Source of the DNA: a virus | UHGV virus genome: UHGV-0171044 | Length of the DNA: 36,457 bases | Direction: 5' to 3' (one strand) | Shown: one piece after another, positions 1-36,457 of the stretch | Numbering within the stretch: position 1 is the stretch's first letter | Layout: each line of letters starts with the position of its first letter | The notes under the pieces: model-generated | Databases searched by the model: none | What the model saw: the letters and a program-made list of their open reading frames with translations, nothing else | Told to the model about the DNA's origin: nothing | Made by a program: the position numbers and the translations under genes

Positions 1-49
1 TTGATTGGAATGGTATTTTTTAGATGTGAGAAATATTTTACCCGCTATT

Positions 50-250
50 TTACCCATTGGCGCGGCTTAATAGCTTATTTTTGAATTCACAATGGTCACG
101 ATATAACCATCTTGCTCGCCCGTGGATAACTTTGGCTTTTGGCAGGTCGCCGGACTTAATCCGGTCATAGATGAAGGTCTTACCGAAGCCAGTATCAGCC
201 ATGATGAATTTCAAATCAACCAGTGAATCAGGTTGTAGTTCGTGTTGCAT
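50..250 (-). CDS. xis: excisionase (Xis/AlpA-like DNA-binding protein)
   Basis: 66-aa ORF with excisionase-like sequence (IMADTGFGKTFIYDRI); ATG preceded by GGAGA; last gene of the leftward early operon, so integrase is expected just beyond the window start. Confidence 0.7.
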   Translation of the reverse strand: MQHELQPDSLVDLKFIMADTGFGKTFIYDRIKSGDLPKAKVIHGRARWLYRDHCEFKNKLLSRANG

Positions 251-293
251 GAGTGCTATCTCCGAATAGGGAATCGAACCTGCAAATCAGGCA

Positions 294-317
294 ATAAAAA
301 ACCGCCATCAGGCGGCT
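294..317 (-). terminator. rho-independent terminator between orf55 and xis
   Basis: minus-strand GCCGCC-TGAT-GGCGG hairpin followed by TTTTTTATT; the orf55 stop codon lies in the loop. Confidence 0.6.
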
Positions 318-475
318 TGGTGTTCTTTCAGTTCTTCAATTCGAATATTGGTTACGTCTGCATGCGCTATCTGCGCCCATATCATCCAGTGGTCATAGCA
401 GTCGTTGATGTTCTCCGCTTCGATAACTCTGTTGAATGGTTCTCCATTCCATTCACCTGTGACTCGGAAGTGCAT
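308..475 (-). CDS. hypothetical small protein (55 aa)
   Basis: ORF below the track cutoff, translated by hand (MHFRVTGEWNGEPFNRVIEAENINDCYDHWMIWAQIAHADVTNIRIEELKEHQAA); fills the gap between xis and the next leftward gene. Confidence 0.35.
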   Translation of the reverse strand: MHFRVTGEWNGEPFNRVIEAENINDCYDHWMIWAQIAHADVTNIRIEELKEHQAA

Positions 476-555
476 TTATCATCTCCATAAAACAAAACTC
501 GCCGTAGCGAGTTCAGATAAAAGAAATCCATCAATTGGTTAGGGTTTTTGTAATT

Positions 556-747
556 CTACGAATTATGTTGTTTTTTAGCTTCAGCTTTCCATTCATCAAA
601 GGCAGTGTCTTTGTTCATGGTGCTGATATTGATCTTACGGTCAATATCATATACACGCCACTCACCGTTAGGCCTCTCTTCGCATCTAACTAAGTATGAA
701 TTGCCATTAATATCTATGCGTCTGTCTATTTGCATGAACATTTTCAA
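556..747 (-). CDS. hypothetical small protein
   Basis: 63-aa track ORF in operon orientation; track start is TTG, with in-frame ATGs at 741 and 735 as alternatives. Confidence 0.45.
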   Translation of the reverse strand: MKMFMQIDRRIDINGNSYLVRCEERPNGEWRVYDIDRKINISTMNKDTAFDEWKAEAKKQHNS

Positions 748-859
748 TTTTCGAATCCTCTTTAATATGCATTTTTTTGCTATTTCAGTAGTTTACTATT
801 GATGAGGCGTTATTATATACACTTCATTAATGCAAGCATCTTTATGCTATGCTACTAAT

Positions 860-1141
860 TTAGCAATTGATATTCACCTTTATCGCGTATACCTTTACCG
901 GTTTATCACCGAAGTGGGGGTGTGTGATTGTTTTCACTTCATATCCTCCATACGGAACATCAATTCTGCGACTGGAGTCGTCGCGCTTCGGATATCCCTT
1001 TGTGATAATCAGGCGGTCATACTCCCTGAACATAATTCGCTTATTCCAATAGTCATTACACAGGCGATACTCTTCCGTTTTCTTTCCGCGAATCATGGCA
1101 TCGAAGTATTCACCTTTGACGGCAAGTTGCAGGTTAGCCAC
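860..1141 (-). CDS. ASCH-domain (PUA-like) protein
   Basis: ASCH-type motif FDAMIRGKKTEEYR near the N-terminus; GTG start at 1141 preceded by AGGAGG, preferred over the upstream ATG at 1201 which overlaps the preceding gene by 67 nt. Confidence 0.55.
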   Translation of the reverse strand: MANLQLAVKGEYFDAMIRGKKTEEYRLCNDYWNKRIMFREYDRLIITKGYPKRDDSSRRIDVPYGGYEVKTITHPHFGDKPVKVYAIKVNINC

Positions 1142-1694
1142 GGTTAACCTCCTGAGGCGGTTCTGGTAGAGGCATCCAGTGGGTTGCCTGCTCAATACCA
1201 TTACCTGGCTTAACCGTTACATCTCCACGCCGGAATGTACTTCCGGTATAGCGTGCGGAGCATATTAGCGGCTCAACCAGAGAGCTATCGAAATTCACCG
1301 AAATAAGCACGTTCTTATTCTTTTCCGGCATTCGCTCACTACAGCTTATCCAGCCATCCGGAATTACCGGAGAGTTGCCCGATAGCGCGTTCTGCAGTCG
1401 CTCCAGTTTCACGTATTCCTGAACCCTGTTTCCGTCGCATGCCCGAAGCCATTGCGCAGCCTTTTGCGCATCAGTATGAAAGGCACAAGTGCGTCCGTCA
1501 TCAAATTGCATTTCGTAAAGGTCAGCAACCTGTTCAAAGTGCGTTTGTGGCAAGTTGTAAGCTTGGCTTACAGGCTCTGCTTCCAGCGATGCCAGTGCAA
1601 TTCGTGCCAGTTCCATTTGTTCGCCACGAGTAATTCCGTTTTCAAGCGGGGATTTAATGAACAATTCGATACGTTCTTTAGTGATAGTGCTCAT
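1134..1694 (-). CDS. DUF551-domain phage protein
   Basis: C-terminal DUF551 signature (DGWISCSERMPE ... THWMPLPEPPQ); ATG at 1694 preceded by AGGAGA and 1 nt from the upstream stop; the track's longer start would overlap the upstream gene. Confidence 0.6.
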   Translation of the reverse strand: MSTITKERIELFIKSPLENGITRGEQMELARIALASLEAEPVSQAYNLPQTHFEQVADLYEMQFDDGRTCAFHTDAQKAAQWLRACDGNRVQEYVKLERLQNALSGNSPVIPDGWISCSERMPEKNKNVLISVNFDSSLVEPLICSARYTGSTFRRGDVTVKPGNGIEQATHWMPLPEPPQEVNRG

Positions 1695-1695
1695 A

Positions 1696-2319
1696 TCACT
1701 CTCCTTTGATGCGAATGCCAGCTGCGCTTGCTGATTCTTCATATGCGCGTTTAGCAGCGTTAAGGATTGCTGCCAGTGGCGTATAGCCGCCATCCATTCG
1801 GATTGTGTTGTGGATGCCAGCCATTGTGTCGCGCAATTTGCTGTGGCTAGCAGACAGTTCTGCTATGCACTTCTCTGCGGCATCGGCTCGATCTTTTTCA
1901 CGCTGGAACATTTTGTGAGTGCGGTCTATAGCTTCGATTCGTGCCGCTGATGTCTTCTGCACGGCTTCAAGCTCAACACGCAGCTTCCCAACCGTAAGAG
2001 CAATATCCTCGTTCTTCTGGTCGCGGCGTTTGATGTATTGCTGGTTTCTTTCCAGCTCATCCAGCAGCGCCAAGACGGTAGCCGGATTGGCTGCAGCGAT
2101 GAATTCAGCATTGGCCTGCTGTTCCATTTGGAAATCTTCATCGAAACCGCTTTCAGGATGCGCTCCTTCAATTCTGCAAATGGGAATATATCCAGCAACT
2201 TCACGATGAATTAGCGCATCATCACCATCAAATCGGCTCTCTCCATATTCGAGCGACCACTCGCCACACGTTGCTTTTTCTGCCTTAGCACGCAATGCCT
2301 GATAGTCAATCTCGCTCAT
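1696..2319 (-). CDS. Ea22-like early protein
   Basis: N-terminus [21 protein letters not shown] is typical of the lambdoid Ea22 family; AGGAGG before the ATG; coiled-coil middle. Confidence 0.6.
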   Translation of the reverse strand: MSEIDYQALRAKAEKATCGEWSLEYGESRFDGDDALIHREVAGYIPICRIEGAHPESGFDEDFQMEQQANAEFIAAANPATVLALLDELERNQQYIKRRDQKNEDIALTVGKLRVELEAVQKTSAARIEAIDRTHKMFQREKDRADAAEKCIAELSASHSKLRDTMAGIHNTIRMDGGYTPLAAILNAAKRAYEESASAAGIRIKGE

Positions 2320-2747
2320 TGGTTGCCTCCTTTGCGAAGCTGGGAAGCAAAGTCACGGATAGTGTCATCAAGGTCTGGGCACAACAGATGGTCAGCAAAC
2401 ATCTCTACCCCCTGCGCCCGTACTTCAGCCAGAAAAGCATCGGTGGCTGGGGTTTCAGTAACATCATCTTCCCATTCGCCAAACTCCTCACGACAAAAGT
2501 CATTAAATTCCTTCTCAGATTGCTTAAGCGAGGTATTTTCTGCAGCCATCTTCGCGCATTTAGCCTCAAGGTTATCAATCGTGATTCCAGCAGAACGACA
2601 CTCCCGCAACGCCGTTTCCAGTTTTGATTCAAGCTCACCGAACTTACGCACCAGATATTCAGCGTTTGTTTCGTTAACCCTTAAATCTCGTGGGATGCAT
2701 TTACCTTTCAGAAAACCATCCATCTCAATTAGTGACATTTGTTTCAT
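2316..2747 (-). CDS. hypothetical acidic protein
   Basis: ATG at 2747 overlaps the upstream stop as ATGA; the track start at 2765 is GTG. Confidence 0.5.
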
Positions 2748-2908
2748 TTCTTCCCACTCCGCCACATCGCATTCAGATATTTGTTGTCATTAACAGAGCC
2801 GAAACTATTTCTCTTAAGCAATTCCTCTCTCGATGGCATTGGCTTTACGCGTTGGCGAATAATCATTTCTGCCGGAAGAATGCCGGGATTGTATGCAAGT
2901 CCTCTCAT
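2744..2908 (-). CDS. hypothetical small protein (54 aa)
   Basis: internal ATG at 2908 preceded by GAGGAA at 7-nt spacing; the longer track ORF would overlap the upstream gene by about 140 nt. Confidence 0.35.
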
Positions 2909-2918
2909 GGTAAATTCC

Positions 2919-3212
2919 TCAGTCATTACTGATAGCGCCATAGCGTGAGCGGTAATTACGCAGGCGCGGGTCAATTTCAGGGAAGTGGGTATATGTGGCT
3001 TTGCGGAATGGTCGGATTGATGTCTGGTAAATTCGCTCGCGTTCTTCTTTCTCTGCAAGCCATATACAATGGCGAAATTCCTTTTCCTCTTTCGTTTCCT
3101 GCGGTAGCGACATTATCCGGTCGTAGTTTTTTCTGAATTTATCCAGCACCTCCGATACGGAATTGCCGGAACAGCGGCGCGCGTCATCCGCACCATACAA
3201 AGGCGCTGGCAT
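2919..3212 (-). CDS. hypothetical protein
   Basis: 97-aa ORF immediately downstream of ssb; ATG preceded by AGGAGA. Confidence 0.5.
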
Positions 3213-3225
3213 GTTTTTCTCCTGA

Positions 3226-3732
3226 TTAAATTGCGTGAATAGCGTGACGAGGGAAGGGGAGAGTTACTGGTGCAAAGGGTATATCGTCGTCAAAATCCAT
3301 CGGAGGTTCGTTGTGTTGTGCTGGTGATGATTGCTGCTGTGGCTTCTGTGATTGCCTGCTGGCTGCTTGTTGTTTGCTGTCGCCAATGCCGCCAAGCATT
3401 TGCATCACGCCATTAATTCCGACATGAACCTCGGTTGTGTAACGGTCTTGCCCTGACTGGTCTTTCCACTTTCTGGTTCTCAGCATTCCCTCGAAATAAA
3501 TCTGATCACCTTTTTTCACATACCGCCCAACGACCTCAGCCAGTTTCCCGGATACAGCAACACGATGCCATTCAGTCAATTCCTTTTGCTCGCCAGTATT
3601 TTTATCTCGCCATTGTTCTGACGTGGCTATTGTCAGGTTAGCGAACGCTGTTCCTGATGGTGAGTATCGAACTTCCGGGTCTTGTCCTACCCGACCAAGG
3701 ATAATCACCTTATTTACGCCTCTGCTTGCCAT
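3226..3732 (-). CDS. ssb: single-stranded DNA-binding protein with a 15-residue extension after the DDDIPF tip
   Basis: OB-fold SSB sequence ([18 protein letters not shown] ... EWHRV) and Gly/Gln-rich linker ending in MDFDDDIPF, but the frame continues [15 protein letters not shown] before the stop. Confidence 0.85.
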
Positions 3733-4440
3733 TTATGCCGCCTGTTTTAGTTCGTTAACTCTGATGTTCATTACCTGAACGCATTTAGCCTGCGCCTCCT
3801 CGTTGCCAGCCATTAATTGCCAGTCACGCTGATAACGCTCGATGAGTTTTTTCTTGTCAGTTTCTGTTGACGCATAATCGCTGAAGTCTTTCAGGATTTG
3901 TTCGCAGTCAACCGATGGAGATTTCTGGTTGGTATTTTCTGGTGATGGTTTGTTATCTGATGCTGGGATTGCCCATCCCGGCAGCGATGGAGGAAGCCAG
4001 TAAAATCCTGTTCCATCCTTGAGTTTTGCCCTGTGCCATCCCTGCTTTTTGTCGAGAGATGTTTGTGCGAAACCTTCCTCAAGGTTATACAGATACCGAC
4101 CGATTCCCCACTGAACGGCAGCACGCTTCATTGCACCTGAACGACCACCTTTTACGGCTTCTACCTGCGTGTTTTCAGCAGCATCCCATTTGGTTACCCA
4201 TTCGGAATCAATCTTGATTGATATGCCGCATTCAACTCCGCCGTTGTTGGGAATATCGCGGTATTCATTGCGCCATCCTGCTTTGCCGCAAACATCGTCC
4301 AGGCGTTTCATGATTGCCCGGTTCGTGACATAAGCCAGCACCATAGCCCACACCTTGCCATCGCGTGTTTTACCGCTTTGCTGTATTCGCCATTCGATAT
4401 CTTCGGGGCTGAATGGCTCATCGAATTTATTCAAATCCAT
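3733..4440 (-). CDS. Rad52-like single-strand annealing protein with an Erf-like C-terminal domain
   Basis: Rad52/Sak hallmark KRAAVQWGIGRYLY; the C-terminal ~60 aa (TETDKKKLIERYQRDWQL ... CVQVMNIRVNELKQ) matches the P22 Erf C-terminus as I recall it; GAGGTGA RBS. Confidence 0.8.
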   Translation of the reverse strand: MDLNKFDEPFSPEDIEWRIQQSGKTRDGKVWAMVLAYVTNRAIMKRLDDVCGKAGWRNEYRDIPNNGGVECGISIKIDSEWVTKWDAAENTQVEAVKGGRSGAMKRAAVQWGIGRYLYNLEEGFAQTSLDKKQGWHRAKLKDGTGFYWLPPSLPGWAIPASDNKPSPENTNQKSPSVDCEQILKDFSDYASTETDKKKLIERYQRDWQLMAGNEEAQAKCVQVMNIRVNELKQAA

Positions 4441-4527
4441 AATTCACCTCAGAATGGACATGGACCAAGGAAATAACGCTGATTTAATACTTCGGTCTTT
4501 GCCGCGTTTAAAAATACGCGAACACCT

Positions 4528-4698
4528 TCACGATCTCCCTTCTGGCGATACATTAACGCCTGCTGCGTGTACATGCGTCTCTGTAACTTGCTCTCCTTCA
4601 CTGTGGTTGCAAGTGACATGAATATCTCCTTCGTTACCGATTAATTCTTTCATCTGACGAATGAATTCTTCGTCTGACCAGTTATCTGTAAAACTCAT
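4528..4698 (-). CDS. hypothetical acidic small protein (56 aa)
   Basis: ATG at 4698 overlaps the kil stop as ATGA; the track ORF starts at an upstream GTG. Confidence 0.4.
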   Translation of the reverse strand: MSFTDNWSDEEFIRQMKELIGNEGDIHVTCNHSEGEQVTETHVHAAGVNVSPEGRS

Positions 4699-4847
4699 TT
4701 CCTGCGATACCACGGAAGGTTGATAGCTGATTTCATCGCTTTATTTGCTTCAAGCCACATTTTTGAATCACCAATAAATCTGGCTATTACTGCTTTGTTC
4801 TGTGCAGCACGAAGCATCTGGTGATTAATGGCTATTTCATTGCGCAT
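4695..4847 (-). CDS. kil: Kil-like host-killing protein (50 aa)
   Basis: hand translation MRNEIAINHQMLRAAQNKAVIARFIGDSKMW... resembles lambda Kil (FIGDEKMF) as recalled; GGAGG RBS; sits directly after cIII as in lambda. Confidence 0.5.
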   Translation of the reverse strand: MRNEIAINHQMLRAAQNKAVIARFIGDSKMWLEANKAMKSAINLPWYRRK

Positions 4848-4966
4848 AACGCCTCCAGTTGTTTCTTTGCTGCTCTGATTAATTGTTTAACTCGGCGTGA
4901 TAATTCAGATTCGTGCGGGTAGAAAGCGGACATGACGCCGCTACCCGCGAGCTGAAAGTGCATCAT
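4832..4966 (-). CDS. cIII: CIII-like FtsH inhibitor (44 aa)
   Basis: MMHFQLAGSGVMSAFYPHESELSRRVKQLIRAAKKQL parallels lambda CIII (MQYAIAGWPVAGCPSESLLERITRKLRDGWKRL, from memory); AAGGAG at 7 nt before ATGATG; the longer track ORF is an N-terminal over-extension. Confidence 0.6.
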   Translation of the reverse strand: MMHFQLAGSGVMSAFYPHESELSRRVKQLIRAAKKQLEALCAMK

Positions 4967-5032
4967 GGGTAACTCCTTATATTTGATTGCATAACGAAAA
5001 CGCCTCAAGTGAAGCGTTATTGGTATGAATAT

Positions 5033-5056
5033 AAAAAAGCCCTCACACTGGAGGGC
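5033..5056 (-). terminator. rho-independent terminator between the accessory cluster and cIII
   Basis: minus-strand GCCCTC-CAGTGT-GAGGGC followed by TTTTTT. Confidence 0.6.
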
Positions 5057-5118
5057 AAAGAAGATTTCCAATAATCAGAACAAGTCGGCTCCTGTTTAGT
5101 TACGAGCGACATTGCTCC

Positions 5119-5146
5119 GTGTATTCACTCGTTGGAATGAATACAC
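5119..5146 (-). repeat. 9-bp perfect inverted repeat with 10-nt spacer
   Basis: GTGTATTCA ... TGAATACAC directly downstream of the 70-aa ORF and upstream of the terminator; no U-tract, so possibly a processing or protein-binding site. Confidence 0.3.
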
Positions 5147-5151
5147 AGTGC

Positions 5152-5364
5152 TTATTCGCGAGCTTTGAGCATGGCATCAGCAATAAAGTAGGCATCATCT
5201 GCTAATTCTTTGTACTGTGGTGAATTCTGTCCACCACCAAAGGAATGTCCGTCCCATCTGCGCACTATTGCTGCCATAGCCTTAGCAGCGAAGTAATCAC
5301 GTAATGTCGCATCACTTGCCATTTCTGGGTGTTTGATATCTGCTTCATAAAACTCGCACATCAT
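5152..5364 (-). CDS. hypothetical protein (70 aa)
   Basis: ATGATG start overlapping the upstream stop as ATGA. Confidence 0.5.
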   Translation of the reverse strand: MMCEFYEADIKHPEMASDATLRDYFAAKAMAAIVRRWDGHSFGGGQNSPQYKELADDAYFIADAMLKARE

Positions 5365-5657
5365 TCACCTCCCAGAGCCTTGCTGATTGCTGCAAGACCT
5401 TTATTAACAGCTCCATACCATTCTGGATATGTTGTCGTTGTTCTATTTTTGGATTGCTTAAGTAATAACTGAAGTGCTTCGAGAAGGTCAGGTGCTGCCG
5501 CTATTAAATTGGCATCTTCAATACATTGAACTTCCTCACAGATTGCAATATACGAACGCCAGCCTGCGCCATTTTCAAGTGAGTCTGCCTGGATTATTTT
5601 AATCTCATCGCCATCCATCATTATTTCCCACTTACCTTCAGTACCTTTAAATTCCAT
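5361..5657 (-). CDS. hypothetical protein (98 aa)
   Basis: internal ATG at 5657 with a GAGG-type RBS; the track start is TTG. Confidence 0.5.
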   Translation of the reverse strand: MEFKGTEGKWEIMMDGDEIKIIQADSLENGAGWRSYIAICEEVQCIEDANLIAAAPDLLEALQLLLKQSKNRTTTTYPEWYGAVNKGLAAISKALGGE

Positions 5658-5704
5658 GTTAGCCTCTGTTGTTAGTGCCAAAAATAAAGGCCGACAATGC
5701 GGCC

Positions 5705-5887
5705 TCAGAATGGGTTGTATCCATGTTTAAAGGCGAAATCGTATGCCTCACCCTTAGTGCTGAAGTATTCATAATCAGCAAATCCATCACGATAAAACTT
5801 GCAGCACCAATGAGGCGGAATGCCATCCTCAGGGCCATAGTTTTGATGGAAAACATCCTCGACGATTATATTTTCATCTTTTCCCAT
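5705..5887 (-). CDS. hypothetical protein (60 aa)
   Basis: ATG preceded by GAGGTGA. Confidence 0.45.
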   Translation of the reverse strand: MGKDENIIVEDVFHQNYGPEDGIPPHWCCKFYRDGFADYEYFSTKGEAYDFAFKHGYNPF

Positions 5888-5941
5888 ATCTCACCTCAAA
5901 TAAGTGGTTTGCTGCGAAAGTAAATACGCTTAAGTTACCTG

Positions 5942-6079
5942 TTATTTATCCCACCAAGTTCCGCATCTATCTATCCAGTTACACCAATCATCGACACTCC
6001 ATTTTGTTGTGTCGCATTTTGGCAACTGGCATGAATATCTACCTTCTTTGTAAAGTCGGCGTTTGACTTTCTTGAGCAT
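5942..6079 (-). CDS. hypothetical Cys4 small protein (45 aa, possible zinc ribbon)
   Basis: hand translation MLKKVKRRLYKEGRYSCQLPKCDTTKWSVDDWCNWIDRCGTWWDK; C-x4-C ... C-x5-C spacing; GAGGTGA RBS; first ORF after N. Confidence 0.35.
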   Translation of the reverse strand: MLKKVKRRLYKEGRYSCQLPKCDTTKWSVDDWCNWIDRCGTWWDK

Positions 6080-6087
6080 GGCTCACC

Positions 6088-6420
6088 TCAATCGTAATAA
6101 GCTGGAATTGATTTTCCGCGTTGCTTCTGGCGGCCTGAGCAAGTCACACCCATTTCACTGCGTGGCTTGCTGTACCATGTGCGCTGATTCTTGCGCTCAA
6201 TACGTTGCAGGTTGCTTTCAATCTGTTCGTGGTATTCAGCCAGCACCGTAAGGTCTATCGGATTCAGTGCGCTTTCTACTCGTGATTTCGGTTTGCGATT
6301 CAGTGAGAGAATAGGGCGGTTAACTGGTTTAGCGCTTACCCCAACCAACAGGGGATTTGCTGCTTTCCATTGAGCCTGTTTCTCTGCGCGACGTTCGCGG
6401 CGGCGTGTTTGTGCATCCAT
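6088..6420 (-). CDS. N: antitermination protein N (lambda type)
   Basis: MDAQTRRRERRAEKQAQWKAANPLLVGVSAKPVNRPILSLNRKPKSRVESALNPIDLTVLAEY matches lambda N including the arginine-rich boxB-binding motif; real start is the internal ATG at 6420. Confidence 0.9.
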   Translation of the reverse strand: MDAQTRRRERRAEKQAQWKAANPLLVGVSAKPVNRPILSLNRKPKSRVESALNPIDLTVLAEYHEQIESNLQRIERKNQRTWYSKPRSEMGVTCSGRQKQRGKSIPAYYD

Positions 6421-6578
6421 CTGGATTCTCCTGTCAGTTAGCTTTGGTGGTGTGTGGGAGTCGTAGTCCTGAACGAAAACACCCCGCGATTGGCGCATTG
6501 GCAGCTAATCCGGATTCGCACTTCCGGCCAATGCTTCGTTTCGTATCACACACCCCAAAGCCTTCTGCTTTGAATGCT

Positions 6579-6609
6579 GCCCTTCTTCAGGGCTTAATTT
6601 TTAAGAGCG
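6579..6609 (-). promoter_or_regulatory. nutL (boxA CGCTCTTAA, boxB GCCCTGAAGAAGGGC)
   Basis: minus-strand sequence CGCTCTTAAAAATTAAGCCCTGAAGAAGGGC matches lambda nutL as recalled, upstream of N. Confidence 0.85.
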
Positions 6610-6644
6610 TCACCTTCATGGTGGTCAGTGCGTCCTGCTGATGG

Positions 6645-6721
6645 CTTAAAATTACAAGAAAGATTGTATGCTGTAAACAAGAAATATTGTAAAAATGGGC
6701 GTGAAAAACAAACTCCATTGT
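6645..6721 (-). promoter_or_regulatory. pL promoter with 434-type OL operators
   Basis: three 14-bp ACAAnnnnnnTTGT sites (6654-6667, 6677-6690, 6708-6721); minus-strand TTTACA and TAATTT hexamers 17 bp apart. Confidence 0.7.
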
Positions 6722-6771
6722 TTTTAAACGGAAAATAGTTTGTTTTTTGGTTGTCGAAATCGAGGTGAGGA

Positions 6772-8115
<1,344 letters not shown>

Positions 8116-8132
8116 GCCGCTTAAGACATTCC

Positions 8133-8164
8133 CGCTCTTACACATCCCAGCCCTGAAAAAGGGC
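8133..8164 (+). promoter_or_regulatory. nutR (boxA CGCTCTTACACAT, boxB GCCCTGAAAAAGGGC)
   Basis: matches lambda nutR as recalled, between cro and cII. Confidence 0.85.
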
Positions 8165-8243
8165 ATCAAATTAAACCACACCTATGGTGTATGCATTTAT
8201 TTGCATACATTCAATCAATTGTTATCTAAGGAAATACTTACAT

Positions 8244-8522
8244 ATGCAACTTACAAGTACTCGCAAGAAAGCGAATGCAATTACAAGCAACATCCTGAAT
8301 CGAATTGCTGTACGTGGTCAGCGAAAGGTTGCCGACGCGTTAGGGATTAATGAATCGCAAATTTCGCGATGGAAAGACAGCTTCATCCCAAAAATGGGAA
8401 TGCTTCTGGCTGTTCTTGAATGGGGTGTTGAAGACGAGGAGTTGGCGGAACTGGCTAAGAAAGTAGCCAGAATGCTGACAAAAGAAAAAGCCCCGAAGAA
8501 CGGCGAATTCTTCGAGGCCTGA
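8244..8522 (+). CDS. cII: CII transcriptional activator
   Basis: [38 protein letters not shown] resembles lambda CII; RBS AAGGAAATACTTACATATG matches lambda cII as recalled; the track ORF starts too early. Confidence 0.85.
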
Positions 8523-8556
8523 TGTAGAAAGACTGGATCAATCCACAGGAGTAATT

Positions 8557-8703
8557 ATGACAAAACAACTCAGTCCTTACCAGGACAAAATTCACAAACA
8601 CATACTACGTGATCGCTTCCTGTCCAGCTTCAAGCAGCCTGGTCGATTCCGGGCTGAGTTGGAAAAAGTGAAGCTGATGCAGAAGGAGAAAGGTCATGAG
8701 TAA
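8557..8703 (+). CDS. hypothetical small protein (48 aa) between cII and the initiator
   Basis: hand-translated [51 protein letters not shown] with AGGAG RBS; P22 carries an orf48 at this position. Confidence 0.4.
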
Positions 8704-9556
8704 TCTTGCAACCGTAACACATTTAAGGCCTTCACAACGGCCTGTGGAGCGTCGTGTGGCAGAAGTTGAAGATGGTTATACCCGTCTTGCAAATGCCCTG
8801 TATGAAGAGCTTATCGGCGCAGATTTAACGAAAAATCAGAGCAAGGTTGCCCACGCCATATGCCGTAAAACATACGGATACGGTAAAAAGATGGATCGCA
8901 TCTCTGATAGTCAGTTAGCTCAAATTACCAGGCTGCCAAGACAGAAGGTAAACAAGGCCAAGAATGAGCTTATCGCGATGAAGGTTATCCTTCGCGAAGG
9001 CCAGCAAATCGGGCCTAACAAGAACATCGAGGAATGGCAAATAGAAGGGTGTCACTACTCTGGTGATAATGTCACTGCATTGGTGACAAAAAGTGTCACC
9101 AAAACGGTGACAGCGCTGTCACCAAAACAGGGACACACAAAAGAAACTATTACAAAAGAAAAAAGAAATAATAAAAACACTATGTCCGAAAGTGTTCGGA
9201 CGGAGTGTGAAAAATCACCTGACCGTCACGAAGAAACCGACAAGGCATTCGAGGAAATATTCTGGTGTGCAGGCATGCGGAAAGCCGGGAAGAAAAACGC
9301 AGCTTCAGCATTCAGAACACAGTTCAGGGAATGGCGTAAAACTACCAAGGGTACGGCAAGCGAGTTTGCCACGATGCTGGCAGAAGACATCGCATGCAGG
9401 AATGGTAAGCAGTTCGGATTCGACAGGTTGTTACCATCGAGCTACCTGAACGGTCAGCGCTGGAACGACGAGAAGCCAGAAACTATTCAACCACAATCCA
9501 AACCATCATCCGCAATCACCGTATCGAAAACTGGCTACGTGTTTTTCGACAGGTGA
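8696..9556 (+). CDS. replication initiator (O-like, P22 gene 18-type N-terminal domain)
   Basis: N-terminal replication-protein-O domain ([38 protein letters not shown]); AAGGAG RBS; contains the iteron-encoding segment. Confidence 0.8.
9049..9180 (+). promoter_or_regulatory. origin of replication: iterons plus AT-rich tract inside the initiator gene
   Basis: repeated GGTGACA/TGTCACC units (TGGTGACAAAAAGTGTCACCAAAACGGTGACAGCGCTGTCACCAAAAC) followed by an A-rich stretch, as in lambda ori within O. Confidence 0.6.
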
Positions 9557-9559
9557 ACC

Positions 9560-9667
9560 ATGAAATCAAAAATCAAATCGCTACTGGTCGCTGGTTATAA
9601 CCACGGCTGGTTAAGTATTTCGTTTGTCGATTTCTGGTTTAAAAATCTCAATCTGAGGGAATCATGA
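9560..9667 (+). CDS. hypothetical 35-aa ORF coupled to the helicase start
   Basis: ATG after AGGTGA; its stop overlaps the primase-helicase ATG as ATGA; hand-translated, could be spurious. Confidence 0.25.
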   Translation: MKSKIKSLLVAGYNHGWLSISFVDFWFKNLNLRES

Positions 9668-11544
9668 CACCAAGTGAACTTAGCGACCTGCTTTGGGCGC
9701 AGGTTGACAGGGTGGCTCCTCACCTGTTGCCAAACGGCAAGAAAGAGGGGCATGAGTGGGTTGCCGGTAACGTCAACGGTGACAAGGGAAACAGCCTTAA
9801 GGTCAACATTAGCGGCAAGAAAAAATGGGCTGATTTCGCTGAGGGAGACGGCGGTGACATGCTTGATTTGTGGATGGCATGTCGTGGAATTAACCTGCAT
9901 CAGGCTATGCAGGAAGCGAAAGCATTTCTCGGTATCAAGGATGACGATCACCATTTCGATGCCAGACGTGAGAAGAAATTCTCCAGACCTGATCGCAAGA
10001 AAATCGCCCGCTACGTTACCAGAACAGAATCCCATCTTGAGTACCTGCAATCGCGTGGCATATCGCCAGAAGTCGTAAAGCGCTACGAGGTTGTCTGCGG
10101 AAAGGTGTGGAATGGAGAACGAGAACTGGATGCTCTGGTGCTTCCGTACAAACGCGATGGTGAGTTGTTGCAGGTCAAGCGAATCAGCACTGAGCGCCCT
10201 GACGGGAAGAAAGTCATTATGGCAGAAGGTGATTGCGAACCTTGTCTGTTCGGATGGCAGGCTCTGGACGCAGGCGTGAGGGCGGTTGTACTTTGCGAAG
10301 GCGAAATTGATTGTATGAGCTATGCGCAATACGGCATCTCGGCGTTATCCGTGCCGTTTGGTGGCGGGAAAGGCGCTAAGCAACAGTGGATTGAGTTTGA
10401 GTATCACAACCTCGACAGGTTTGAGGAAATATTCATCTCGATGGACGTTGATGATGTTGGTCGTGAAGCCGCAAGGGAAATCGCAAGCCGACTCGGTGAA
10501 CATCGTTGCCGTCTTGTTACTCTGCCGTACAAAGACATCAACGAATGCCTGATGAACGGTGTTACCGAGGATGAAATCTGGCAGTACATCGGCACGGCAT
10601 CCTACTTCGATCCTGAAGAACTCTACAGCGCGCGAGAGTTTTACCAGGACACTATCAACGCTTTCTACGGCAAGCAGCAGTATCTGTTTAATCCACCGTG
10701 GGAATCTCTGGCAGATAAATTCCAGTTCCGTGAGGCAGAGTTGACGCTGGTCAATGGTGTGAACGGTCACGGAAAAACGGAGGTTGTCGGGCATATGGCA
10801 CTTGAGGCAATGCGTCAGGGTGTGAAGACATGCATCGCGTCACTTGAGCTGAAGCCTGGTATTCTCCTTAAGCGCCTTACCCGTCAGGCGACGTGCTGCA
10901 AGATGCCGCCAGTGCTGGAAATTGACTCTGCATTTAAATTTTATGACGAAAGACTTTGGGTGTTTGGCCTGACCGGAACAGCGAAAGCCGACAGGCTGAT
11001 CGAAATATTCGACTACGCTCGCCGCCGATACGGGATCCAGTTATTCATCATCGACAGCCTGATGAAATGTGGCATAGGCGACGATGACTATAACGGGCAG
11101 AAGGCGTTTGTCGACTCGATTTGCGACTTCAAAAACAAAACAAACTCCCACGTCATTCTCGTTACTCACTCGCGAAAAGGAGACAGCGAAGAAAAACCAA
11201 CCGGGAAAATGGACGTAAAAGGCTCTGGAGCGATAACAGACCTGACAGACAACCTTTTTATCATCTGGCGTAACAAGGCTCGCGAGAGAGCGTTACAGAG
11301 AGTTCAGAGTGGTGAAAAGATGTCAGAGAAGGACGAACAGCTACTGGCATCTCCTGCATCTGTTTTGATGCTTGAAAAACAACGTAACGGCGAAGGTTGG
11401 GAAGGTGGTGTCCCGTTGTTCCTTGACGAGCAATCGCACCAGTTCCTGCAACTTGAATCAGGATCGCCATATAGCTACATCGCCAATATGCCGAAATCGG
11501 AATATGACGAGGCGTGGCGACAGGAAAACGTGACGGAGTATTAA
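9664..11544 (+). CDS. bifunctional DNA primase-helicase (Cys-free N-terminal domain, Toprim, P-loop helicase domain)
   Basis: Toprim-like EGEIDCMS and Walker A GVNGHGKTE followed by Walker B-like IIDSL; N-terminal domain lacks the zinc-binding cysteines. Confidence 0.85.
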   Translation: MTPSELSDLLWAQVDRVAPHLLPNGKKEGHEWVAGNVNGDKGNSLKVNISGKKKWADFAEGDGGDMLDLWMACRGINLHQAMQEAKAFLGIKDDDHHFDARREKKFSRPDRKKIARYVTRTESHLEYLQSRGISPEVVKRYEVVCGKVWNGERELDALVLPYKRDGELLQVKRISTERPDGKKVIMAEGDCEPCLFGWQALDAGVRAVVLCEGEIDCMSYAQYGISALSVPFGGGKGAKQQWIEFEYHNLDRFEEIFISMDVDDVGREAAREIASRLGEHRCRLVTLPYKDINECLMNGVTEDEIWQYIGTASYFDPEELYSAREFYQDTINAFYGKQQYLFNPPWESLADKFQFREAELTLVNGVNGHGKTEVVGHMALEAMRQGVKTCIASLELKPGILLKRLTRQATCCKMPPVLEIDSAFKFYDERLWVFGLTGTAKADRLIEIFDYARRRYGIQLFIIDSLMKCGIGDDDYNGQKAFVDSICDFKNKTNSHVILVTHSRKGDSEEKPTGKMDVKGSGAITDLTDNLFIIWRNKARERALQRVQSGEKMSEKDEQLLASPASVLMLEKQRNGEGWEGGVPLFLDEQSHQFLQLESGSPYSYIANMPKSEYDEAWRQENVTEY

Positions 11545-11620
11545 ATGACCATCTACATCACTGAGCTAATAACAGGCCTGCTGGTAATCGCAGGCCTTTT
11601 TATTTGGGGGAGAGTAAATC

Positions 11621-11827
11621 GTGGCTGAGTTTATGCTCGTCGCACTCAAATGCGTTGGCGTTGGATGGATTCTTCTGACGTTTTTTATTGTTCTGCATAG
11701 CTACATTCGTCTTGTGAATGACGGTAAAGACCCATGGTATACGTTGTTTGGCGCTGCATTTGTCTGGGTGATTATCGGTGTTATGCCTGTCGCTGTAGCA
11801 AAAATGGCGTGGCGTTTTGTGAGTTAA
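11621..11827 (+). CDS. hypothetical small membrane protein
   Basis: two predicted transmembrane segments; GTG start after a GGGGGAGAG RBS. Confidence 0.45.
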   Translation: MAEFMLVALKCVGVGWILLTFFIVLHSYIRLVNDGKDPWYTLFGAAFVWVIIGVMPVAVAKMAWRFVS

Positions 11828-11839
11828 GCGGAGGTAAAC

Positions 11840-12166
11840 GTGGCTGACTGGCAAATTCCAATCATCATTCTTGCCGGAGCTTCGCTGGTTGCTGGCTTTA
11901 TCCTGCTGAAGAAGCATAAAGACCGTGATCAAAAAGTCGAAGTTCTCTATGGGTATCCAGCGAACAGCACAACATGGCTGACCATTTACCACTACCGAAA
12001 ATCAGGCCGCTGGGTATTCGAATGGGATGATCTGTTCGCTGAAAAGCGACCAAAGTCATGGGGAGACATCAGCGAATGCATGATGTTTGAAGAAAGAAAA
12101 TCCGGCGCAACCCGAGAAGAGTTTAACGAAGCGTGGGCGCGATTAAGTGAGAGAGGGTATTTGTGA
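11840..12166 (+). CDS. hypothetical membrane-anchored protein
   Basis: N-terminal transmembrane helix; GTG start after a GGAGG RBS. Confidence 0.5.
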   Translation: MADWQIPIIILAGASLVAGFILLKKHKDRDQKVEVLYGYPANSTTWLTIYHYRKSGRWVFEWDDLFAEKRPKSWGDISECMMFEERKSGATREEFNEAWARLSERGYL

Positions 12167-12363
12167 GCAAGTACGAAAAATTAGATCAAAACATTCTTTC
12201 AATGCTGAGTGAAAGACCAACACCTGTTTTTGATATCTGGCTTAAATGGCGGAGCAATGGAATGTATATCGAAACCATCGATCGTCGTATGCAATACCTG
12301 AGAAAGAAAGGGCTTGTTGCAAATGTGCGTGGGAAGGGTTGGGTGAAAATTAACCTGTCATAA
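12163..12363 (+). CDS. hypothetical small protein
   Basis: GTG start overlapping the upstream stop as GTGA. Confidence 0.45.
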   Translation: MSKYEKLDQNILSMLSERPTPVFDIWLKWRSNGMYIETIDRRMQYLRKKGLVANVRGKGWVKINLS

Positions 12364-12374
12364 CGGGGATTGAT

Positions 12375-12689
12375 ATGGACGAATCAAGAAAGCAGTTTGA
12401 AGAATACGTTGCCAAAAAATTGAGATTACCATTCGAGATGATAACCGAGGCCAGAAATGGTGATAGGTACTTCGCATTTTCAAGTATGGATATTCGTCAC
12501 TCCTTAAATGAGTGGTGGACTTTATGGCAGGCATCGCGAGCAGCTATTGAAATAACCGCGCCAAAGTTTATCGACAGCAGAGAAGCATTAGCCAAAGGGT
12601 TTACTGTTGATTATTCCAATGGATTCGGTGATGGAATGGATGCTTATGAGGAAAACATCCGCGCTGCTGGAATCAAAGTGAAGGAGTGA
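12375..12689 (+). CDS. hypothetical protein
   Basis: 104-aa ORF, ATG preceded by a G-rich RBS. Confidence 0.5.
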   Translation: MDESRKQFEEYVAKKLRLPFEMITEARNGDRYFAFSSMDIRHSLNEWWTLWQASRAAIEITAPKFIDSREALAKGFTVDYSNGFGDGMDAYEENIRAAGIKVKE

Positions 12690-12691
12690 GC

Positions 12692-12877
12692 ATGAGTCGA
12701 CGAAGTAGCTTTTTGGGGTTTGTAATATTCCTGTCCTGCACTGGTTACATCGTAATCTGGTCAATTTCGAACATTGACCGTGGCGGGGAATATCTCATTG
12801 TAATGTTCTTTCCTTTGTTTCTTGGGTGGTACGCCGCAAGGTTGCTGGAAGAATGGGGTTACAGGCATAAAAAATAA
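12692..12877 (+). CDS. hypothetical small membrane protein
   Basis: ATG 5 nt after AAGGAG; two hydrophobic helices. Confidence 0.45.
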   Translation: MSRRSSFLGFVIFLSCTGYIVIWSISNIDRGGEYLIVMFFPLFLGWYAARLLEEWGYRHKK

Positions 12878-12888
12878 AGGAGTGTTCA

Positions 12889-13299
12889 GTGAAGCAAACA
12901 ATATTCCTCCGAACTAAGCAACAACAGCAAGCCGCAATCAACGCCATCCTCGCAACACCACTCGATAAAGACAAGCCAGTCACCATCCGCATTACTGACT
13001 ACAAGCGCAACCTTGACCAGAACGCAAAATTTCACGCGATGCTGGCGGATATCGCTCGTCAGGTTCAATGGTGCGGCAAATGGTTAAAACCAGAACAATG
13101 GAAGGTTTTGTTGATCAGCGGTCATGCAGTGGCAACAAAGCAGGAAGCTGATGTTTTGCCCGGGCTTGAAGGCGAATACGTCAACATTCGCGAAAGCAGC
13201 GCGCAGATGAGTGTGAAGCGTATGGCAAGTCTGATTGAGTACACGACAGCATGGGCTATTGGTCAGGGTGTCAGATTTACCGACAGGAGGTACGAATGA
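12889..13299 (+). CDS. ninB: NinB recombination protein
   Basis: resembles lambda NinB ([13 protein letters not shown] ... QVQWCGKWL); GTG start after AAGGAG. Confidence 0.85.
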
Positions 13300-13472
13300 G
13301 ACGACAGCGACGAAGTATCACCGACATCATCTGCGAAAACTGCAAATACCTTCCAACGAAACGCTCCAGAAATAAACGCAAGCCAATCCCAAAAGAATCT
13401 GACGTAAAAACCTTCAATTACACGGCTCACCTGTGGGATATCCGGTGGCTAAGACATCGTGCGAGGAAATGA
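13296..13472 (+). CDS. ninE: NinE
   Basis: [52 protein letters not shown] matches lambda NinE; ATGA overlap with ninB. Confidence 0.8.
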
Positions 13473-13474
13473 CA

Positions 13475-13828
13475 ATGGATTATTCACAGTTAAGTGATTT
13501 TGAAATTAACAGAATGGTAGGAGACATAATTTTTAAAGGCCTTTGGGCATGTAAACCGGAAACATCAGGGAATAACACCAACAAATGGTATTACGGAAAT
13601 GCTGATACAACTTTTGAGCCATTAAACCCTTTACCTGACTACTGCAATGATCCTAGCGCCTCATGGCCGATTATTGAGAAGTACAGGATTAGCATTATCA
13701 ATCTCGATGAAGACGAGTGGGGTGCACGTGGTGTGGCCGACTGTAAATCTAAGCGAGCTATACATGAAAATTCCCTCCGCGCCGCCATGATTGTCTTTCT
13801 CATGATGCAGGACGCCAATAATGCTTAG
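13475..13828 (+). CDS. hypothetical nin-region protein
   Basis: 117-aa ORF; second ATG chosen for its spacing from GAGGAA. Confidence 0.5.
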   Translation: MDYSQLSDFEINRMVGDIIFKGLWACKPETSGNNTNKWYYGNADTTFEPLNPLPDYCNDPSASWPIIEKYRISIINLDEDEWGARGVADCKSKRAIHENSLRAAMIVFLMMQDANNA

Positions 13829-13997
13829 CCCATCCCAATCCATTCAATACCAGAAAGAAAGCGTCGAGCGGGCTTTAACGTGCGCTAACTGCGGTCAGAA
13901 GCTGCATGTGCTGGAAGTTCACGTGTGTGAGCACTGCTGCGCAGAACTGATGAGCGATCCGAATAGCTCAATGTACGAGGAAGAAGACGATGATTGA
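13821..13997 (+). CDS. ninF: NinF (Cys-rich)
   Basis: hand translation MLSPSQSIQYQKESVERALTCANCGQKLHVLEVHVCEHCCAELMSDPNSSMYEEEDDD matches lambda NinF; below the track size cutoff. Confidence 0.75.
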   Translation: MLSPSQSIQYQKESVERALTCANCGQKLHVLEVHVCEHCCAELMSDPNSSMYEEEDDD

Positions 13998-14202
13998 TTA
14001 CCTGAAATGGTATCTCTGCCACCGCTGGTTAATTAAGTTTGCTGTAAAAGACTGGATGACAGCGGATGCCAACAAGCTTAAACAACGAAAGGACTATTAC
14101 TACGCCAGAATGAAGGAAAACTACTGCTCAATTCGCACTCGCATATTTATTAAAAAAGACCTTCAGTCAATTCTTCAATTGCGAGGGAAGGTAAATGGCT
14201 AA
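13990..14202 (+). CDS. hypothetical small protein
   Basis: 70-aa ORF overlapping ninF by 8 nt. Confidence 0.4.
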   Translation: MIDYLKWYLCHRWLIKFAVKDWMTADANKLKQRKDYYYARMKENYCSIRTRIFIKKDLQSILQLRGKVNG

Positions 14203-14485
14203 CCTACGCAAAGAAGCGCGCGGCAGAGAATGCCAGGTACGTATTTACGGCGTATGCAATGGTAATCCTGAAACTACAGTTCTGGCACATTACCGGATGG
14301 CTGGAATTTGCGGAACGGGAATGAAGCCTGACGACCTGATCGGCGCATGGGCTTGTAGTGACTGCCACGCGGAGATCGACCGACGCACCCATAATCTCGA
14401 CAACAAAGACGCCAGACTTTACCACCTCGAAGGCGTGATCAGGACGCAGGCGATACTGCTGAAGGAGGGGAAGATTAAGTCATGA
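14195..14485 (+). CDS. YbcO-like (DUF1364) putative nuclease
   Basis: RGRECQVRIYGVCNGNPETTVLAHYR ... CSDCHAEIDRR resembles E. coli DLP12 YbcO. Confidence 0.7.
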   Translation: MANLRKEARGRECQVRIYGVCNGNPETTVLAHYRMAGICGTGMKPDDLIGAWACSDCHAEIDRRTHNLDNKDARLYHLEGVIRTQAILLKEGKIKS

Positions 14486-14844
14486 ACGAATATCAGTTTG
14501 TGCTTCCGTACCCACCGTCGCTGAACACCTACTGGCGAAGACGGGGAAACCAATACTACATCAGCGATAAAGGCCAGAAATACCGAAAAGACGTTCAGCA
14601 AATCATCCGCCAACTCAAGTTAGACATTTTCACCAAATCACGACTCCGCATCAAAGTCATCGCAGACGTTCCAGACTCCCGCCGCCGCGACCTCGACAAC
14701 ATCCTGAAAGGTTTACTCGACTCCCTTATCCACGCCGGATTTGCGGAAGACGACGAGCAATTCGATGACATTCGCGTAATTCGTGGTGTGAAAGTACCAG
14801 GCGGAAGGCTTGGAATAAAAATCACCGAACTGGAGAACGCATGA
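14482..14844 (+). CDS. rusA: RusA Holliday-junction resolvase
   Basis: RusA-family sequence (PYPPSLNTYWRRRG ... RRRDLDN ... GGRLGIKITE). Confidence 0.85.
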   Translation: MNEYQFVLPYPPSLNTYWRRRGNQYYISDKGQKYRKDVQQIIRQLKLDIFTKSRLRIKVIADVPDSRRRDLDNILKGLLDSLIHAGFAEDDEQFDDIRVIRGVKVPGGRLGIKITELENA

Positions 14845-15029
14845 ACGCCACAATTCAAACGATACCAGAGCTTCTTATCCAGACACGAGGCAATCAGACC
14901 GAAGTGGCAAGGATGCTTTCCTGCGCAAGAGGAACAGTGCTCAAGTACAACCGAGACAGCAAAGGCGAGCGTCACGTAATAGTTAACGGCGTCCTGATGG
15001 TCAAACAGGGCAAGAGGGGAAGACGATGA
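14841..15029 (+). CDS. ninH: NinH
   Basis: YGNQTEVARMLSCARGTVLKY ... IVNGVLMV resembles lambda NinH. Confidence 0.75.
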   Translation: MNATIQTIPELLIQTRGNQTEVARMLSCARGTVLKYNRDSKGERHVIVNGVLMVKQGKRGRR

Positions 15030-15544
15030 GCATAAGAGAACTAAACCTCACCAAAGAACAGCACGATTGGCTGAATGGCTGGCTTGAACTGTGGGGCGCA
15101 TGGGTTTATTCAGGCCGCCTGGAAAAGCGCATGAGCAGCGTAATAGCGAAGTTCATGGAGAGCGTAGAGCCGGGAAGAGTTATGACAAGGCCAATGTGTA
15201 ATGATGATGATGGAATGTTGATTTCTCAGGTCGTCGATTCCGTCATGTACATTGACAAGAAAGCCTTTGGCATCCTCCTCAGCTACTACGCTCATGGTTC
15301 ATCTAAGCGAGCAATTGCATCCTACTATCACGCGACTGCAAAGCCACGCAAGATGTGTGGGCGTGGTGGCGAGGGATGGAGAAAACCTTCACTGGCAACC
15401 TGTAGAAACGAAATTGACGATATCCTGAAAGCGTCATTATTTGTTTTGTACCAACCAATGCAAAATGCTTTCAAAATGCGTAAACGTGTTGAGAAAGTTA
15501 AGCATGTTGCTGTTAAAAGTCTTGACATGCAATTATCCATTTAG
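15026..15544 (+). CDS. Q: late antiterminator Q (phage 21/82, QuuD-like type)
   Basis: LELWGAWVYSG ... RPMCNDDDGMLISQVVDSV resembles the QuuD-type Q family; immediately upstream of pR'/tR'. Confidence 0.8.
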   Translation: MSIRELNLTKEQHDWLNGWLELWGAWVYSGRLEKRMSSVIAKFMESVEPGRVMTRPMCNDDDGMLISQVVDSVMYIDKKAFGILLSYYAHGSSKRAIASYYHATAKPRKMCGRGGEGWRKPSLATCRNEIDDILKASLFVLYQPMQNAFKMRKRVEKVKHVAVKSLDMQLSI

Positions 15545-15551
15545 CCATAAT
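15522..15551 (+). promoter_or_regulatory. late promoter pR'
   Basis: TTGACA, 18-bp spacer, CATAAT at the 3' end of Q. Confidence 0.6.
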
Positions 15552-15560
15552 TAGAAGGTA

Positions 15561-15607
15561 AGCTGCCGTTAGTGACTCTTAAGTTGCAACGGTGGCTTTT
15601 TTTATTT
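15561..15607 (+). terminator. tR' terminator
   Basis: stem AGCUGCCGUU / AACGGUGGCU followed by TTTTTTTATTT. Confidence 0.6.
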
Positions 15608-15682
15608 GGGTCAGTCGTATAAAGGTCATTACGGAAGGCTGTTAACCTTCTTATCGTGGTTCGAGCCCACGCTGTCCCGCCA
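15608..15682 (+). tRNA. tRNA-Asn (anticodon GTT), folded by hand
   Basis: acceptor GGGTCAG/CTGTCCC (one T-T mismatch), anticodon stem GAAGG/CCTTC with loop CTGTTAA, T-arm CGTGG-TTCGAGC-CCACG, genomic CCA. Confidence 0.55.
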
Positions 15683-15687
15683 AACAT

Positions 15688-15763
15688 GCTGGTTTAGCTC
15701 CAATGGTAGAGCAGTCGCCTTGTAAGCGAATGGGTAGCGGTTCAAGTCCGTTAACCAGCACCA
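15688..15763 (+). tRNA. tRNA-Thr (anticodon TGT), folded by hand
   Basis: acceptor GCTGGTT/AACCAGC, D-arm GCTC-CAATGGTA-GAGC, anticodon loop CTTGTAA, T-arm AGCGG-TTCAAGT-CCGTT, genomic CCA. Confidence 0.7.
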
Positions 15764-15880
15764 TAACTGAGCCGTAGCCACTGGCTATCCTGAATTCATC
15801 AGTGATAGTTATGCTGCGGCCTTCTTTTTCCCCTTCCCAATATAAGAACTACGCAATCCGTTACTGGCGGAGGCGTTGCT

Positions 15881-16096
15881 ATGAAATCAATGGACAAAAT
15901 CTCAACTGGCATTGCCTACGGAACATCTGCTGGTAGTGCGGGATACTGGTTTTTGCAGTGGTTGGATCAGGTCAGTCCGTCACAGTGGGCTGCGATTGGA
16001 GTGCTTGGAAGCCTTGTGTTGGGTTTTCTCACTTATCTGACAAATCTGTATTTCAAAATCAGAGAAGACAGACGAAAGGCTGCGAGAGGTGAATAA
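15881..16096 (+). CDS. S: class II holin / pinholin (S21-like) with dual-start motif
   Basis: matches phage 21 S ([49 protein letters not shown]); Met1 and Met4 dual start. Confidence 0.9.
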
Positions 16097-16593
16097 TGCC
16101 TCCATCATTACGAAAAGCCGTTGCTGCTGCTATTGGTGGCGGGGCTATTGCCATAGCATCTGTGTTAATCACTGGCCCAAGTGGTAACGATGGTCTGGAA
16201 GGTGTTAGCTACATACCATACAAAGATATTGTTGGTGTATGGACTGTATGTCACGGACACACCGGAAAAGACATCATGCTCGGTAAAACGTATACCGAAG
16301 CAGAATGCAAAGCCCTCCTGAATAAAGACCTTGCCACGGTCGCCAGACAAATTAACCCGTACATCAAAGTCGATATACCGGAAACAACGCGCGGCGCTCT
16401 TTATTCGTTCGTCTATAACGTGGGCGCAGGCAATTTCAGAACATCGACGCTTCTTCGCAAAATCAACCAGGGCGATATCAAGGGCGCATGTGACCAGCTA
16501 CGTCGCTGGACATACGCTGGCGGTAAGCAATGGAAAGGGCTGATGACTCGCCGTGAGATTGAGCGTGAAGTCTGTTTGTGGGGGCAGCAATGA
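16096..16593 (+). CDS. R: SAR endolysin (lysozyme with N-terminal signal-anchor-release domain)
   Basis: Gly/Ala-rich N-terminal SAR helix ([20 protein letters not shown]) plus lysozyme domain; start overlaps the holin stop. Confidence 0.9.
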
Positions 16594-17027
16594 GCAGAGT
16601 AACCGCGATTATCTCCGCTCTGGTTATCTGCATCATCGTCTGCCTGTCATGGGCTGTTAATCATTACCGTGATAACGCCATCGCCTACAAAGAGCAGCGC
16701 GATAAGGCCGCATCCATCATTGCTGACATGCAGAAGCGTCAACGTGATGTAGCAGAACTCGACGCCAGATATACAAAGGAACTTGCTGATGCTAACGCGA
16801 CTATCGAAAGTCTCCGTGCTGATGTTTCTGCTGGTCGTAAGCGCCTGCAAGTCGCCGCCACCTGTGCAAAGTCAACGACCGGAGCCAGCAGCATGGGCGA
16901 TGGAGAAAGCCCAAGACTTACAGCAGATGCTGAACTCAATTATTACCGTCTCCGAAGTGGAATCGACAGGATAACCGCGCAGGTTAACTACTTGCAGGAG
17001 TACATCAGGACGCAATGCCTTCGATGA
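16590..17027 (+). CDS. Rz: Rz i-spanin
   Basis: N-terminal transmembrane helix then coiled coil; ATGA overlap with the endolysin stop. Confidence 0.85.
16789..16974 (+). CDS. Rz1: Rz1 o-spanin lipoprotein, embedded in Rz in the +1 frame
   Basis: lipobox LLVVSAC followed by a Pro-rich segment; nested entirely inside Rz. Confidence 0.7.
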
Positions 17028-17463
17028 TAGCGATAATTTTACTCATCATCCTTCACATCTGGCTCTGTAGACAGGGTGGTGATCACTTCTGGAGTGAATC
17101 CAGATTAAACATCTCATTGCTGATGCTTGAAGTTAAGCATATGGCGCGCGGTAAGGGGCTGCGTTGAGATAAGAGCCGGTTCATTCCAAAGCCCATCTAC
17201 GGGTGGGCTTGATAATGAAACCGTGATTTACATCCCCACAATCCGGGTATGTAAAAGATAGTTCAGGCGAGAACAGATTTAACTAAATCTGTGCACCACC
17301 AGTTACGGCAGTACAGCGAAACAACCCAAGCCAGTAAGTGGGGAAATAACACTGGCAGCCACTGAAAGATGAACCTCCAGCCTTATGGCAAAAAAGATTC
17401 TTTGTGGTGGCGGACTGATGGAAAGACATCCTAATAAAGCAACCACTCTACAGGGTCATAATT

Positions 17464-17844
17464 ATGAACGACCAGCAAATCGAAAAAGAAATCGTTGAAA
17501 AAGGCAAAACAGCCCCGCGAATCACTCCTCAGCACATCGAAGACGTGATTAAAAGCGAGCATTACTTTACTGCTTATGATGGACGTAATGGTGCCATTTC
17601 CAGCAACGAATATTGTGGAAGAGAAAAACCAGAAGAAGGCGATCGTGATTTATCACCATTGAAGTTGCTCACTTTCTGCGTACTGGTGCTGAAGAATGGC
17701 TTCACCGTTACCGGAGAGAGTGCCTGTGCAAGCCCGGAAAACTTTGATGCAGAAATTGGTCGGAAGATTGCCCGGCAGAATGCTGTAAACAAAATCTGGA
17801 TGCTCGAAGGTTACTTGCTGAAGCAGAAGCTAAGCGAACAGTAG
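17464..17844 (+). CDS. hypothetical protein
   Basis: 126-aa ORF upstream of the terminase genes; no family assigned. Confidence 0.5.
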   Translation: MNDQQIEKEIVEKGKTAPRITPQHIEDVIKSEHYFTAYDGRNGAISSNEYCGREKPEEGDRDLSPLKLLTFCVLVLKNGFTVTGESACASPENFDAEIGRKIARQNAVNKIWMLEGYLLKQKLSEQ

Positions 17845-17947
17845 TTATTACAAAAGCCATTCCCTACAGAGTGGCTTTGATAATGGCTTATACCCTACAC
17901 GGGATAACTTAACTGATATCCCTTTTAACGGATAAACGGAGCCAACA

Positions 17948-18190
17948 ATGGCAGAGATTATTCCCATGACTGAAGAACAGAAATTCCAGTTAGAGATTTA
18001 CAAGCTGGTCATGAACCAGAACGCAGCAGCAGAGGAAGCATTTCAGTTCATTGGCACTGACGAGCTGAAGCTTGAGCTATTCAAAATTCACTTCCAGTCA
18101 GGTGGCGCTAATTCAGATATCACGACCCGAACTATCGAAGCGGTGCGTAAATCGAAGGAAGCGTTAGACCTGTTCACCACCGGAGCATAA
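17948..18190 (+). CDS. hypothetical protein
   Basis: 80-aa ORF immediately upstream of terS. Confidence 0.5.
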   Translation: MAEIIPMTEEQKFQLEIYKLVMNQNAAAEEAFQFIGTDELKLELFKIHFQSGGANSDITTRTIEAVRKSKEALDLFTTGA

Positions 18191-18192
18191 AC

Positions 18193-18633
18193 ATGGCGCG
18201 CCCAACAAAGTATCAAGAGGCGTATGCCGAACAGGCACGCAAACTGTGCTTGCTGGGCTACACCGATGCAGAACTTGCTGATTTCTTTGAAGTCAGTGAG
18301 TCAACTATTAACAAGTGGAAGCTTGATTATCCTAAGTTTTCGGAGTCCATAAAAAAGGGTAAGGCCGTCGCTGATGCAGAAGTTAGTGACCGTCTTTATC
18401 AACGTGCTATGGGCTTCGTGGCTCCAGACATCGATATTCGTGTTATTGAAAACAGAATTGTCGAAACTCCGCTTGAGAAGTATTACCCGCCTGATACAAC
18501 CGCTGCCATCTTCTGGCTTAAGAATCGACAGAAGGATAAATGGCGCGACAAGGTTGATCATGAGCTAACAGGCAAAGACGGCGGCGCAATCCAGATTGAA
18601 ACATCACCGATGAGCACTCTGTTCGGAAAATGA
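18193..18633 (+). CDS. terS: terminase small subunit
   Basis: C-terminus TGKDGGAIQIETSPMSTLFGK matches Sf6-type small terminase as recalled; N-terminal HTH-like segment; overlaps terL start. Confidence 0.8.
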   Translation: MARPTKYQEAYAEQARKLCLLGYTDAELADFFEVSESTINKWKLDYPKFSESIKKGKAVADAEVSDRLYQRAMGFVAPDIDIRVIENRIVETPLEKYYPPDTTAAIFWLKNRQKDKWRDKVDHELTGKDGGAIQIETSPMSTLFGK

Positions 18634-29746: not shown

Positions 29747-31857
29747 TGGCCTATAGTCGTGAACAGTTGATGACGGCGTTAAGGAATGCTGATGCTGCCG
29801 GCGATACTGAGGGAGCACGTCGCATTGCTCAGATGCTGTCTTCTGATGATCAATCCACTCAAAACCAATCGCAGCCAGAAGAACAATCTCTGGTAGGAAA
29901 AGCTACTGACTGGCTCACTGGTGGTCAAAGTGCAGGGCAAATTGCAGAACAGGCTGGTCGTGGTCTGGTAAACATACCATTTGACGTATTGCAGGGTGGC
30001 GCAAGTCTGATTAATGCAATCAGCCAGGGGCTTGGTGGTCCAAAGGTTTTGGATGATGTTTATCGCCCTGTCGATCGACCTACAGACCCTTACGCGCAAG
30101 CCGGTGAAACAATTGGTGGGTATCTCCTGCCAATTGGCACAGCGGCAAAAGCTGTTGGAGCGACAGCAAAGCTCGCTGGAGATATCGGTTCCGCAGGAAA
30201 CATGATTGCAGGTTCTCTTGCTGATGCTGCAAATCAGGAGGGCGACTTTGCACAAAATGCTGCCATTAACGGTGGTATCAATATTGGTGCTCAAGGCGTT
30301 CTTTCAGGTGTCGGGCGCGTTATTGCGCCAAGAGTTTCACAGGCTCTTGGTGGTGCAGCACTGAATTCTGCTAATGATGTTTCCAGGATGGCAAAGTCAG
30401 GTGCTGGGCGTCAGTCAATTGCCAGTCAGGCCGCTAATGTGTCCGAAGATGTAGCAAAAGCGGCTGAGTCTGCTGGAATTGATATAAACGCATTAACACC
30501 AGGAATGCGATCTGGAAGTCGTGGAATTGCACAAGCCGAAGGCGCATTGGCATCAACACCAGGAATTGTTCAGGATGCCCATCAGGCAGCATTTAACGAA
30601 ATATCATCAAAGTTAAGTCGAAACCTTGATGAATTTGGGGCCGCATCTGGAACGGCATCAGAAAAAAGTGCGGCTATAAAACAAAGGATTCTTCAAAATC
30701 TTGATCAGATGAAGGATGCCGAGCGCGCGGCATGGGATGACGTGCGGTCAACAATGCCAAATCAAAAAGCAAGAATGCTAAATGGTAATGCCGTTATTCA
30801 GGCAGAGCGATCTGCTGGCATACCGCTTACTCCTGAAATGAAACAGTTTGTTCAGGCAAACAATCAAGGTGGAGTAACATTTGATGGCATGAAAGCATGG
30901 AGAGCGAAATTTGCTGATGCTGAGCAAAAATATAAGCGTAGCGGAGAGGCAAATGCGGCAAGGAGAGCAGGGGAAATACGCCGGGCAATTACTGATGATA
31001 TGCGCACAATGGCGGAAAACGGCGGATTTCTTGATGACTGGCAAAAAGCTAATGATCTGTCTAAAGCGAGGCTATCCGCACAAGAGAGTGCAGAGTCTGT
31101 TTTTGGGCGTGATTTGGCAACAGATGCACTGATTACGAATGGAGTAAAATCTCTTCAATCATCGTCAGCTAAAGGTCTTAATGGTCCTGCTGGATTCCAT
31201 TCTATGATCCGCGCGCTGCCAGAATCAGAGCGTGTTCCTGCTATATCATCAATGTTGCAGGATGCTATCTCGCATGGTGTACGTGGTGGCAAATCTGATG
31301 CAGCAGGAATTAACCATATCGCAGGGATACTTACCCCACAAAATGTAAAAGCCATTAGCAGATATTCCTCAGAACTTGGAAGAATTGCTGATGCATATGG
31401 CACTCTTGCAAGAGCGGCAGTGAAGCCTCAGCAGTATATTGAAAGAACAGGGAGAACAGCCAATGTTCTACGTGATCTTGACGCTGGTTTATCCAACGTT
31501 ACCTCAACAGTATTAAATGCAATTGCAAACTCAACGTCGGGTGCCATTGTTGGTGGAGCAGGTGGGGGCATTGCAGGCGCGGCCGCAGGTGCTTTAGTTG
31601 GCGCCGGGTTAAAAGGTGCTGTATCTAAAATTGCCACCACGCGTAGCGGTCGATATGCGATAGAGAAAGCAGTTCAGGAAGCCACGAAAGCAGTAAGAGC
31701 TGGCGGAAGTAAAGAAGCATTAGCGGCGGCGGAACGCAGATTTATGGCAAATAAAGCCGCCGTAAAAGCAATACGTGATGCAGTTGGAAACGAAGAGTTC
31801 AATCGCTTAGCGAGGGCTGGCATTGTAGCGTCGCTAAGCGGAATAGCACAGGAGTAA
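29746..31857 (+). CDS. ejection protein (P22 gp16-like)
   Basis: 703-aa Ala/Gly-rich protein, last gene of the late operon. Confidence 0.75.
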
Positions 31858-32181
31858 TTAATCATCCATGGATGGATTGAGCTTATCTCGTGTTGATGTG
31901 GCGATTTGTCCTACATTCCTAAGCCAAGATTTCAAATCCTTGATATTGTCATTGATTTCATGAATATCTTCTTTTTTTAGTCTGTTAATACTATTCTCAA
32001 TAATTTCAATGGATTGCTCAATATCAGATATAGTGAATGATAGTTTGTTCTTCTCATCTTTTATTGAGTTTTTAAGTGCTTCGTTCTCAGTCTTGAGGTC
32101 AGATATCTTTTGTTTTAAAGATGCCAGTTGGTACTGAACCACAATGAGTGCGATAGCTATCACGATAACTGTTGTATACAC
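31858..32181 (-). CDS. membrane-anchored coiled-coil protein of unknown function
   Basis: GTG start with GGAGG at 5 nt; N-terminal transmembrane helix then a Lys/Glu-rich coiled coil; AT-rich gene convergent with gp16, at the position of P22 sieA. Confidence 0.55.
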   Translation of the reverse strand: MYTTVIVIAIALIVVQYQLASLKQKISDLKTENEALKNSIKDEKNKLSFTISDIEQSIEIIENSINRLKKEDIHEINDNIKDLKSWLRNVGQIATSTRDKLNPSMDD

Positions 32182-32299
32182 ACCAACCTCCTTAGTTTTG
32201 AGCAGGATACCATGAAAAAAGTAAACATCTTTTGCCTACTTCACATTTGAATGGTTTGTCATTAGGATGTTTCCGGTTTTTTCAAATATGGAAATTGAT

Positions 32300-32719
32300 A
32301 TGAAGAGGATTATCGGCGTTGTTGCTGGCGCTATATTGTTATCTGGGTGCGCAACTATTGTTGGTGACGAAACACAGCTCGTGCAAGTGAACAGCAATCC
32401 TTCCGGTGCGAGCTTTAAAGTAAAAGACGAATCAGGCGTGATTGTTGCGCAAGGCAAGACCCCGCAAGGAGTAACTCTTGCCAAGTCAGATGGTAGTTAT
32501 TTTGGCAAAAAGAGCTACCAGATCACTATGGAAAAGGATGGGTACGAACCAGTTACCCTGCCAATCAAAGCCAATGCTAATGGTTGGTATATTGGTGGAA
32601 ACCTTGTGTTTGGTGGGTTAATTGGTTGGCTTGCTGTAGATCCTTTTAATGGTGGGATGTATACCTTGAAGCCAAAAGAGGCAAACGCATCTCTTATACC
32701 ATCAACAAAGCAAGACTAA
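32300..32719 (+). CDS. lipoprotein with PEGA-like beta domain and Gly-rich C-terminal motif
   Basis: signal peptide with lipobox LLSGC; VQVNSNPSGASFKV ... GKTPQGV ... KDGYEPV resembles a PEGA domain; own upstream AT-rich region and downstream terminator. Confidence 0.65.
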   Translation: MKRIIGVVAGAILLSGCATIVGDETQLVQVNSNPSGASFKVKDESGVIVAQGKTPQGVTLAKSDGSYFGKKSYQITMEKDGYEPVTLPIKANANGWYIGGNLVFGGLIGWLAVDPFNGGMYTLKPKEANASLIPSTKQD

Positions 32720-32727
32720 TAAATAGG

Positions 32728-32750
32728 ACCCACCTTCAGGTGGGTTTTTT
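32728..32750 (+). terminator. rho-independent terminator after the lipoprotein gene
   Basis: ACCCACC-TTCA-GGTGGGT followed by TTTTTT; the mnt stop codon lies in the loop region. Confidence 0.7.
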
Positions 32751-32987
32751 GTACAAATACTTCAGCGTATCAAACACCATCTTCTTAACAAGCTCTGACT
32801 GCTCATCAGCGAGTCGTTCTGCATCGTCGCGATATCCAGTCACAGGCGATGGTTTTGATAGAGCATCTTGGACGATTTGTAACAACTCGGAGTTCATTGA
32901 TCTCCCATTCGCCTCCGCCCTGAATTTTAATTTCTCCCTTACTTCCATAGGCATACGGAAGTTAAAGTGCGGATCATCTCTAGCCAT
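32736..32987 (-). CDS. mnt: Mnt repressor (ribbon-helix-helix, immI)
   Basis: MARDDPHFNFRMPMEVREKLKFRAEANGRSMNSELLQIV is an RHH fold as in P22 Mnt; divergent from arc. Confidence 0.85.
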   Translation of the reverse strand: MARDDPHFNFRMPMEVREKLKFRAEANGRSMNSELLQIVQDALSKPSPVTGYRDDAERLADEQSELVKKMVFDTLKYLYKKPT

Positions 32988-33009
32988 GCCATCACTCCAA
33001 GTTAGTGTA

Positions 33010-33062
33010 TTGACATGATAGAAGCACTCTACTATATTCTCAATAGGTCCACCGTGGACCTA
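33010..33062 (+). promoter_or_regulatory. Pant/Pmnt region with Arc and Mnt operators
   Basis: TTGACA then ATGATAGAAGCACTCTACTAT (Arc operator) and palindrome TAGGTCCACCGTGGACCTA (Mnt operator), matching the P22 immI layout as recalled. Confidence 0.75.
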
Positions 33063-33077
33063 TATTGTGAGGTGAAT

Positions 33078-33239
33078 ATGAAAGGAATGAGCAAGATGCC
33101 GCAGTTCAATTTGCGGTGGCCTAAAGAAGTATTGGATTTGGTACGCAAGGTGGCGGAAGAGAATGGTCGGTCTGTTAACTCTGAGATTTATCAGAGAGTA
33201 ATGGAAAGCTTTAAGAAGGAAGGGCGCATTGGCGCGTAA
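33078..33239 (+). CDS. arc: Arc repressor
   Basis: [53 protein letters not shown] is essentially P22 Arc; GAGGTGA RBS; the track ORF is over-extended. Confidence 0.9.
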
Positions 33240-33307
33240 AGTTGAAGCCCCAACTGCGGGAACAGTCAGGGCTTCGGTATCAACAAATCGGATTAGGAAA
33301 TATTGAC

Positions 33308-34180
33308 ATGAAAAGTATAGCAAAGGCACAAAACGATTTCACCATCTTCAAATTCGGCGACAGTGAAATCCGCGTCATCAACAAATGCGGTGAGCCGTGG
33401 TTTGTAGCAAAAGATGTTTGTGATGCTTTAACCCTGACTAACTCACGCAAGGCGCTTACTGCACTTGATGACGATGAAAAGGGAGTAACTTTAAGTTACA
33501 CCCTTGGTGGTGAGCAGAATCTAAGCATTGTTAGCGAATCAGGTATGTATACATTGGTTCTGCGCTGCCGCGATGCTGTCAATAAAGGTTCGGTCCCGCA
33601 CAAATTCCGCAAGTGGGTAACAGCAGAAGTTCTACCTTCAATTCGCAAACATGGCGAGTATGTGAAAGGCAAGAAAACCACTGTTGAGGAAAGAACGCCG
33701 CTACGCGATGCAGTAAACATGCTGGTAGGAAAGAAAGGACTTCGCTATGACGATGCATACAATATGGTTCATCAGCGTTTTGGTATTGACAGCATTGATG
33801 AACTTTCAATTGAACAAATCCCGCTGGCCGTAGAGTACATCCACAGGGTAGTGCTTGAAGGCGAGTTCATCGGCAAACAAGAGAAGAACGAGCTTTCTGC
33901 AAAAGAAGCAAACAGCCTTGTATGGTTATGGGATTATGCCAACCGCTCACAGGCATTATTCCGCGAACTGTATCCGGCGCTAAAACAAATTCAATCGAAC
34001 TATTCCGGCAGATGCTACGACTACGGTCATGAATTCTCGTATGTTATCGGAATGGCGAGAGACGTTTTAATCAATCACACACGAGATGTTGATATCAATG
34101 AGCCAGACGGACCAACGAATCTTTCCGCATGGATGAGACTTAAGAATAAAGAATTACCTCCTTCAGTACATAACTACTGA
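33308..34180 (+). CDS. ant: antirepressor Ant
   Basis: follows arc in immI; AGGAAA RBS before the ATG at 33308 (the track start at 33242 is GTG and would run into arc). Confidence 0.8.
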
Positions 34181-34197
34181 CAGATAACCAACGCGAC

Positions 34198-34222
34198 AAC
34201 CCAGCTTCGGCTGGGTTTTTTT
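34198..34222 (+). terminator. rho-independent terminator after ant
   Basis: AACCCAGC-TTCG-GCTGGGTT followed by TTTTTTT. Confidence 0.75.
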
Positions 34223-34280
34223 ATGCCCAAAATTCATCGTAGCCATGCTTCGGTGATTCCTTGTATCTGGAGCAAATTAA

Positions 34281-36407
34281 ATGACAGATTCAATAAATGC
34301 CAATGTTGTAGTGAGTATGCCTTCGCAACTCTTCACTATGGCTCGTTCTTTTAAAGCCGTAGCTAATGGAAAGATTTATATCGGTAAAATTGACACTGAC
34401 CCGGTAAACCCTGAAAACCAGATTCAGGTTTATGTGGAGAACGAAGATGGCTCTCACGTTCCTGTTTCACAACCAATCATCATTAACGCTGCTGGTTATC
34501 CGGTATATAACGGACAGATTGCCAAATTCGTTACCGTGCAAGGCCATTCTATGGCTGTTTATGATGCATATGGGGCGCAGCAGTTCTATTTTCCTAATGT
34601 GTTGAAGTACGACCCTGATCAACTACGGCAGCAATTAGAAGACCCGGATGGAGCTAAAAAATATCCTGAATTGCAGATATCTCGGTGGAGGGACGATTGT
34701 GATGTAAGAGGGTGGGGGGCAAAAGGCGATGGTATAACAGATGATACATCTGCATTGATCCTGGCTGCAGAATATGCACGAGAATCATCCAGAACATTAC
34801 GAGCGGAAGGTGATTTTATTATTACGGAGACATTAAATCTTCGTAATGTCAGCCTAGAAATGACCAATGCTGTTTTTACCATATCCCACTCAGGGATAGG
34901 GGTATTGCTTGGCGGGAATGCATCAAACCCTAACAACCCAAGACAAAACTTCGGAACGATTATCAGAAATTCTGGTATTTCATCTGAAACGACACCGGAT
35001 ATTCGTATTATCGGGGCAAAAGGGCAGCATATTAACATTGAGCGTTGCGACTACTTACAGTTATATGCAAACTCTGATGATTCAGTATATGAAACAGATT
35101 ATTCTATAGCCTACTCAACCTTTAACCTGAAAAAGGTCGATACAATTCATTTTCTTGGTGTAGTTAGAGGTTGGATAAACGAAAACAAGTTTTACCTAAA
35201 CAGGACAAATAATGTGATTATTGCTGATAATCCGTATTCACATAATCACAACAAGTTTTTTGGTGGAACGATGGAGAATACTGGGGTTATTGATATTCAG
35301 CGTGGTAATAATAATCATTTTTACGGACTCCGTTTTGAGCGCAGACCAGACAACCCAGATGACACACAAAGAATTAATTTTGGTAGTTATACGTGGAATA
35401 ATTCTGTTCAGGCATCATGGCTTAGCTTTTCTGCATATACCAATGAACCATATAACCCAAACAATCTTGTAACTGTCACTGATAATGGTAATGGAAATGC
35501 TGTATATCATATTCAGGAAGAACTAACTAATGAAGTGTCGCTTTTTTCAGTGAGTGAGAAAACGCCATTTTTATCAAGCGTTAATATGGGAAGTTCAGAT
35601 ACACCTGATTATGTTACAGATGTAAAAAATGTGCGAAATTTAATTCATCTTGTTAATGGTAGTTTTGCTATTGGACGTAACTTCAGGACAATTTGGGAAT
35701 CAGGTGATATAAGCGTCAGGAATGGCGATGTGTTTGCATTTACTTCTGATGTCAGCGCATTCCGCATAAGGGTTTATGGAATTGACGAGAATGGCAGTGT
35801 TATTACAAATGAGCCTGAAGGGATTGGTTTTCCAGGGGCTTCATGGGATGATGAAAACAGTCGTTTTACTACCCAGTCTAACATCGGTAATGCAAAGTTT
35901 AGGATAACCGACAAAGGAGGAGTAAAATCAATAAGGGTTGTCATTCTGTCGGGTGGTAATACATCTGGAATTACCTTCAAATATATCAGATTTACCGGAA
36001 GATATTATAAGGATAGTTCTGCGTATCCTCGAAGAAATATGGATGATCATAATATCCACAGGTCTGGTGCTGTGATGTTTAATTCATCACTTGATGTCAA
36101 AATGGAAAATATAGCATCAGGTGTTACCTGTTATGTAAAAGATGCATCTGATGTTAAGGTTAATATATTCAGAAATAGATACGTTGTTAAATCGGTGTCC
36201 GGAAATACTATATATGTGCGTAACCAGGATGAAATTTCATATTCTGGTCCTTATGATGACTTTAAAGTTGCATATACTAGCGGGGCAAAAAATATGATTT
36301 CTGATGTTTCAGGAATTTCATCTAATGCAATAACGTTATCAGGTAGTGTTCCTTCTGAAATATCAGAAGGAAGCAATATTGATTTGATTAAAATATTAAC
36401 GAAGTAG
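34281..36407 (+). CDS. tailspike: P22-type head-binding N-domain plus divergent beta-helix receptor-binding domain
   Basis: first ~115 aa ([38 protein letters not shown] ... NVLKYDPDQ) match the P22 gp9 head-binding domain; the remainder carries a [11 protein letters not shown] motif typical of pectate-lyase-like beta-helix enzymes and does not match P22 endorhamnosidase. Confidence 0.9.
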
Positions 36408-36457
36408 GATTAAATGCATGGAATATAGAACCGGACATTTTATTGCAATTGATATAA

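Follow-up and report, generated by a model that had tools for sequence, protein, structure and literature searches.

The SSB (single-stranded DNA-binding protein) encoded by the phage genome UHGV-0171044 carries a perfect copy of the host SSB tip, and its reading frame runs on for 15 residues past the phenylalanine of that tip. In bacterial genome maintenance the SSB tip serves as the central signal for recruitment, and it is thought to act only as a free C-terminus. Our analysis of this stretch of DNA (36,457 nucleotides, called the window here) showed that the extension exists, that it is conserved and that selection acts on its peptide. It is a conserved add-on that is common to many phage and plasmid replication proteins. 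Tip and extension together make up a composite tail, which is a conserved and portable variant of the SSB C-terminal tail specific to mobile elements. The original prediction had treated the feature as a peculiarity of one phage, and it proved to be widespread among mobile elements. As the best explanation, which we give about an even chance of being right, the 15 residues would be the second half of a conserved, portable and intrinsically disordered C-terminal docking peptide whose partner specificity has been shifted.

The ssb gene occupies 3226..3732 on the minus strand of the window and encodes 168 amino acids plus the stop codon in the list of open reading frames. The product is an OB-fold SSB. 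Residues 6-104 match Pfam PF00436 (E=5.3e-36), and the protein matches PHROG 44 (E=5e-66). AlphaFold2, run with an alignment of 111 sequences, gave the SSB beta-barrel OB fold at pLDDT 80-90. Four parts can be distinguished, all on the minus strand. The OB-fold domain for ssDNA binding and tetramerisation covers aa 1-113 (3394..3732). It is followed by a Gln/Pro/Ser-rich, intrinsically disordered linker of aa 114-141 (3310..3393, pLDDT ~35), and then by the host-like acidic tip of aa 142-153 (3274..3309). The last part is the 15-residue extension, aa 154-168, encoded by the 15 codons at 3229..3273 and disordered as well (pLDDT ~30). Within the tip, the motif MDFDDDIPF (residues 145-153) reads from 3274-3300 with the codon of Phe153 at 3274-3276, and the TAA stop of the gene lies at 3226-3228. 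The prediction of MDFDDDIPF, 15 further residues and then TAA agreed exactly with both the list of open reading frames and our own reading of the DNA.

The tail of the window SSB departs from the canonical SSB C-terminus in one defining feature. The low-complexity linker is disordered, and the acidic patch and the I-P-F motif are present, with MDFDDDIPF as in E. coli SSB. The Phe is not the last residue, since 15 residues lie beyond it. Eleven tip residues are the same as the last 11 of E. coli SSB in the PDB chains. Because those chains end at the tip, the 15 residues in the window are a true extension past the canonical end. In the AlphaFold2 model of the 111-sequence alignment, residues 115-168 stayed at pLDDT ~30. 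Intramolecular docking of the tail, or an autonomous mini-fold, found no support in this model. Linear motifs that become folded when bound typically give such values; the same low confidence is equally expected of a functionless tail, and the case for function is the case made by conservation.

The extension is shared by several published phages. The window phage is P22/Sf6-like and temperate. Over its first 25 kb the window is matched best by Sf6 and further P22-like phages, and the recombination module resembles that of HK75, with 99.4% identity over a 701-nt ssb region (window 3100-3800). HK75, mEpX2, mEp235 and Salmonella phage epsilon34 all encode a 168-aa SSB with an extension identical to that in the window. 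In this comparison mEp235 was counted on gene length and 98.4% DNA identity, and epsilon34 through the g341c match, over the same region and with the same identity. In a search of 5.8 billion proteins, about 110 of the 120 best homologue cluster representatives, 66-92% identical to the window SSB, carried the extension. They came from Klebsiella, Citrobacter, Salmonella, Enterobacter, Kluyvera, Pluralibacter and Phytobacter. The 75 nt that run from MDFDDDIPF to the stop (3226-3300) were found in 297 of 5426 complete E. coli genomes, and the tail is encoded by 421 IMG/VR stretches. This recurrence in hundreds of independent records places the extension beyond chance. A mutated stop codon or a sequencing error, which had been offered as one reading of the frame, is contradicted by the identical extension in these four phages, by its presence in about 110 of the 120 clusters and by the purifying selection described below. 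The alignment with related ssb genes, which had been called for, likewise revealed a conserved extension and not a recent loss of the stop codon.

Conservation was quantified as the mean column entropy in an alignment of 179 unique extension-bearing SSBs. The OB fold had 0.62 bits, the linker 1.89 bits, the tip 0.20 bits and the extension 0.61 bits. The value for the linker marks it as fast-evolving. In the extension, P155 and L158 are invariant, H163 is conserved at 97%, and F160, P161 and R162 are each conserved at 90% or more. Substitutions were measured over the last 21 codons, which occur in 48 distinct nucleotide versions. The tip had a pN of 0.01, and DDDIPF was conserved at ~99% in the extended SSBs. 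The extension had a pS of 0.65, which is saturated, and a pN of 0.22 (pN/pS 0.34). Distant versions of the extension encode the same residues with quite different codons. Saturated pS together with low pN and differing codons indicates that the constraint acts on the peptide and not on the DNA.

These values bear directly on the idea that the extension is a non-functional read-through, produced by stop-codon loss, by sequencing error or by conservation at the nucleotide level (an endonuclease cassette, a mosaic boundary or the ribosome-binding site of the next gene). Two observations could be read in its favour. Between epsilon34 and the E. coli phages, the 48 nt of the extension region show 100% identity, while the whole ssb is only ~90% identical, and in rV5 and KE23 ORFs for HNH endonucleases extend over the final 20-29 nt. 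Against it stand the hundreds of independent records, the peptide that is shared without its codons at saturated pS, and the genes downstream of the tail-bearing ssb. The latter belong to more than 25 clusters with no relation to one another; abc2 and a DnaQ-like exonuclease are among them, and only a minority are endonucleases. In the window, the ribosome-binding site (AGGAG) and the ATG of abc2 come after the TAA of ssb, so the extension overlaps neither abc2 nor its ribosome-binding site. We regard a non-functional read-through as extremely improbable. A homing-endonuclease cassette or another nucleotide-level element, taken by itself, was ruled out by the codon divergence with conserved peptide and by the diversity of the downstream genes.

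The tail is also found far from this group of phages. Its shared pattern can be written as acidic-[IT]PF-AP-[VI]-[GT]-L-[QP]-[YF]-x-x-x-x-hydrophobic-x-x-hydrophobic. A tblastn search with the 27-residue tail returned 146 phage and 123 plasmid records, counting only those that cover at least 80% of the query. The carriers described here are a sample of these matches together with loci from a genome scan. At least four unrelated scaffolds bear the composite tail: canonical SSBs, phrog_743 SSBs, a two-OB SSB-like protein of the Vequintavirinae and Vequintavirinae primase/helicases. It is also present on SSBs of IncN conjugative plasmids, for example pNDM-ECS01. Tail-bearing SSBs of the PF00436 type occur in lambdoid/P22-like phages and in one Vibrio phage, whose SSB ends in ...DIPFAPVGLQFGKKFMHVI, as well as in the genomes of Vibrio and other marine gammaproteobacteria. 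The phrog_743 SSBs (244 aa) had no Pfam match. The same holds for rV5 ORF214 and ABPH49 AXN57958, two Vequintavirinae proteins of 414-424 aa that belong to phrog_4477 and end in ...DIPFAPVGLQYGKSRIHAL and ...DIPFAPIGLQYARHAIHAI. DnaB-type primase/helicases of Seunavirus and Mydovirus end in ...DDDTPFAPIGLQYANHAIYVL. Our results showed that the tail is a modular, optional and disordered element that sits on several unrelated scaffolds.

A profile search with the tail only, against 1.84 billion cluster representatives, gave 34 matches. All of them were C-terminal, and many were on fragments. Their named sources include Pseudoalteromonas and Tara Oceans samples, and marine variants such as APIGLQYPALLNCM, in which the second half differs, were among them. 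No host protein mimicking the tail motif was found in this search. When genomes were scanned at one per species, 32 loci with the tail were detected in Enterobacterales, Vibrio, Oceanisphaera, Glaciecola, Pseudoalteromonas, Idiomarina and Rheinheimera, two of the 32 being likely contaminated or mis-binned records. The housekeeping ssb of E. coli sits beside uvrA, and none of the 32 loci had a uvrA neighbour. Several of the tail carriers sit on plasmids or phage genomes.

The module is optional, and the joint falls in every case directly behind the Phe. Sister genomes of tail carriers often end exactly at this residue. The SSB of phage Huey is 98% identical yet ends in DEIPF-TAA, and the DNA diverges completely straight after the Phe codon. 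The primase/helicase of PVP-SE1 ends in ...DMDEDTPF followed by the stop codon, whereas those of KE23 and NINP13076 from the same genus run on with the 15-mer. Among the primase/helicase matches listed, coverage either reached residue 108 (extended) or ended at residue 93, which is the Phe, and the phrog_4477 profile also stops at the Phe. The module is dispensable in close relatives such as Huey and PVP-SE1, so its benefit is conditional. Two proteins of one phage can both carry it. In Klebsiella phage KpS11 the tail is present on the SSB-like protein kps11_041 and on the primase/helicase kps11_012, the latter ending in ...PDDDTPFAPIGLQYAKHAIYVI. In Salmonella phage NINP13076 it is likewise present on both the SSB-like protein and the primase/helicase (QXL90580 and QXL90440). 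The tails of these two phages all end in DD[IT]PFAPIGL... In the window phage, the tail is on the SSB only.

What such a tail might do can be considered from the way the canonical tip is read. On SSB partners, the terminal Phe of the tip enters a hydrophobic pocket, its alpha-carboxylate is anchored by a basic lip, and the Asp residues are bound by a basic ridge (PMC10164576). The earlier premise that partner pockets need a free terminal Phe agrees with this structural account. Since the pockets anchor the alpha-carboxylate of the Phe, the cap should disturb canonical docking. We propose that mobile elements of Enterobacterales, Vibrionales, Alteromonadales and Aeromonadales attach the peptide to proteins that are bound to ssDNA or act at the replication fork. 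The add-on would make the terminal Phe of the host-mimicking tip internal, so that the alpha-carboxylate anchored by standard partners is gone, and it would supply a second hydrophobic element. Docking with ExoI, RecQ, PriA, chi and the rest of the general host SSB interactome would be weakened. At the same time, binding would be gained to one partner that reads both halves of the motif together, as a composite short linear motif. We consider this the most economical account. We infer the role as a binding motif and the nature of the partner, and, from other complexes, the loss of canonical binding. The near-invariance of DDDIPF indicates that the tip still functions in the extended form, which suggests that both halves are read by the partner. 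An internal Phe might be acceptable to some partners. The variable last residues and the different second half of marine tails such as APIGLQYPALLNCM leave room for more than one partner or for a less specific hydrophobic function.

A simpler view is that the extension is a mask only. It would block the Phe carboxylate, and the ssDNA would be coated without recruitment of host nucleases and helicases and without any partner of the tail's own. The carboxylate anchoring described above (PMC10164576) fits this view. So does the position of the ssb between annealase and anti-RecBCD genes, which would form a module that protects recombination intermediates, and so does the nature of the carriers, every one of which is a mobile element whose ssDNA faces ExoI and RecJ of the host. 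However, any residues would serve as a mask, and the extension is conserved like the OB fold across saturated synonymous divergence. A silenced tip should decay, but DDDIPF is ~99% conserved; silencing could be reached more simply by deleting the tip; and the same module is found on primase/helicases. A pure mask is hence unlikely in our judgement. For the same reasons, namely the conserved sequence, the retained DDDIPF and the presence of the module on primase/helicases and plasmid SSBs, the original prediction of an SSB that sequesters ssDNA and does nothing else appears too simple.

The end of the extension is hydrophobic and variable, with the form [H/Y]-[A/V/C/S/L]-[I/L/V/M], and is at times one residue longer. 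A nonpolar end preceded by a basic residue (RHAIHAI, KHRIYAL) could point to a regulatory tail. The tail would then be a degron for ClpXP, ClpAP, Lon or FtsH, or a pro-peptide whose removal by a cut behind the Phe would unmask the tip at the proper moment. As a rule, E. coli proteins with nonpolar C-termini are less stable, and the MuA-type signal RRKKAI is loosely like the end of the tail. The unmasking model also predicts that a perfect DDDIPF is retained, and in IncN plasmids the ssb lies tail-to-tail with a gene for a SprT-family metalloprotease. The distribution of conservation argues against a regulatory tail. The best-conserved positions adjoin the Phe (A-P-x-x-L, then an aromatic residue), with P155, L158 and H163 the best conserved of all, and the C-terminus varies, with the lowest conservation at its very end, which is the opposite of carboxylate-anchored degrons. 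The tail has no LAA-like ending, and its resemblance to ClpX degrons is loose. We know of no protease that cuts between Phe and Ala-Pro, and no adjacent protease gene was seen at the lambdoid and Vequintavirinae ssb loci examined, in flanks of a few kb. A regulatory tail is improbable on this evidence. A beta-clamp motif (QL[SD]LF or QLxLxL) was also considered and rejected: the tail in the window contains no Gln, and in the GLQY variants the Gln comes after the Leu and not before it.

Returning to the docking peptide, the neighbouring genes bear on who its partner could be. In the window, ssb lies between a gene for an Erf-like (Rad52/22-type) single-strand annealing protein upstream (3733..4440, minus strand; annotated from the HK75, mEpX2 and epsilon34 homologues) and the anti-RecBCD gene abc2 downstream (2919..3212, minus strand; from the list of open reading frames and homologue annotation). 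We take these two genes as context only, and the Erf-like protein as a partner that is not required. The tail could nevertheless be imagined as a dedicated handle for the phage's own Erf-like annealase, as the HK620 SSB tail is for Sak4. The ssb is immediately downstream of erf in the window and at 112 of the related loci, and HK620 offers a precedent (PMC5928155). In contrast, the tail occurs without an adjacent Erf in the Vibrio phage, the Vequintavirinae, the IncN plasmids, the phrog_743 SSBs and the primase/helicases, and Huey has the same erf with an SSB that is 98% identical and lacks the extension. Genes upstream of tail-bearing ssb genes encode Erf-like, HNH, YqaJ-like and other proteins. 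A handle for Erf is quite improbable, and as a general explanation it was ruled out by this upstream diversity and by the carriers without Erf.

The docking peptide would probably have as its partner a host replication or repair protein that is conserved in this gammaproteobacterial clade. A host partner is favoured because the neighbouring genes vary and the carriers have no obvious phage protein in common. It is favoured further because the tip copies that of the host SSB, and because the carriers range from temperate phages and plasmids, which are not known to encode a polymerase of their own, to virulent phages that encode one. Large virulent phages with the tail encode their own polymerase, while lambdoid/P22-like phages and IncN plasmids, to our knowledge, encode none, so that the shared partner would not be a phage polymerase in all cases. 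In a more specific form, which is possible though somewhat doubtful, the acidic-IPF tip joined to AP-x-G/T-L-Q/P-Y/F and a hydrophobic end would be a docking code specific to mobile elements. This code would detach ssDNA-bound proteins from the host SSB interactome and would capture or inhibit one conserved host factor, with the chi-psi clamp-loader arm, PriA, DnaG and exonuclease I as candidates. Its 15-codon module would be swapped between unrelated SSBs and primase-helicases.

Phage and plasmid proteins with the composite tail form a large class under selection, in which a perfect copy of the tip is kept and is buried under a conserved add-on of 15 residues. If the add-on redirects binding, it would show how mobile elements edit the host SSB interactome, and it would provide a natural tool to separate single SSB-partner interactions. 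Editing of the interactome might serve nuclease avoidance, replisome hijack or evasion of ssDNA-based defences. The tail also has a bearing on recombineering, where compatibility between SSB and annealase matters, on plasmid establishment, as the IncN carriers include NDM and KPC resistance plasmids, and on defence systems for which phage SSBs are the trigger.

No published description of the extension came from our sequence-string searches, nor from topic searches that covered SSB-Ct and the SSBs of phages and plasmids. A PDB search with the 30-residue tail returned only canonical SSB tips and tagged myosins, and the extension was not covered by either. Compared with the canonical SSB-Ct, the window SSB is alike in its OB fold, its disordered linker, its 11-residue tip sequence and the strong constraint on the tip. 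It differs in that the Phe is internal, that 15 conserved residues follow and that the alpha-carboxylate of the Phe is absent. A related published case is the Vequintavirinae protein Bas52_0087, a two-OB "SSB-like" protein that triggers DRT10 defence, and whose FDDDIPF "C-tip" was noted as a sequence that may engage SbcB/ExoI (bioRxiv 10.64898/2026.04.29.721553). The phrog_4477 proteins (rV5 ORF214, ABPH49 and KpS11 kps11_041) appear to be of the same kind, judged from the published description. The passages that describe this tip cover the canonical form and make no mention of residues after the Phe.

In function, the closest analogues of the composite tail are the HK620 SSB tail and the shared tails of T7 gp2.5 and gp4. 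HK620 is a temperate P22-like phage with its SSB gene beside an annealase gene and abc2, as in the window phage. The tail of its SSB, NDYPPF, is needed for the cognate Sak4 annealase (PMC5928155), and so serves a specific partner. Only distantly homologous, the HK620 SSB bears another kind of tail in which the Phe is still terminal, and the composite tail, unlike that of HK620, is tied to no single type of annealase.

A second comparison can be made with phage T7. The acidic, Phe-ended tails of T7 gp2.5 and gp4 compete for one docking surface on the polymerase. The situation in KpS11 and NINP13076 is similar, as an SSB-like protein and a primase/helicase of one phage share an acidic aromatic tail. 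The T7 tails have no sequence relation to the composite tail, in which the aromatic residue lies internally, ahead of a conserved 15-mer. Unlike the T7 tails, the composite tail is also carried by temperate phages and plasmids.

The window is a mosaic as a whole. Positions 1-25000 were matched best overall by P22-like phages, Sf6 among them, at 97.6% identity over 61% coverage, and the erf-ssb-abc2 module was HK75-like (99.4%). Within the SSB encoded by this module (3226-3732, minus strand), residue 70 (3523-3525) is Arg, and it is Gln in HK75, mEpX2, epsilon34 and Huey. Arg70 was the sole amino-acid change from the HK75 and mEpX2 proteins.

For the 15-residue extension that follows the Phe of the DDDIPF tip, the DNA of the E. 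coli phages was compared with that of Salmonella phage epsilon34. Over the 48 nt of extension and stop codon (3226-3273) the identity was 100%, in contrast to about 90% across the whole aligned region (ssb and its flanks). This difference suggested that the mosaic joint at the ssb extension has recombined recently.

The short interval separating ssb from abc2 is a slot whose gene content varies (3212-3226 in the window; 1176-1748, 1171-1742 and 1131-1626 in the relatives' loci L001, L003 (epsilon34) and L004). This slot is empty in the window and in HK75. A DnaQ-like 3'-5' exonuclease of 182 aa occupies it in mEpX2, mEp235 and epsilon34. In Huey, whose SSB ends at the Phe, it contains an endonuclease of 155 aa. 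On the other side of the gene, the erf/ssb interval holds an HNH-like ORF of 155 aa in 23 IMG/VR loci.

Zinc-finger HNH-type endonuclease ORFs were also observed at the ends of other tail-bearing genes. One begins within the final nucleotides of the SSB-like ORF214 of rV5 (locus positions 2544-2572) and another within those of the primase/helicase gene of KE23 (2559-2578). The two ORFs are homologous and overlap the last 20-29 nt of the extension-bearing genes, and they may represent homing-endonuclease insertion beside conserved gene ends.

QXL90580 of Salmonella phage NINP13076 (locus positions 1150-1584; 144 aa) is annotated 'single-stranded DNA-binding protein', and its match to PHROG 4477 was confined to profile positions 259-393. 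It resembles the C-terminal portion of the SSB-like protein of about 410 aa, which would be explained by truncation or by a wrongly annotated start codon. Extended-tail SSBs were also contained in a 799-kb Chryseobacterium sp. 18061 contig (100% identity across matched tail residues 3-30 of 30) and a Parasphingorhabdus MAG. These records are assigned to Bacteroidota and Alphaproteobacteria, and their SSBs are of enterobacterial or marine gammaproteobacterial type. The records are probably contaminated or mis-binned and do not show a genuine host range.

On the IncN plasmids pNDM-ECS01 and pKPC_CAV1596-97, the extended-tail ssb and a SprT-family zinc metalloprotease gene are convergent with 30 bp between them (locus positions 1939-3290 in both), and antirestriction genes lie nearby. 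If the cap is removable, a metalloprotease gene adjoining the gene of a capped-tip SSB could be relevant.

Follow-up and report, generated by a model that had tools for sequence, protein, structure and literature searches.

Four small ORFs in the N-to-cIII interval of a P22/Sf6-like phage genome: evidence for a mosaic accessory slot

The UHGV virus genome UHGV-0171044 (36,457 nucleotides, referred to here as the window) carries four small ORFs, A to D, directly 3' of a lambda-type N gene and ahead of cIII. In lambda, the corresponding interval holds ral, orf28, sieB and ea10 and is a documented accessory region, so that its description as a slot for host-modulating genes in the initial annotation of the window was sound. 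The same annotation saw in the four ORFs candidates for anti-restriction or other anti-defense functions. This raises the question of whether A to D are genuine genes, to which families they belong, and whether counter-defense is what they were selected for.

Layout of the interval

The features of the locus, all on the minus strand, are as follows, in the order in which transcription from pL would meet them.

6579-6609, minus strand: nutL, read from the sequence, with boxB GCCCTGAAGAAGGGC at 6579-6593 and boxA CGCTCTTAA at 6601-6609
6088-6420, minus strand: antiterminator N, lambda type, 110 aa from MDAQTRRRERR (Pfam N36, E 2.5e-26; phrog_271)
5152-6079, minus strand: the four small ORFs A, B, C and D
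5942-6079, minus strand: ORF A, 45 aa, pI 9.3, five Trp; Pfam DUF5484 (PF17583), the T4 gp55.4/Sf6 gene 36 family
5884-5915, minus strand: junction block over the RBS and start of ORF B, shared with other phages
5705-5887, minus strand: ORF B, 60 aa, pI 4.7; rare family phrog_37822 (E 3.8e-45)
5677-5706, minus strand: terminator-like hairpin between B and C, GAGGCCGCATTGTCGGCCTT followed by TATTTTT (hairpin at 5706-5687)
5361-5657, minus strand: ORF C, 98 aa from ATG, pI 4.5; very likely PF27050 (Phage_P22_Y8K6); phrog_1273 (E 8.3e-32)
5152-5364, minus strand: ORF D, 70 aa, translationally coupled to C; C-terminal part of phrog_2201 (E 1.3e-19)
5117-5148, minus strand: strong stem-loop with a 9-bp perfect inverted repeat, GTGTATTCA (5120-5128) and TGAATACAC (5139-5147)
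5029-5056, minus strand: predicted intrinsic terminator, GCCCTCCAGTGTGAGGGC followed by T6 (5056-5039), corresponding to lambda tL2a, about 70 nt upstream of cIII
4999-5018, minus strand: second hairpin, in the cIII leader
4832-4966, minus strand: cIII, the downstream flank of the cluster (Pfam cIII, E 8.8e-30; 99.4% nucleotide identity to HK97 cIII-kil)

The host phage is P22/Sf6-like, with 434-type immunity and a lambda-type N and nutL. We took as an N-dependent antitermination unit a nut site between promoter and N, together with a lambda-type N carrying an arginine-rich motif. The window holds a nut site with both boxA and boxB, an N36 domain, and a block (6164-6643) that is 97.7% identical to the nutL-N region of lambda (35104-35583), which includes the annotated Nutl site; N itself shares 98.6% nucleotide identity with Sf6 gene 37. 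The boxB hairpin was also picked up by our hairpin and terminator scan. The pL operon that contains the four genes is repressor-controlled.

The four ORFs (45, 60, 98 and 70 aa) lie directly after N at the positions first reported, and a Shine-Dalgarno sequence could be read for each of them: GGTGAG for A, 2 nt ahead of its ATG and overlapping the N stop codon; GAGGTGA for B; AGAGG for C, 6 nt ahead of its ATG; and GGGAGGTGA for D. For C, the ORF listing extends the start to a TTG at 5681. Two of the ORFs had been described as coupled through ATGA; there is indeed one coupled pair, C and D, in which the C stop overlaps the D start, but this is the only such overlap in the cluster. The GC content of the four genes is 0.41-0.45, versus 0.465 for the whole window. 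B, C and D are acidic and A is basic, GRAVY is negative for the products, and neither signal peptides nor transmembrane segments were found in them (GRAVY; TMHMM 0 for Sf101 orf57 and orf123 in Silas Supplementary File 3).

We then analyzed the structures at the end of the cluster. The inverted repeat was found as first described. As pL-sense RNA, the stem-loop forms a 14-bp stem with a dG of -27.6 kcal/mol (z -6.7), and none of 200 shuffled sequences folded as well; the opposite strand folds more weakly (-21.8 kcal/mol). Its sequence is identical in lambda, Sf6, HK97, mEpX1, Bas106 and Sf101 and in the Escherichia coli prophages SC407, 2017.18.04CC and YZ3-11, and at least 120 IMG/VR contigs carry the 34-mer without a mismatch. 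Covariation was uninformative, every retrieved copy being identical. In most relatives, homology begins at or within a few bases of the 5' edge of the stem-loop, whatever gene stands upstream, and in Sf6 the stem-loop is the edge of a conserved block annotated as boundary sequence bsq4.

The structure at 5056-5029 has a 6-bp stem with five GC pairs, a 6-nt loop and then TTTTTT (-11.1 kcal/mol, z -3.7), that is, a GC-rich stem-loop followed by a U-tract, and is predicted to be a rho-independent terminator. The hairpin and terminator said to end the cluster before cIII are thus both there, but the terminator (5056-5039) falls outside the segment 5119-6079 to which it had been assigned. The region 5031-5151 is 98.4% identical to lambda 33923-34045, at the same position relative to cIII, and 98.3% identical to positions 801-921 of the Sf6 locus, labeled "terminator; homology to phage lambda; tL2A" and "bsq4; boundary sequence". 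By sequence, hairpin and terminator are lambda's own tL2a region, or bsq4 of Sf6. Two further hairpins have counterparts in lambda. The one between B and C folds at -13.1 kcal/mol (z -2.9); the segment 5665-5692 shares 89% identity with lambda 34055-34082, immediately past the stop codon of ral, and the hairpin region is also kept in mEpX1, mEp043, Bas106 and Sf6. Around the cIII leader hairpin, 94.9% identity is shared between 4990-5027 and lambda 33483-33521, a stretch that shortly precedes cIII. An Rfam scan of 4700-6800 returned nothing meaningful.

Families of the four ORFs

Although the initial annotation could assign none of the ORFs to a family, sequence comparisons place all four in known families, each of uncharacterized function. 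ORF A scored 47.4 bits against PF17583 (gathering cut-off, 27), its residues 5-42 aligning with positions 3-41 of the 43-position model, and matched phrog_1871 with an E value of 2.6e-22. The 888 phage records returned by tblastn come for the most part from Tevenvirinae, with identities near 50%; the mEpX1 copy is 100% identical. In agreement with this, the Sf6 record labels gene 36 "similar to phage T4 gene Orf55.4", and A shares with T4 gp55.4 and DUF5484 the motif KRxL(F/Y)KxGxY...PKxDTxxW(S/T)(V/I)x(D/E)Wxx(F/W/Y)IDxxGxW. Literature on "gp55.4" was limited to a transcript listing. A had also been called a Cys4, zinc-ribbon-like protein. A zinc ribbon has four ligand cysteines, typically in two CxxC knuckles, that are kept across homologs. 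The cysteines of A are spaced C-x4-C-x10-C-x5-C; the fourth is a tyrosine in Sf6 gp36 and in Bas106_0043, and the four positions are Leu/Ile, Gly, Ile and Asn in gp55.4 of the T4-like phage NR1 and in Klebsiella phage KMI11, so that T4-type gp55.4, unlike A, has none of the four. We rejected the zinc ribbon on these grounds.

ORF B belongs to a much smaller set: its homologs come from 17 phage records only, at more than 91% identity in mEpX1, mEpX2 and Stx2_5044, 49% in phage C1 and about 42% in Aeromonas phages, and a search of 5.8 billion proteins gave only four clusters. The motif IVVDVFxQ...DGxPxHW is kept in the phage C1 and Aeromonas homologs. One mEpX1 record annotates instead a plus-strand ORF (5669-5923, 84 aa); this was rejected in favor of B because the frame of B is the one conserved in phage C1 and the Aeromonas phages.

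ORF C has 251 homologs, and nearly all among the matches listed carry a precomputed PF27050 match, including one that is 97% identical to C (P0001). The very likely membership of C in PF27050 is drawn from these precomputed matches of full-length homologs. A RefSeq protein one residue off C bears the PGAP name "XkdD/Y8K6 family phage-associated protein". ORF18 of ST104, annotated "similar to bacteriophage P22 orf78", sits like C in the ral-to-gene 17 interval; this ST104/P22-type member differs from C in that identity is about 46-48% and the N-terminal domain and middle segment are different alleles. An AF2 model of C shows three strands and a helical hairpin (pLDDT 74.5), and residues 64-86 are hypervariable (2.7 bits, versus at most 0.9 elsewhere).

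ORF D had no matching Pfam or NCBIfam model, yet it is a member of a very large and very widespread family of two-helix phage proteins. It has 436 homologs, and a profile search returned up to 14,093 representatives at E <= 1e-3, an upper figure that counts clusters at 50% identity (96 at E <= 1e-10). The family signature is GGPAFP...RDYFAAKAM...AYxIADAMLxAR, the alignment holds 29 invariant core positions, and the AF2 model of D is a helix-loop-helix (pLDDT 71.7). Longer members consist of tandem D repeats with no known domain, and all cluster names read "hypothetical". PDB sequence searches with C and D gave chance matches only (E 0.25 or worse). We also note that the breadth of the D family, together with the homologs of A, B and D among DNA-metabolism genes of virulent phages, would fit a phage-intrinsic as well as a host-directed role.

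Because all four ORFs have protein homologs in other phages or genera and dN/dS is low where it could be read (0.14 for A versus Bas106, 0.21-0.27 for C, and 0.20 for D versus Hafnia phage yong1), we consider A to D to be genuine genes beyond chance, as judged from sequence. For B, dN/dS was uninformative (four synonymous and five nonsynonymous differences). Pfam, NCBIfam and PADLOC scans of A to D returned only DUF5484 for A. PADLOC, which covers defense proteins, gave no match, Pfam and NCBIfam gave no anti-defense family (Ocr, ArdA, Gam, Abc2, Acr, Tad, Gad and others), and we found no DNA-binding or enzymatic motifs in the four products. A literature search on DUF5484, PF27050, Y8K6, DUF7167 and the PHROG identifiers returned nothing. 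Absence from related phages or a match to a characterized housekeeping protein had been named as results that would speak against a host-interaction role; the ORFs are conserved in other phages, and no characterized housekeeping match was found.

Mosaicism of the slot

To place the interval among its relatives, we mapped each segment to its closest sequenced counterpart. N and A resemble Sf6 (98.6%), A and B resemble mEpX1 (98.4%), C resembles mEp043 (96%), D with the hairpin resembles Bas106 (98.3%), and C and D through kil resemble E. coli SC407 (99.3%); no phage record spans 80% or more of the interval. Compared to lambda, where the order is N-ral-tL2-ea10-cIII (33.3-35.4 kb), the operon, the orientation and the flanks are the same, whereas none of the cargo (orf28, ral, sieB on the other strand, and ea10) is kept and A, B, C and D stand in its place; BLASTP found none of the orf28, ral, sieB and ea10 proteins encoded anywhere in the window. 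Sf6, with the order 37 (N)-36-35 (ral)-34, shares N and gene 36 (A) with the window at 98.6% nucleotide identity but carries ral and the membrane protein gp34 where B, C and D stand here.

The cassettes are delimited by short shared sequences, namely the RBS block 5884-5915, the hairpin 5677-5706, and the hairpin with tL2a at 5031-5151. Indeed, 32-37 nt of the RBS block (94-97% identity) precede unrelated genes in HK97 (the gp45 start) and mEp043, and the two elements that exactly flank the C-D pair (512 bp) here are separated by 9 nt in lambda and by 8 nt in mEpX1. A to D are freely present or absent among otherwise near-identical lambdoid phages. A census of the slot in 101 IMG/VR viral contigs carrying the identical hairpin counted Ral in 45 loci, gp45-like genes in 19, gp34-like genes in 11, A in 9, C in 8, D in 3 and B in 1, with at least 10 gene families besides Ral and more than 40 gene orders. 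The interval is very likely a mosaic accessory hotspot of real early genes. As such, the locus is of an ordinary, already-described kind, and it represents a new permutation of cassettes that had already been sequenced.

Possible roles of A to D

The ral region was treated as an accessory region and a source of genes by Silas et al. (bioRxiv 10.1101/2023.04.06.535777), who obtained one functional hit from it, orf184 of mEp237, which triggers gop-beta-cII. Their 200 genes screened for counter-defense and toxicity included Sf101 orf123, a homolog of C, and orf57, a homolog of D; Ral, Ocr and ArdA scored, and orf57 and orf123 are absent from the list of genes with a phenotype (bioRxiv 10.1101/2023.04.06.535777). 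Orf57 resembles D (61% identity, same N and C termini), but D has a different central loop (RRWDGHSFGGG). Neither orf184 nor Ral is encoded anywhere in the window, and none of A to D resembles Ral (best BLASTP E 0.16 over 16 residues against lambda and Sf6 Ral; no Pfam Ral match).

A hyperplastic lambdoid early-left accessory slot with four cassette genes is the best explanation of these data, with a probability of about 0.6. In such a slot, the conserved blocks 5884-5915, 5677-5706 and 5031-5151 would act as homology arms for cassette swapping by recombination and, as RNA, may serve as terminators or stabilizing stem-loops. Transcription would start from pL, and A and B would be expressed along with N since both precede the first terminator-like structure (in a consensus terminator scan, which is blind to rho-dependent sites), and for C, D, cIII and kil the N-modified polymerase would have to read through 5706-5687 and tL2a. 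Early in lytic growth, the small soluble products would most probably bind host or phage proteins and act stoichiometrically, and such binding could lead to host takeover or counter-defense. An anti-defense role is plausible from position only, and that at least one of the four has counter-defense as its selected function is a possibility we hold tentatively.

We weighed this explanation against several others. That one or more of the ORFs functionally replaces Ral in anti-restriction against type I restriction-modification systems is suggested by the shared slot, by the lack of Ral in the window, and by the acidic character of B, C and D, DNA-mimic anti-restriction proteins being often acidic. 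However, A occurs together with Ral in Sf6, as do C and D in Sf101 and in several IMG/VR loci, so that A, C and D cannot simply be stand-ins for Ral. The want of any Ral resemblance, the silence of orf57 and orf123 in a screen in which Ral, Ocr and ArdA scored, and the modeled folds of C and D, which are simple helical hairpins rather than elongated DNA mimics, likewise make such a replacement very unlikely. It is most improbable that A to D are morons expressed in the lysogen, for example superinfection exclusion or host fitness genes. Their low GC and cassette-like insertion would fit, as would the terminator-like hairpin ahead of C-D and the terminator behind the pair, a punctuation like that of morons; but the genes lie within the repressor-controlled pL operon, their products lack signal peptides and transmembrane segments, and there is no convincing sigma-70 promoter upstream of C. 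The only candidate is a 10/12 match inside the start of B, and the number of promoter matches is at shuffle expectation (4 found versus 3.5 expected). A C-D cassette with its own promoter and terminator was rejected accordingly, as no sigma-70-like site precedes it on the minus strand; terminators flank it on both sides.

A role in the phage's own early program, as accessory factors of replication, recombination, transcription or nucleotide metabolism, draws on the genomic neighborhoods of the homologs. D homologs adjoin ParB-like and DNA polymerase III beta genes in Salmonella phage sal3, B homologs adjoin DNA ligase, exonuclease, RNR and DNA polymerase genes in Aeromonas phages and phage C1, and gp55.4 of T4-like phages lies, unlike A, in the nrdH/nrdG-gene 55 cluster of a virulent myovirus, its transcript being grouped in T2 with early-to-middle genes. 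The D family is also far broader than typical host-specific counter-defense genes, D weakly matches phrog_30599, a "transcriptional regulator" (E 9.3e-5), and the Sf101 homologs of C and D had no reported phenotype in the defense screen. Against this stand the free presence and absence of A to D in near-identical lambdoid phages, which implies that none is required for the core program, the lack of DNA-binding or enzymatic motifs, and the host-directed genes that otherwise fill the slot (Ral, the Sf6 gp34 membrane protein and orf184); we regard a phage-intrinsic role as somewhat unlikely. C and D could also form a two-component module, with coupled translation, a physical complex, and specificity conferred by the hypervariable hairpin tip of C. 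Besides the ATGA overlap, a D-family gene directly follows C in 8 of the 14 C-bearing loci examined, among them prophages of Enterobacter kobei in which both genes are divergent alleles; sequence is conserved at the 3' end of C and the 5' end of D but varies in the interior of each gene; and the hypervariable residues 64-86 of C, at the distal end of the confidently modeled helical hairpin, reassort without regard to the N-terminal domain. Yet C is found without D in mEp043, ST104, Salmonella prophages and a JGI contig, and D without C in Hafnia yong1, Yersinia 21.09 and Salmonella sal3, and the conserved gene ends may simply be recombination junctions. A candidate natural C-D fusion in the Rosetta-stone sense, P0378 (237 aa, ending in a D domain), is a weak lead only: its N terminus reached only 2.6% hhalign probability against the C profile and has no PF27050 match. 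Such a module is unlikely, and its being an unrecognized, widespread two-part host-targeting module is quite unlikely. If it were one, C would be a modular adaptor whose N-terminal beta-domain can be exchanged and whose hypervariable hairpin tip (residues 64-86) is driven to diversify or reassort by a variable host partner, e.g., an immune sensor. D would be the conserved effector or partner and would dimerize to form a four-helix bundle. One of the largest families of unannotated small proteins in tailed phages would thereby gain a function.

Under the accessory-slot explanation, the region between N and tL2a would be a natural exchange site that samples at least a dozen small-gene families. 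Both Ral and orf184 come from this slot and have known interactions with host immunity, and A to D are thus reasonable and cheap candidates for functional screens. If the D family, with its thousands of clusters, or the hypervariable tip of C had a defined host target, a large block of phage dark matter would become annotated.

The early-left operon and its four small ORFs

The window, from a lambdoid phage resembling P22 and Sf6, matched relatives piecewise at ~97% identity over its first 12 kb (Sf101, 58% covered; vB_EcoP-720R6, 48%; Sf6, 46%; mEp043, 43%), and no record reached 80% coverage of this region. The early-left operon is carried by the minus strand, with the transcript order cI/cro, nutL, N, the four small ORFs A to D, cIII, kil and recombination genes. 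The cI/cro pair is recognizable as 434-type. After kil come two small "recombinase" PHROG genes, a 235-aa gene (3733-4440) and a 168-aa gene read as SSB. The two small genes are overlapping ORFs of 56 and 61 aa (4449-4713, minus strand; phrog_1723 and phrog_2123), the counterpart of the overlapping HK97p32/HK97p33.

Features of the early-left region in transcript order
7173-7805 and about 7900-8115, minus strand, cI/cro pair
6579-6609, minus strand, nutL, boxA and boxB identical to lambda
6088-6420, minus strand, N of the lambda type (Pfam N36, E 2.5e-26)
5942-6079, minus strand, A, 45 aa
5705-5887, minus strand, B, 60 aa
5677-5706, minus strand, terminator-like hairpin element
5361-5657, minus strand, C, 98 aa
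5152-5364, minus strand, D, 70 aa
5117-5148, hairpin
5056-5039, minus strand, terminator tL2a
4832-4966, minus strand, cIII
4695-4847, minus strand, kil

An ORF of up to 158 aa (6772-7248, minus strand) lies between cI and N, where lambda has rexAB. It belongs to phrog_2651, a family lacking a functional annotation, had no Pfam match and contains a stretch resembling a signal peptide. In its listed form the ORF runs over the end of cI, so translation probably starts at an internal Met. A role in exclusion or conversion, with expression in the lysogen, is possible.

The initial annotation had described a four-ORF cluster ending in a hairpin and a rho-independent terminator, and as a whole this observation was correct. 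Positions and lengths of the ORFs agreed with ours, and reading the minus strand revealed a credible Shine-Dalgarno sequence for all four, in line with the ribosome-binding sites proposed. ATGA coupling had been claimed for two of the ORFs; we recovered a single such stop/start overlap, between C and D. Purifying selection was evident (dN/dS of 0.14 for A, 0.21-0.27 for C and 0.20 for D); for B, even the nearest diverged DNA copy differs too little for a useful estimate. On sequence grounds, the four ORFs are genes.

The 9-bp perfect inverted repeat (5120-5128/5139-5147) is real. In the pL-sense RNA, the hairpin forms a 14-bp stem through G·U pairs (-27.6 kcal/mol, z -6.7), while the opposite strand folds less well (-21.8 kcal/mol). 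The predicted terminator was also found, as GCCCTCCAGTGTGAGGGC followed by T6. A terminator-like hairpin between B and C (5706-5687) had been missed. A 31-aa ORF (5017-5112, minus strand) runs across tL2a, and a near-identical 32-aa ORF is annotated in phage Bas106 as CDS Bas106_0039. It falls in a block of conserved noncoding lambda sequence and is unlikely to be a gene.

Families of the four proteins

None of the ORFs had initially been assigned to a family, but family matches were found for each. A belongs to Pfam DUF5484 (47.4 bits versus a cut-off of 27), the T4 gp55.4 family, with homologues in 888 phage records; the Sf6 annotation notes a similarity to T4 Orf55.4 for gene 36, which comes immediately after N. 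A had been called Cys4 and zinc-ribbon-like. We aligned it with Sf6 gp36, Bas106_0043, gp55.4 of the T4-like phage NR1 and the Klebsiella phage KMI11 homologue: Sf6 and Bas106 have a tyrosine in place of the fourth cysteine, and all four are missing from the T4-type proteins. Because the cysteines are not kept across the aligned family, the zinc ribbon was ruled out. The conserved features are a basic N terminus and a Trp-rich C-terminal motif.

B matched only phrog_37822 and is rare (4 clusters in a search of 5.8 billion proteins); its homologues in phage C1 and the Aeromonas phages are 42-49% identical to it. In the mEpX1 record PV340543 (locus L006, 2657-2905), an 84-aa ORF antisense to B (5669-5923, plus strand) is annotated in its place. 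We rejected it as a gene since the B frame is kept in phage C1 and the Aeromonas phages, which indicates a misannotation.

C matched phrog_1273, and its homologues (n = 251 across Enterobacteriaceae) carry PF27050 (Phage_P22_Y8K6); ST104 ORF18, annotated as similar to P22 orf78, is located between ral and gene 17. The model of C (mean pLDDT 74.5) combines a low-confidence three-stranded N-domain with a confident helical hairpin (83-93 for residues 51-98). Residues 64-86 form a sharply bounded, hypervariable and length-variable segment (mean column entropy of 2.7 bits versus ≤0.9 elsewhere) at the tip of this modeled hairpin, with the invariant LIAAAPDLLEALQ and AAISKALGEE on either side. The types of N-domain and of middle segment reassort independently of each other, which implies intragenic recombination or diversifying selection.

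D matched the C-terminal part of phrog_2201, with 436 homologues across Enterobacteriaceae. Its profile retrieved up to 14,093 50%-identity representatives at E ≤ 1e-3 and 96 at E ≤ 1e-10, with the signature GGPAFP...(G)MTLRDYFAAKAM...AYxIADAMLxAR. This very large set of roughly 70-90-aa phage proteins (also P0241-P0388) includes tandem-duplicated members (P0371 and P0262); it has no model in Pfam or NCBIfam and no characterized member. D was modeled as a helix-loop-helix (pLDDT 71.7), and fold searches with C and D yielded nothing beyond generic helical matches and phage proteins without a name. A D-family gene directly follows C in 8/14 C-bearing loci, including divergent Enterobacter alleles; C without D and D without C both occur. 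One candidate for a natural fusion of C and D did not hold up.

Mosaic anatomy and census of the slot

When 4800-6520 was compared with relatives by local BLAST, the best match differed from block to block.

Best matches of the mosaic blocks
5877-6454, N and A, Sf6, 98.6%
5665-6174, A, B and the terminator-like hairpin, mEpX1, 98.4%
5359-5704, C, mEp043, 96%
5033-5393, D, hairpin and terminator, Bas106, 98.3%
4800-5705, kil through C, E. coli SC407 prophage, 99.3%

Coverage of the interval reached 80% in none of the phage records and in only 2/5,426 E. coli genomes. Short blocks are common to the relatives whatever their cargo: the one at 5884-5915, with an RBS and start, is also found in front of HK97 gp45 and of an unrelated gene in mEp043. 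Lambda 33923-34045, between ea10 and ral, is 98.4% identical to 5031-5151 (hairpin and terminator); lambda 34055-34082, right after ral, is matched by 5665-5692 (terminator-like hairpin), and the lambda cIII leader by 4990-5027. In lambda and mEpX1, only 8-9 nt separate the two hairpin elements (9 nt in lambda); in the window, the 512-bp C-D pair exactly fills the space between these elements. The matching Sf6 stretch is annotated "terminator tL2A, homology to phage lambda" and "bsq4; boundary sequence". The 5' limit of the shared block coincides, to within one base, with the 5' hairpin edge in lambda, Sf6 and mEpX1; HK97 shares 6-7 further bases upstream, and in D-bearing phages homology continues through D.

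At least 120 IMG/VR contigs contain an exact copy of the 34-nt hairpin. We scored the N-to-hairpin slot in the 101 with an N-type gene upstream. It held Ral, an anti-restriction protein, in 45 loci, followed by HK97 gp45-like (19), Sf6 gp34-like (11), A (9), C (8), an 83-aa family (5), D (3), orf184 (2), DUF7167 (1) and B (1), besides about 33 clusters of ORFs outside these families. There were >40 gene orders, and A-B-C-D was not found in any of the 101 loci. The slot is a textbook hypervariable accessory hotspot. Several further ORF families without an assignment recur in the slot across the IMG/VR loci (L027 onward, 120 contigs); among them are a 230-aa protein (10 loci), a 63-aa protein whose ORF stops 1 nt short of the hairpin (8 loci) and an 88-aa CxxC protein (3 loci).

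Possible roles of A to D

Since the known slot occupants Ral and orf184 act on the host, host-directed roles for A-D are plausible by analogy, and the anti-defense reading initially proposed is a reasonable hypothesis. The gop-beta-cII abortive system is triggered by orf184, a gene of phage mEp237 (Silas et al., bioRxiv 10.1101/2023.04.06.535777). Direct evidence ranges from neutral to negative. Phage Sf101 has a homologue of C (orf123) and one of D (orf57); both belonged to the set of 200 accessory genes synthesized and screened in the same study, and neither appears in its list of phenotype genes. No resemblance was found between A-D and Ral or other slot occupants; A, C and D co-occur with Ral elsewhere. 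That at least one of A-D is a counter-defense gene is possible, though less likely than not. A mainly phage-intrinsic role is unlikely, and it stays a serious rival because homologues of A, B and D are found in virulent phages amid DNA-metabolism genes.

We demonstrate gene order, signals, homology, mosaic junctions and purifying selection, and we give the structural account of the locus a probability of about 0.9. The pL transcripts would extend through N, A and B as far as the first terminator-like hairpin. Binding of N at nutL would then let polymerase read through this hairpin and tL2a into C-D, cIII-kil and the recombination genes. The conserved hairpin/terminator blocks may double as homology patches for cassette exchange, and the four products may be small soluble binders active early in lytic growth. 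The cassettes, uncharacterized, have been sequenced before, and the locus is an ordinary, already described kind of feature.

Follow-up and report, generated by a model that had tools for sequence, protein, structure and literature searches.

What occupies the gap between the replication genes and ninB in this phage, where six small open reading frames (ORFs) are packed between positions 11545 and 12877? The initial annotation of the stretch of DNA analysed here (36,457 nucleotides, referred to below as the window) had described five consecutive ORFs of 61–108 aa, three with GTG starts and three with predicted transmembrane (TM) helices, plus a possible 27-aa hydrophobic peptide. All six ORFs were found on the + strand, the five of 61–108 aa include three GTG starts when ORF6 is taken in its 61-aa ATG form, and hydropathy again gave three membrane ORFs, with two TM segments in the 68-aa product (ORF2), one in the 108-aa product (ORF3) and two in the 63-aa form of ORF6. 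Our analysis finds the region to be an unremarkable part of a P22-like phage and one that is already catalogued. We put a probability of roughly three in four on its identity, anatomy and expression logic being those of an Sf6/HK620-like nin-region start that carries accessory cassettes.

The locus opens the nin region of a P22-like phage

The whole window has its closest relatives in Sf6, HK620 and other Lederbergvirus phages. Its gene content includes a CI-like repressor, an N-like antiterminator (6088–6498, − strand), CII, an O-like protein and a primase-helicase, followed by NinB, RusA and a Q-like antiterminator, and the window belongs with the P22-like phages (Lederbergvirus), among which it is Sf6/HK620-like. 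The placement between helicase and ninB given earlier is correct: upstream lies a primase/helicase gene with Toprim and DnaB-like parts (9664–11544, + strand; phrog_239, E=5e-171; Pfam Toprim_2), and downstream lies ninB (12889–13299, + strand; PF05772, E=1e-55; phrog_72), which encodes an Orf-type recombination mediator and has a GTG start preceded by AAGGAG. The 3’ limit of the replication module is exactly the 11545 boundary, and most megablast matches in E. coli and phages begin at 11545, with other helicases upstream. The stretch from 11545 to 12877 is the beginning of the nin region, and ORFs 2–6 are placed in the pR early-right operon, after the replication genes and before the Q-like antiterminator. 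A 130-aa antisense ORF (11600–11992, − strand) was taken as spurious because it has no family match and the genes opposite it are under purifying selection.

The 27-aa frame is the tR2 terminator

The first of the six frames, a 27-aa ATG ORF at 11545–11628 (+ strand) that matches the ‘NinA’ family phrog_5907 (E=1e-18), corresponds to a conserved boundary sequence (bsq6 in Sf6) which contains both the tR2 terminator and the ribosome-binding site of ORF2. tR2 itself, an intrinsic terminator at 11574–11606 (+ strand), consists of a stem of AGGCCUGC and GCAGGCCU around an 8-nt loop, followed by UUUUUAUUU; in our terminator scan, where it was the sole strong terminator, it was scored as 8 pairs (6 GC) with the U-tract TTTTTATTT, and its RNA fold has a minimum free energy of −17.3 kcal/mol (z=−2.1). 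It is identical to the terminator in the lambda ren–ninB intergenic region, and this match, together with its site between the replication genes and ninB, identifies it as a homologue of lambda tR2. About 70 nt around it are almost invariant in an alignment of the window, lambda, Sf6 and HK620, with no change from ATGACCATCTACAT through TTTGGGGGAGAG. Existing records already annotate gene 45/NinA, bsq6 and tR2 in Sf6, and ninA and tR2 in HK620 and P22.

Conservation of the 27-aa frame is at the nucleotide level, extending to third codon positions, and its hydrophobic core, LLVIAGLFIW, is hydrophobic because the GC stem and the T-run get translated. The supposed hydrophobic peptide is therefore the tR2/NinA boundary sequence, a lambda-type tR2 accidentally readable as an ORF, and it is probably not a functional peptide. 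The initial annotation had named matches to known nin genes with established roles as the evidence that would count against it, and among its ORFs ninA/tR2 alone is such a match.

A second terminator-like site (11657–11682) was taken as chance, because it has only 3 GC pairs, lies within ORF2 and is one of 4 such sites in a scan expected to give 2.0±1.4. An Rfam search of 11545–12877 returned no RNA family.

ORFs 2–5 are genes of known phage families

The earlier statement that none of the five ORFs matches a family does not stand, as four of the five fall into phrog_1165, phrog_5903, phrog_7185 and phrog_343, ORF5 is additionally a probable member of PF26207, and three match the annotated Sf6 genes 46–48.

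ORF2 (68 aa, GTG start, 11621–11827, + strand) matches phrog_1165 over its full length (E=1.6e-39; residues 1–68 on positions 1–68 of 68) and starts behind the boundary-sequence Shine-Dalgarno GGGGGAGAG. Its product is predicted to be a two-TM hairpin peptide of the inner membrane. It was found in 107 phage records, directly 3’ of ninA/tR2 in all records and loci whose context was examined, and its dN/dS is 0.32–0.40 against an allele class of 54–60% identity.

ORF3 (108 aa, GTG start, 11840–12166, + strand) is Sf6 gp46 and matches phrog_5903 over its full length (E=1.1e-75). Hydropathy gives a single N-terminal TM segment, which the AF2 model renders as a helix at residues 5–27; this anchor is followed by a basic linker (KKHKDRDQK) and then, over about 75 aa, by a conserved alpha/beta domain with the core motif YGYP..WLTIYH.R..W.FEWDDLF..GRPKSWG. 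The topology is probably N-out, with the domain in the cytoplasm. The family alignment has 12 invariant columns among 34 sequences, and protein homologues reach down to about 43% identity with the motifs conserved. They include proteins of virulent phages, namely the jumbo phage Goslar, the 112-kb phage KookSpook and a 148-kb contig that encodes a family-A DNA polymerase. Fold searches with ORF3 returned no structural relative, BFVD giving sequence homologues only, and PDB sequence searches by profiles of ORF3, ORF4 and ORF5 returned nothing significant. Since the domain is confidently modelled by AF2, has no structural relative in these searches and is common to temperate and virulent phages, it is a clean target for functional work.

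ORF4 (66 aa, GTG start, 12163–12363, + strand) is Sf6 gp47 and matches phrog_7185 over its full length (E=1.2e-34), with 20 homologue clusters that keep conserved motifs down to about 63% identity. Its product is basic (13 K+R vs 6 D+E) and gave in-register but sub-threshold winged helix-turn-helix matches, to the Rrf2 protein 1ylf (E=0.48), to HTH_Crp_2 (E=0.067) and to IscR (E=0.016 at 15 bits, the cut-off being 275 bits), which point to a winged-helix DNA-binding fold as a possible, unproven candidate. A Ren-like identity (phrog_142) was rejected, since hhalign gave a probability of 0.15% for a match to lambda Ren and of 0.8% for one to the Ren-like protein encoded at a related locus (L015).

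ORF5 (104 aa, ATG start, 12375–12689, + strand) matches phrog_343 (E=1.4e-27), residues 1–104 lying on profile positions 36–125 of 135, and is a probable member of the Phage_phiTE_015 family (PF26207), which is precomputed on all 120 ORF5 homologues among the matches listed. PGAP names the product at a 99.6%-identical locus ‘phiTE_015 family protein’, and on this indirect support ORF5 is classed as a predicted soluble member of that family. It was aligned over its full length with 420 family members, showing a conserved N-terminus (MDESRKQFE), a hypervariable middle, a conserved WQASRAAIE and a tail ending in IRAAGIKVKE. The tail pattern GF..M.AY....AGIKVK is held in common with P22 EaD; full-length homology to EaD was rejected, as only the C-terminal 35 residues or so match (E=3e-4; hhalign probability 18%).

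Against diverged copies, ORF2 and ORF5 have dN/dS of 0.3–0.6. ORFs 2–5 are real genes, beyond chance because of their full-length PHROG matches (E=1e-27 to 1e-75), dN/dS below 1 (ORF2 and ORF5) and conserved motifs. Public databases already contain all five exact proteins, ORF6 as 61 aa, each on 166 contigs or more and several on about 1000, and every sequence in the region is public as ‘hypothetical protein’.

ORF6 is probably a gene

ORF6 (12686–12877, + strand) reads either as 61 aa from ATG 12692 or as 63 aa from GTG 12686. Its DNA occurs, with at least 95% identity, in 195 E. coli genomes, and about 1000 contigs elsewhere have the 61-aa product annotated as a ‘hypothetical protein’. It could be argued that the run is partly non-coding, the 27-aa ORF being only a terminator and ORF6 a conserved leader or spacer before ninB that is open by chance. 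For the 27-aa ORF, its overlap with tR2 and the conservation and translation described above fit this. For ORF6, it fits too that the 40 RefSeq records listed (of the 195 genomes) annotate nothing at the matching stretch, as do the lack of a PHROG, Pfam or NCBIfam match and a HMMER search over 1.84 billion representatives that yielded only spurious multi-stretch matches to long proteins; that search also missed ORF6’s own cluster, so the lack of distant homologues is not firm. The polymorphisms likewise sit easily with a non-coding ORF6 (6 synonymous vs 12 non-synonymous, p=0.17; codon positions 6/5/7), and under neutrality 18 changes would leave the frame free of stops in 40% of histories as well.

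Several features of ORF6, however, argue for a coding sequence. A perfect Shine-Dalgarno, AAGGAG at 12679–12684, stands 7 nt before ATG 12692, and the leader of about 25 nt recurs behind two different upstream genes and in two frames, the cassette edges coinciding with ORF plus Shine-Dalgarno in both contexts. Hydropathy gives a clean pair of TM segments with positive-inside termini and a charged C-terminus, suggesting an N-in/C-in hairpin. The frame is unbroken in each of the 61 full-length copies, which represent 18 alleles; it contains no Rfam family and no terminator, and other gene callers call it. We thus regard the partly non-coding reading as rather unlikely. ORF6 is a self-contained cassette with its own Shine-Dalgarno and probably a real gene, a view backed by its anatomy, the selection counts being non-significant.

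A mosaic slot between tR2 and ninB

The initial annotation had also called this slot variable, and comparison with related phages bears this out. P22, in which the ninA/terminator leads straight to ninB, has no gene there and thus lacks all five ORFs, HK620 has one and Sf6 has four; 67 related loci hold 0–4 genes drawn from 12 families, and 62 loci show eleven different arrangements. Breakpoints against Sf6, HK620 and 720R6 fall at 11545, ~11830, ~12370, 12553, ~12695 and 12889, and ORF6 is 95–100% conserved while the adjoining ORF5 ranges from 35% to 100%. The five cassettes assort independently among phages, and each begins either behind a Shine-Dalgarno of its own or at a coupled GTGA/overlapping start. 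Cassette edges consist of a leader of about 25 nt and the opening four codons of the following gene, both of them shared, and recombination at such short conserved gene-boundary sequences probably assembled the five cassettes in an optional gap before ninB. The identical six-part arrangement occurs in an IMG/VR locus (L025, 100%) and the same one in prophages of E. coli PM06121 and ST131 strain 4993 (99.6–99.7%).

The slot has a measurable bias to tiny membrane proteins. In counts drawn from the 67 related loci, small membrane proteins make up 49% of gene occurrences in the slot, whereas over the 3.5 kb downstream of ninB their share is 3%, and by family the enrichment has p=0.075 for at least one TM segment and p=0.02 for at least two. 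Besides ORF2 and ORF6, further slot ORFs that would be tiny two-TM hairpins were seen, an unannotated one of 60 aa (L015:2752–2934) and an uncalled one of about 55 aa (L077). That the slot is a dedicated landing site for tiny two-TM peptides, an unrecognised class of delayed-early membrane effectors, strikes us as a long shot worth stating; such effectors could, for example, block incoming phage DNA in an Imm-like way or modulate membrane potential. If slot peptides did serve inter-phage exclusion or lytic membrane control, they would give phage biology a new class of small proteins.

Expression and possible roles

By analogy with lambda and P22, tR2 would here stop pR transcription unless N-type antitermination is active. 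A crude sigma-70 consensus scan, which could miss a weak or activator-dependent promoter, gave no promoter-like + strand site in 11000–13500. ORFs 2–6 would then be delayed-early genes, made only once the N-like antiterminator allows read-through of tR2, in lytic growth or on induction and not in the quiescent lysogen; this timing is inferred, with N-dependence at tR2 taken from lambda and P22. Expression from the quiescent prophage is unlikely because the genes, for which no promoter was detected, lie downstream of tR2 in a repressed pR operon. Since P22 does without all five, the phage life cycle does not require them.

Homology searches offered little on function. In Pfam and NCBIfam scans none of the six ORFs scored above threshold; the Pfam copy used lacks the PF26207 model and gave no match for ORF5 or for five of its homologues. 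A PADLOC-DB scan of all six at E<=0.1 gave no match except a meaningless CARF fragment in ORF4 (E=0.028, 12 bits). No defence, toxin or holin match was found for the five ORFs, and no functional study was found in the literature on phiTE_015, PF26207, L0091 or Sf6 gp46–48. The exclusion or toxin roles suggested at first, having no homology support in PADLOC, Pfam or NCBIfam, are weakened.

The likeliest role of the cassettes is dispensable membrane or host modulation in lytic growth, and a lytic-phase role is favoured by the ORF3 homologues in virulent phages. The membrane proteins might act at the inner membrane during infection, barring the DNA entry of rival phages as T4 Imm does, or they might tune membrane physiology or lysis timing, while the targets of ORF4 and ORF5, of host or phage origin, would be cytoplasmic. 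This functional guess is tentative, and the odds are against it in its details.

Many of the known exclusion proteins are small and sit in the membrane, and the membrane ORFs could instead serve superinfection exclusion or lysogenic conversion, expressed from the resident prophage in the manner of P22 SieA/SieB or HK97 gp15. The predicted inner-membrane location of three of the five small products, and the variability and membrane enrichment of the slot, agree with this. Classic lysogen-borne exclusion, however, needs expression from the quiescent prophage, and here the lack of a promoter-like site and the position behind tR2 in a repressor-controlled operon speak against it. P22 sieA and sieB, moreover, sit elsewhere with their own annotated promoters, PADLOC gave no match, and the virulent relatives of ORF3 have no lysogen to protect. 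Protection of the lysogen is accordingly improbable.

Still less probable is that ORF3 and ORF4 form a toxin-antitoxin or abortive-infection pair, a membrane-anchored effector with a small DNA-binding partner. The ORF4 GTG overlaps the ORF3 stop (GTGA, 12163–12166), which would couple their translation, but nin regions show GTGA/ATGA overlaps as a general feature (PMC8022706). They occur together in Sf6 and in 5/5 IMG/VR loci having either, and the basic ORF4 product with its weak winged-helix signals would suit the partner’s role. Among diverged homologues, however, each gene is found without the other, and obligate linkage was rejected: ORF3 homologues lack an ORF4 homologue on the 148-kb phage contig, in a Pantoea prophage and in another lambdoid prophage, and ORF4 homologues in Enterobacter prophages do not adjoin an ORF3 homologue. 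No PADLOC or toxin-antitoxin family match and no promoter of their own were detected.

The idea that ORF2 and ORF6 are holin or antiholin-like lysis-timing regulators displaced into the early operon can be set aside as highly improbable, since, for all that their size (68 and 61 aa), two-TM layout and charged C-termini recall class II holins and pinholins such as the phage 21 S68 pinholin, they match no holin family in PHROGs or Pfam, do not adjoin an endolysin and lie in the early-right operon upstream of the Q-like gene, outside a late lysis cassette, where a holin made early would be self-defeating.

Comparison with known systems

The region is textbook lambdoid nin-region mosaicism and matters little as it stands. 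Its modest practical value lies in the warning against taking the ‘NinA peptide’, an artefact of a terminator, at face value and in flagging a conserved 61-aa membrane ORF, found in about 195 complete E. coli genomes and featureless in the RefSeq records inspected.

T4 Imm and P22 SieA are also small inner-membrane phage proteins, and T4 imm is an early gene acting during infection; they share no sequence or profile similarity with the ORFs described here, and the likeness is a functional analogy only. For ORF2, the HK620 copy of the 68-aa ORF after tR2 has 95.6% protein identity and those of HK022, HK75 and Stx2a phages 53–60%, and this phrog_1165 ORF carries no annotation in the original HK620, H-19B and HK022 records. 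In Sf6, gp46 is 99% identical to ORF3, and genes 46–48, which fill the same slot with their order unchanged, have 98% DNA identity to ORF3, ORF4 and the 5’ part of ORF5 up to about 12553, where ORF5 switches to another allele by recombination. Sf6 differs in lacking ORF2 and ORF6 and in carrying a different gene, 49, before ninB. The gene 5’ of tR2 also differs, being a primase-helicase gene in the window, ren in lambda, P in HK620 and gene 12 in P22, whereas the terminator itself, whether called lambda tR2, ‘NinA’ or Sf6 bsq6, is the same hairpin and U-tract at the same site after the replication genes, with nothing of substance to tell them apart.

Results

The run lies between a Toprim/DnaB-type primase-helicase gene (9664–11544) on its left and NinB (12889–13299) on its right, and its six ORFs, densely packed and all on the + strand, fall exactly where the initial annotation placed them: a 27-aa ORF (11545–11628, ATG start), ORF2 (68 aa, 11621–11827, GTG), ORF3 (108 aa, 11840–12166, GTG), ORF4 (66 aa, 12163–12363, GTG, overlapping the ORF3 stop as GTGA), ORF5 (104 aa, 12375–12689, ATG) and ORF6 (12686–12877; 63 aa from a GTG, 61 aa from the ATG at 12692). 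Purine-rich Shine-Dalgarno sequences precede ORF2 (GGGGGAGAG), ORF3 (GGAGG), ORF4 (GAGAGAGGG), ORF5 (GGGGA) and ORF6 (AAGGAG), and hydropathy gives two TM segments in ORF2, one in ORF3 and two in the 63-aa form of ORF6. The view of the slot as variable and membrane-rich stands, but its novelty had been overstated: four of the five genes said to match no recognized family belong to catalogued ones, three have counterparts that were annotated in Sf6 two decades ago, and the complete arrangement is already in public genomes at 99.7–100% identity.

The closest relatives of this P22-like phage are Sf6 and HK620. Its early-right operon is of the standard lambdoid type, the landmarks being a CI-like repressor (7173–7805, - strand), an N-like antiterminator (6088–6498, - strand), CII (8184–8522), an O-like initiator (8696–9556), NinB and RusA after the run, and a Q-like antiterminator (15026–15544). 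This gene order makes the run the start of the 'nin region', which the literature describes as dispensable and usually mosaic, with closely packed genes and many ATGA-type overlaps (PMC8022706; PMC2629481). A 35-aa ORF (9560–9667, +) between the O-like and primase-helicase genes has a counterpart in phage vB_EcoP-720R6 whose annotation reads hypothetical protein, and tRNA-Asn(GTT) and tRNA-Thr(TGT) genes (15608–15763, +) lie directly 3' of the Q-like gene, ahead of the lysis genes. Elsewhere, Rfam identifies sar RNA (RF00262, 71.6 bits; 33240–33306, -), P22's antisense regulator of ant in immI, so a secondary immunity region of the P22 type is present in the window.

The 27-aa ORF, initially thought a possible hydrophobic peptide, proved to overlie tR2. 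An 8-bp GC-rich hairpin (11574–11606) is followed by TTTTTATTT, and about 70 nt, from the ORF's ATG through GGGGGAGAG (the ribosome-binding site for whichever gene comes next), are invariant in an alignment of the window, the lambda ren-ninB intergenic region, Sf6 and HK620. In the Sf6 record the stretch carries three annotations, gene 45 ('similar to phage 21 NinA'), 'bsq6 boundary sequence' and 'terminator, homology to lambda tR2'; HK620 and P22 have ninA and a terminator there. The hydrophobic core LLVIAGLFIW is the stem and T-run in translation, and the conservation is at the nucleotide level, which is why we read the ORF as a probable terminator and boundary element rather than a membrane peptide, though it may still be translated. 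Most megablast matches, in E. coli genomes and phages, start exactly at 11545 with differing helicases upstream, so the stretch acts as a joint for recombination. At that very position the replication module is exchanged, and near-identical E. coli copies of 11545–13000 are preceded by DnaB-type helicases, lambda-P-type proteins or ren, not by the window's primase-helicase.

ORF2 is a full-length match to phrog_1165 (E=1.6e-39) and occurs in 107 phage records (among them HK620, H-19B, HK022, HK75, mEp phages, Salmonella P22-likes and many Stx2a phages), often without annotation and directly after ninA/tR2 in every context examined. It falls into two allele classes, 54–60% identical, that retain a two-TM hairpin (loop RLV(N/G)(D/E)GKD) and share an identical C-terminus, and a dN/dS of 0.32–0.40 at dS ~1 marks it as a real gene. 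A 130-aa antisense ORF (11600–11992, -) across ORF2 and ORF3 matches no PHROG, and we regard it as spurious.

ORF3 is Sf6 gp46 (phrog_5903, E=1e-75), and none of its 58 homologue clusters carries a Pfam domain. Its N-terminal hydrophobic helix is variable, short or missing in some homologues; residues 32–108 hold twelve invariant positions (YGYP, T, YH, R, EW, LF). An AF2 model from the homologue alignment (pLDDT 88, ~95 across the domain) has a helix at 5–27, three consecutive beta-strands, a short fourth strand and a C-terminal helix. Because the basic stretch KKHKDRDQK directly follows the first helix, the positive-inside rule suggests an N-out/C-in topology and a cytoplasmic domain. Virulent phages encode homologues (jumbo phage Goslar, 112-kb phage KookSpook, seszw-type siphoviruses); others lie on a 148-kb contig, beside genes for DNA polymerase A and HNH, or elsewhere in prophage genomes. 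This distribution favors a function in infection over one in lysogeny.

ORF4, a basic protein, is Sf6 gp47 (phrog_7185, E=1e-34), with only 20 homologue clusters, down to ~63% identity. Three independent sub-threshold matches to winged-helix regulators (Rrf2, IscR, Crp-HTH) fall in register over residues ~9–63, and we treat this possible fold as a lead, not a demonstration. ORF4 has no detectable relationship to lambda Ren, and an obligate link to ORF3 was rejected.

ORF5 (phrog_343, 420 homologues; dN/dS 0.33–0.58) is assigned to PF26207 (Phage_phiTE_015) through precomputed annotation present on 120/120 listed homologues, the Pfam copy scanned being one without that model; PGAP names it 'phiTE_015 family protein' at a locus 99.6% identical. 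In the family a conserved N-terminus (MDESRKQFE) gives way to a hypervariable middle, followed by the conserved motif WQASRAAIE and a C-terminal tail ending IRAAGIKVKE. The ends are nearly invariant around a middle of ~40 residues that comes in many unrelated versions, a pattern resembling mosaicism within the gene, flanked by conserved ends. P22 EaD and a few other PHROGs resemble ORF5 in the C-terminal tail only.

ORF6 has no family match in PHROG, Pfam or NCBIfam. Of 5426 complete E. coli genomes, 195 carry its DNA, in each case at 95% identity or more, and none of the 40 RefSeq records listed has an annotated feature there. An exhaustive representative-library search returned no diverged homologue, a weak negative because ORF6's own cluster was not returned either; negatives from this library for very short proteins call for caution. 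The exact 61-aa protein is present in a 15-billion collection, and other pipelines called it on ~1000 contigs. None of 61 full copies (18 alleles) contains a frameshift or stop, but 40% of neutral histories with 18 changes would likewise escape a stop, and the changes are spread 6/5/7 over codon positions, with 6 synonymous against 12 non-synonymous (binomial p=0.17); these figures do not support a gene. The calls by other pipelines, the perfect Shine-Dalgarno, the cassette edges, which match the ORF, and a clean N-in/C-in hairpin favor a gene, and we put the chance that ORF6 is a real one at about three in four.

Of 80 loci picked solely by NinB identity, 67 also have tR2; in these 67 the tR2-ninB gap spans 229–1345 nt and holds 0–4 genes from 12 families. 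Four are predicted membrane families: ORF2 (41 loci), ORF6 (11), an unannotated 60-aa ORF (10) and ORF3 (7). Membrane-protein genes make up 69/141 occurrences in the slot versus 13/447 in the 3.5 kb after ninB; by family the contrast is 4/12 versus 8/68 (p=0.075), or 3/12 versus 2/68 (p=0.02) for families with at least two TM segments. With loci that are related to one another and a crude TM caller, this enrichment in tiny membrane proteins is suggestive only. The 60-aa ORF, strongly hydrophobic (MVNAFICSLFLVAIFHGFLL...), lies directly after ORF6 in an alternative arrangement (related locus L015, 2752–2934, +), recurs in 10 of the 67 loci, has no PHROG match and appears to be uncatalogued. A further tiny membrane ORF, uncalled and of ~55 aa with two TM segments, sits in the equivalent slot of an Enterobacter prophage (L077, 2731–2898, +), in a 230-nt 'gap' after an ORF4 homologue.

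Discussion

The sole strong terminator is tR2, heading the run; a consensus scan found no + strand promoter in 11000–13500, and an Rfam scan of the region found no RNA family. The simplest reading of this layout is that, with an N-like gene present, antiterminated pR transcripts would give delayed-early expression of the ORFs, which would fall in lytic growth or induction and be absent from the repressed prophage. This leaves room for infection-phase roles (T4 Imm-like exclusion, membrane or lysis-timing control, host takeover), for which PADLOC and all family scans returned no homology backing. Delayed-early expression weakens the case for lysogen-type exclusion or conversion.

The 62 IMG/VR loci retrieved through ORF6 show eleven arrangements of the slot; that of the window, tR2-2-3-4-5-6-ninB, occurs in one of them (100% identity) and in E. 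coli prophages (99.6–99.7%). The left edge of the ORF6 cassette is a ~25-nt leader holding AAGGAG, which also encodes the C-terminal GIKVKE* of ORF5-type genes and, read in a different frame, the LESK* end of a phrog_1785 gene; the right edge is the first four codons (GTG AAG CAA AC) common to ninB and an alternative downstream gene. Local BLAST against Sf6, HK620, vB_EcoP-720R6 and one E. coli ST131 prophage places the breakpoints on gene borders. The order is tR2, ORF2, ninB in HK620; tR2, ORF2, ORF5, ninB in 720R6; and tR2, ORF3, ORF4, an ORF5 allele (junction at 12553), another gene and ninB in Sf6, whereas P22 runs from ninA/terminator to ninB with nothing between.

Follow-up and report, generated by a model that had tools for sequence, protein, structure and literature searches.

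The tRNA-Asn and tRNA-Thr pair of lambdoid late leaders

The closest described counterparts of the locus considered here are the late control regions of Sf6 and phage 21, which share the order Q, late promoter pR', qut site or Q-binding element (QBE, putative in the present locus), terminator tR', tRNA-Asn, a 5-nt spacer, tRNA-Thr and lysis genes. The Sf6 record (AF547987) lists the late promoter, the qut site, tR', tRNA-Asn and tRNA-Thr in the order and spacing found here, each as "similar to phage 21", and the phage 21 record (OL657228) lists pR', Q-binding elements, start site, pause element, terminator, tRNA-Asn, tRNA-Thr and the S21 holin. The same late-leader tRNA pair is also present in BTP1, SPN9CC, vB_SosS_Oslo, HK446 and mEp506. 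The paper on phage L describes Asn and Thr tRNAs at the same location in Sf6 and tRNA genes at this place in some P22-like phages, and since related phages such as P22 are without the module (PMC8022706), it must be dispensable; a Salmonella prophage is shown with this pair as well in the paper on epsilon34 (PMC2629481). Larger versions exist as expanded arrays, represented by Klebsiella phage Mulock and several IMG/VR contigs, in which homologous Asn (89%) and Thr (92%) genes stand at the same place before the holin and are accompanied by tRNA-Phe(GAA), tRNA-Arg(TCT) and sometimes tRNA-Gly(TCC).

The DNA analysed here (UHGV virus genome UHGV-0171044), referred to as the window, is a stretch of 36,457 nt that belongs to a mosaic P22-like phage most closely related to Sf6 (61% coverage, 97.6% identity). 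The window carries a P22-type immI region marked by a match to the sar RNA. Over the 156 nt of the two tRNA genes and their spacer, it departs from Sf6 and phage 21 at a single base: tRNA-Asn has C in place of U at position 60 of the T-loop, whereas tRNA-Thr is the same in all three, as is tR'. In the three-way alignment the pause element, the terminator, tRNA-Thr and the following 60 nt are identical or nearly so. The window differs from Sf6 and phage 21 in the junction at ~15826, where an Sf6-type Q and putative QBE are joined to a phage-21-type lysis cassette. A megablast search with 15400-15900 returned 100 phage records, and BTP1 is 97.9% identical to the window in the module region.

The tRNA pair at this site is ordinary and already known, its annotation going back to the Sf6 and phage 21 genomes. 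Of 5426 complete E. coli genomes, 369 carry the module, and in these the NCBI pipeline labels tRNA-Asn and tRNA-Thr; with the pair so routinely labelled in hundreds of E. coli prophages, its presence here carries little weight as a discovery. The analysis is of use in showing that an odd-looking Asn gene is under selection rather than decaying, in providing a quantitative codon argument for the recurrence in coliphages of these tRNAs and of the Arg, Gly, Ser and Pro tRNAs of relatives, and in drawing attention to the route of expression and to the role of a hairpin that follows tRNA-Thr. The locus probably represents two functional tRNA genes that a mosaic temperate phage of the Sf6/HK620-like (P22-like) kind carries in its late-operon 5' leader; they would be expressed under the control of Q and top up the decoding of certain codons.

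Structure and conservation of the two tRNAs

Over the whole 36.5-kb window, ARAGORN calls exactly two tRNA genes, both on the + strand: tRNA-Asn with anticodon GTT at 15608-15682 and tRNA-Thr with anticodon TGT at 15688-15763. Between them lies the 5-nt spacer AACAT (15683-15687, + strand), read directly from the sequence. The Rfam model RF00005 finds both at the same places and over their full length (model positions 1-71 of 71), with 53.0 bits for tRNA-Asn (E-value 8e-9) and 61.5 bits for tRNA-Thr (E-value 4e-11), the E-values being those for the whole window and the gathering score of the family being 29 bits. The first-pass annotation had arrived at two tRNA genes 5 nt apart with these anticodons by hand folding and had named ARAGORN as a suitable check; both programs make the same calls, and its placement of the pair directly after tR' and ahead of the lysis genes agrees with the curated annotation of Sf6 and phage 21.

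Both genes encode the 3' CCA, which follows the discriminator base G73 in tRNA-Asn (the G at 15679) and A73 in tRNA-Thr. The positions required of a tRNA core (U8, A14, G18-G19, U33, a purine at 37, the T-loop UUCRA, G53-C61 and CCA) are well established, and the sequences contain all of them, with A at position 37. In E. coli, the identity set of AsnRS consists of the anticodon G34-U35-U36 and G73, and that of ThrRS of G1-C72, C2-G71 and G35-U36; G34, U35, U36 and G73 are present in tRNA-Asn, and G1-C72, C2-G71, G35 and U36 are present in tRNA-Thr, in addition to its A73. The anticodon loops are the same as those of the host genes asnT (CUGUUAA) and thrU (CUUGUAA).

The irregularities pointed out earlier in tRNA-Asn, a T-T mismatch in the acceptor stem and a weak D-stem, are real. 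The former is U4·U69, scored as non-canonical by Infernal, and the D-stem has three pairs (G10-C25, U11-A24 and A12-U23) followed by U13·U22, again non-canonical according to Infernal; the variable loop has 4 nt. There is one mismatch in tRNA-Thr too, G27·A43. The minimum-energy fold of tRNA-Thr is the cloverleaf, and tRNA-Asn folded alone is no more stable than shuffled sequence (z -1.1). Taken together, the two U·U mismatches of tRNA-Asn, its low stability and the G27·A43 mismatch of tRNA-Thr could describe decaying passengers, that is, relics of past recombination that no longer give a useful tRNA product. The second gene of ST64T and phage L, too diverged for an ARAGORN call, and the absence of the module from relatives such as P22 (PMC8022706) point in the same direction, and the first-pass annotation had also allowed that the Asn gene might be degenerate.

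Comparison within the family speaks against decay. When IMG/VR was searched with a 15-mer of the tRNA-Asn D-arm, 95 members were gathered, 75 of which have the same layout of Asn, 5 nt and Thr; the remainder are expanded arrays that include tRNA-Phe(GAA), tRNA-Arg(TCT) or tRNA-Gly(TCC). The C60 form of tRNA-Asn is in the minority: 6 of these 95 members and a single E. coli prophage share it. Covariation was evaluated on the 17 distinct Asn and the 18 distinct Thr sequences. Compensatory changes are found at three pairs of tRNA-Asn, namely 6-67 (A-U/G-C), 7-66 (G-C/A-U) and 28-42 (A-U/C-G), and at three pairs of tRNA-Thr, namely 3-70, 5-68 (with four pair types) and 6-67, which makes six in total. 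The mismatches themselves do not accumulate but are fixed across the family: U4·U69 is unpaired in 16 of the 17 distinct Asn sequences and stays so while neighbouring pairs covary, U13·U22 is unpaired in 17 of 17, and G27·A43 is invariant among the 18 distinct Thr sequences, in which C2-G71 is kept in 18 and G1-C72 in 17. Within a class I cloverleaf of 7/4/5/5 bp, 89.9% of the cells are paired for Asn and 94.4% for Thr; in a control in which the 3' partners were slid by 1-3 columns, pairing fell to 22-53% and covariation was absent or far lower.

Because pairs covary, the mismatches are fixed in the family and slid registers lose the pairing, the mismatches of tRNA-Asn are conserved family traits of a selected structure and not signs of decay. 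The suspicion of a degenerate Asn gene thus finds no support, as the mismatches are family-wide, 6-67, 7-66 and 28-42 covary, and the positions for tertiary contacts and AsnRS identity are intact. With every tertiary and identity position preserved, scores well over the Rfam threshold (53.0 and 61.5 against 29 bits) and a module that is nearly invariant among phages of Escherichia, Shigella, Salmonella and Klebsiella, we regard decay of the pair as very improbable.

Late control region and expression of the pair

Upstream of the pair, a gene for a Q-type late antiterminator (Q21 type) of 172 aa occupies 15026-15544 on the + strand (Pfam PF06530 Phage_antitermQ, E-value 1.3e-25); its product is 98% identical to Sf6 gp59 and 85% identical to the Q protein of phage 21. 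The late promoter pR' was located by a promoter scan at 15522-15551 on the + strand, with a -35 hexamer TTGACA (15522-15527), an 18-nt spacer and a -10 hexamer CATAAT (15546-15551). It matches 11 of the 12 consensus positions and lines up with the pR' annotated in Sf6 and in phage 21; position 15522, given as the start of the feature in the first-pass annotation, is the first base of its -35 hexamer. The spacer of pR' contains, at ~15531-15547, a direct repeat resembling a QBE, AATTATCC/ATTTAGCC, at the place where the phage 21 QBE reads ATTGAGCA/AATGAGCA; the repeat sequences differ, and this putative QBE is assigned by its position in the alignment to that of phage 21. Likewise transferred from the phage 21 annotation are the likely transcription start at ~15558 and the sigma-dependent pause element TAAGCTG at 15559-15565 (+ strand), the latter being identical to that of phage 21 in the alignment.

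The intrinsic terminator tR', recognised by folding at 15560-15607 on the + strand, consists of a hairpin (15560-15598) and a U-run (U7 A U3) that extends to 15607. The hairpin has a dG of -20.2 kcal/mol (z -5.4), and 0 of 200 shuffles are as stable. A terminator scan reported neither tR' nor the hairpin downstream of tRNA-Thr, since both have bulges or loops that fall outside its rules, and folding was therefore used for both. The tR' stretch is identical to the annotated terminator feature of phage 21, for which the record cites PMID 1704887, and from this identity termination at tR' and its override by Q are predicted here as well. In most of the 95 IMG/VR relatives tR' is kept.

The U-tract of tR' abuts tRNA-Asn, 15607 being the base before 15608, with zero bases between them. 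On the + strand between 14500 and 16500, no separate promoter for the tRNAs was found besides pR' and a weak site inside Q that matches 9 of 12 positions. Given this abutment and the lack of another convincing promoter nearby, the tRNA precursor must start at pR' or further upstream, and since there is no room for a promoter of their own, read-through dependent on Q would be the most economical route to these tRNAs.

A related arrangement exists in Shiga-toxin phages, where tRNA genes likewise occupy the interval between tR' of a lambdoid phage and its first late genes, ahead of stx2. These are different tRNAs (ileZ-argN-argO in 933W/Sakai-type phages), and the codons they read are rare ones in E. 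coli. In the Stx2a phage, their transcription appears to come from a promoter of their own, located between tR' and stx2AB (PMC7547250). There the tRNA genes follow tR' after a long gap, whereas in the window tRNA-Asn abuts the U-tract and leaves no room for a promoter.

Under the preferred reading, of expression through Q, pR' would fire at ~15558 and, as long as Q is missing, most transcripts would end at tR', at about 15600-15607, one base short of tRNA-Asn. Once Q is loaded at pR', the polymerase would pass tR' as well as the hairpin after tRNA-Thr, producing one long transcript that carries both tRNAs together with the lysis and virion genes. The tRNAs would then be cut at their 5' ends by host RNase P, and 3' trimming would free tRNAs ending in CCA, which host AsnRS and ThrRS would be expected to charge. 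The result would be extra decoding of Asn codons and ACA during the mass synthesis of capsid and tailspike proteins. According to the phage L paper, it is not known how these tRNAs come to be expressed (PMC8022706).

Beyond tRNA-Thr, folding reveals a 50-nt hairpin at 15771-15820, followed by CUUCUUUUU at 15821-15829, an unannotated element that spans 15771-15829 on the + strand. It is very stable (dG -27.7 kcal/mol, z -5.5), and its sequence is conserved in 74 relatives. The U-tract after it occurs only together with phage-21-type lysis cassettes, CUUCUUUUU being present in the window and in phage 21, and is lost where an Sf6-type lysis cassette joins, at ~15826. Among 24 distinct sequences of the hairpin, pairing reaches 98%, with ten one-sided changes of the wobble type and zero compensatory pairs, no better than in shuffles; at a permissive threshold, a search of 15500-15900 for an Rfam family of the hairpin gave chance-level matches only. 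The hairpin may serve as a second terminator or terminator-like element, as a processing site, or as a stabiliser of the 5' end of the late mRNA after excision of the tRNAs.

The lysis region that follows (15881-17027) is collinear with that of phage 21, and P22-type virion genes lie further downstream. It comprises, all on the + strand, an S21-type pinholin (15881-16096, Pfam PF04971), a lysozyme-type endolysin (16096-16593, PF00959) and an Rz spanin (16578-17027, PF03245), with a candidate Rz1-like ORF embedded in Rz (16783-16974), proposed from the ORF list and from its position by analogy to phage 21.

The hairpin also bears on whether Q is required at all. The tRNAs might instead be made in the prophage or early in infection, either by leakage through tR' from a constitutive pR' or from N-modified pR transcripts that continue across Q and tR'; transcription would then be stopped ahead of the lysis genes by the hairpin and its U-tract, and the tRNAs would have an early function or one in lysogenic conversion. 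Such a gate would suit the great stability of the hairpin and the CUUCUUUUU that follows it. PMC7547250 describes the pR' of lambdoid prophages as constitutively active, with termination just downstream. The RNA-seq paper on BTP1 lysogens treats the two homologous tRNA genes apart from the genes that it lists as exceeding 100 TPM, wording which implies that they are well represented in lysogen RNA, and has the late operon start directly after them (PMC7067206); this is indirect evidence of expression under the preferred reading too. The window also codes for an N-like antiterminator (6088-6498, - strand), and a polymerase modified by it could also pass tR'; the enrichment of ACA in early as much as in late genes, described below, is a further point in favour.

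The BTP1 prophage, however, is spontaneously induced in a small fraction of cells (PMC7067206), so the bulk RNA-seq signal may come from these. The hairpin of tR' is strong and is followed by seven consecutive U. In Sf6-type relatives the downstream hairpin is conserved but its U-tract is missing, so termination cannot be its general role, and it lacks compensatory changes. Production of the tRNAs independently of Q is therefore unlikely as their main route, while N-modified early transcripts and leakage through tR' are possible as other sources of precursor.

A further and rather doubtful possibility takes as the conserved unit the whole cassette of ~270 bp (15560-15829), made up of terminator, tRNA-Asn, tRNA-Thr and 50-nt hairpin. 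In excising the tRNAs, RNase P and RNase E would re-cut the late transcript, and the mRNA for the lysis and virion genes would then begin with the hairpin as a protective 5' end. The U-tract, where present, would act as a second gate, so that a leaky pR' could supply the lysogen with tRNAs but not with the lysis genes. U4·U69 would then be no defect but functional, in processing or in escape from tRNases that attack the acceptor stem.

Codon usage, lineages and roles of the tRNAs

Codon counts show what the two tRNAs could contribute under Q-dependent expression. The G+C content is 46.5% for the window and 50.7% for a 50-kb sample of K-12. ACA makes up 31.8% of the Thr codons in late and 32.9% in early phage genes, compared with 16.3% in ordinary K-12 genes and 5.5% in K-12 genes for ribosomal proteins and elongation factors. 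The enrichment in late genes over ordinary K-12 genes is about 2-fold (Fisher p 6e-7), and the difference between late and early phage genes is not significant. Asn codons per 1000 amount to 54.7 in late and 43.8 in early phage genes, 41.7 in ordinary K-12 genes and 33.6 in the ribosomal and elongation factor set (late versus early p 0.02; late versus ordinary K-12 p 4e-4, 1.3-fold), with 96 per 1000 in the tailspike gene and 66 in the coat protein gene. The codon counts show no bias between AAC and AAT. A late-gene comparison for AAC/AAU and ACA, as proposed in the first-pass annotation, finds ACA enriched and Asn codons modestly so in late genes, the former not being specific to late genes and the latter carrying no AAC/AAT preference.

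In a ranking of the 61 codons by their late-gene enrichment, ACA (2.0-fold) comes 5th, after AGA (3.8), AGG (3.1), GGA (2.5) and TCA (2.1) and before ATA (1.9), GCT (1.9) and CCA (1.8). AGA, GGA, TCA, ACA and CCA are read by Arg-TCT, Gly-TCC, Ser-TGA, Thr-TGT and Pro-TGG, respectively, and these same tRNAs recur in the expanded arrays, N4 and Cyrano. Since early and late genes are equally enriched, the excess of ACA reflects the lower G+C of the phage and not an adaptation of late genes, and the codon pattern as a whole fits compensation for the compositional difference between phage and host. Late-specific codon adaptation was considered and set aside, only Asn showing a modest late excess. 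E. coli already has four tRNA-Asn genes, which leaves the benefit of an extra tRNA-Asn unclear. On a separate point, a tRNA made only late could not serve the early genes, though ACA is equally enriched there.

As to origin, tRNA-Asn is 60% identical to asnT of K-12 and tRNA-Thr 70-71% identical to thrU and thrT, values (60% for asnT, 70% for thrU) that rule out a recent capture from the host. The Thr gene belongs to a phage-borne lineage, the copies of the lambdoid module, P1, N4 and Cyrano being 79-96% identical among one another and that of the window being 87% identical to N4, 81% to P1 and 81% to Cyrano.

Divergence from the host invites a role in counter-defence, in which the tRNAs would be spares for host tRNA-Asn and tRNA-Thr cleaved or depleted by tRNases of the host or of competitors, and their divergent stems, including U4·U69, would make them poor substrates. 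Colicin E5 targets tRNA-Asn, and no tRNase is known to act on tRNA-Thr(UGU) in these hosts. Consistent with such a role are the low identities to host genes, the phage-borne lineages, the retention of U4·U69 in 16 of 17 sequences next to covarying pairs and the recurrence of the tandem of Asn and then Thr(UGU) in the unrelated coliphages P1, N4 and Cyrano; the general hypothesis has also been published, with colicin E5 named among the E. coli tRNases (PMC10264068). The anticodon loops are, however, identical to those of the host, so that evasion of tRNases through the anticodon loop is rejected and the published signature of evasion, mutations in that loop, is absent; moreover, codon enrichment already explains which tRNAs appear. 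Counter-defence is for these reasons quite unlikely, and codon decoding is the preferred role.

P1 (trnA-trnT), N4 and Cyrano carry the same two anticodons in the same order as the window, Asn and then Thr(UGU). Their Asn genes form another lineage, 88-97% identical among themselves and 56-62% identical to that of the window, and their tandems have other spacing and neighbours and do not stand behind a terminator controlled by Q.

Mosaic borders and the conserved hairpin

From the perspective of its surroundings, the tRNA cassette is bordered on both sides by mosaic joints, at 15522-15558 and at approximately 15826. Upstream, both the Q gene and the Q-binding repeat are of the Sf6 type, the Q of the window being 98% identical to that of Sf6 and 85% to that of phage 21, and the pinholin and lysozyme cassette found downstream is of the phage-21 type. 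Across IMG/VR relatives, the terminator, the tRNAs and the hairpin are constant, but the promoter and lysis modules are exchanged.

This conserved hairpin of 50 nt lies immediately 3' of tRNA-Thr, and folding shows it to be very stable (dG -27.7 kcal/mol, z -5.5); together with the trailing CUUCUUUUU it occupies 15771-15829 of the (+) strand. The same CUUCUUUUU comes after the hairpin in phage 21, and the U-tract behind the hairpin is missing where relatives carry lysis genes of the Sf6 type. The Sf6 and phage 21 records contain no annotation for this element, a search of 15500-15900 returned no Rfam family match for it, and a covariation check of 24 distinct sequences found no compensatory changes.

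The Asn-Thr order in relatives and in unrelated coliphages

The second tRNA gene has diverged in some relatives. In ST64T (L003, 776-860), the gene 3' of tRNA-Asn is too diverged to be called by ARAGORN; its equivalent in phage L, described as 99.9% identical to ST64T, has been read as having the anticodon UAA (PMC8022706). In E. coli 2012C-4227 (L008, 1581-1734), the Thr gene is chimeric, with a phage-type 5' third and a remainder similar to host thrU, and is followed by an additional tRNA-Gly(TCC).

The order tRNA-Asn(GUU) then tRNA-Thr(UGU) recurs in unrelated coliphages, namely P1 (L132, 525-678), N4 (L131, 437-686) and Cyrano (L005, 673-825). Their Thr genes are homologous to that of the window (81-87%), whereas their Asn genes, at 56-62%, belong to a different lineage. 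When the late genes of the window (15881-36407) are compared with E. coli K-12, the most enriched codons are AGA, AGG, GGA, TCA, ACA, ATA, GCT and CCA. This set includes codons decoded by Arg-TCT, Gly-TCC, Ser-TGA, Thr-TGT and Pro-TGG, tRNAs that are present in the expanded arrays of some relatives and in N4 and Cyrano.

Immunity and early antitermination

A full-length match to sar RNA (Rfam RF00262, 71.6 bits) at 33240-33306 on the (-) strand is antisense to the 5' start of the Ant anti-repressor ORF (33242-34180, phrog_245), which indicates that the window phage has a P22-type immI region. An N-like antitermination protein is encoded at 6088-6498 on the (-) strand (phrog_271, E 6e-27). In principle, early transcripts that start at pR and have been modified by N could be a further source of read-through past tR' into the tRNAs.

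Follow-up and report, generated by a model that had tools for sequence, protein, structure and literature searches.

A modular, hairpin-bearing interval between the lysis and packaging genes of a P22-like phage

INTRODUCTION

What does a phage keep between its lysis and packaging genes where no gene is apparent? The question is raised by a 36,457-nt stretch of viral DNA (UHGV virus genome UHGV-0171044), referred to below as the window, in which the stop codon of the Rz gene (149 aa, PF03245) lies at 17027 and the next long ORF does not start until 17464. That ORF encodes 126 aa and belongs to the Gp49/Sf6-gene-66 family (PF13876, E = 3e-35). The 436 bp in between (17028-17463) had been singled out in an earlier note, made from the letters alone, as lacking any ORF of at least 60 aa on either strand; the explanations offered were a small RNA, a regulatory or packaging-related site, or what is left of an accessory gene after deletion. 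The ORF listing bears out the initial observation, the longest ORFs being of 50 aa (17015-17167, + strand), 48 aa (- strand), 47 aa (- strand) and 44 aa (+ strand).

The interval is the longest run in the window (36.5 kb) without an ORF of at least 60 aa in any frame; the runner-up, of 336 bp, contains tRNA-Asn and tRNA-Thr. As bare sequence the gap is not unusual (61% of shuffles of the 436-nt segment likewise have no 60-aa ORF), and its base composition is unremarkable except for an A>T skew. Only the 94% ORF coverage of the phage makes it conspicuous.

Here we report that this interval, the largest "empty" stretch of the phage, is made of recognisable conserved modules, and is neither a missed large gene nor a deletion scar. 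The explanation that we favour, and hold to be probable with some reserve, is that the interval is a transcribed, mostly untranslated joint between the lysis and packaging genes, whose hairpins serve both as RNA ends and as recombination joints.

RESULTS

Setting of the interval in a P22-like late operon

The order of features on the + strand is an antiterminator-like gene, two tRNAs, holin, endolysin, Rz/Rz1, the interval, the Gp49-family gene, a DUF2560 gene, small terminase and large terminase. This order, all on one strand, identifies the region as a late operon of the lambdoid, P22-like kind. A sar antisense RNA (RF00262) found at 33240-33306 (- strand, 71.6 bits) indicates a P22-type immI/ant region elsewhere in the phage, and fits the same assignment.

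The interval is 94.7% identical, over 100% of its length, to the region of genes 63-66 in Shigella phage Sf6, and 184 phage records contain the whole or part of it, most of them belonging to P22-like phages of Salmonella, Escherichia and Shigella. A 701-bp query made up of the interval and about 130 bp of each flanking gene (window 16900-17600) has a match in 3006 of the 5426 complete E. coli genomes, that is, in more than half; the E. coli copies number roughly 4,700. The features to which we refer below are as follows.

17015-17167, + strand: small ORF of 50 codons (47 codons from a second ATG at 17024)
17181-17218, + strand: H1, a two-tier hairpin, marked by its fold (-17.2 kcal/mol), covariation and breakpoints
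17219-17296, + strand: segment B, an optional spacer that folds into hairpins at 17227-17255 and 17273-17292
17297-17430, + strand: segment C, a conserved stretch without ORF, in 163 phage records at 90-99% identity
17431-17463, + strand: linker and ribosome-binding region of the Gp49-family gene, common to all close Gp49-bearing relatives
17464-17844, + strand: gene of the Gp49/Sf6 gene 66 family, present or absent in relatives
17846-17885, + strand: H2, a paralogue of H1 with the same two-tier fold and a GATAATG tail, directly 3' of the Gp49-family gene

A small ORF overlapping Rz

Where the earlier note had allowed for a conserved short protein-coding gene across the region, a putative one covers only 140 of the 436 bp. 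The small ORF has AGGA 4 nt upstream of its first ATG (17015), its second ATG (17024) overlaps the Rz stop codon as ATGA, and its predicted N-terminus is hydrophobic. Its product matches phrog_11822 over the full length (residues 1-50 of 50, E = 3.2e-37), and equivalents are annotated as Sf6 gene 65 (AAQ12250), as gp67 of epsilon34 and, by PGAP, as "hypothetical protein". There are 62 relatives in the protein database, all close (73-96% identity), and those with a source name come nearly all from E. coli; the database search found no distant relatives, and a search of Pfam and NCBIfam found no family.

Of 36 distinct DNA variants, 32 keep the full 50-codon ORF, the others including truncations, an extension and read-through fusions. 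At five related loci (L036, L037, L038, L044 and L055) the gp65-like ORF has lost its stop codon and continues into a downstream gene, giving a fusion product of 172 aa. The pattern of substitution gives no clear signature of purifying selection: 13 changes are synonymous and 25 non-synonymous, against 28% synonymous expected under neutrality (p = 0.24), and diversity at codon positions 1, 2 and 3 is 0.040, 0.008 and 0.019, so that position 1 varies more than position 3. The DUF2560 gene of the same loci, used as a control, has a normal pattern (0.031, 0.018 and 0.102). Taken as a whole, the annotated small ORF is a putative gene for a small membrane protein, plausibly coupled to Rz.

A two-tier hairpin maintained by compensatory changes

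Past the small ORF, the earlier note had pointed to a GC-rich inverted repeat, AGCCCA and TGGGCT, not followed by a U-tract, and both points hold. The two halves lie at 17190-17195 and 17204-17209 on either side of TCTACGGG (17196-17203), and the repeat extends to arms at 17180-17195 and 17204-17219. The letters that follow it are TTGATAATG, not a T-run, and a terminator scan (at least 5 T in 8 nt) made no call on the + strand for this hairpin, H1, or for H2.

RNA structure prediction, which the note had proposed as a check, gives a two-tier fold for H1 and further hairpins beyond it. The outer stem pairs 17181-17185 with 17214-17218 (flanks CATT.. and ..AATG), and the inner stem, which holds the inverted repeat, pairs 17189-17197 with 17202-17210; it has 9 bp and is G+C-rich (AAGCCCATC/GGTGGGCTT), and the fold including the outer stem amounts to -17.2 kcal/mol. 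The 296-nt spacer as a whole has a fold z of -3.15, to which H1 and the two hairpins of segment B contribute. The only other copy of the hairpin in the window is H2, 668 bp downstream; both carry the tail GTGG(G)CTT(T)GATAATG.

Among 90 related loci we found 40 distinct versions of the hairpin, of four stem types. When the structure is laid on an alignment of 27 versions, 98% of the cells are paired, and 8 of the 15 pairs have changed on both sides. The double changes occur in both tiers, for example as A-U/G-C/G-U series. None of 500 shuffles matched this pairing, and sliding the partners reduced it to 35-50%; since the set mixes paralogous and orthologous, related sequences, the shuffle test overstates significance and is not a calibrated probability. 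The counts are nevertheless good evidence for a maintained structure.

The hairpin is also strand-asymmetric. Owing to G-U pairs, the + strand fold is the more stable one in 24 of 27 variants; it averages -17.6 kcal/mol, as compared with -13.8 kcal/mol for the - strand. This bias points to selection on the + strand transcript. As to the regulatory site that the earlier note had entertained, the structure of H1 is conserved and shows covariation, which makes a cis-acting role of the RNA plausible.

A stem of this kind might instead be a genuine intrinsic terminator of the lysis-gene transcript, with the spacer separating two transcription units. The record of epsilon34 annotates the orthologue of H1 as a Rho-independent terminator, and the 9-bp G+C-rich inner stem stands about 20 nt past a stop codon. 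However, the letters that follow the stem do not reach 5 T within 8 nt, and they are taken up in pairing, forming part of the outer stem; the label in the epsilon34 record is therefore not supported by the sequence, the U-tract being missing. Neither is there a promoter-like site downstream from which transcription of the terminase and head genes could restart: a scan of 16500-18300 for sigma-70-like sites found none on the + strand, although this is a consensus scan and weak or non-sigma-70 promoters could escape it. The late genes of P22-like phages, moreover, form a single operon that depends on gp23, a Q-type antiterminator. We consider termination at H1 in this sense quite unlikely.

Hairpins at mosaic joints

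To place the hairpins in their genomic context, window 16900-17900 was compared with 86 related loci and the breakpoints of homology were mapped. Homology to the window ends at 17185-17230, within or just past H1. It resumes at 17182-17187, as a second copy of H1 after an insert, at 17288-17305, the left edge of segment C, or at 17844-17847, that is, at H2; all right-hand junctions are at 17430. Relatives without 17190-17846 join segment A straight to an H2-type hairpin, and this block is missing in many relatives. The hairpins coincide with mosaic joints, and by this comparison H1 is a module boundary and an insertion hot spot.

Segment B, immediately past H1, is itself variable. About 58 bp of it are absent from the short form, carried by most relatives, and the distinct sequences comprise 10 of the long form and 22 of the short form. 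No record has an annotated gene under B.

Between gp65 and DUF2560 lie 311 to 1504 nt, depending on the locus. At least six families of cargo occupy the H1 position of relatives. The inserts encode Rha, either by itself or in fusion with ORF11CD3, a protein with a Tad2-like Thoeris anti-defence domain (PF11195), GIY-YIG/T5orf172, DUF551, and small unknown proteins. The Tad2-like cassette sits at the equivalent of window position 17190 (for example in L021 and L028), and phage Huey (PQ850609) has an annotated anti-CRISPR inserted at the H1 position. The joint between lysis and packaging genes thus looks like a hot spot for anti-defence genes.

The Gp49-family gene is a cassette as well, present in 12 of 90 related loci and closed by H2. 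A divergent allele of it (L009) shares only the last ~20 nt of the 33-nt linker. It may be, with low confidence, that the linker (17431-17463) descends from a boundary hairpin that has since degenerated, AAAGC..CCACTCTACAGGG..ATAATTATG; its likeness to H2 was judged by eye.

A different element was seen at the same hot spot in four related contigs, in which the int-alpA RNA motif (RF02996) scores above the gathering threshold (41-42 bits against 35.8), at L009 1048-1110, L016 2871-2933, L078 2872-2934 and L083 2262-2324. The motif lies about 13 nt downstream of segment C and is absent from the window; it is a candidate for a second structured RNA here.

The interval could instead be what an accessory gene, rha for instance, left behind on its deletion, as leftover DNA in decay with no function, much as the earlier note had proposed. 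Relatives do hold Rha, Rha-ORF11CD3, Tad2-like, GIY-YIG and further genes precisely at 17190|17182, and in P22 segment C starts immediately 3' of the rha stop codon. Blastx of 17168-17463 against all ORFs of the related loci nevertheless returned only trivial overlapping antisense ORFs and no cargo gene. The gene-less arrangement H1-C-hairpin is the minimal form and occurs in ten loci; the stems are kept by compensatory changes, and segment C is more conserved than coding DNA. The alignment with relatives, which the note had proposed as a check, shows a conserved region with accessory genes of relatives located exactly here; a gene remnant finds no support, and we regard it as very unlikely.

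Segment C and its homology to the P22 RNA P22G

Segment C is mostly free of overlapping annotation in the 163 records. There are two cases of apparent overlap with a gene. One is the stop codon of rha, which C directly follows in P22; the other is "orf118" of ST64T/L, an artificial N-terminal extension of DUF2560. Diversity over the same 34 loci is 0.0125 for C, whereas the small ORF has 0.022 and DUF2560 has 0.051 (0.102 when third positions are taken alone), and the last 45 nt of C are invariant in 24 distinct sequences. The conservation is real but not extreme, because identity between the window and P22 is 96.9% in segment C and 95.9% in the DUF2560 gene; recent spread by recombination could possibly account for the low diversity of C. 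In its "distant" mode, blastn of B and C found only matches of at least 90% identity.

No coding capacity of C that we considered holds up across relatives. Of the + strand mini-ORFs from ATG 17385 and ATG 17369, the first 15-21 codons are constant and the tails vary with the downstream context (18-45 aa); "orf118" of ST64T/L, taken as a gene, is the start of a C mini-ORF read through into DUF2560. A -1 frameshift heptamer, A AAA AAG (17388-17394), is in register with the 17385 mini-ORF and has the 17369 mini-ORF as its -1 frame (window 17385-17434); neither ORF is conserved, and the heptamer is probably there by chance. On the - strand, a mini-ORF of 19 aa (MAASVISPLTGLGCFAVLP) has a GTG start and a perfect Shine-Dalgarno sequence, GGAGGT, 10 nt upstream. 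The idea that this hydrophobic peptide (17303-17377) is a type I toxin was dropped: it has 19 aa at 25 of 46 loci and 20-100 aa at the others, and is frameshifted in P22. A - strand promoter candidate in C, read by hand, agrees with only 8 of 12 consensus positions and was likewise set aside.

Nor does C correspond to an established RNA family. Rfam gives nothing at gathering score within the interval. The best sub-threshold match is Proteo-phage-1 (RF03044) on 17297-17360 (+ strand), at 18.6 bits against a gathering score of 42. The matched stretch shares AAGCC.G..AGUG and GAAAUAACAC.GGCAGCC with the consensus; the stems of the model, however, are not formed in C, and non-standard pairs are flagged in both. 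RF03044 had no match at E <= 10 in the relatives, and none at the gathering threshold in 20 further loci. Motifs resembling its consensus, retrieved by a pattern scan of viral contigs, belong to other phages and have a Q-like gene on one side and the holin on the other. With its low score, its unformed stems and a different genomic position for the motifs, membership of C in Proteo-phage-1 was rejected.

A closer parallel comes from P22. A 2026 small-RNA-seq study of P22 infection described ten P22 RNAs (PMC13397905). One of these, P22G, has 204 nt, lies on the + strand at 21873-22076 of AF217253, and is listed with "no known function" (PMC13397905). Its abundance was 374-488 RPM in infected cells and vesicles (PMC13397905, Table 2); it is outside the two RNAs confirmed by RT-PCR, and its basis is RNA-seq reads alone (PMC13397905). 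Window 17297-17430, the whole of segment C, aligns with nucleotides 50-186 of P22G at about 96% identity, the mismatches being few and the indels two and small. The strand agrees, and so does the genomic position, between lysis and packaging genes. The two differ at both ends: P22G begins with 49 nt from the 3' end of rha, absent from the window, and its last 18 nt enter the 5' arm of an H2'-type hairpin, in place of which the window has the 33-nt Gp49 linker. The small-RNA option of the earlier note is thus partly supported, by the homology of 17297-17430, although the 3' hairpin of P22G is replaced here. The layout of P22G is the one expected of a late-mRNA fragment with a hairpin protecting its 3' end, and P22G may be a decay fragment.

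In P22 itself (L087, ~1727-2335), about 600 bp between orf25 and orf80 have no annotated gene. This gap contains, on the - strand, a terminator-like hairpin with a T-run, which was flagged as a weak Trp-leader look-alike.

It could be supposed, more ambitiously, that C is a dedicated gene for a trans-acting sRNA, the counterpart of P22G in an E. coli phage, which would base-pair with phage or host mRNAs, and that the spacer exists for its sake. The core of P22G is about 96% identical and on the same strand, P22G was detected at the abundance given above, and C is 3-8 times less polymorphic than the neighbouring coding DNA, with its 3' 45 nt invariant. Against this, the + strand has no promoter-like site in the consensus scan, the 5' end of the P22 RNA lies within rha sequence that is missing here, and its 3' hairpin has given way to the Gp49 linker. 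C alone does not fold unusually well (z = -0.34), and its longest complementarity within the phage is 12 nt, inside the shuffled range of 10-15. It is also divisible, in that SPN3UB-type phages keep only the first ~55 nt. P22G, finally, has no RT-PCR validation. On balance we regard a trans-acting sRNA gene as unlikely.

A last reading takes the interval as a site in DNA, either an accessory to packaging (pac or cos) or a target for a DNA-binding regulator. It lies just upstream of the terminase genes, it has palindromes (17273-17292 and H1), and the invariant end of C could bind a protein. Yet in P22 and Sf6 pac is inside the small-terminase gene, and the segments are found with different packaging systems: they occur also in lambdoid siphoviruses of the cos type, at a distance of about 1 kb from cos, and in a wide variety of contexts. 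The strand asymmetry that G-U pairs give to the hairpins favours RNA over duplex DNA, and the whole 17190-17846 block is dispensable in many relatives. The packaging site suggested in the earlier note finds no support in these comparisons, and we hold a DNA-site function of either kind to be highly improbable.

DISCUSSION

Our analysis suggests that the interval is the joint of a P22-like (Lederbergvirus-type) late operon, which would share its + strand transcript with the late genes. What the comparisons show is the anatomy, the homologies, the map of breakpoints, and the covariation and strand bias of the hairpins. We infer the transcription, as well as any effect of the hairpins on the RNA, and the functions proposed below for the modules are likewise conditional. 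The interval would consist of four conserved, separately exchangeable modules: the small ORF, H1, B and C. The small ORF would be coupled to translation of Rz through ATGA and, if translated, would yield a small membrane protein. H1 would be a member of a family of two-tier RNA hairpins that trail each accessory cassette. B would be an optional spacer with two more hairpins, and C a leader-like untranslated stretch, which in P22 would accumulate within an RNA of about 200 nt that ends in the next boundary hairpin.

The hairpins may act at two levels. On the late transcript they could protect 3' ends, direct processing or cause weak termination, with antiterminated polymerase reading through. 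As DNA, they could provide short homology for the gain, loss and swap of Rha, Tad2-like, GIY-YIG, DUF551, Gp49 and other cassettes.

A stronger version of this model is possible, although doubtful. The hairpins (CATTAC-stem-loop-stem-GATAATG) and segment C would together form a conserved RNA system of the late operon in lambdoid phages, in which the hairpins are specific signals for processing or stabilisation that divide the late transcript into defined pieces, one piece (C, as P22G) is a functional phage sRNA, and the hairpins also serve as exchange joints for anti-defence and regulatory cassettes such as Tad2-like, anti-CRISPR and Rha genes. If the hairpins were processing or stability signals and C a functional RNA, there would be an extra post-transcriptional layer in the late operon, which is usually treated as a single simple read-through transcript. 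The same RNA roles, if true, would provide a handle for locating accessory-gene cassettes in prophages.

The interval is ordinary in kind, its modules being already annotated or recently reported in close relatives. Beyond what the earlier note had seen, the 50-aa ORF is a member of a recognised, annotated family, H1 has its paralogue downstream, and the locus is a mosaic hot spot. It marks a fixed point at which P22-like and other lambdoid phages exchange accessory genes, anti-defence genes among them.

The nearest known arrangement is that of Sf6, in which Rz, an overlapping 50-codon ORF, a hairpin, an ORF-less stretch and a Gp49-family gene follow one another in the same order. The difference lies upstream, where the lysis cassette of the window is of another type; homology to Sf6 and other relatives begins only at about 16900-16995, within the 3' end of Rz. 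By our reading the cassette (15026-16593) is phage-21-like, unlike that of Sf6. It comprises a holin of 71 aa and an endolysin of 165 aa whose N-terminus is hydrophobic, and is preceded by tRNA-Asn and tRNA-Thr.

The cassettes invite comparison with morons. Lambdoid morons with flanking terminators, and boundary sequences, are said to have been described by Juhala in 2000 and Clark in 2001. An 'ant moron' has been discussed in connection with lambdoid mosaicism (PMC2629481). Like morons, the genes at this locus are present or absent among relatives at one fixed point of the late operon, each being followed by a stem-loop; unlike them, the cassettes have no promoter-like sites in the consensus scan and the stem-loops no U-tracts. 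The hairpins also resemble the boundary sequences of HK620 and Sf6 in being short conserved sequences at mosaic joints, although the Sf6 record marks bsq7 inside gene 63 and none at these hairpins.

Finally, we note a parallel on the side of RNA. The early mRNA of phage T7 carries intercistronic hairpins that are processed by RNase III. There is no sequence similarity between these and the family of H1 and H2, and the likeness is by analogy only: in both, two helical tiers are split by a small internal loop, and the hairpin lies between genes of a polycistronic phage mRNA, has no U-tract and folds on the sense strand.

Follow-up and report, generated by a model that had tools for sequence, protein, structure and literature searches.

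In this work we focused on the region between gene 16 and immI of a viral DNA sequence of 36,457 nucleotides (UHGV virus genome UHGV-0171044), referred to here as the window. It carries a small minus-strand gene, hkcB, and a plus-strand lipoprotein gene. We consider it probable that these are two unrelated cassettes, exchanged independently and each expressed alone by the prophage, which do not form a two-gene system. hkcB would exclude superinfecting phages at the inner membrane, a plausible role in our analysis, and the lipoprotein would be an envelope protein of lysogenic conversion.

Identity of the region

By sequence comparison, the region corresponds to genes 13-16 of phage epsilon34 at 97.1% DNA identity. 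The 107-aa open reading frame (ORF) is epsilon34 gp14, or hkcB (98% protein identity; 96% to the hkcB of CUS-3), and the 139-aa lipoprotein is epsilon34 gp15 (97.8%). Genes 14 and 15 of epsilon34 were described as members of function unknown of the 'ant moron' (Villafane et al. 2008, PMC2629481). Both genes are thus already catalogued, in a region named a moron in 2008, and literature searches on the accession numbers, on hkcB and on 'ant moron' returned nothing beyond that paper. The epsilon34, HK620 and CUS-3 entries and those of PHROG 5962 and 6823 carry no function, so that membership shows cataloguing only. The region would be the left end of the variable 'ant moron' of an epsilon34/HK620-like P22-type prophage. 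Its features are the following.

29746..31857, plus strand: gene 16 homologue, DNA ejection protein of 703 aa, 'long' type (ORF; Pfam Phage_P22_gp16 on homologues)
31723..31854, plus strand: C-terminal extension of gp16, 44 codons, present in all hkcB-adjacent gp16
31858..32181, minus strand: hkcB, 107 aa, N-terminal transmembrane (TM) helix and long helical, coiled-coil-like domain (PHROG 5962, dN/dS, GC)
32182..32228, minus strand: 47-nt hkcB leader with Shine-Dalgarno AAGGAGG and TGGTATCCT extended -10-like element (alignment with P22)
32212..32250, plus strand: remnant of the hkcC start (MKKVNI...; ORF tail; the HK620 hkcC translation starts MKKVNIGNV; alignment)
32240..32268, plus strand: putative sigma-70 promoter serving the lipoprotein gene, TTCACA-17-TAGGAT (consensus scan, 9/12)
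32300..32719, plus strand: lipoprotein gene, 139 aa, lipobox LSGC17 (PHROG 6823, alignment, AF2 model)
32728..32745, bidirectional: intrinsic terminator that separates the lipoprotein gene from the mnt 3' end (scan; epsilon34 annotation)
32736..32987, minus strand: mnt, Arc-family maintenance repressor, start of immI, given as context (ORF and comparison)

In P22 and HK620, hkcC is divergent from sieA and hkcB, respectively.

Two genes that travel apart

The original prediction took the two genes for accessory envelope genes acquired as a single insertion. Their accessory nature was borne out, as the region from gene 16 to immI or the tailspike gene varies and relatives carry one gene, the other or neither; both are absent from close relatives with otherwise syntenic operons, as is expected of morons. 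A single insertion or a functional pair was not, because the distributions are independent and the joint arrangement is rare. Among 5,426 complete Escherichia coli genomes, hkcB DNA was present in 155 and the lipoprotein gene in 126, with only 10 bearing the joint arrangement. CUS-3, SEN22 and HK620 carry hkcB without the lipoprotein, and Gally, 720R6 and MB15 the lipoprotein without hkcB, while in the L020 prophage a 60%-identical hkcB adjoins a 99%-identical lipoprotein. Judged by these distributions, hkcB and the lipoprotein gene are two independent cassettes and no pair.

They also differ in strand and in composition. Both genes had been thought to interrupt the late-gene strand, which is true of hkcB only, since the lipoprotein gene lies on that strand. 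Likewise, the odd composition ascribed to both holds for hkcB, whose GC content of 33.6% falls within the lowest 0.8% of 324-nt windows, but not for the lipoprotein gene (44.8%, against 46.5% for the whole window).

A TM/coiled-coil protein beside a lipoprotein superficially recalls the architecture of a spanin pair, and hkcB gave weak PHROG matches to Rz-like spanins (E 0.002-0.03), such as are typical of coiled-coil noise. The window nevertheless carries its own holin, endolysin, Rz and Rz1, with a canonical Rz at 16578-17027 (E 1.8e-72) and an embedded Rz1 at 16783-16974, and the charge distribution of hkcB predicts a cytoplasmic helical domain, which argues against a spanin role. Divergent transcription, separate distribution and the canonical Rz/Rz1 elsewhere in the window rule out a spanin pair, and it is highly improbable that the two proteins work together in any spanin-like or other envelope-spanning unit.

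hkcB encodes a small membrane protein under selection

The predicted minus-strand ORF of 107 codons, encoding a membrane-anchored helical protein with a GTG start and a strong ribosome binding site, is indeed present at 31858-32181; AAGGAGG lies 5 nt upstream of the GTG. Hydrophobicity is confined to a single stretch (residues 1-22, KD19 up to 2.2), and in the predicted structure the protein forms one helix over residues 2-101. Its conserved C-terminal motif is W-L/V-K/R-N-V-G-x-I/T-A-x-S-T-R-D-K-L/I-N-P-S. A K-rich flank follows the TM helix and the N-terminal tip is uncharged or acidic, for which reason we infer that the helical domain is cytoplasmic. hkcB would thus be a small bitopic inner-membrane protein with a predicted cytoplasmic helical domain of about 80 residues. 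It matches PHROG 5962 (E 4e-58), and selection acts at the protein level, as seen from a dN/dS of 0.12-0.31 and from homologues that, down to ~50% identity, retain exactly 107 codons.

A profile search with hkcB gave no match outside P22-like prophages of the Enterobacteriaceae, and scans against Pfam, NCBIfam and PADLOC returned coiled-coil noise only. Neither hkcB nor the lipoprotein showed homology to known exclusion or defence proteins in PHROG, NCBIfam or PADLOC, and PDB sequence searches with profiles of both proteins gave nothing informative.

As a small membrane protein, hkcB might also be a membrane toxin, an abortive-infection effector or a cell-division modulator, for example a mimic of FtsB/DivIC, with no part in blocking DNA entry. 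In CUS-3, a toxin gene of the YafO family precedes hkcB on its strand, and the hkcB protein has a sub-threshold match to Pfam DivIC (21.8 vs 28.9 bits) and a QY motif in its TM helix. Against this, comparison with E. coli FtsB gave an hhalign probability of 1.2%, the predicted topology and charge distribution are opposite to those of FtsB, and the PADLOC scan yielded nothing beyond coiled-coil noise. The mimicry was rejected on the Pfam score, the hhalign result and the charge distribution. Constitutive toxicity is unlikely because the ORF is intact in all 155 complete E. coli genomes with hkcB, and we regard this whole set of functions as improbable. Scanning the neighbours of hkcB in other phages for defence functions revealed nothing explaining hkcB. 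In SEN22 the neighbourhood contains a DUF1902 protein beside an annotated YcfA-like gene.

hkcB occupies the sieA slot

As originally proposed, hkcB lies at the position of P22 sieA. The two genes also agree in strand, each comes immediately after gene 16, and both stand behind the same leader. In the alignment, the 47-nt leader of hkcB, with its Shine-Dalgarno sequence and GTG start, is the sequence found ahead of P22 sieA. Two further ORFs begin behind it, one of 109 aa and TM/coiled-coil type in MB15, the other hydrophobic and of ~62 aa in AR_0118. The annotated PsieA of the P22 record overlaps the upstream half of this leader; the window retains the -10 half of PsieA and the leader, while the -35 half differs. 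No candidate passed a minus-strand promoter scan at hkcB. With 85 bp of upstream sequence, P22 sieA present as a single copy gives full exclusion (PMC10883804). The hkcB of Klebsiella and Citrobacter prophages closes a same-strand string of genes starting at mnt.

SieA and hkcB are both small membrane proteins of P22-like prophages and share the slot and the leader. SieA has 162-164 aa and three predicted TM segments, whereas in hkcB, of 107 aa, a single TM helix is joined to a long helical domain. No similarity in sequence or architecture was found between them, the motif FxRYPxEAxxFNK of SieA types A-C is absent from hkcB, and neither a polytopic topology of the SieA type (three or four TM segments) nor a SieA-like family among the PHROG and NCBIfam matches was found for hkcB, which has a PHROG of its own. 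P22 SieA itself has no match in Pfam or PADLOC.

hkcB is linked to one type of gene 16

The stop codons of gene 16 and hkcB had been described as sharing the sequence TAATTA. They do form this hexamer, but they adjoin without shared bases (gene-16 TAA at 31855-31857, hkcB TTA at 31858-31860), and they lie 0 nt apart in the window and at 11 other loci. The gp16 beside every hkcB examined belongs to one 'long' type, 63-95% identical to that of the window. The similarity of the latter to P22 gp16 is limited to some 155 residues of the N-terminal part (48-202, at 68% identity). The extension of 44 residues found in all these proteins is absent from the gp16 of P22, MB15, AR_0118 and Gally. It is present in phages Dewey and Bas106, which lack any moron. 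Physical linkage by itself could explain why hkcB is found strictly with one gp16 type.

Such strict adjacency might also be expected if hkcB, the lipoprotein or both were conserved virion or assembly components required with the long gp16. Yet in Dewey and Bas106, both isolated phages, the shared gp16 end is followed directly by the tailspike gene, and hkcB lies on the strand opposite to the late operon. Gels of epsilon34 virions show Dec as the sole extra band (PMC2629481), and P22 hybrids that have received just genes 7, 20 and 16 from CUS-3 or HK620 remain viable (PMC10883804). The viable hybrids and the moron-free phages contradict a structural role, which has very little probability.

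The targets of SieA lie in the C-terminal parts of gp16 and gp20 (Leavitt et al. 2024, PMC10883804), and hkcB is tied to one C-terminal type of gp16. Our preferred reading of hkcB is that the prophage-expressed protein would act at the inner membrane and disturb the gp16/gp20 conduit that delivers the DNA of incoming P22-like phages, as SieA does, by means of an unrelated protein. A wider proposal, which we make tentatively and regard as doubtful, is that the position after gene 16 is an exchange slot in which one leader (-10 region, AAGGAGG and GTG) drives interchangeable small inner-membrane proteins, namely SieA, hkcB, a second TM/coiled-coil family and a TM peptide of ~62 aa; hkcB would then be a new exclusion type matched to the long gp16 via the extension of 44 residues.

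The terminator scan found none between hkcB and gene 16 and one weak terminator-like site 210 nt inside gene 16, so that an hkcB transcript must run antisense into the 3' end of gene 16. This raises the alternative that the minus-strand unit is mainly an RNA, produced by the prophage in antisense to the gene-16 3' end of related superinfecting phages, with the ORF being secondary. The adjoining stops at every locus examined would fit, as would the DNA conservation with HK620, which peaks across the end of gene 16 and the 3' end of hkcB. There is also a precedent in the prophage BTP1, whose lysogen produces the antisense RNA STnc6030, directed against the 3' end of a gene-16 homologue and the tailspike gene's 5' end and making the cell immune to BTP1, though not to P22 (Owen et al. 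2020, PMC7067206). Any hkcB transcript would likewise enter gene 16. STnc6030 is, however, non-coding, and its promoter lies within the tailspike gene, in a phage devoid of the moron, whereas hkcB is protein-coding under purifying selection. The dN/dS values, the constant length of 107 codons, the strong Shine-Dalgarno sequence and the conserved C-terminal peptide motif show that hkcB is selected as a protein, and we consider a mainly RNA-based function unlikely. The two mechanisms are mutually compatible, and under the protein-based exclusion that we favour, the antisense run into gene 16 may add an effect at the RNA level.

The lipoprotein gene and its product

The predicted lipoprotein ORF, divergent from hkcB and encoding 139 aa with a lipobox, is present at 32300-32719 on the plus strand, with ATG at 32300. 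A longer ORF of 150 aa starting at 32267 is not supported because the homologues all start with MKK or MKR. The signal peptide MKRIIGVVAGAILLSGC17 fits the lipobox [LVI][ASTVI][GAS]C, and C17 is invariant in 40 homologues. By the Lol rule, the residue at +2 directs the sorting of lipoproteins; it is Ala here, and sorting to the outer membrane is therefore expected. The protein is accordingly a predicted outer-membrane lipoprotein. It matches PHROG 6823 (E 6e-86), and scans against Pfam, NCBIfam and PADLOC added a weak match to LEPBI_I2678.

The Gly-rich C-terminal motif noted earlier was confirmed as GGLIGWLAVDPFNGG at residues 105-119, in which G109, D114, P115 and G118 are invariant in the 40 homologues, within a conserved Gly-rich hydrophobic segment spanning residues 94-121. 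The proposed PEGA-like domain fell short in Pfam (17.6 vs a cutoff of 20.8 bits, E 0.0037) but was found as a fold, since the AF2 model contains a beta-sandwich (residues 25-93, pLDDT ~95) that matches PEGA/transthyretin-like domains. The sandwich shares the fold of PEGA (PF08308) and CarboxypepD_reg, whereas the C-terminal motif of the family, NGWYIGGN..FGGLIGW..VDPFNGGMY, is no part of PEGA. NCBI PGAP names some copies 'peptidase associated/transthyretin-like domain-containing protein'.

The terminator attributed to this gene was recovered by the scan at 32728-32745 and is annotated as rho-independent in epsilon34. Gally and the window share only about 45 nt of DNA upstream of the lipoprotein ATG; at the position of the candidate promoter Gally has TTCACG-17-TAAGAT, although the spacer has diverged. 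The lipoprotein would thus have its own candidate promoter and terminator as an envelope protein of lysogenic conversion.

The Bor of lambda, the Cor of phi80 and N15 and the Llp of T5 are likewise phage-encoded lipoproteins with their own expression signals in or beside tail genes. The similarity to Bor and Cor is limited to the signal peptide: Cor models cover residues 1-20/30 only, and hhalign with Bor aligned the signal peptide region only, so that homology to either was rejected. The mature part consists of the PEGA/transthyretin-like sandwich and the Gly-rich motif and, unlike Cor and Llp, the protein belongs to a huge chromosomal family.

Distribution and expression of the lipoprotein family

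The family comprises 5,671 representative clusters, and its thousands of homologues mark the lipoprotein ORF as a genuine gene, as protein-level selection does for hkcB. Its members are chromosomal in Enterobacter, Photorhabdus, Halomonas and others, and in one relative the protein is fused with an OmpA-like barrel. No characterised relative was found, and a search for a conserved neighbour of the chromosomal homologues in 80 genomes gave only generic GGDEF/EAL, ABC-F and, in Photorhabdus, murJ genes. In prophages of E. coli and Proteus a lipoprotein moron lies between the tail chaperone and tape-measure genes, and in a Pseudescherichia prophage it precedes gpJ; these tail-cluster morons have flanking terminators and a promoter candidate. 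The lipoprotein has thus been captured repeatedly by unrelated temperate phages, including siphovirus prophages in their tail gene clusters.

Expression in the lysogen, postulated for both genes, is documented for the lipoprotein by published RNA-seq of E. coli LF82, whose prophage Gally encodes a 100% identical protein (GALLYPH_14). There, GALLYPH_14 reached log2(fpkm+5) values of 9.4-11.0 in four conditions, while the injection genes stayed at 2.3-4.1 and the repressor was at 8.9-12.0. Its transcript was about 100-fold above those of the neighbouring late genes in the lysogen, especially within macrophages, where among the prophage genes only the repressor was transcribed more (log2 fold change of GALLYPH_14 against LB 3.84, q 1.4e-31), and it was high in samples B1 and B6. 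The authors of the study did not call GALLYPH_14 a moron because its level in stationary LB was only 3.3-fold above background. The pattern parallels that of the Bor lipoprotein of prophage Perceval in this data set.

The effect of the lipoprotein may be a benefit to the host in host-associated conditions, a block to phages at the outer membrane, or the two combined. A purely cellular role, as a Bor-like host-fitness or virulence-type conversion factor that alters the outer membrane and has no anti-phage function, is a serious possibility that we nonetheless hold to be short of probable. It agrees with the expression profile in the LF82 data (strong induction in macrophages, high levels in B1 and B6 and low levels in stationary LB, as for Perceval Bor) and with the fusion to an OmpA-like barrel. 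The large chromosomal family across the Proteobacteria suits a cellular envelope role, and its huge spread favours a general cellular function over an anti-phage one. Against it stand the lack of homology to Bor outside the signal peptide and the fact that temperate phages repeatedly carry the gene among their tail and ejection genes. Cor and other lipoproteins that block receptors are encoded in clusters of this kind.

Significance

The lipoprotein family has thousands of uncharacterised members and has been captured recurrently by unrelated temperate phages, and in the data on LF82, an adherent-invasive E. coli strain, its representative is among the prophage genes expressed most highly within macrophages. 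The size of the family, the repeated capture and the high expression in macrophages make the lipoprotein a cheap and well-motivated functional target.

Should hkcB prove to exclude phages, it would represent a second means, unrelated in structure, of blocking the DNA-ejection conduit of P22-type phages, with exclusion tied genetically to one type of ejection protein, and would provide a handle on the crossing of the inner membrane by gp16 and on the co-evolution of exclusion and ejection modules. The shared leader may serve as a simple rule by which to look for more exclusion candidates in P22-like prophages. If the region after gene 16 is indeed an exchange slot, cassettes for exclusion and types of ejection protein would evolve together as linked modules.

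Organization of the region downstream of gene 16

The window represents a P22-like (Lederbergvirus) prophage or phage genome. Its segment 31700-32800 matches Salmonella phage epsilon34 at 97.1% identity and a prophage of E. coli strain 162.2 at 99.7%. The following features were identified:

29746-31857, plus strand: gene-16 homologue, its stop codon directly abutting that of hkcB
31858-32181, minus strand: hkcB, 107 aa, GTG start, AAGGAGG 5 nt upstream of the start
32300-32719, plus strand: lipoprotein gene, 139 aa, ATG at 32300 chosen from homologues, lipobox LSGC17
32728-32745: strong hairpin and T-run 3' of the lipoprotein gene, overlapping the 3' end of mnt
32736-32987, minus strand: mnt

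The arc, ant and tailspike genes are located downstream of mnt. The elements of the original prediction, a minus-strand ORF with a GTG start, a strong RBS and a stop codon set against that of gene 16, and a lipoprotein with lipobox and terminator, were all found. In epsilon34 the two ORFs correspond to genes 14 and 15, both annotated as 'conserved hypothetical', and gene 14 is homologous to hkcB of HK620 and CUS-3. The whole gene 16-to-gene 9 interval has been named the 'ant moron', with ten versions in sixteen genomes and no function given to genes 14 and 15 (Villafane et al. 2008, PMC2629481). Both genes have been catalogued before, and their finding is not new in itself. Our analysis adds a sieA leader common to unrelated cassettes, a strict linkage between hkcB and a long type of gp16, repeated captures of the lipoprotein family in unrelated prophages, and a tie to published RNA-seq data with strong prophage expression of the lipoprotein gene.

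Purifying selection acts on hkcB at the protein level, with dN/dS values of 0.12-0.31 in diverged pairs (synonymous sites near saturation) and a length of exactly 107 codons in most relatives, down to approximately 50% identity. The family is small, comprising 48 clusters even by profile search, is confined to the Enterobacteriaceae, and lies in P22-like prophages wherever the genomic context is available. The GC content of hkcB is 33.6%, a value as low being reached in only 0.8% of the 324-nt segments of the window, whereas the lipoprotein gene, with 44.8%, is close to the whole-window value of 46.5%; the foreign composition proposed for both genes therefore applies to hkcB only. Besides hkcB and the end of the tailspike gene, the only 324-nt segments with GC ≤ 34.5% lie at approximately 521-885. 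The distal tailspike gene (35000-36400) is markedly AT-rich (GC 31-38% vs 46.5% overall), which would fit an exchanged receptor-binding domain. A perfect 10-bp palindrome, ATCCATGGAT, is present at 31864-31873, just inside the 3' end of hkcB and 7 nt from the gene-16 stop; it is followed by no T-run on either strand and is thus no obvious terminator.

The two genes are independent modules

The genes had been viewed as a two-gene insertion, but they occur apart: hkcB without the lipoprotein in CUS-3, SEN22, HK620 and vB_EcoP-611R6, and the lipoprotein without hkcB in Gally, vB_EcoP-720R6 and the MB15 prophage. In a Salmonella prophage (L020) hkcB is 60% and the lipoprotein 99% identical, a mismatch that shows recombination between them. 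Of 5,426 complete E. coli genomes, 155 contain hkcB-like DNA, 126 the lipoprotein gene and only 10 the joint arrangement. hkcB and the lipoprotein gene are independent modules. Elsewhere the same places hold unrelated genes, such as the gene 13 lipoprotein of Gally, a 134-aa lipoprotein in Leclercia, a YafO-like toxin in CUS-3 and a DUF1902 protein beside an annotated YcfA-like gene in SEN22.

A spanin pair was rejected, since a holin, an endolysin, Rz (E 1.8e-72) and an embedded Rz1 are already encoded in the window, and the two genes are divergent and separable. Searches for known defence systems with PADLOC gave no meaningful matches.

hkcB shares a leader with sieA

The placement at the sieA position holds for hkcB: in P22, gene 16 is directly followed by sieA, on the same strand as hkcB, and the leader is shared. 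The 47 nt upstream of hkcB, ATGTTTACTTTTTTCATGGTATCCTGCTCAAAACTAAGGAGGTTGGT, followed by GTG, are identical to the sequence upstream of P22 sieA except for two mismatches, and this is the most informative result on hkcB. The promoter PsieA is annotated across the upstream half of this leader in the P22 reference record, and sieA with 85 bp of upstream DNA confers full exclusion from a single chromosomal copy (Leavitt et al., PMC10883804). The window retains the -10 half of PsieA, including the extended -10-like element TGGTATCCT; the annotated -35 hexamer is not kept, and no candidate passed a consensus promoter scan of the hkcB strand.

In the MB15 prophage the same leader stands before a different TM/coiled-coil ORF of 109 aa, which in another prophage locus, L022, occurs in tandem with hkcB. 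The MB15 family and hkcB are alike only in the TM helix and the first heptads (hhalign probability 66%). Members of this second family (~109 aa) occupy L023:2675-3004 (-), in the MB15 prophage, and L022:4645-4977 (+), upstream of hkcB, in the same slot and with the same leader. In E. coli AR_0118 (L024, NZ_CP020048.1, ~2315-2503, minus strand) the leader is followed by an unannotated hydrophobic ORF of ~62 aa directly after gene 16, beginning VKKKFVNVAKCAIFIFFMTFYGF... (translated by hand), a further candidate cassette for the slot. Several further E. coli genomes contain short 34-nt matches to the leader.

A same-strand string headed by mnt ends with hkcB in prophages of Klebsiella and Citrobacter, and in CUS-3 two same-strand genes precede hkcB; of the leader, these loci keep only the Shine-Dalgarno part. 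The string (L117:2982-4324 in Klebsiella aerogenes, L120:3047-4324 in Citrobacter freundii) runs from mnt through ORFs of 90 aa and 138/148 aa (coiled coil, C-terminal TM segment) to hkcB, and L020 has the same mnt-89aa-148aa string. Taken together, the leader, its overlap with PsieA and the same-strand strings from mnt would give hkcB an expression setting like that of sieA and mnt, both known to be expressed from prophages.

A remnant of the hkcC start (MKKVNI, after which the register is lost up to a stop) lies at 32212-32250 (+). hkcC is intact in P22 and HK620, divergent from sieA/hkcB, and the remnant marks the recombination scar where the lipoprotein module replaced it.

hkcB is linked to a long type of gp16

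No base separates the hkcB stop from the gene-16 stop in the window or at 11 further loci (epsilon34, E. coli 162.2, HK620, CUS-3, SEN22, two Salmonella contigs, Leclercia, a metagenome contig, Klebsiella aerogenes and Citrobacter freundii). At these loci gp16 is always of one 'long' type, of 684-722 aa and 63-95% identical to that of the window, with a 44-residue C-terminal extension missing from gp16 of P22, MB15, AR_0118 and Gally. It resembles P22 gp16 over ~155 N-terminal residues (68% identity), the remainder being unrelated. The long type does not need hkcB, because in Dewey and Bas106, which lack the moron, the same gp16 end is followed directly by the tailspike gene, and P22 remains viable in hybrids that take just genes 7, 20 and 16 from CUS-3 or HK620 (PMC10883804). 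On these grounds, and with Dec as the only extra band in epsilon34 virions, we rejected virion components as an identity for either protein.

By BLASTP, gp16 of CUS-3 (L004:999-3158) and HK620 (L002:972-3140) are 77% identical; a value of 26% is given in the text of Leavitt et al. 2024 and used to explain their differing SieA sensitivity (PMC10883804). This difference may instead sit in the ~23% of positions that differ, many of which lie close to the C-terminus.

The hydrophobic segment of hkcB is confined to residues 1-22, and residues 2-101 form one helix in the AF2 model (pLDDT 80), the C-terminal ~25 residues being best conserved. The helical domain is most likely cytoplasmic according to the positive-inside rule, because positive charges are missing from the N-terminal tip (which has Glu3 in HK620 and the MB15 family) but present after the helix (K23/K25). 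An FtsB/DivIC mimic was rejected (hhalign probability 1.2% against FtsB). We propose that hkcB may be a prophage-expressed, inner-membrane-anchored protein interfering with the gp16/gp20 conduit of incoming phages, and hence a functional analogue of SieA. SieA-escape mutations lie in the C-terminal regions of gp16 and gp20 (PMC10883804). The strict pairing of hkcB with one C-terminal type of gp16 makes a specificity link conceivable, but plain physical linkage accounts for the association equally well. A contribution of RNA is also possible, since an hkcB transcript, if any, must continue antisense into gene 16, and BTP1 lysogens express an antisense RNA, STnc6030, that covers the same gene end and confers phage-specific immunity (PMC7067206).

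A lipoprotein family captured by unrelated prophages

The mature lipoprotein starts at Cys17, with Ala at +2. Under the established Lol rule this residue predicts sorting to the outer membrane. In the AF2 model, residues 25-93 form a confident beta-sandwich (pLDDT ~95) and residues 121-131 a beta-hairpin; confidence is low for the conserved stretch NGWYIGGNLVFGGLIGWLAVDPFNGGMY (residues 94-121), which is Gly-rich and hydrophobic. The Pfam PEGA match is below threshold, and membership of Bor or Cor was rejected, the match being confined to signal peptides.

A profile search of 1.84 billion representatives yielded 5,671 clusters at E ≤ 1e-3 and 2,107 at ≤ 1e-10, with members in Gamma-, Beta-, Zeta- and Deltaproteobacteria; among the relatives examined there was no conserved neighbour and no characterised member. 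One 365-aa representative (P0163) is fused C-terminally to an OmpA-like eight-stranded beta-barrel (Pfam OmpA_membrane, E 2e-15), which fits an outer-membrane location. Other long members have Pro/Ala-rich tails. Unrelated siphovirus prophages carry homologues of 68-78% identity; in E. coli and Proteus these lie between the genes for the tail chaperone gpT and the tape measure, and in Pseudescherichia between gpI and gpJ. Those of Proteus and Pseudescherichia are flanked by terminators, the former also with a promoter candidate. In Enterobacter and Photorhabdus the family gene is chromosomal.

Expression of the lipoprotein gene

Gally is a P22-like prophage of adherent-invasive E. coli LF82, and its GALLYPH_14 (LF82_139) protein is 100% identical to the lipoprotein of the window.

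Expression of GALLYPH_14 as log2(fpkm+5), duplicates, with sample labels as in Table S1 of Misson et al. 2023 (PMC9928086)
Stationary LB: 6.22, 4.79
B1: 9.82, 10.19
B6: 10.49, 10.24
MB1: 11.03, 11.00
MB6 (macrophages, 6 h): 9.39, 9.50

In the same data three adjacent injection genes range from 2.3 to 4.1 and the C2 repressor from 8.9 to 12.0, and MB6 vs LB gives a log2FC of 3.84 (q 1.4e-31) for GALLYPH_14. The authors described Gally as 'devoid of morons' because the gene was 3.3-fold above LB background, below their 5-fold cutoff; the Bor lipoprotein of prophage Perceval has the same expression pattern (PMC9928086). The sieA slot of Gally holds a different lipoprotein of 171 aa, gene 13 (L003:2425-2940, minus strand). 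This gene, too, is transcribed in the LF82 lysogen (log2(fpkm+5) 6.0-10.3), and in LB it falls just below the authors' moron cutoff.

A candidate promoter of the lipoprotein gene, TTCACA-17-TAGGAT, lies at 32240-32268. Its Gally counterpart is TTCACG-17-TAAGAT, and this match across a diverged spacer supports the assignment. As the gene is on the late strand, late antiterminated transcription would, judging from P22 biology, also cross it in lytic growth.

The variable presence of both genes among phages and, for the lipoprotein, the Gally RNA-seq data bear out the view of accessory envelope proteins, independently expressed in the case of the lipoprotein and probably so in that of hkcB. Given these data and the promoter match, the lipoprotein gene is a lysogen-expressed, condition-responsive envelope gene, whose role may be a direct benefit to the host, the blocking of phages at the outer membrane, or both.

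Follow-up and report, generated by a model that had tools for sequence, protein, structure and literature searches.

The tailspike gene and its surroundings

The window, ie the whole stretch of viral DNA that was analysed (UHGV-0171044, 36,457 nt), contains a single tailspike reading frame of 708 amino acids. This gene, its signals and the domains of its product are as follows.

34198-34226, plus strand: intrinsic terminator after ant, 5' of the tailspike gene (8-bp GC-rich stem, 4-nt loop, T run)
34269-34272, plus strand: ribosome-binding site GGAG, 8 nt 5' of the ATG, read directly from the sequence
34281-36407, plus strand: tailspike coding sequence, 708 aa, from the ORF list
34290-34622, plus strand: head-binding (virion-attachment) domain, residues 4-114, from Pfam PF09008 and PDB matches
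34623-34712, plus strand: neck/linker, residues 115-144, 92% identical in the CUS-3 endosialidase tailspike and common to 9vvr_A; low pLDDT in the monomer model
34695-35519, plus strand: right-handed parallel beta-helix, residues ~139-413, predicted catalytic domain (AF2 model)
34713-34757, plus strand: conserved cap motif, residues 145-159, the module-exchange junction, from the limits of similarity with CUS-3 and N1131
35181-35339, plus strand: three consecutive rungs with the candidate active site (E301, E332, R351, E353; Y319, H321), from conservation in homologues
35526-36014, plus strand: C-terminal beta-sandwich domain 1, residues ~416-578 (AF2 secondary structure)
36069-36401, plus strand: C-terminal beta-sandwich domain 2, residues ~597-707 (AF2 secondary structure, pLDDT 84-96)
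36447-36457, plus strand: first 11 nt only of a small 3-TM ORF (phrog_1443), at which the window ends, from comparison of the window end with L001, a PHROG match (E 2e-54) and translations

None of the features of the tailspike gene is due to chance. The identical protein is encoded on five public contigs, in a prophage at argW, and the tailspike copies of E. coli 20AR0300 are 98.6-99.9% identical to it. Mnt, Arc and a Bro-N/P22_AR_C protein are encoded upstream, giving the order mnt-arc-ant-tailspike of the P22 immI region; the layout of the terminator is also that of the P22 immI-gene 9 region. Further upstream lie ejection proteins of the P22 gp7/gp20/gp16 type, and the tailspike gene closes the virion gene block. 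Sf6 is 97.6% identical to the window over 61% of the first 25 kb. The gene product is the tailspike of an Sf6/P22-like temperate podophage, an E. coli prophage integrated at argW. The phrog_1443 ORF always lies directly after this receptor module, and is present in L001, L002, L004, L006, L019 and L023. The receptor part is AT-rich and rich in Asn and Ser, as had been noticed when the sequence was first read: GC content is 0.465 in the window as a whole but 0.39 over residues 116-413 and 0.36 over residues 414-708, with 11.7% Asn in the helix part and 13.6% Ser in the C-terminal part.

Attachment domain and exchange junction

The sole Pfam match of the tailspike is PF09008 (Head_binding), at residues 4-114 with an E-value of 2.7e-65. 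Sequence matches in the PDB, to Sf6 gp14 (7sg7, E 1.6e-63) and to P22 gp9 constructs (E ~1e-49), end at residues 115-119. The head-binding domain of P22 gp9 type, which the sequence-only reading had placed at the N-terminus, is therefore present and, from the homology with P22 and Sf6, residues 1-114 would dock the trimer onto the tail. The same reading held that the rest of the protein is not the P22 endorhamnosidase, and no match was found to the receptor domain of P22, Sf6, HK620 or CUS-3. The endosialidase beta-propeller, beta-barrel and C-terminal S74 chaperone domains were absent from the tailspike in the Pfam search.

The endosialidase tailspike of CUS-3 has 92% identity as far as residue 159, after which the two proteins are unrelated. 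Conversely, protein P0001 of strain N1131 has a 99% identical receptor module from about residue 145, behind a different N-terminus of 190 aa, and is carried by an unrelated, non-P22-like type of prophage. At the DNA level, matches to the gene either stop at nt 473 or start at nt 436, and similarity to P22/Sf6/HK620-type phages ends at nt 338-473. Because there are two independent junction partners, CUS-3 and the N1131 prophage, the exchange point can be assigned to the cap motif, and these alignments demonstrate that the receptor module is exchanged by recombination at the conserved 15 residues, 145-159. The swapped domain suspected earlier is thus substantiated, with its recombination junction narrowed to a 15-residue motif. 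A third sharp junction, at nt 1239, was considered and rejected; the MS14385-type allele is homologous throughout, its identity decaying gradually toward the C-terminus. Homologous modules occur fused to PF09008, PF18668, PF12571 and PF03906 N-termini. Mosaic tailspikes are textbook for P22-like phages, and the architecture itself is ordinary.

The sequence GAKGDG.TDDT, at residues 146-156 at the start of the receptor part, had been described as typical of pectate-lyase-like beta-helix depolymerases. When the family profile was run against the PDB, this N-terminal cap motif was matched in many solved beta-helix enzymes. By itself the motif is not diagnostic of a beta-helix, because the CUS-3 endosialidase tailspike has it too; it marks the exchange junction.

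Fold, candidate active site and relatives of the receptor module

The AlphaFold (AF2) model of the monomer, with a pLDDT of 86, has a right-handed beta-helix and, after it, two beta-sandwich domains, in agreement with the pectate-lyase-like beta-helix proposed for this part of the protein. Residues ~139-708, comprising these three domains, form the receptor section and belong to a large family without a solved structure. No solved structure sharing the catalytic core was found by sequence (phmmer and a 29-sequence profile against the PDB), only the head-binding domain, neck and cap being matched. Entry 9vvr_A, for which no papers mentioning it were found, was rejected as a structure for the receptor domain; it has only the neck and cap in common. 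PF12708 does not match the window protein at an E-value of 0.01 or better, and with the 99%-identical module in P0001 its score is 20.9 bits (cut-off 27), at the cap only; it is present in distant homologues of the receptor module. The best viral structural match of the model is Pasteurella phage F108, and the folds that superpose best on it are uronate lyases and C5-epimerases.

In 31 homologues, with identities down to 23-29% and PHB02 Dep-ORF8 included, E301, E332, R351 and E353 are invariant, and Y319 and H321 nearly so. From this conservation we infer that the four, with Y319 and H321, are candidate catalytic residues. The six would fit either a lyase or a hydrolase mechanism. We lean slightly toward beta-elimination over hydrolysis, because the substrate proposed below would contain 4-linked glucuronic acid and because of the best-superposing folds named above.

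The PHROG family phrog_18162 matches residues 136-704 (E 3.8e-218), and the receptor family comprises 473 clusters at 50% identity with E-values of 1e-30 or better. Among cultured phages the best protein match, of 51% identity, is in the unannotated Vectrevirus PDP21P3/P6 genomes, which are recorded without a host and for which the literature search gave nothing; a close relative among cultured phages was looked for and the idea rejected, as no DNA match extends beyond nt 473. The only tested relative is Dep-ORF8 of Pasteurella phage PHB02, assigned to the tail fibre gene with a predicted mass of 109.6 kDa (PMC6090149). It is probably gp17 of that phage (968 aa, annotated as tail fibre), because 968 aa agrees with 109.6 kDa; the ORF numbering of the record does not correspond. 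PHB02 gp17 is 29% identical over the whole receptor module (583 aligned positions; tblastn E 7e-62). High identity of the C-terminal part to a characterised tailspike would have undone the view of this module as a distinct one, and the nearest such protein has this 29% only. Recombinant Dep-ORF8 removes the capsule from each of 31 Pasteurella multocida strains of serogroup A, and capsule-deletion mutants are not stripped (PMC6090149).

Lysogens carrying the module and the predicted substrate

Of 5426 complete genomes of E. coli, no more than 17 have the module, at 22 places, and the carriers are lysogens. A KfoC-type chondroitin-polymerase homologue lies at the centre of the group 2 capsule locus in 16 of the 17. 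Capsule region 2 is of type A in four carriers, type B in nine and K4-type in two, with a more distant KfoC-type locus in S87; the remaining strain, W46, has a related allele but a K2-like region 2. Strains 20AR0300, N1131 and ECONIH1 are of type A, AST240 and JNE070796 of type B, and 23CRST013 and U1-41 are K4 strains. Just 65 of the 5426 genomes have a locus of type A, B or K4, and the hypergeometric probability of 15 or more such carriers among 17 is 3.6e-28, counting carriers singly and ignoring kinship, although several may be closely related. The window's own allele is present in only two genomes (five copies). The other 15 carriers have an allele whose identity to it is 71% overall but drops to ~45-50% in the C-terminal domains; compared with the MS14385-type allele, beta-sandwich domain 1 is the most divergent part (~45-50% identity). 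The module occurs on two unrelated prophage types, and 20AR0300 has three P22-like prophages, each with this spike.

The polymerase encoded in type A loci has about 80% identity to that of K4, a chondroitin polymerase (PDB 2z86). The K4 gene sizes in Gladstone et al. 2026 show that types A and B are distinct from K4, and the gene content suggests that their capsule chemistry would be related to that of K4.

Since the module is found almost only in strains with a K4-related capsule, its most likely substrate is that capsule rather than O antigen. Between the O-antigen and capsule specificities that had both been left open by the sequence-only reading, the distribution of lysogens thus points to capsule, of the K4-related, KfoC-type group 2. 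We consider it probable that the module is a depolymerase for K4-related (chondroitin-like) capsules of E. coli. It would bind the capsule and cleave it endolytically; the substrate would be a glycosaminoglycan-like polymer of GlcA and HexNAc made by the KfoC-type polymerase, and its cleavage would let the phage tunnel to the outer membrane.

All classical P22-like tailspikes except that of CUS-3 cut O antigen, the phage backbone here is Sf6-like, and lysogen 20AR0300 has a rhamnose-type O-antigen cluster of the O13/O129/O135 family, related to that of Shigella flexneri. An O-antigen-specific endoglycosidase like P22 gp9, Sf6 gp14 or HK620 gp9, with the link to capsule loci a by-product of lineage, is nevertheless unlikely. 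The O-antigen clusters of at least three carriers differ: that of N1131, which has the 99%-identical module, is of type O86 and its wzy is disrupted, JNE070796 is O166 from its record name, and other carriers are O166:H15. What 16 of the 17 do have in common, across the two prophage types, is the KfoC-type K locus, and PDB searches gave no sequence similarity to the receptor domain of any O-antigen tailspike. A narrower idea, a new enzyme for the rhamnose backbone, was suggested by the Sf6-like phage backbone together with the S. flexneri-type cluster of 20AR0300, and was dropped because N1131 is O86.

A second explanation, to which we give a similarly low probability, is that the K locus has hitch-hiked in clones and that the true receptor is another. 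Several carriers agree in their pheV island and have identical proteins in kps region 1 (N1131, W46), a number of strain series appear clonal (100117/100248, the AST strains and the JNE strains), and W46 is a counter-example to the KfoC-type association. Against this, the carriers span at least three O types, four KfoC-type variants of region 2 (A, B, K4 and S87-type) and two unrelated prophage backbones, come from human, dog and prawn in at least six countries, and give P ~1e-9 even when no more than 5 of 6 independent events are counted.

It is a little less probable still that the spike only binds its receptor, the beta-helix being an adhesin as in PfbA and the polymer not degraded. The search for a catalytic motif shared with a solved enzyme gave none, but the invariant cluster of acidic and basic residues lies on adjacent rungs and is conserved down to the most distant homologues, and Dep-ORF8 gives translucent spots at nanogram doses, while PHB02 makes plaques with halos (PMC6090149). 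Finally, it is very improbable that the module depolymerises not a K antigen but another exopolysaccharide of wide availability, for example colanic acid: a PHROG named 'tail spike protein with colanic acid degradation activity' does match residues 2-332, but through the head-binding domain and cap, which are shared (positions 1-255 of 632 in the profile), and as the ability to make colanic acid is almost universal in E. coli no tie to a rare K locus would be expected, whereas the module is confined to the 17 genomes, 16 with KfoC-type loci.

A K4-related capsule remains the preferred substrate. Nothing on a depolymerase for K4 or chondroitin capsules was found in the literature searched. It is possible, and we propose it tentatively, at somewhat less than even chances, that this enzyme is the first from a phage with specificity for chondroitin-type (K4-family) capsules of E. 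coli and that, with the depolymerase of the Pasteurella hyaluronan capsule, it defines a large beta-helix family, without a solved structure, that cuts unsulfated GlcA-beta1,3-HexNAc backbones with an active site (E301/E332/R351/E353) unseen in any solved lyase or hydrolase. For a module that is uncharacterised, this specificity is a concrete prediction that can be tested cheaply. K4-related capsules are found in lineages of clinical importance and, if the prediction is true, an enzyme cutting unsulfated chondroitin-like polymers could serve in capsule typing, in anti-capsule therapy and in making defined chondroitin oligosaccharides from K4-type fermentation products.

Comparison with known systems

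The beta-helix uronate lyases and C5-epimerases RbmB (9ozd), AlgE4 (2pyg) and the PL6 enzyme chondroitinase B (1dbg) act at C5 of uronic acids. Their sequence similarity to the window protein is limited to the N-terminal cap, and they are without the head-binding and C-terminal sandwich domains. The K5 lyase KflA/ElmA of coliphage K5A (PDB 2x3h) has no detectable sequence similarity to it and acts on a different capsule and linkage. The heparosan-specific Pasteurella phage PHB01 was absent from the tblastn matches of the receptor module.

Dep-ORF8 (gp17) of PHB02 and the related spikes of Pmp1, Pa7, ZA29 and F108 are homologous over the whole receptor module, and Dep-ORF8 has all 15 invariant residues in common with the window protein. 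The serogroup A capsule (hyaluronan) has the GlcA-beta1,3-HexNAc-beta1,4 backbone of chondroitin, save for the C4 epimer. Dep-ORF8 is a capsule-dependent depolymerase by experiment, whereas depolymerase activity is proposed here from the association with K loci. PHB02 is also a lytic phage of the Autographiviridae, of another host genus, whose spike has a T7-type N-terminal adaptor (PF03906), and 71% of positions differ.

The tailspikes of the lederbergviruses Sf6 (gp14), P22 (gp9) and HK620 (gp9) have the same PF09008 head-binding domain, the same gene position after mnt-arc-ant and the same plan of head-binding domain, beta-helix and C-terminal domain. Beyond about residue 119 sequence similarity is absent. 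The three are endoglycosidases of O antigen (endorhamnosidase, endo-N-acetylglucosaminidase), whereas here the evidence points to a capsule substrate.

The K1-capsule-specific P22-like prophage CUS-3 shares the protein through the junction motif, GA.GDG..DDTSAL, and continues after it with a beta-propeller endosialidase and C-terminal chaperone (981 aa in all) where the window protein has the beta-helix and two beta-sandwich domains. Both have an accessory gene directly downstream of the spike, neuO in CUS-3 and the phrog_1443 ORF here. CUS-3 is the precedent for a P22-like prophage with a group 2 capsule as receptor and, if our prediction is true, the present tailspike would be the second example, after CUS-3 and K1.

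Gene organisation and domain limits

The tailspike is encoded by a single ORF whose ATG is, on reading the sequence, preceded by GGAG at 8 nt. By analogy with P22, its expression presumably requires late-operon antitermination read-through. The gene order matches the immI-to-gene 9 layout of P22, with P22 gp7/gp20/gp16-type ejection proteins preceding the Mnt/Arc/antirepressor block, and Shigella phage Sf6 aligns with 61% of the window's first 25 kb, at 97.6% identity.

Features of the tailspike region
31858-32181, minus strand, small ORF
32267-32719, plus strand, small ORF
32736-32987, minus strand, Mnt
33075-33239, Arc
33308-34180, Bro-N/P22_AR_C antirepressor
34198-34217 (element to 34226), strong intrinsic terminator closing the preceding gene, ant (from sequence)
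34281-36407, plus strand, tailspike, 708 codons
34713-34757, plus strand, cap motif, 15 residues (145-159), from the CUS-3 and N1131 junctions
36447-36457, phrog_1443 ORF, cut by the window end

The two small ORFs occupy the spot, between the gp16-type ejection gene and mnt, that is held by sieA in P22. The first, which is AT-rich (GC ~0.33), has a 107-aa coiled-coil product; that of the second is lipoprotein-like, of 139-150 aa (signal ...LLSGC). Neither gave a Pfam match reaching threshold. A gut-metagenome scaffold of 93.7 kb encodes an identical tailspike protein; there the prophage ends with spike, small ORF and integrase beside yfdC, mlaA and fadL, ie the argW site.

The sequence-only reading had proposed a P22-type head-binding domain followed by a receptor-binding part unlike that of P22. 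The sole Pfam match is PF09008 Head_binding (residues 4-114, E 2.7e-65), and matches to PDB sequences (Sf6 gp14, E 1.6e-63; P22 gp9 constructs, ~1e-49) stop at residues 115-119. The 11-residue motif which it had cited lies at residues 146-156, GC, at 0.465 over the window as a whole, drops along the gene to 0.39 and later 0.36, and the helix part is 11.7% Asn and the C-terminal part 13.6% Ser, so that the observation, including its AT-rich and Asn/Ser-rich composition, is confirmed in every detail. The protein has the N-domain and gene context of the P22-like tailspike class; its receptor part, tested against the endorhamnosidase, endo-GlcNAc-ase and endosialidase families, belongs to none of them.

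Module exchange at the cap motif

Mosaic tailspikes are well known. DNA matches to known phages (HK620, Sf6, CUS-3 and others) extend only over nt 1-338 up to 1-473 of the gene. Up to residue 159 (...GWGA[K/I]GDG[I/V][T/H]DDTSAL) the endosialidase tailspike of CUS-3 is 92% identical; beyond that it is unrelated. A non-P22-like prophage of E. coli N1131 encodes a 766-aa protein with a different 190-aa N-terminus, which, from about residue 145 through to the stop, is 99% identical to the window tailspike. Together these two junctions identify the cap motif as the common sequence where modules join. Among public proteins, homologues of the receptor module (43-66% identity) are fused to several other adaptors.

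Adaptors joined to the receptor module
P22 head-binding domains
TSP1/gp66-type N-domains (PF18668)
P2-type tail-collar domains (PF12571)
T7 tail-fibre N-domains (PF03906), in Pasteurella phages

The 843-aa 'tail spike protein' in PDB 9vvr_A has its neck and cap, and not its helix, in common with window residues ~114-160; it is a further partner at the same junction. A publication for this recently deposited entry was looked for and none was found.

Directly 3' of the receptor module, in every context, is the phrog_1443 ORF of 95-105 aa with three predicted membrane helices (L001 10147-10434; L002 9733-10017; L004 6174-6461; L006 44544-44861; L019 8138-8455; L023 6657-6974, L-numbers being the genome loci examined). 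It follows the module in P22-like and non-P22-like prophages alike, and module and ORF seem to move together as one cassette. In CUS-3 the corresponding position, adjoining the spike, is that of neuO, and the ORF may therefore be a lysogenic-conversion or exclusion gene.

Carriers and their capsules

Of 5426 complete E. coli genomes, exactly 17 have the receptor module, at 22 places; megablast and more sensitive blastn agree on this count. The window's own allele (98.6-99.9% identity) occurs in two, 20AR0300 and N1131. Strain 20AR0300 (NZ_CP195498.1) has three P22-like prophages (argW, bio, sbcB/dacD), each with this spike at 99-99.9% identity (L023 4523-6646; L001 7983-10106; L006 42410-44533); blastn gives a fourth, partial place. 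In N1131 it sits on a non-P22-like phage type. The O-antigen clusters are of the O13/O129/O135 family in 20AR0300 and O86 in N1131, the latter with a disrupted wzy (L009 16122-17520, annotated with a frameshift and internal stop), so that polymerised O antigen may be scarce or absent in this encapsulated lysogen.

The two strains have the same group 2 capsule region 2, several protein accessions being identical. It encodes a galE/kfoA-like protein, a 584-aa 'sulfotransferase family' protein, a 690-aa double-GT2 polymerase, a pyruvyl-transferase-family protein, a UDP-sugar dehydrogenase and a 446-aa GT2. The polymerase shares ~80% identity with KfoC, the chondroitin polymerase of E. coli K4 (PDB 2z86; 1128 bits, 621 residues). 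Comparison with the published gene sizes of K4 and its variants (PMC13171598, supplement) makes the locus K4-related, not K4 itself.

Region 2 classes and carriers of the receptor module
Type A: at least 99.5% identity to N1131 region 2; 27/5426 genomes; four carriers (20AR0300, N1131, MS14385, EC11)
Type B: 87% identity, without the pyruvyl-transferase gene; 18/5426 genomes; nine carriers (E200086, 100117, 100248, AST240, AST20, PS_131_S11, E-1246, fS10a, JNE070796 (O166:H15))
K4-type: kfoA-C at 99% identity or more; 20/5426 genomes; two carriers (23CRST013, PEC011)
S87: more distant locus with 690-aa KfoC-family polymerase (54% identity), dehydrogenase and kfoG-like GT2
W46: K2-like region 2 with a CDP-glycerol glycerophosphotransferase gene (L022 10674-16124)

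Counting types A, B and K4 only (65/5426), the probability of at least 15 of 17 is 3.6e-28, and five of six independent events would still give P ~1e-9, both values ignoring shared ancestry. The carriers are isolates from human, dog and prawn and include at least three O types, four variants of region 2 and two unrelated prophage backbones. The exception, W46, has a related tailspike allele, a pheV island in common with N1131 and identical kps region 1 proteins, which fits a capsule switch after prophage acquisition.

Type A, type B, true K4 and the S87 type form a series of group 2 K loci with KfoC-type double-GT2 polymerases (N1131, L012 8892-18138; 20AR0300, L014 2590-11861; 23CRST013, L015 13001-26447; S87, L024 34449-40993). 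The S87 locus has no annotated galE-like gene, and a named K or KL type was sought for types A and B with no match made. The closest cultured-phage module (51% identity over 96%) is at ~nt 6074-7774 of Vectrevirus PDP21P3/P6 (OZ035769, OZ035804, OZ035822), unannotated SP6/K1-5-like coliphage genomes; these are candidate lytic phages of KfoC-type encapsulated E. coli.

The 15 other carriers have an allele 71% identical overall to the window tailspike, near identical at residues 1-300 and ~45-50% identical in the C-terminal domains. That this MS14385-type allele accompanies types A, B and K4 alike suggests that their common backbone is what it recognises.

A Pasteurella relative

The serogroup A capsule of Pasteurella multocida is hyaluronan. 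Hyaluronan and chondroitin have the same GlcA-beta1,3-HexNAc-beta1,4 backbone, the sole difference being C4 of the hexosamine. By tblastn, tail fibres of P. multocida phages PHB02, Pmp1, Pa7 and ZA29 are 29-30% identical over the whole receptor module, and F108 matches in part. The capsule depolymerase Dep-ORF8 of PHB02, predicted at 109.6 kDa, was assigned to the tail fibre gene (PMC6090149). This assignment and the mass fit the 968-aa gp17, which we infer to be Dep-ORF8, the ORF numbers of the record not aligning with "orf8". According to the abstract its activity is specific to serogroup A, the paper being silent on the capsule's identity (PMC6090149). Given the common backbone, a relationship with the Pasteurella enzyme makes chemical sense.

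Fold and candidate active site

The receptor module is a member of the large Dep-ORF8/phrog_18162 family, annotated 'tail fiber protein' in PHROGs; clustered at 50% identity, the family has 473 representatives at E <=1e-30. Residues 114-708 were modelled with AlphaFold2 from a 29-sequence alignment (pLDDT 86, pTM 0.66). The model has a cap helix, then a right-handed parallel beta-helix (residues ~139-413, mostly pLDDT >90) and then two beta-sandwich domains (~416-578 and ~597-707).

Structural comparison of the model (two values each)
Geobacillus virus E2 ORF18: 21.8, 8.4
RbmB lyase: 20.6, 3.3
PfbA: 20.1, 3.2-3.4
Depo32: 19.6, 5.4
AlgE4: 18.9, 3.0
K5 lyase: 18.9, 5.3
Chondroitinase B: 14.7, 4.2

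The best match in predicted viral structures was a Pasteurella phage F108 protein (31% identity). The family profile aligned with PDB sequences, all of which were searched, in the neck and cap only, so the catalytic core is without a solved homologue. Across 31 members, the Pasteurella enzyme among them, the residues G245, A263, Y278, W298, N300, E301, N324, E332, G342, N345, R351, E353, N374, G403 and N406 are invariant; K247, R308, Y319, H321 and D401 are among those that are nearly so. The invariant Asn series looks like a structural ladder, and E301, E332, R351 and E353, on successive rungs, are a candidate active site.

The best-supported reading makes the tailspike a capsule-specific depolymerase whose substrates are glycosaminoglycan-like, K4-related capsules of group 2. 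A lyase is slightly favoured over a hydrolase, since 4-linked GlcA would be present in the substrate and C5 of uronates is where the best-superposing cores (RbmB, AlgE4-type) act. No K4-family capsule depolymerase was found in the literature searched; the assignment is a specific, testable prediction, and the putative active site has no solved structure. Its analogues would be the endosialidase of CUS-3, which acts on K1, and the K5 lyases, which act on heparosan.
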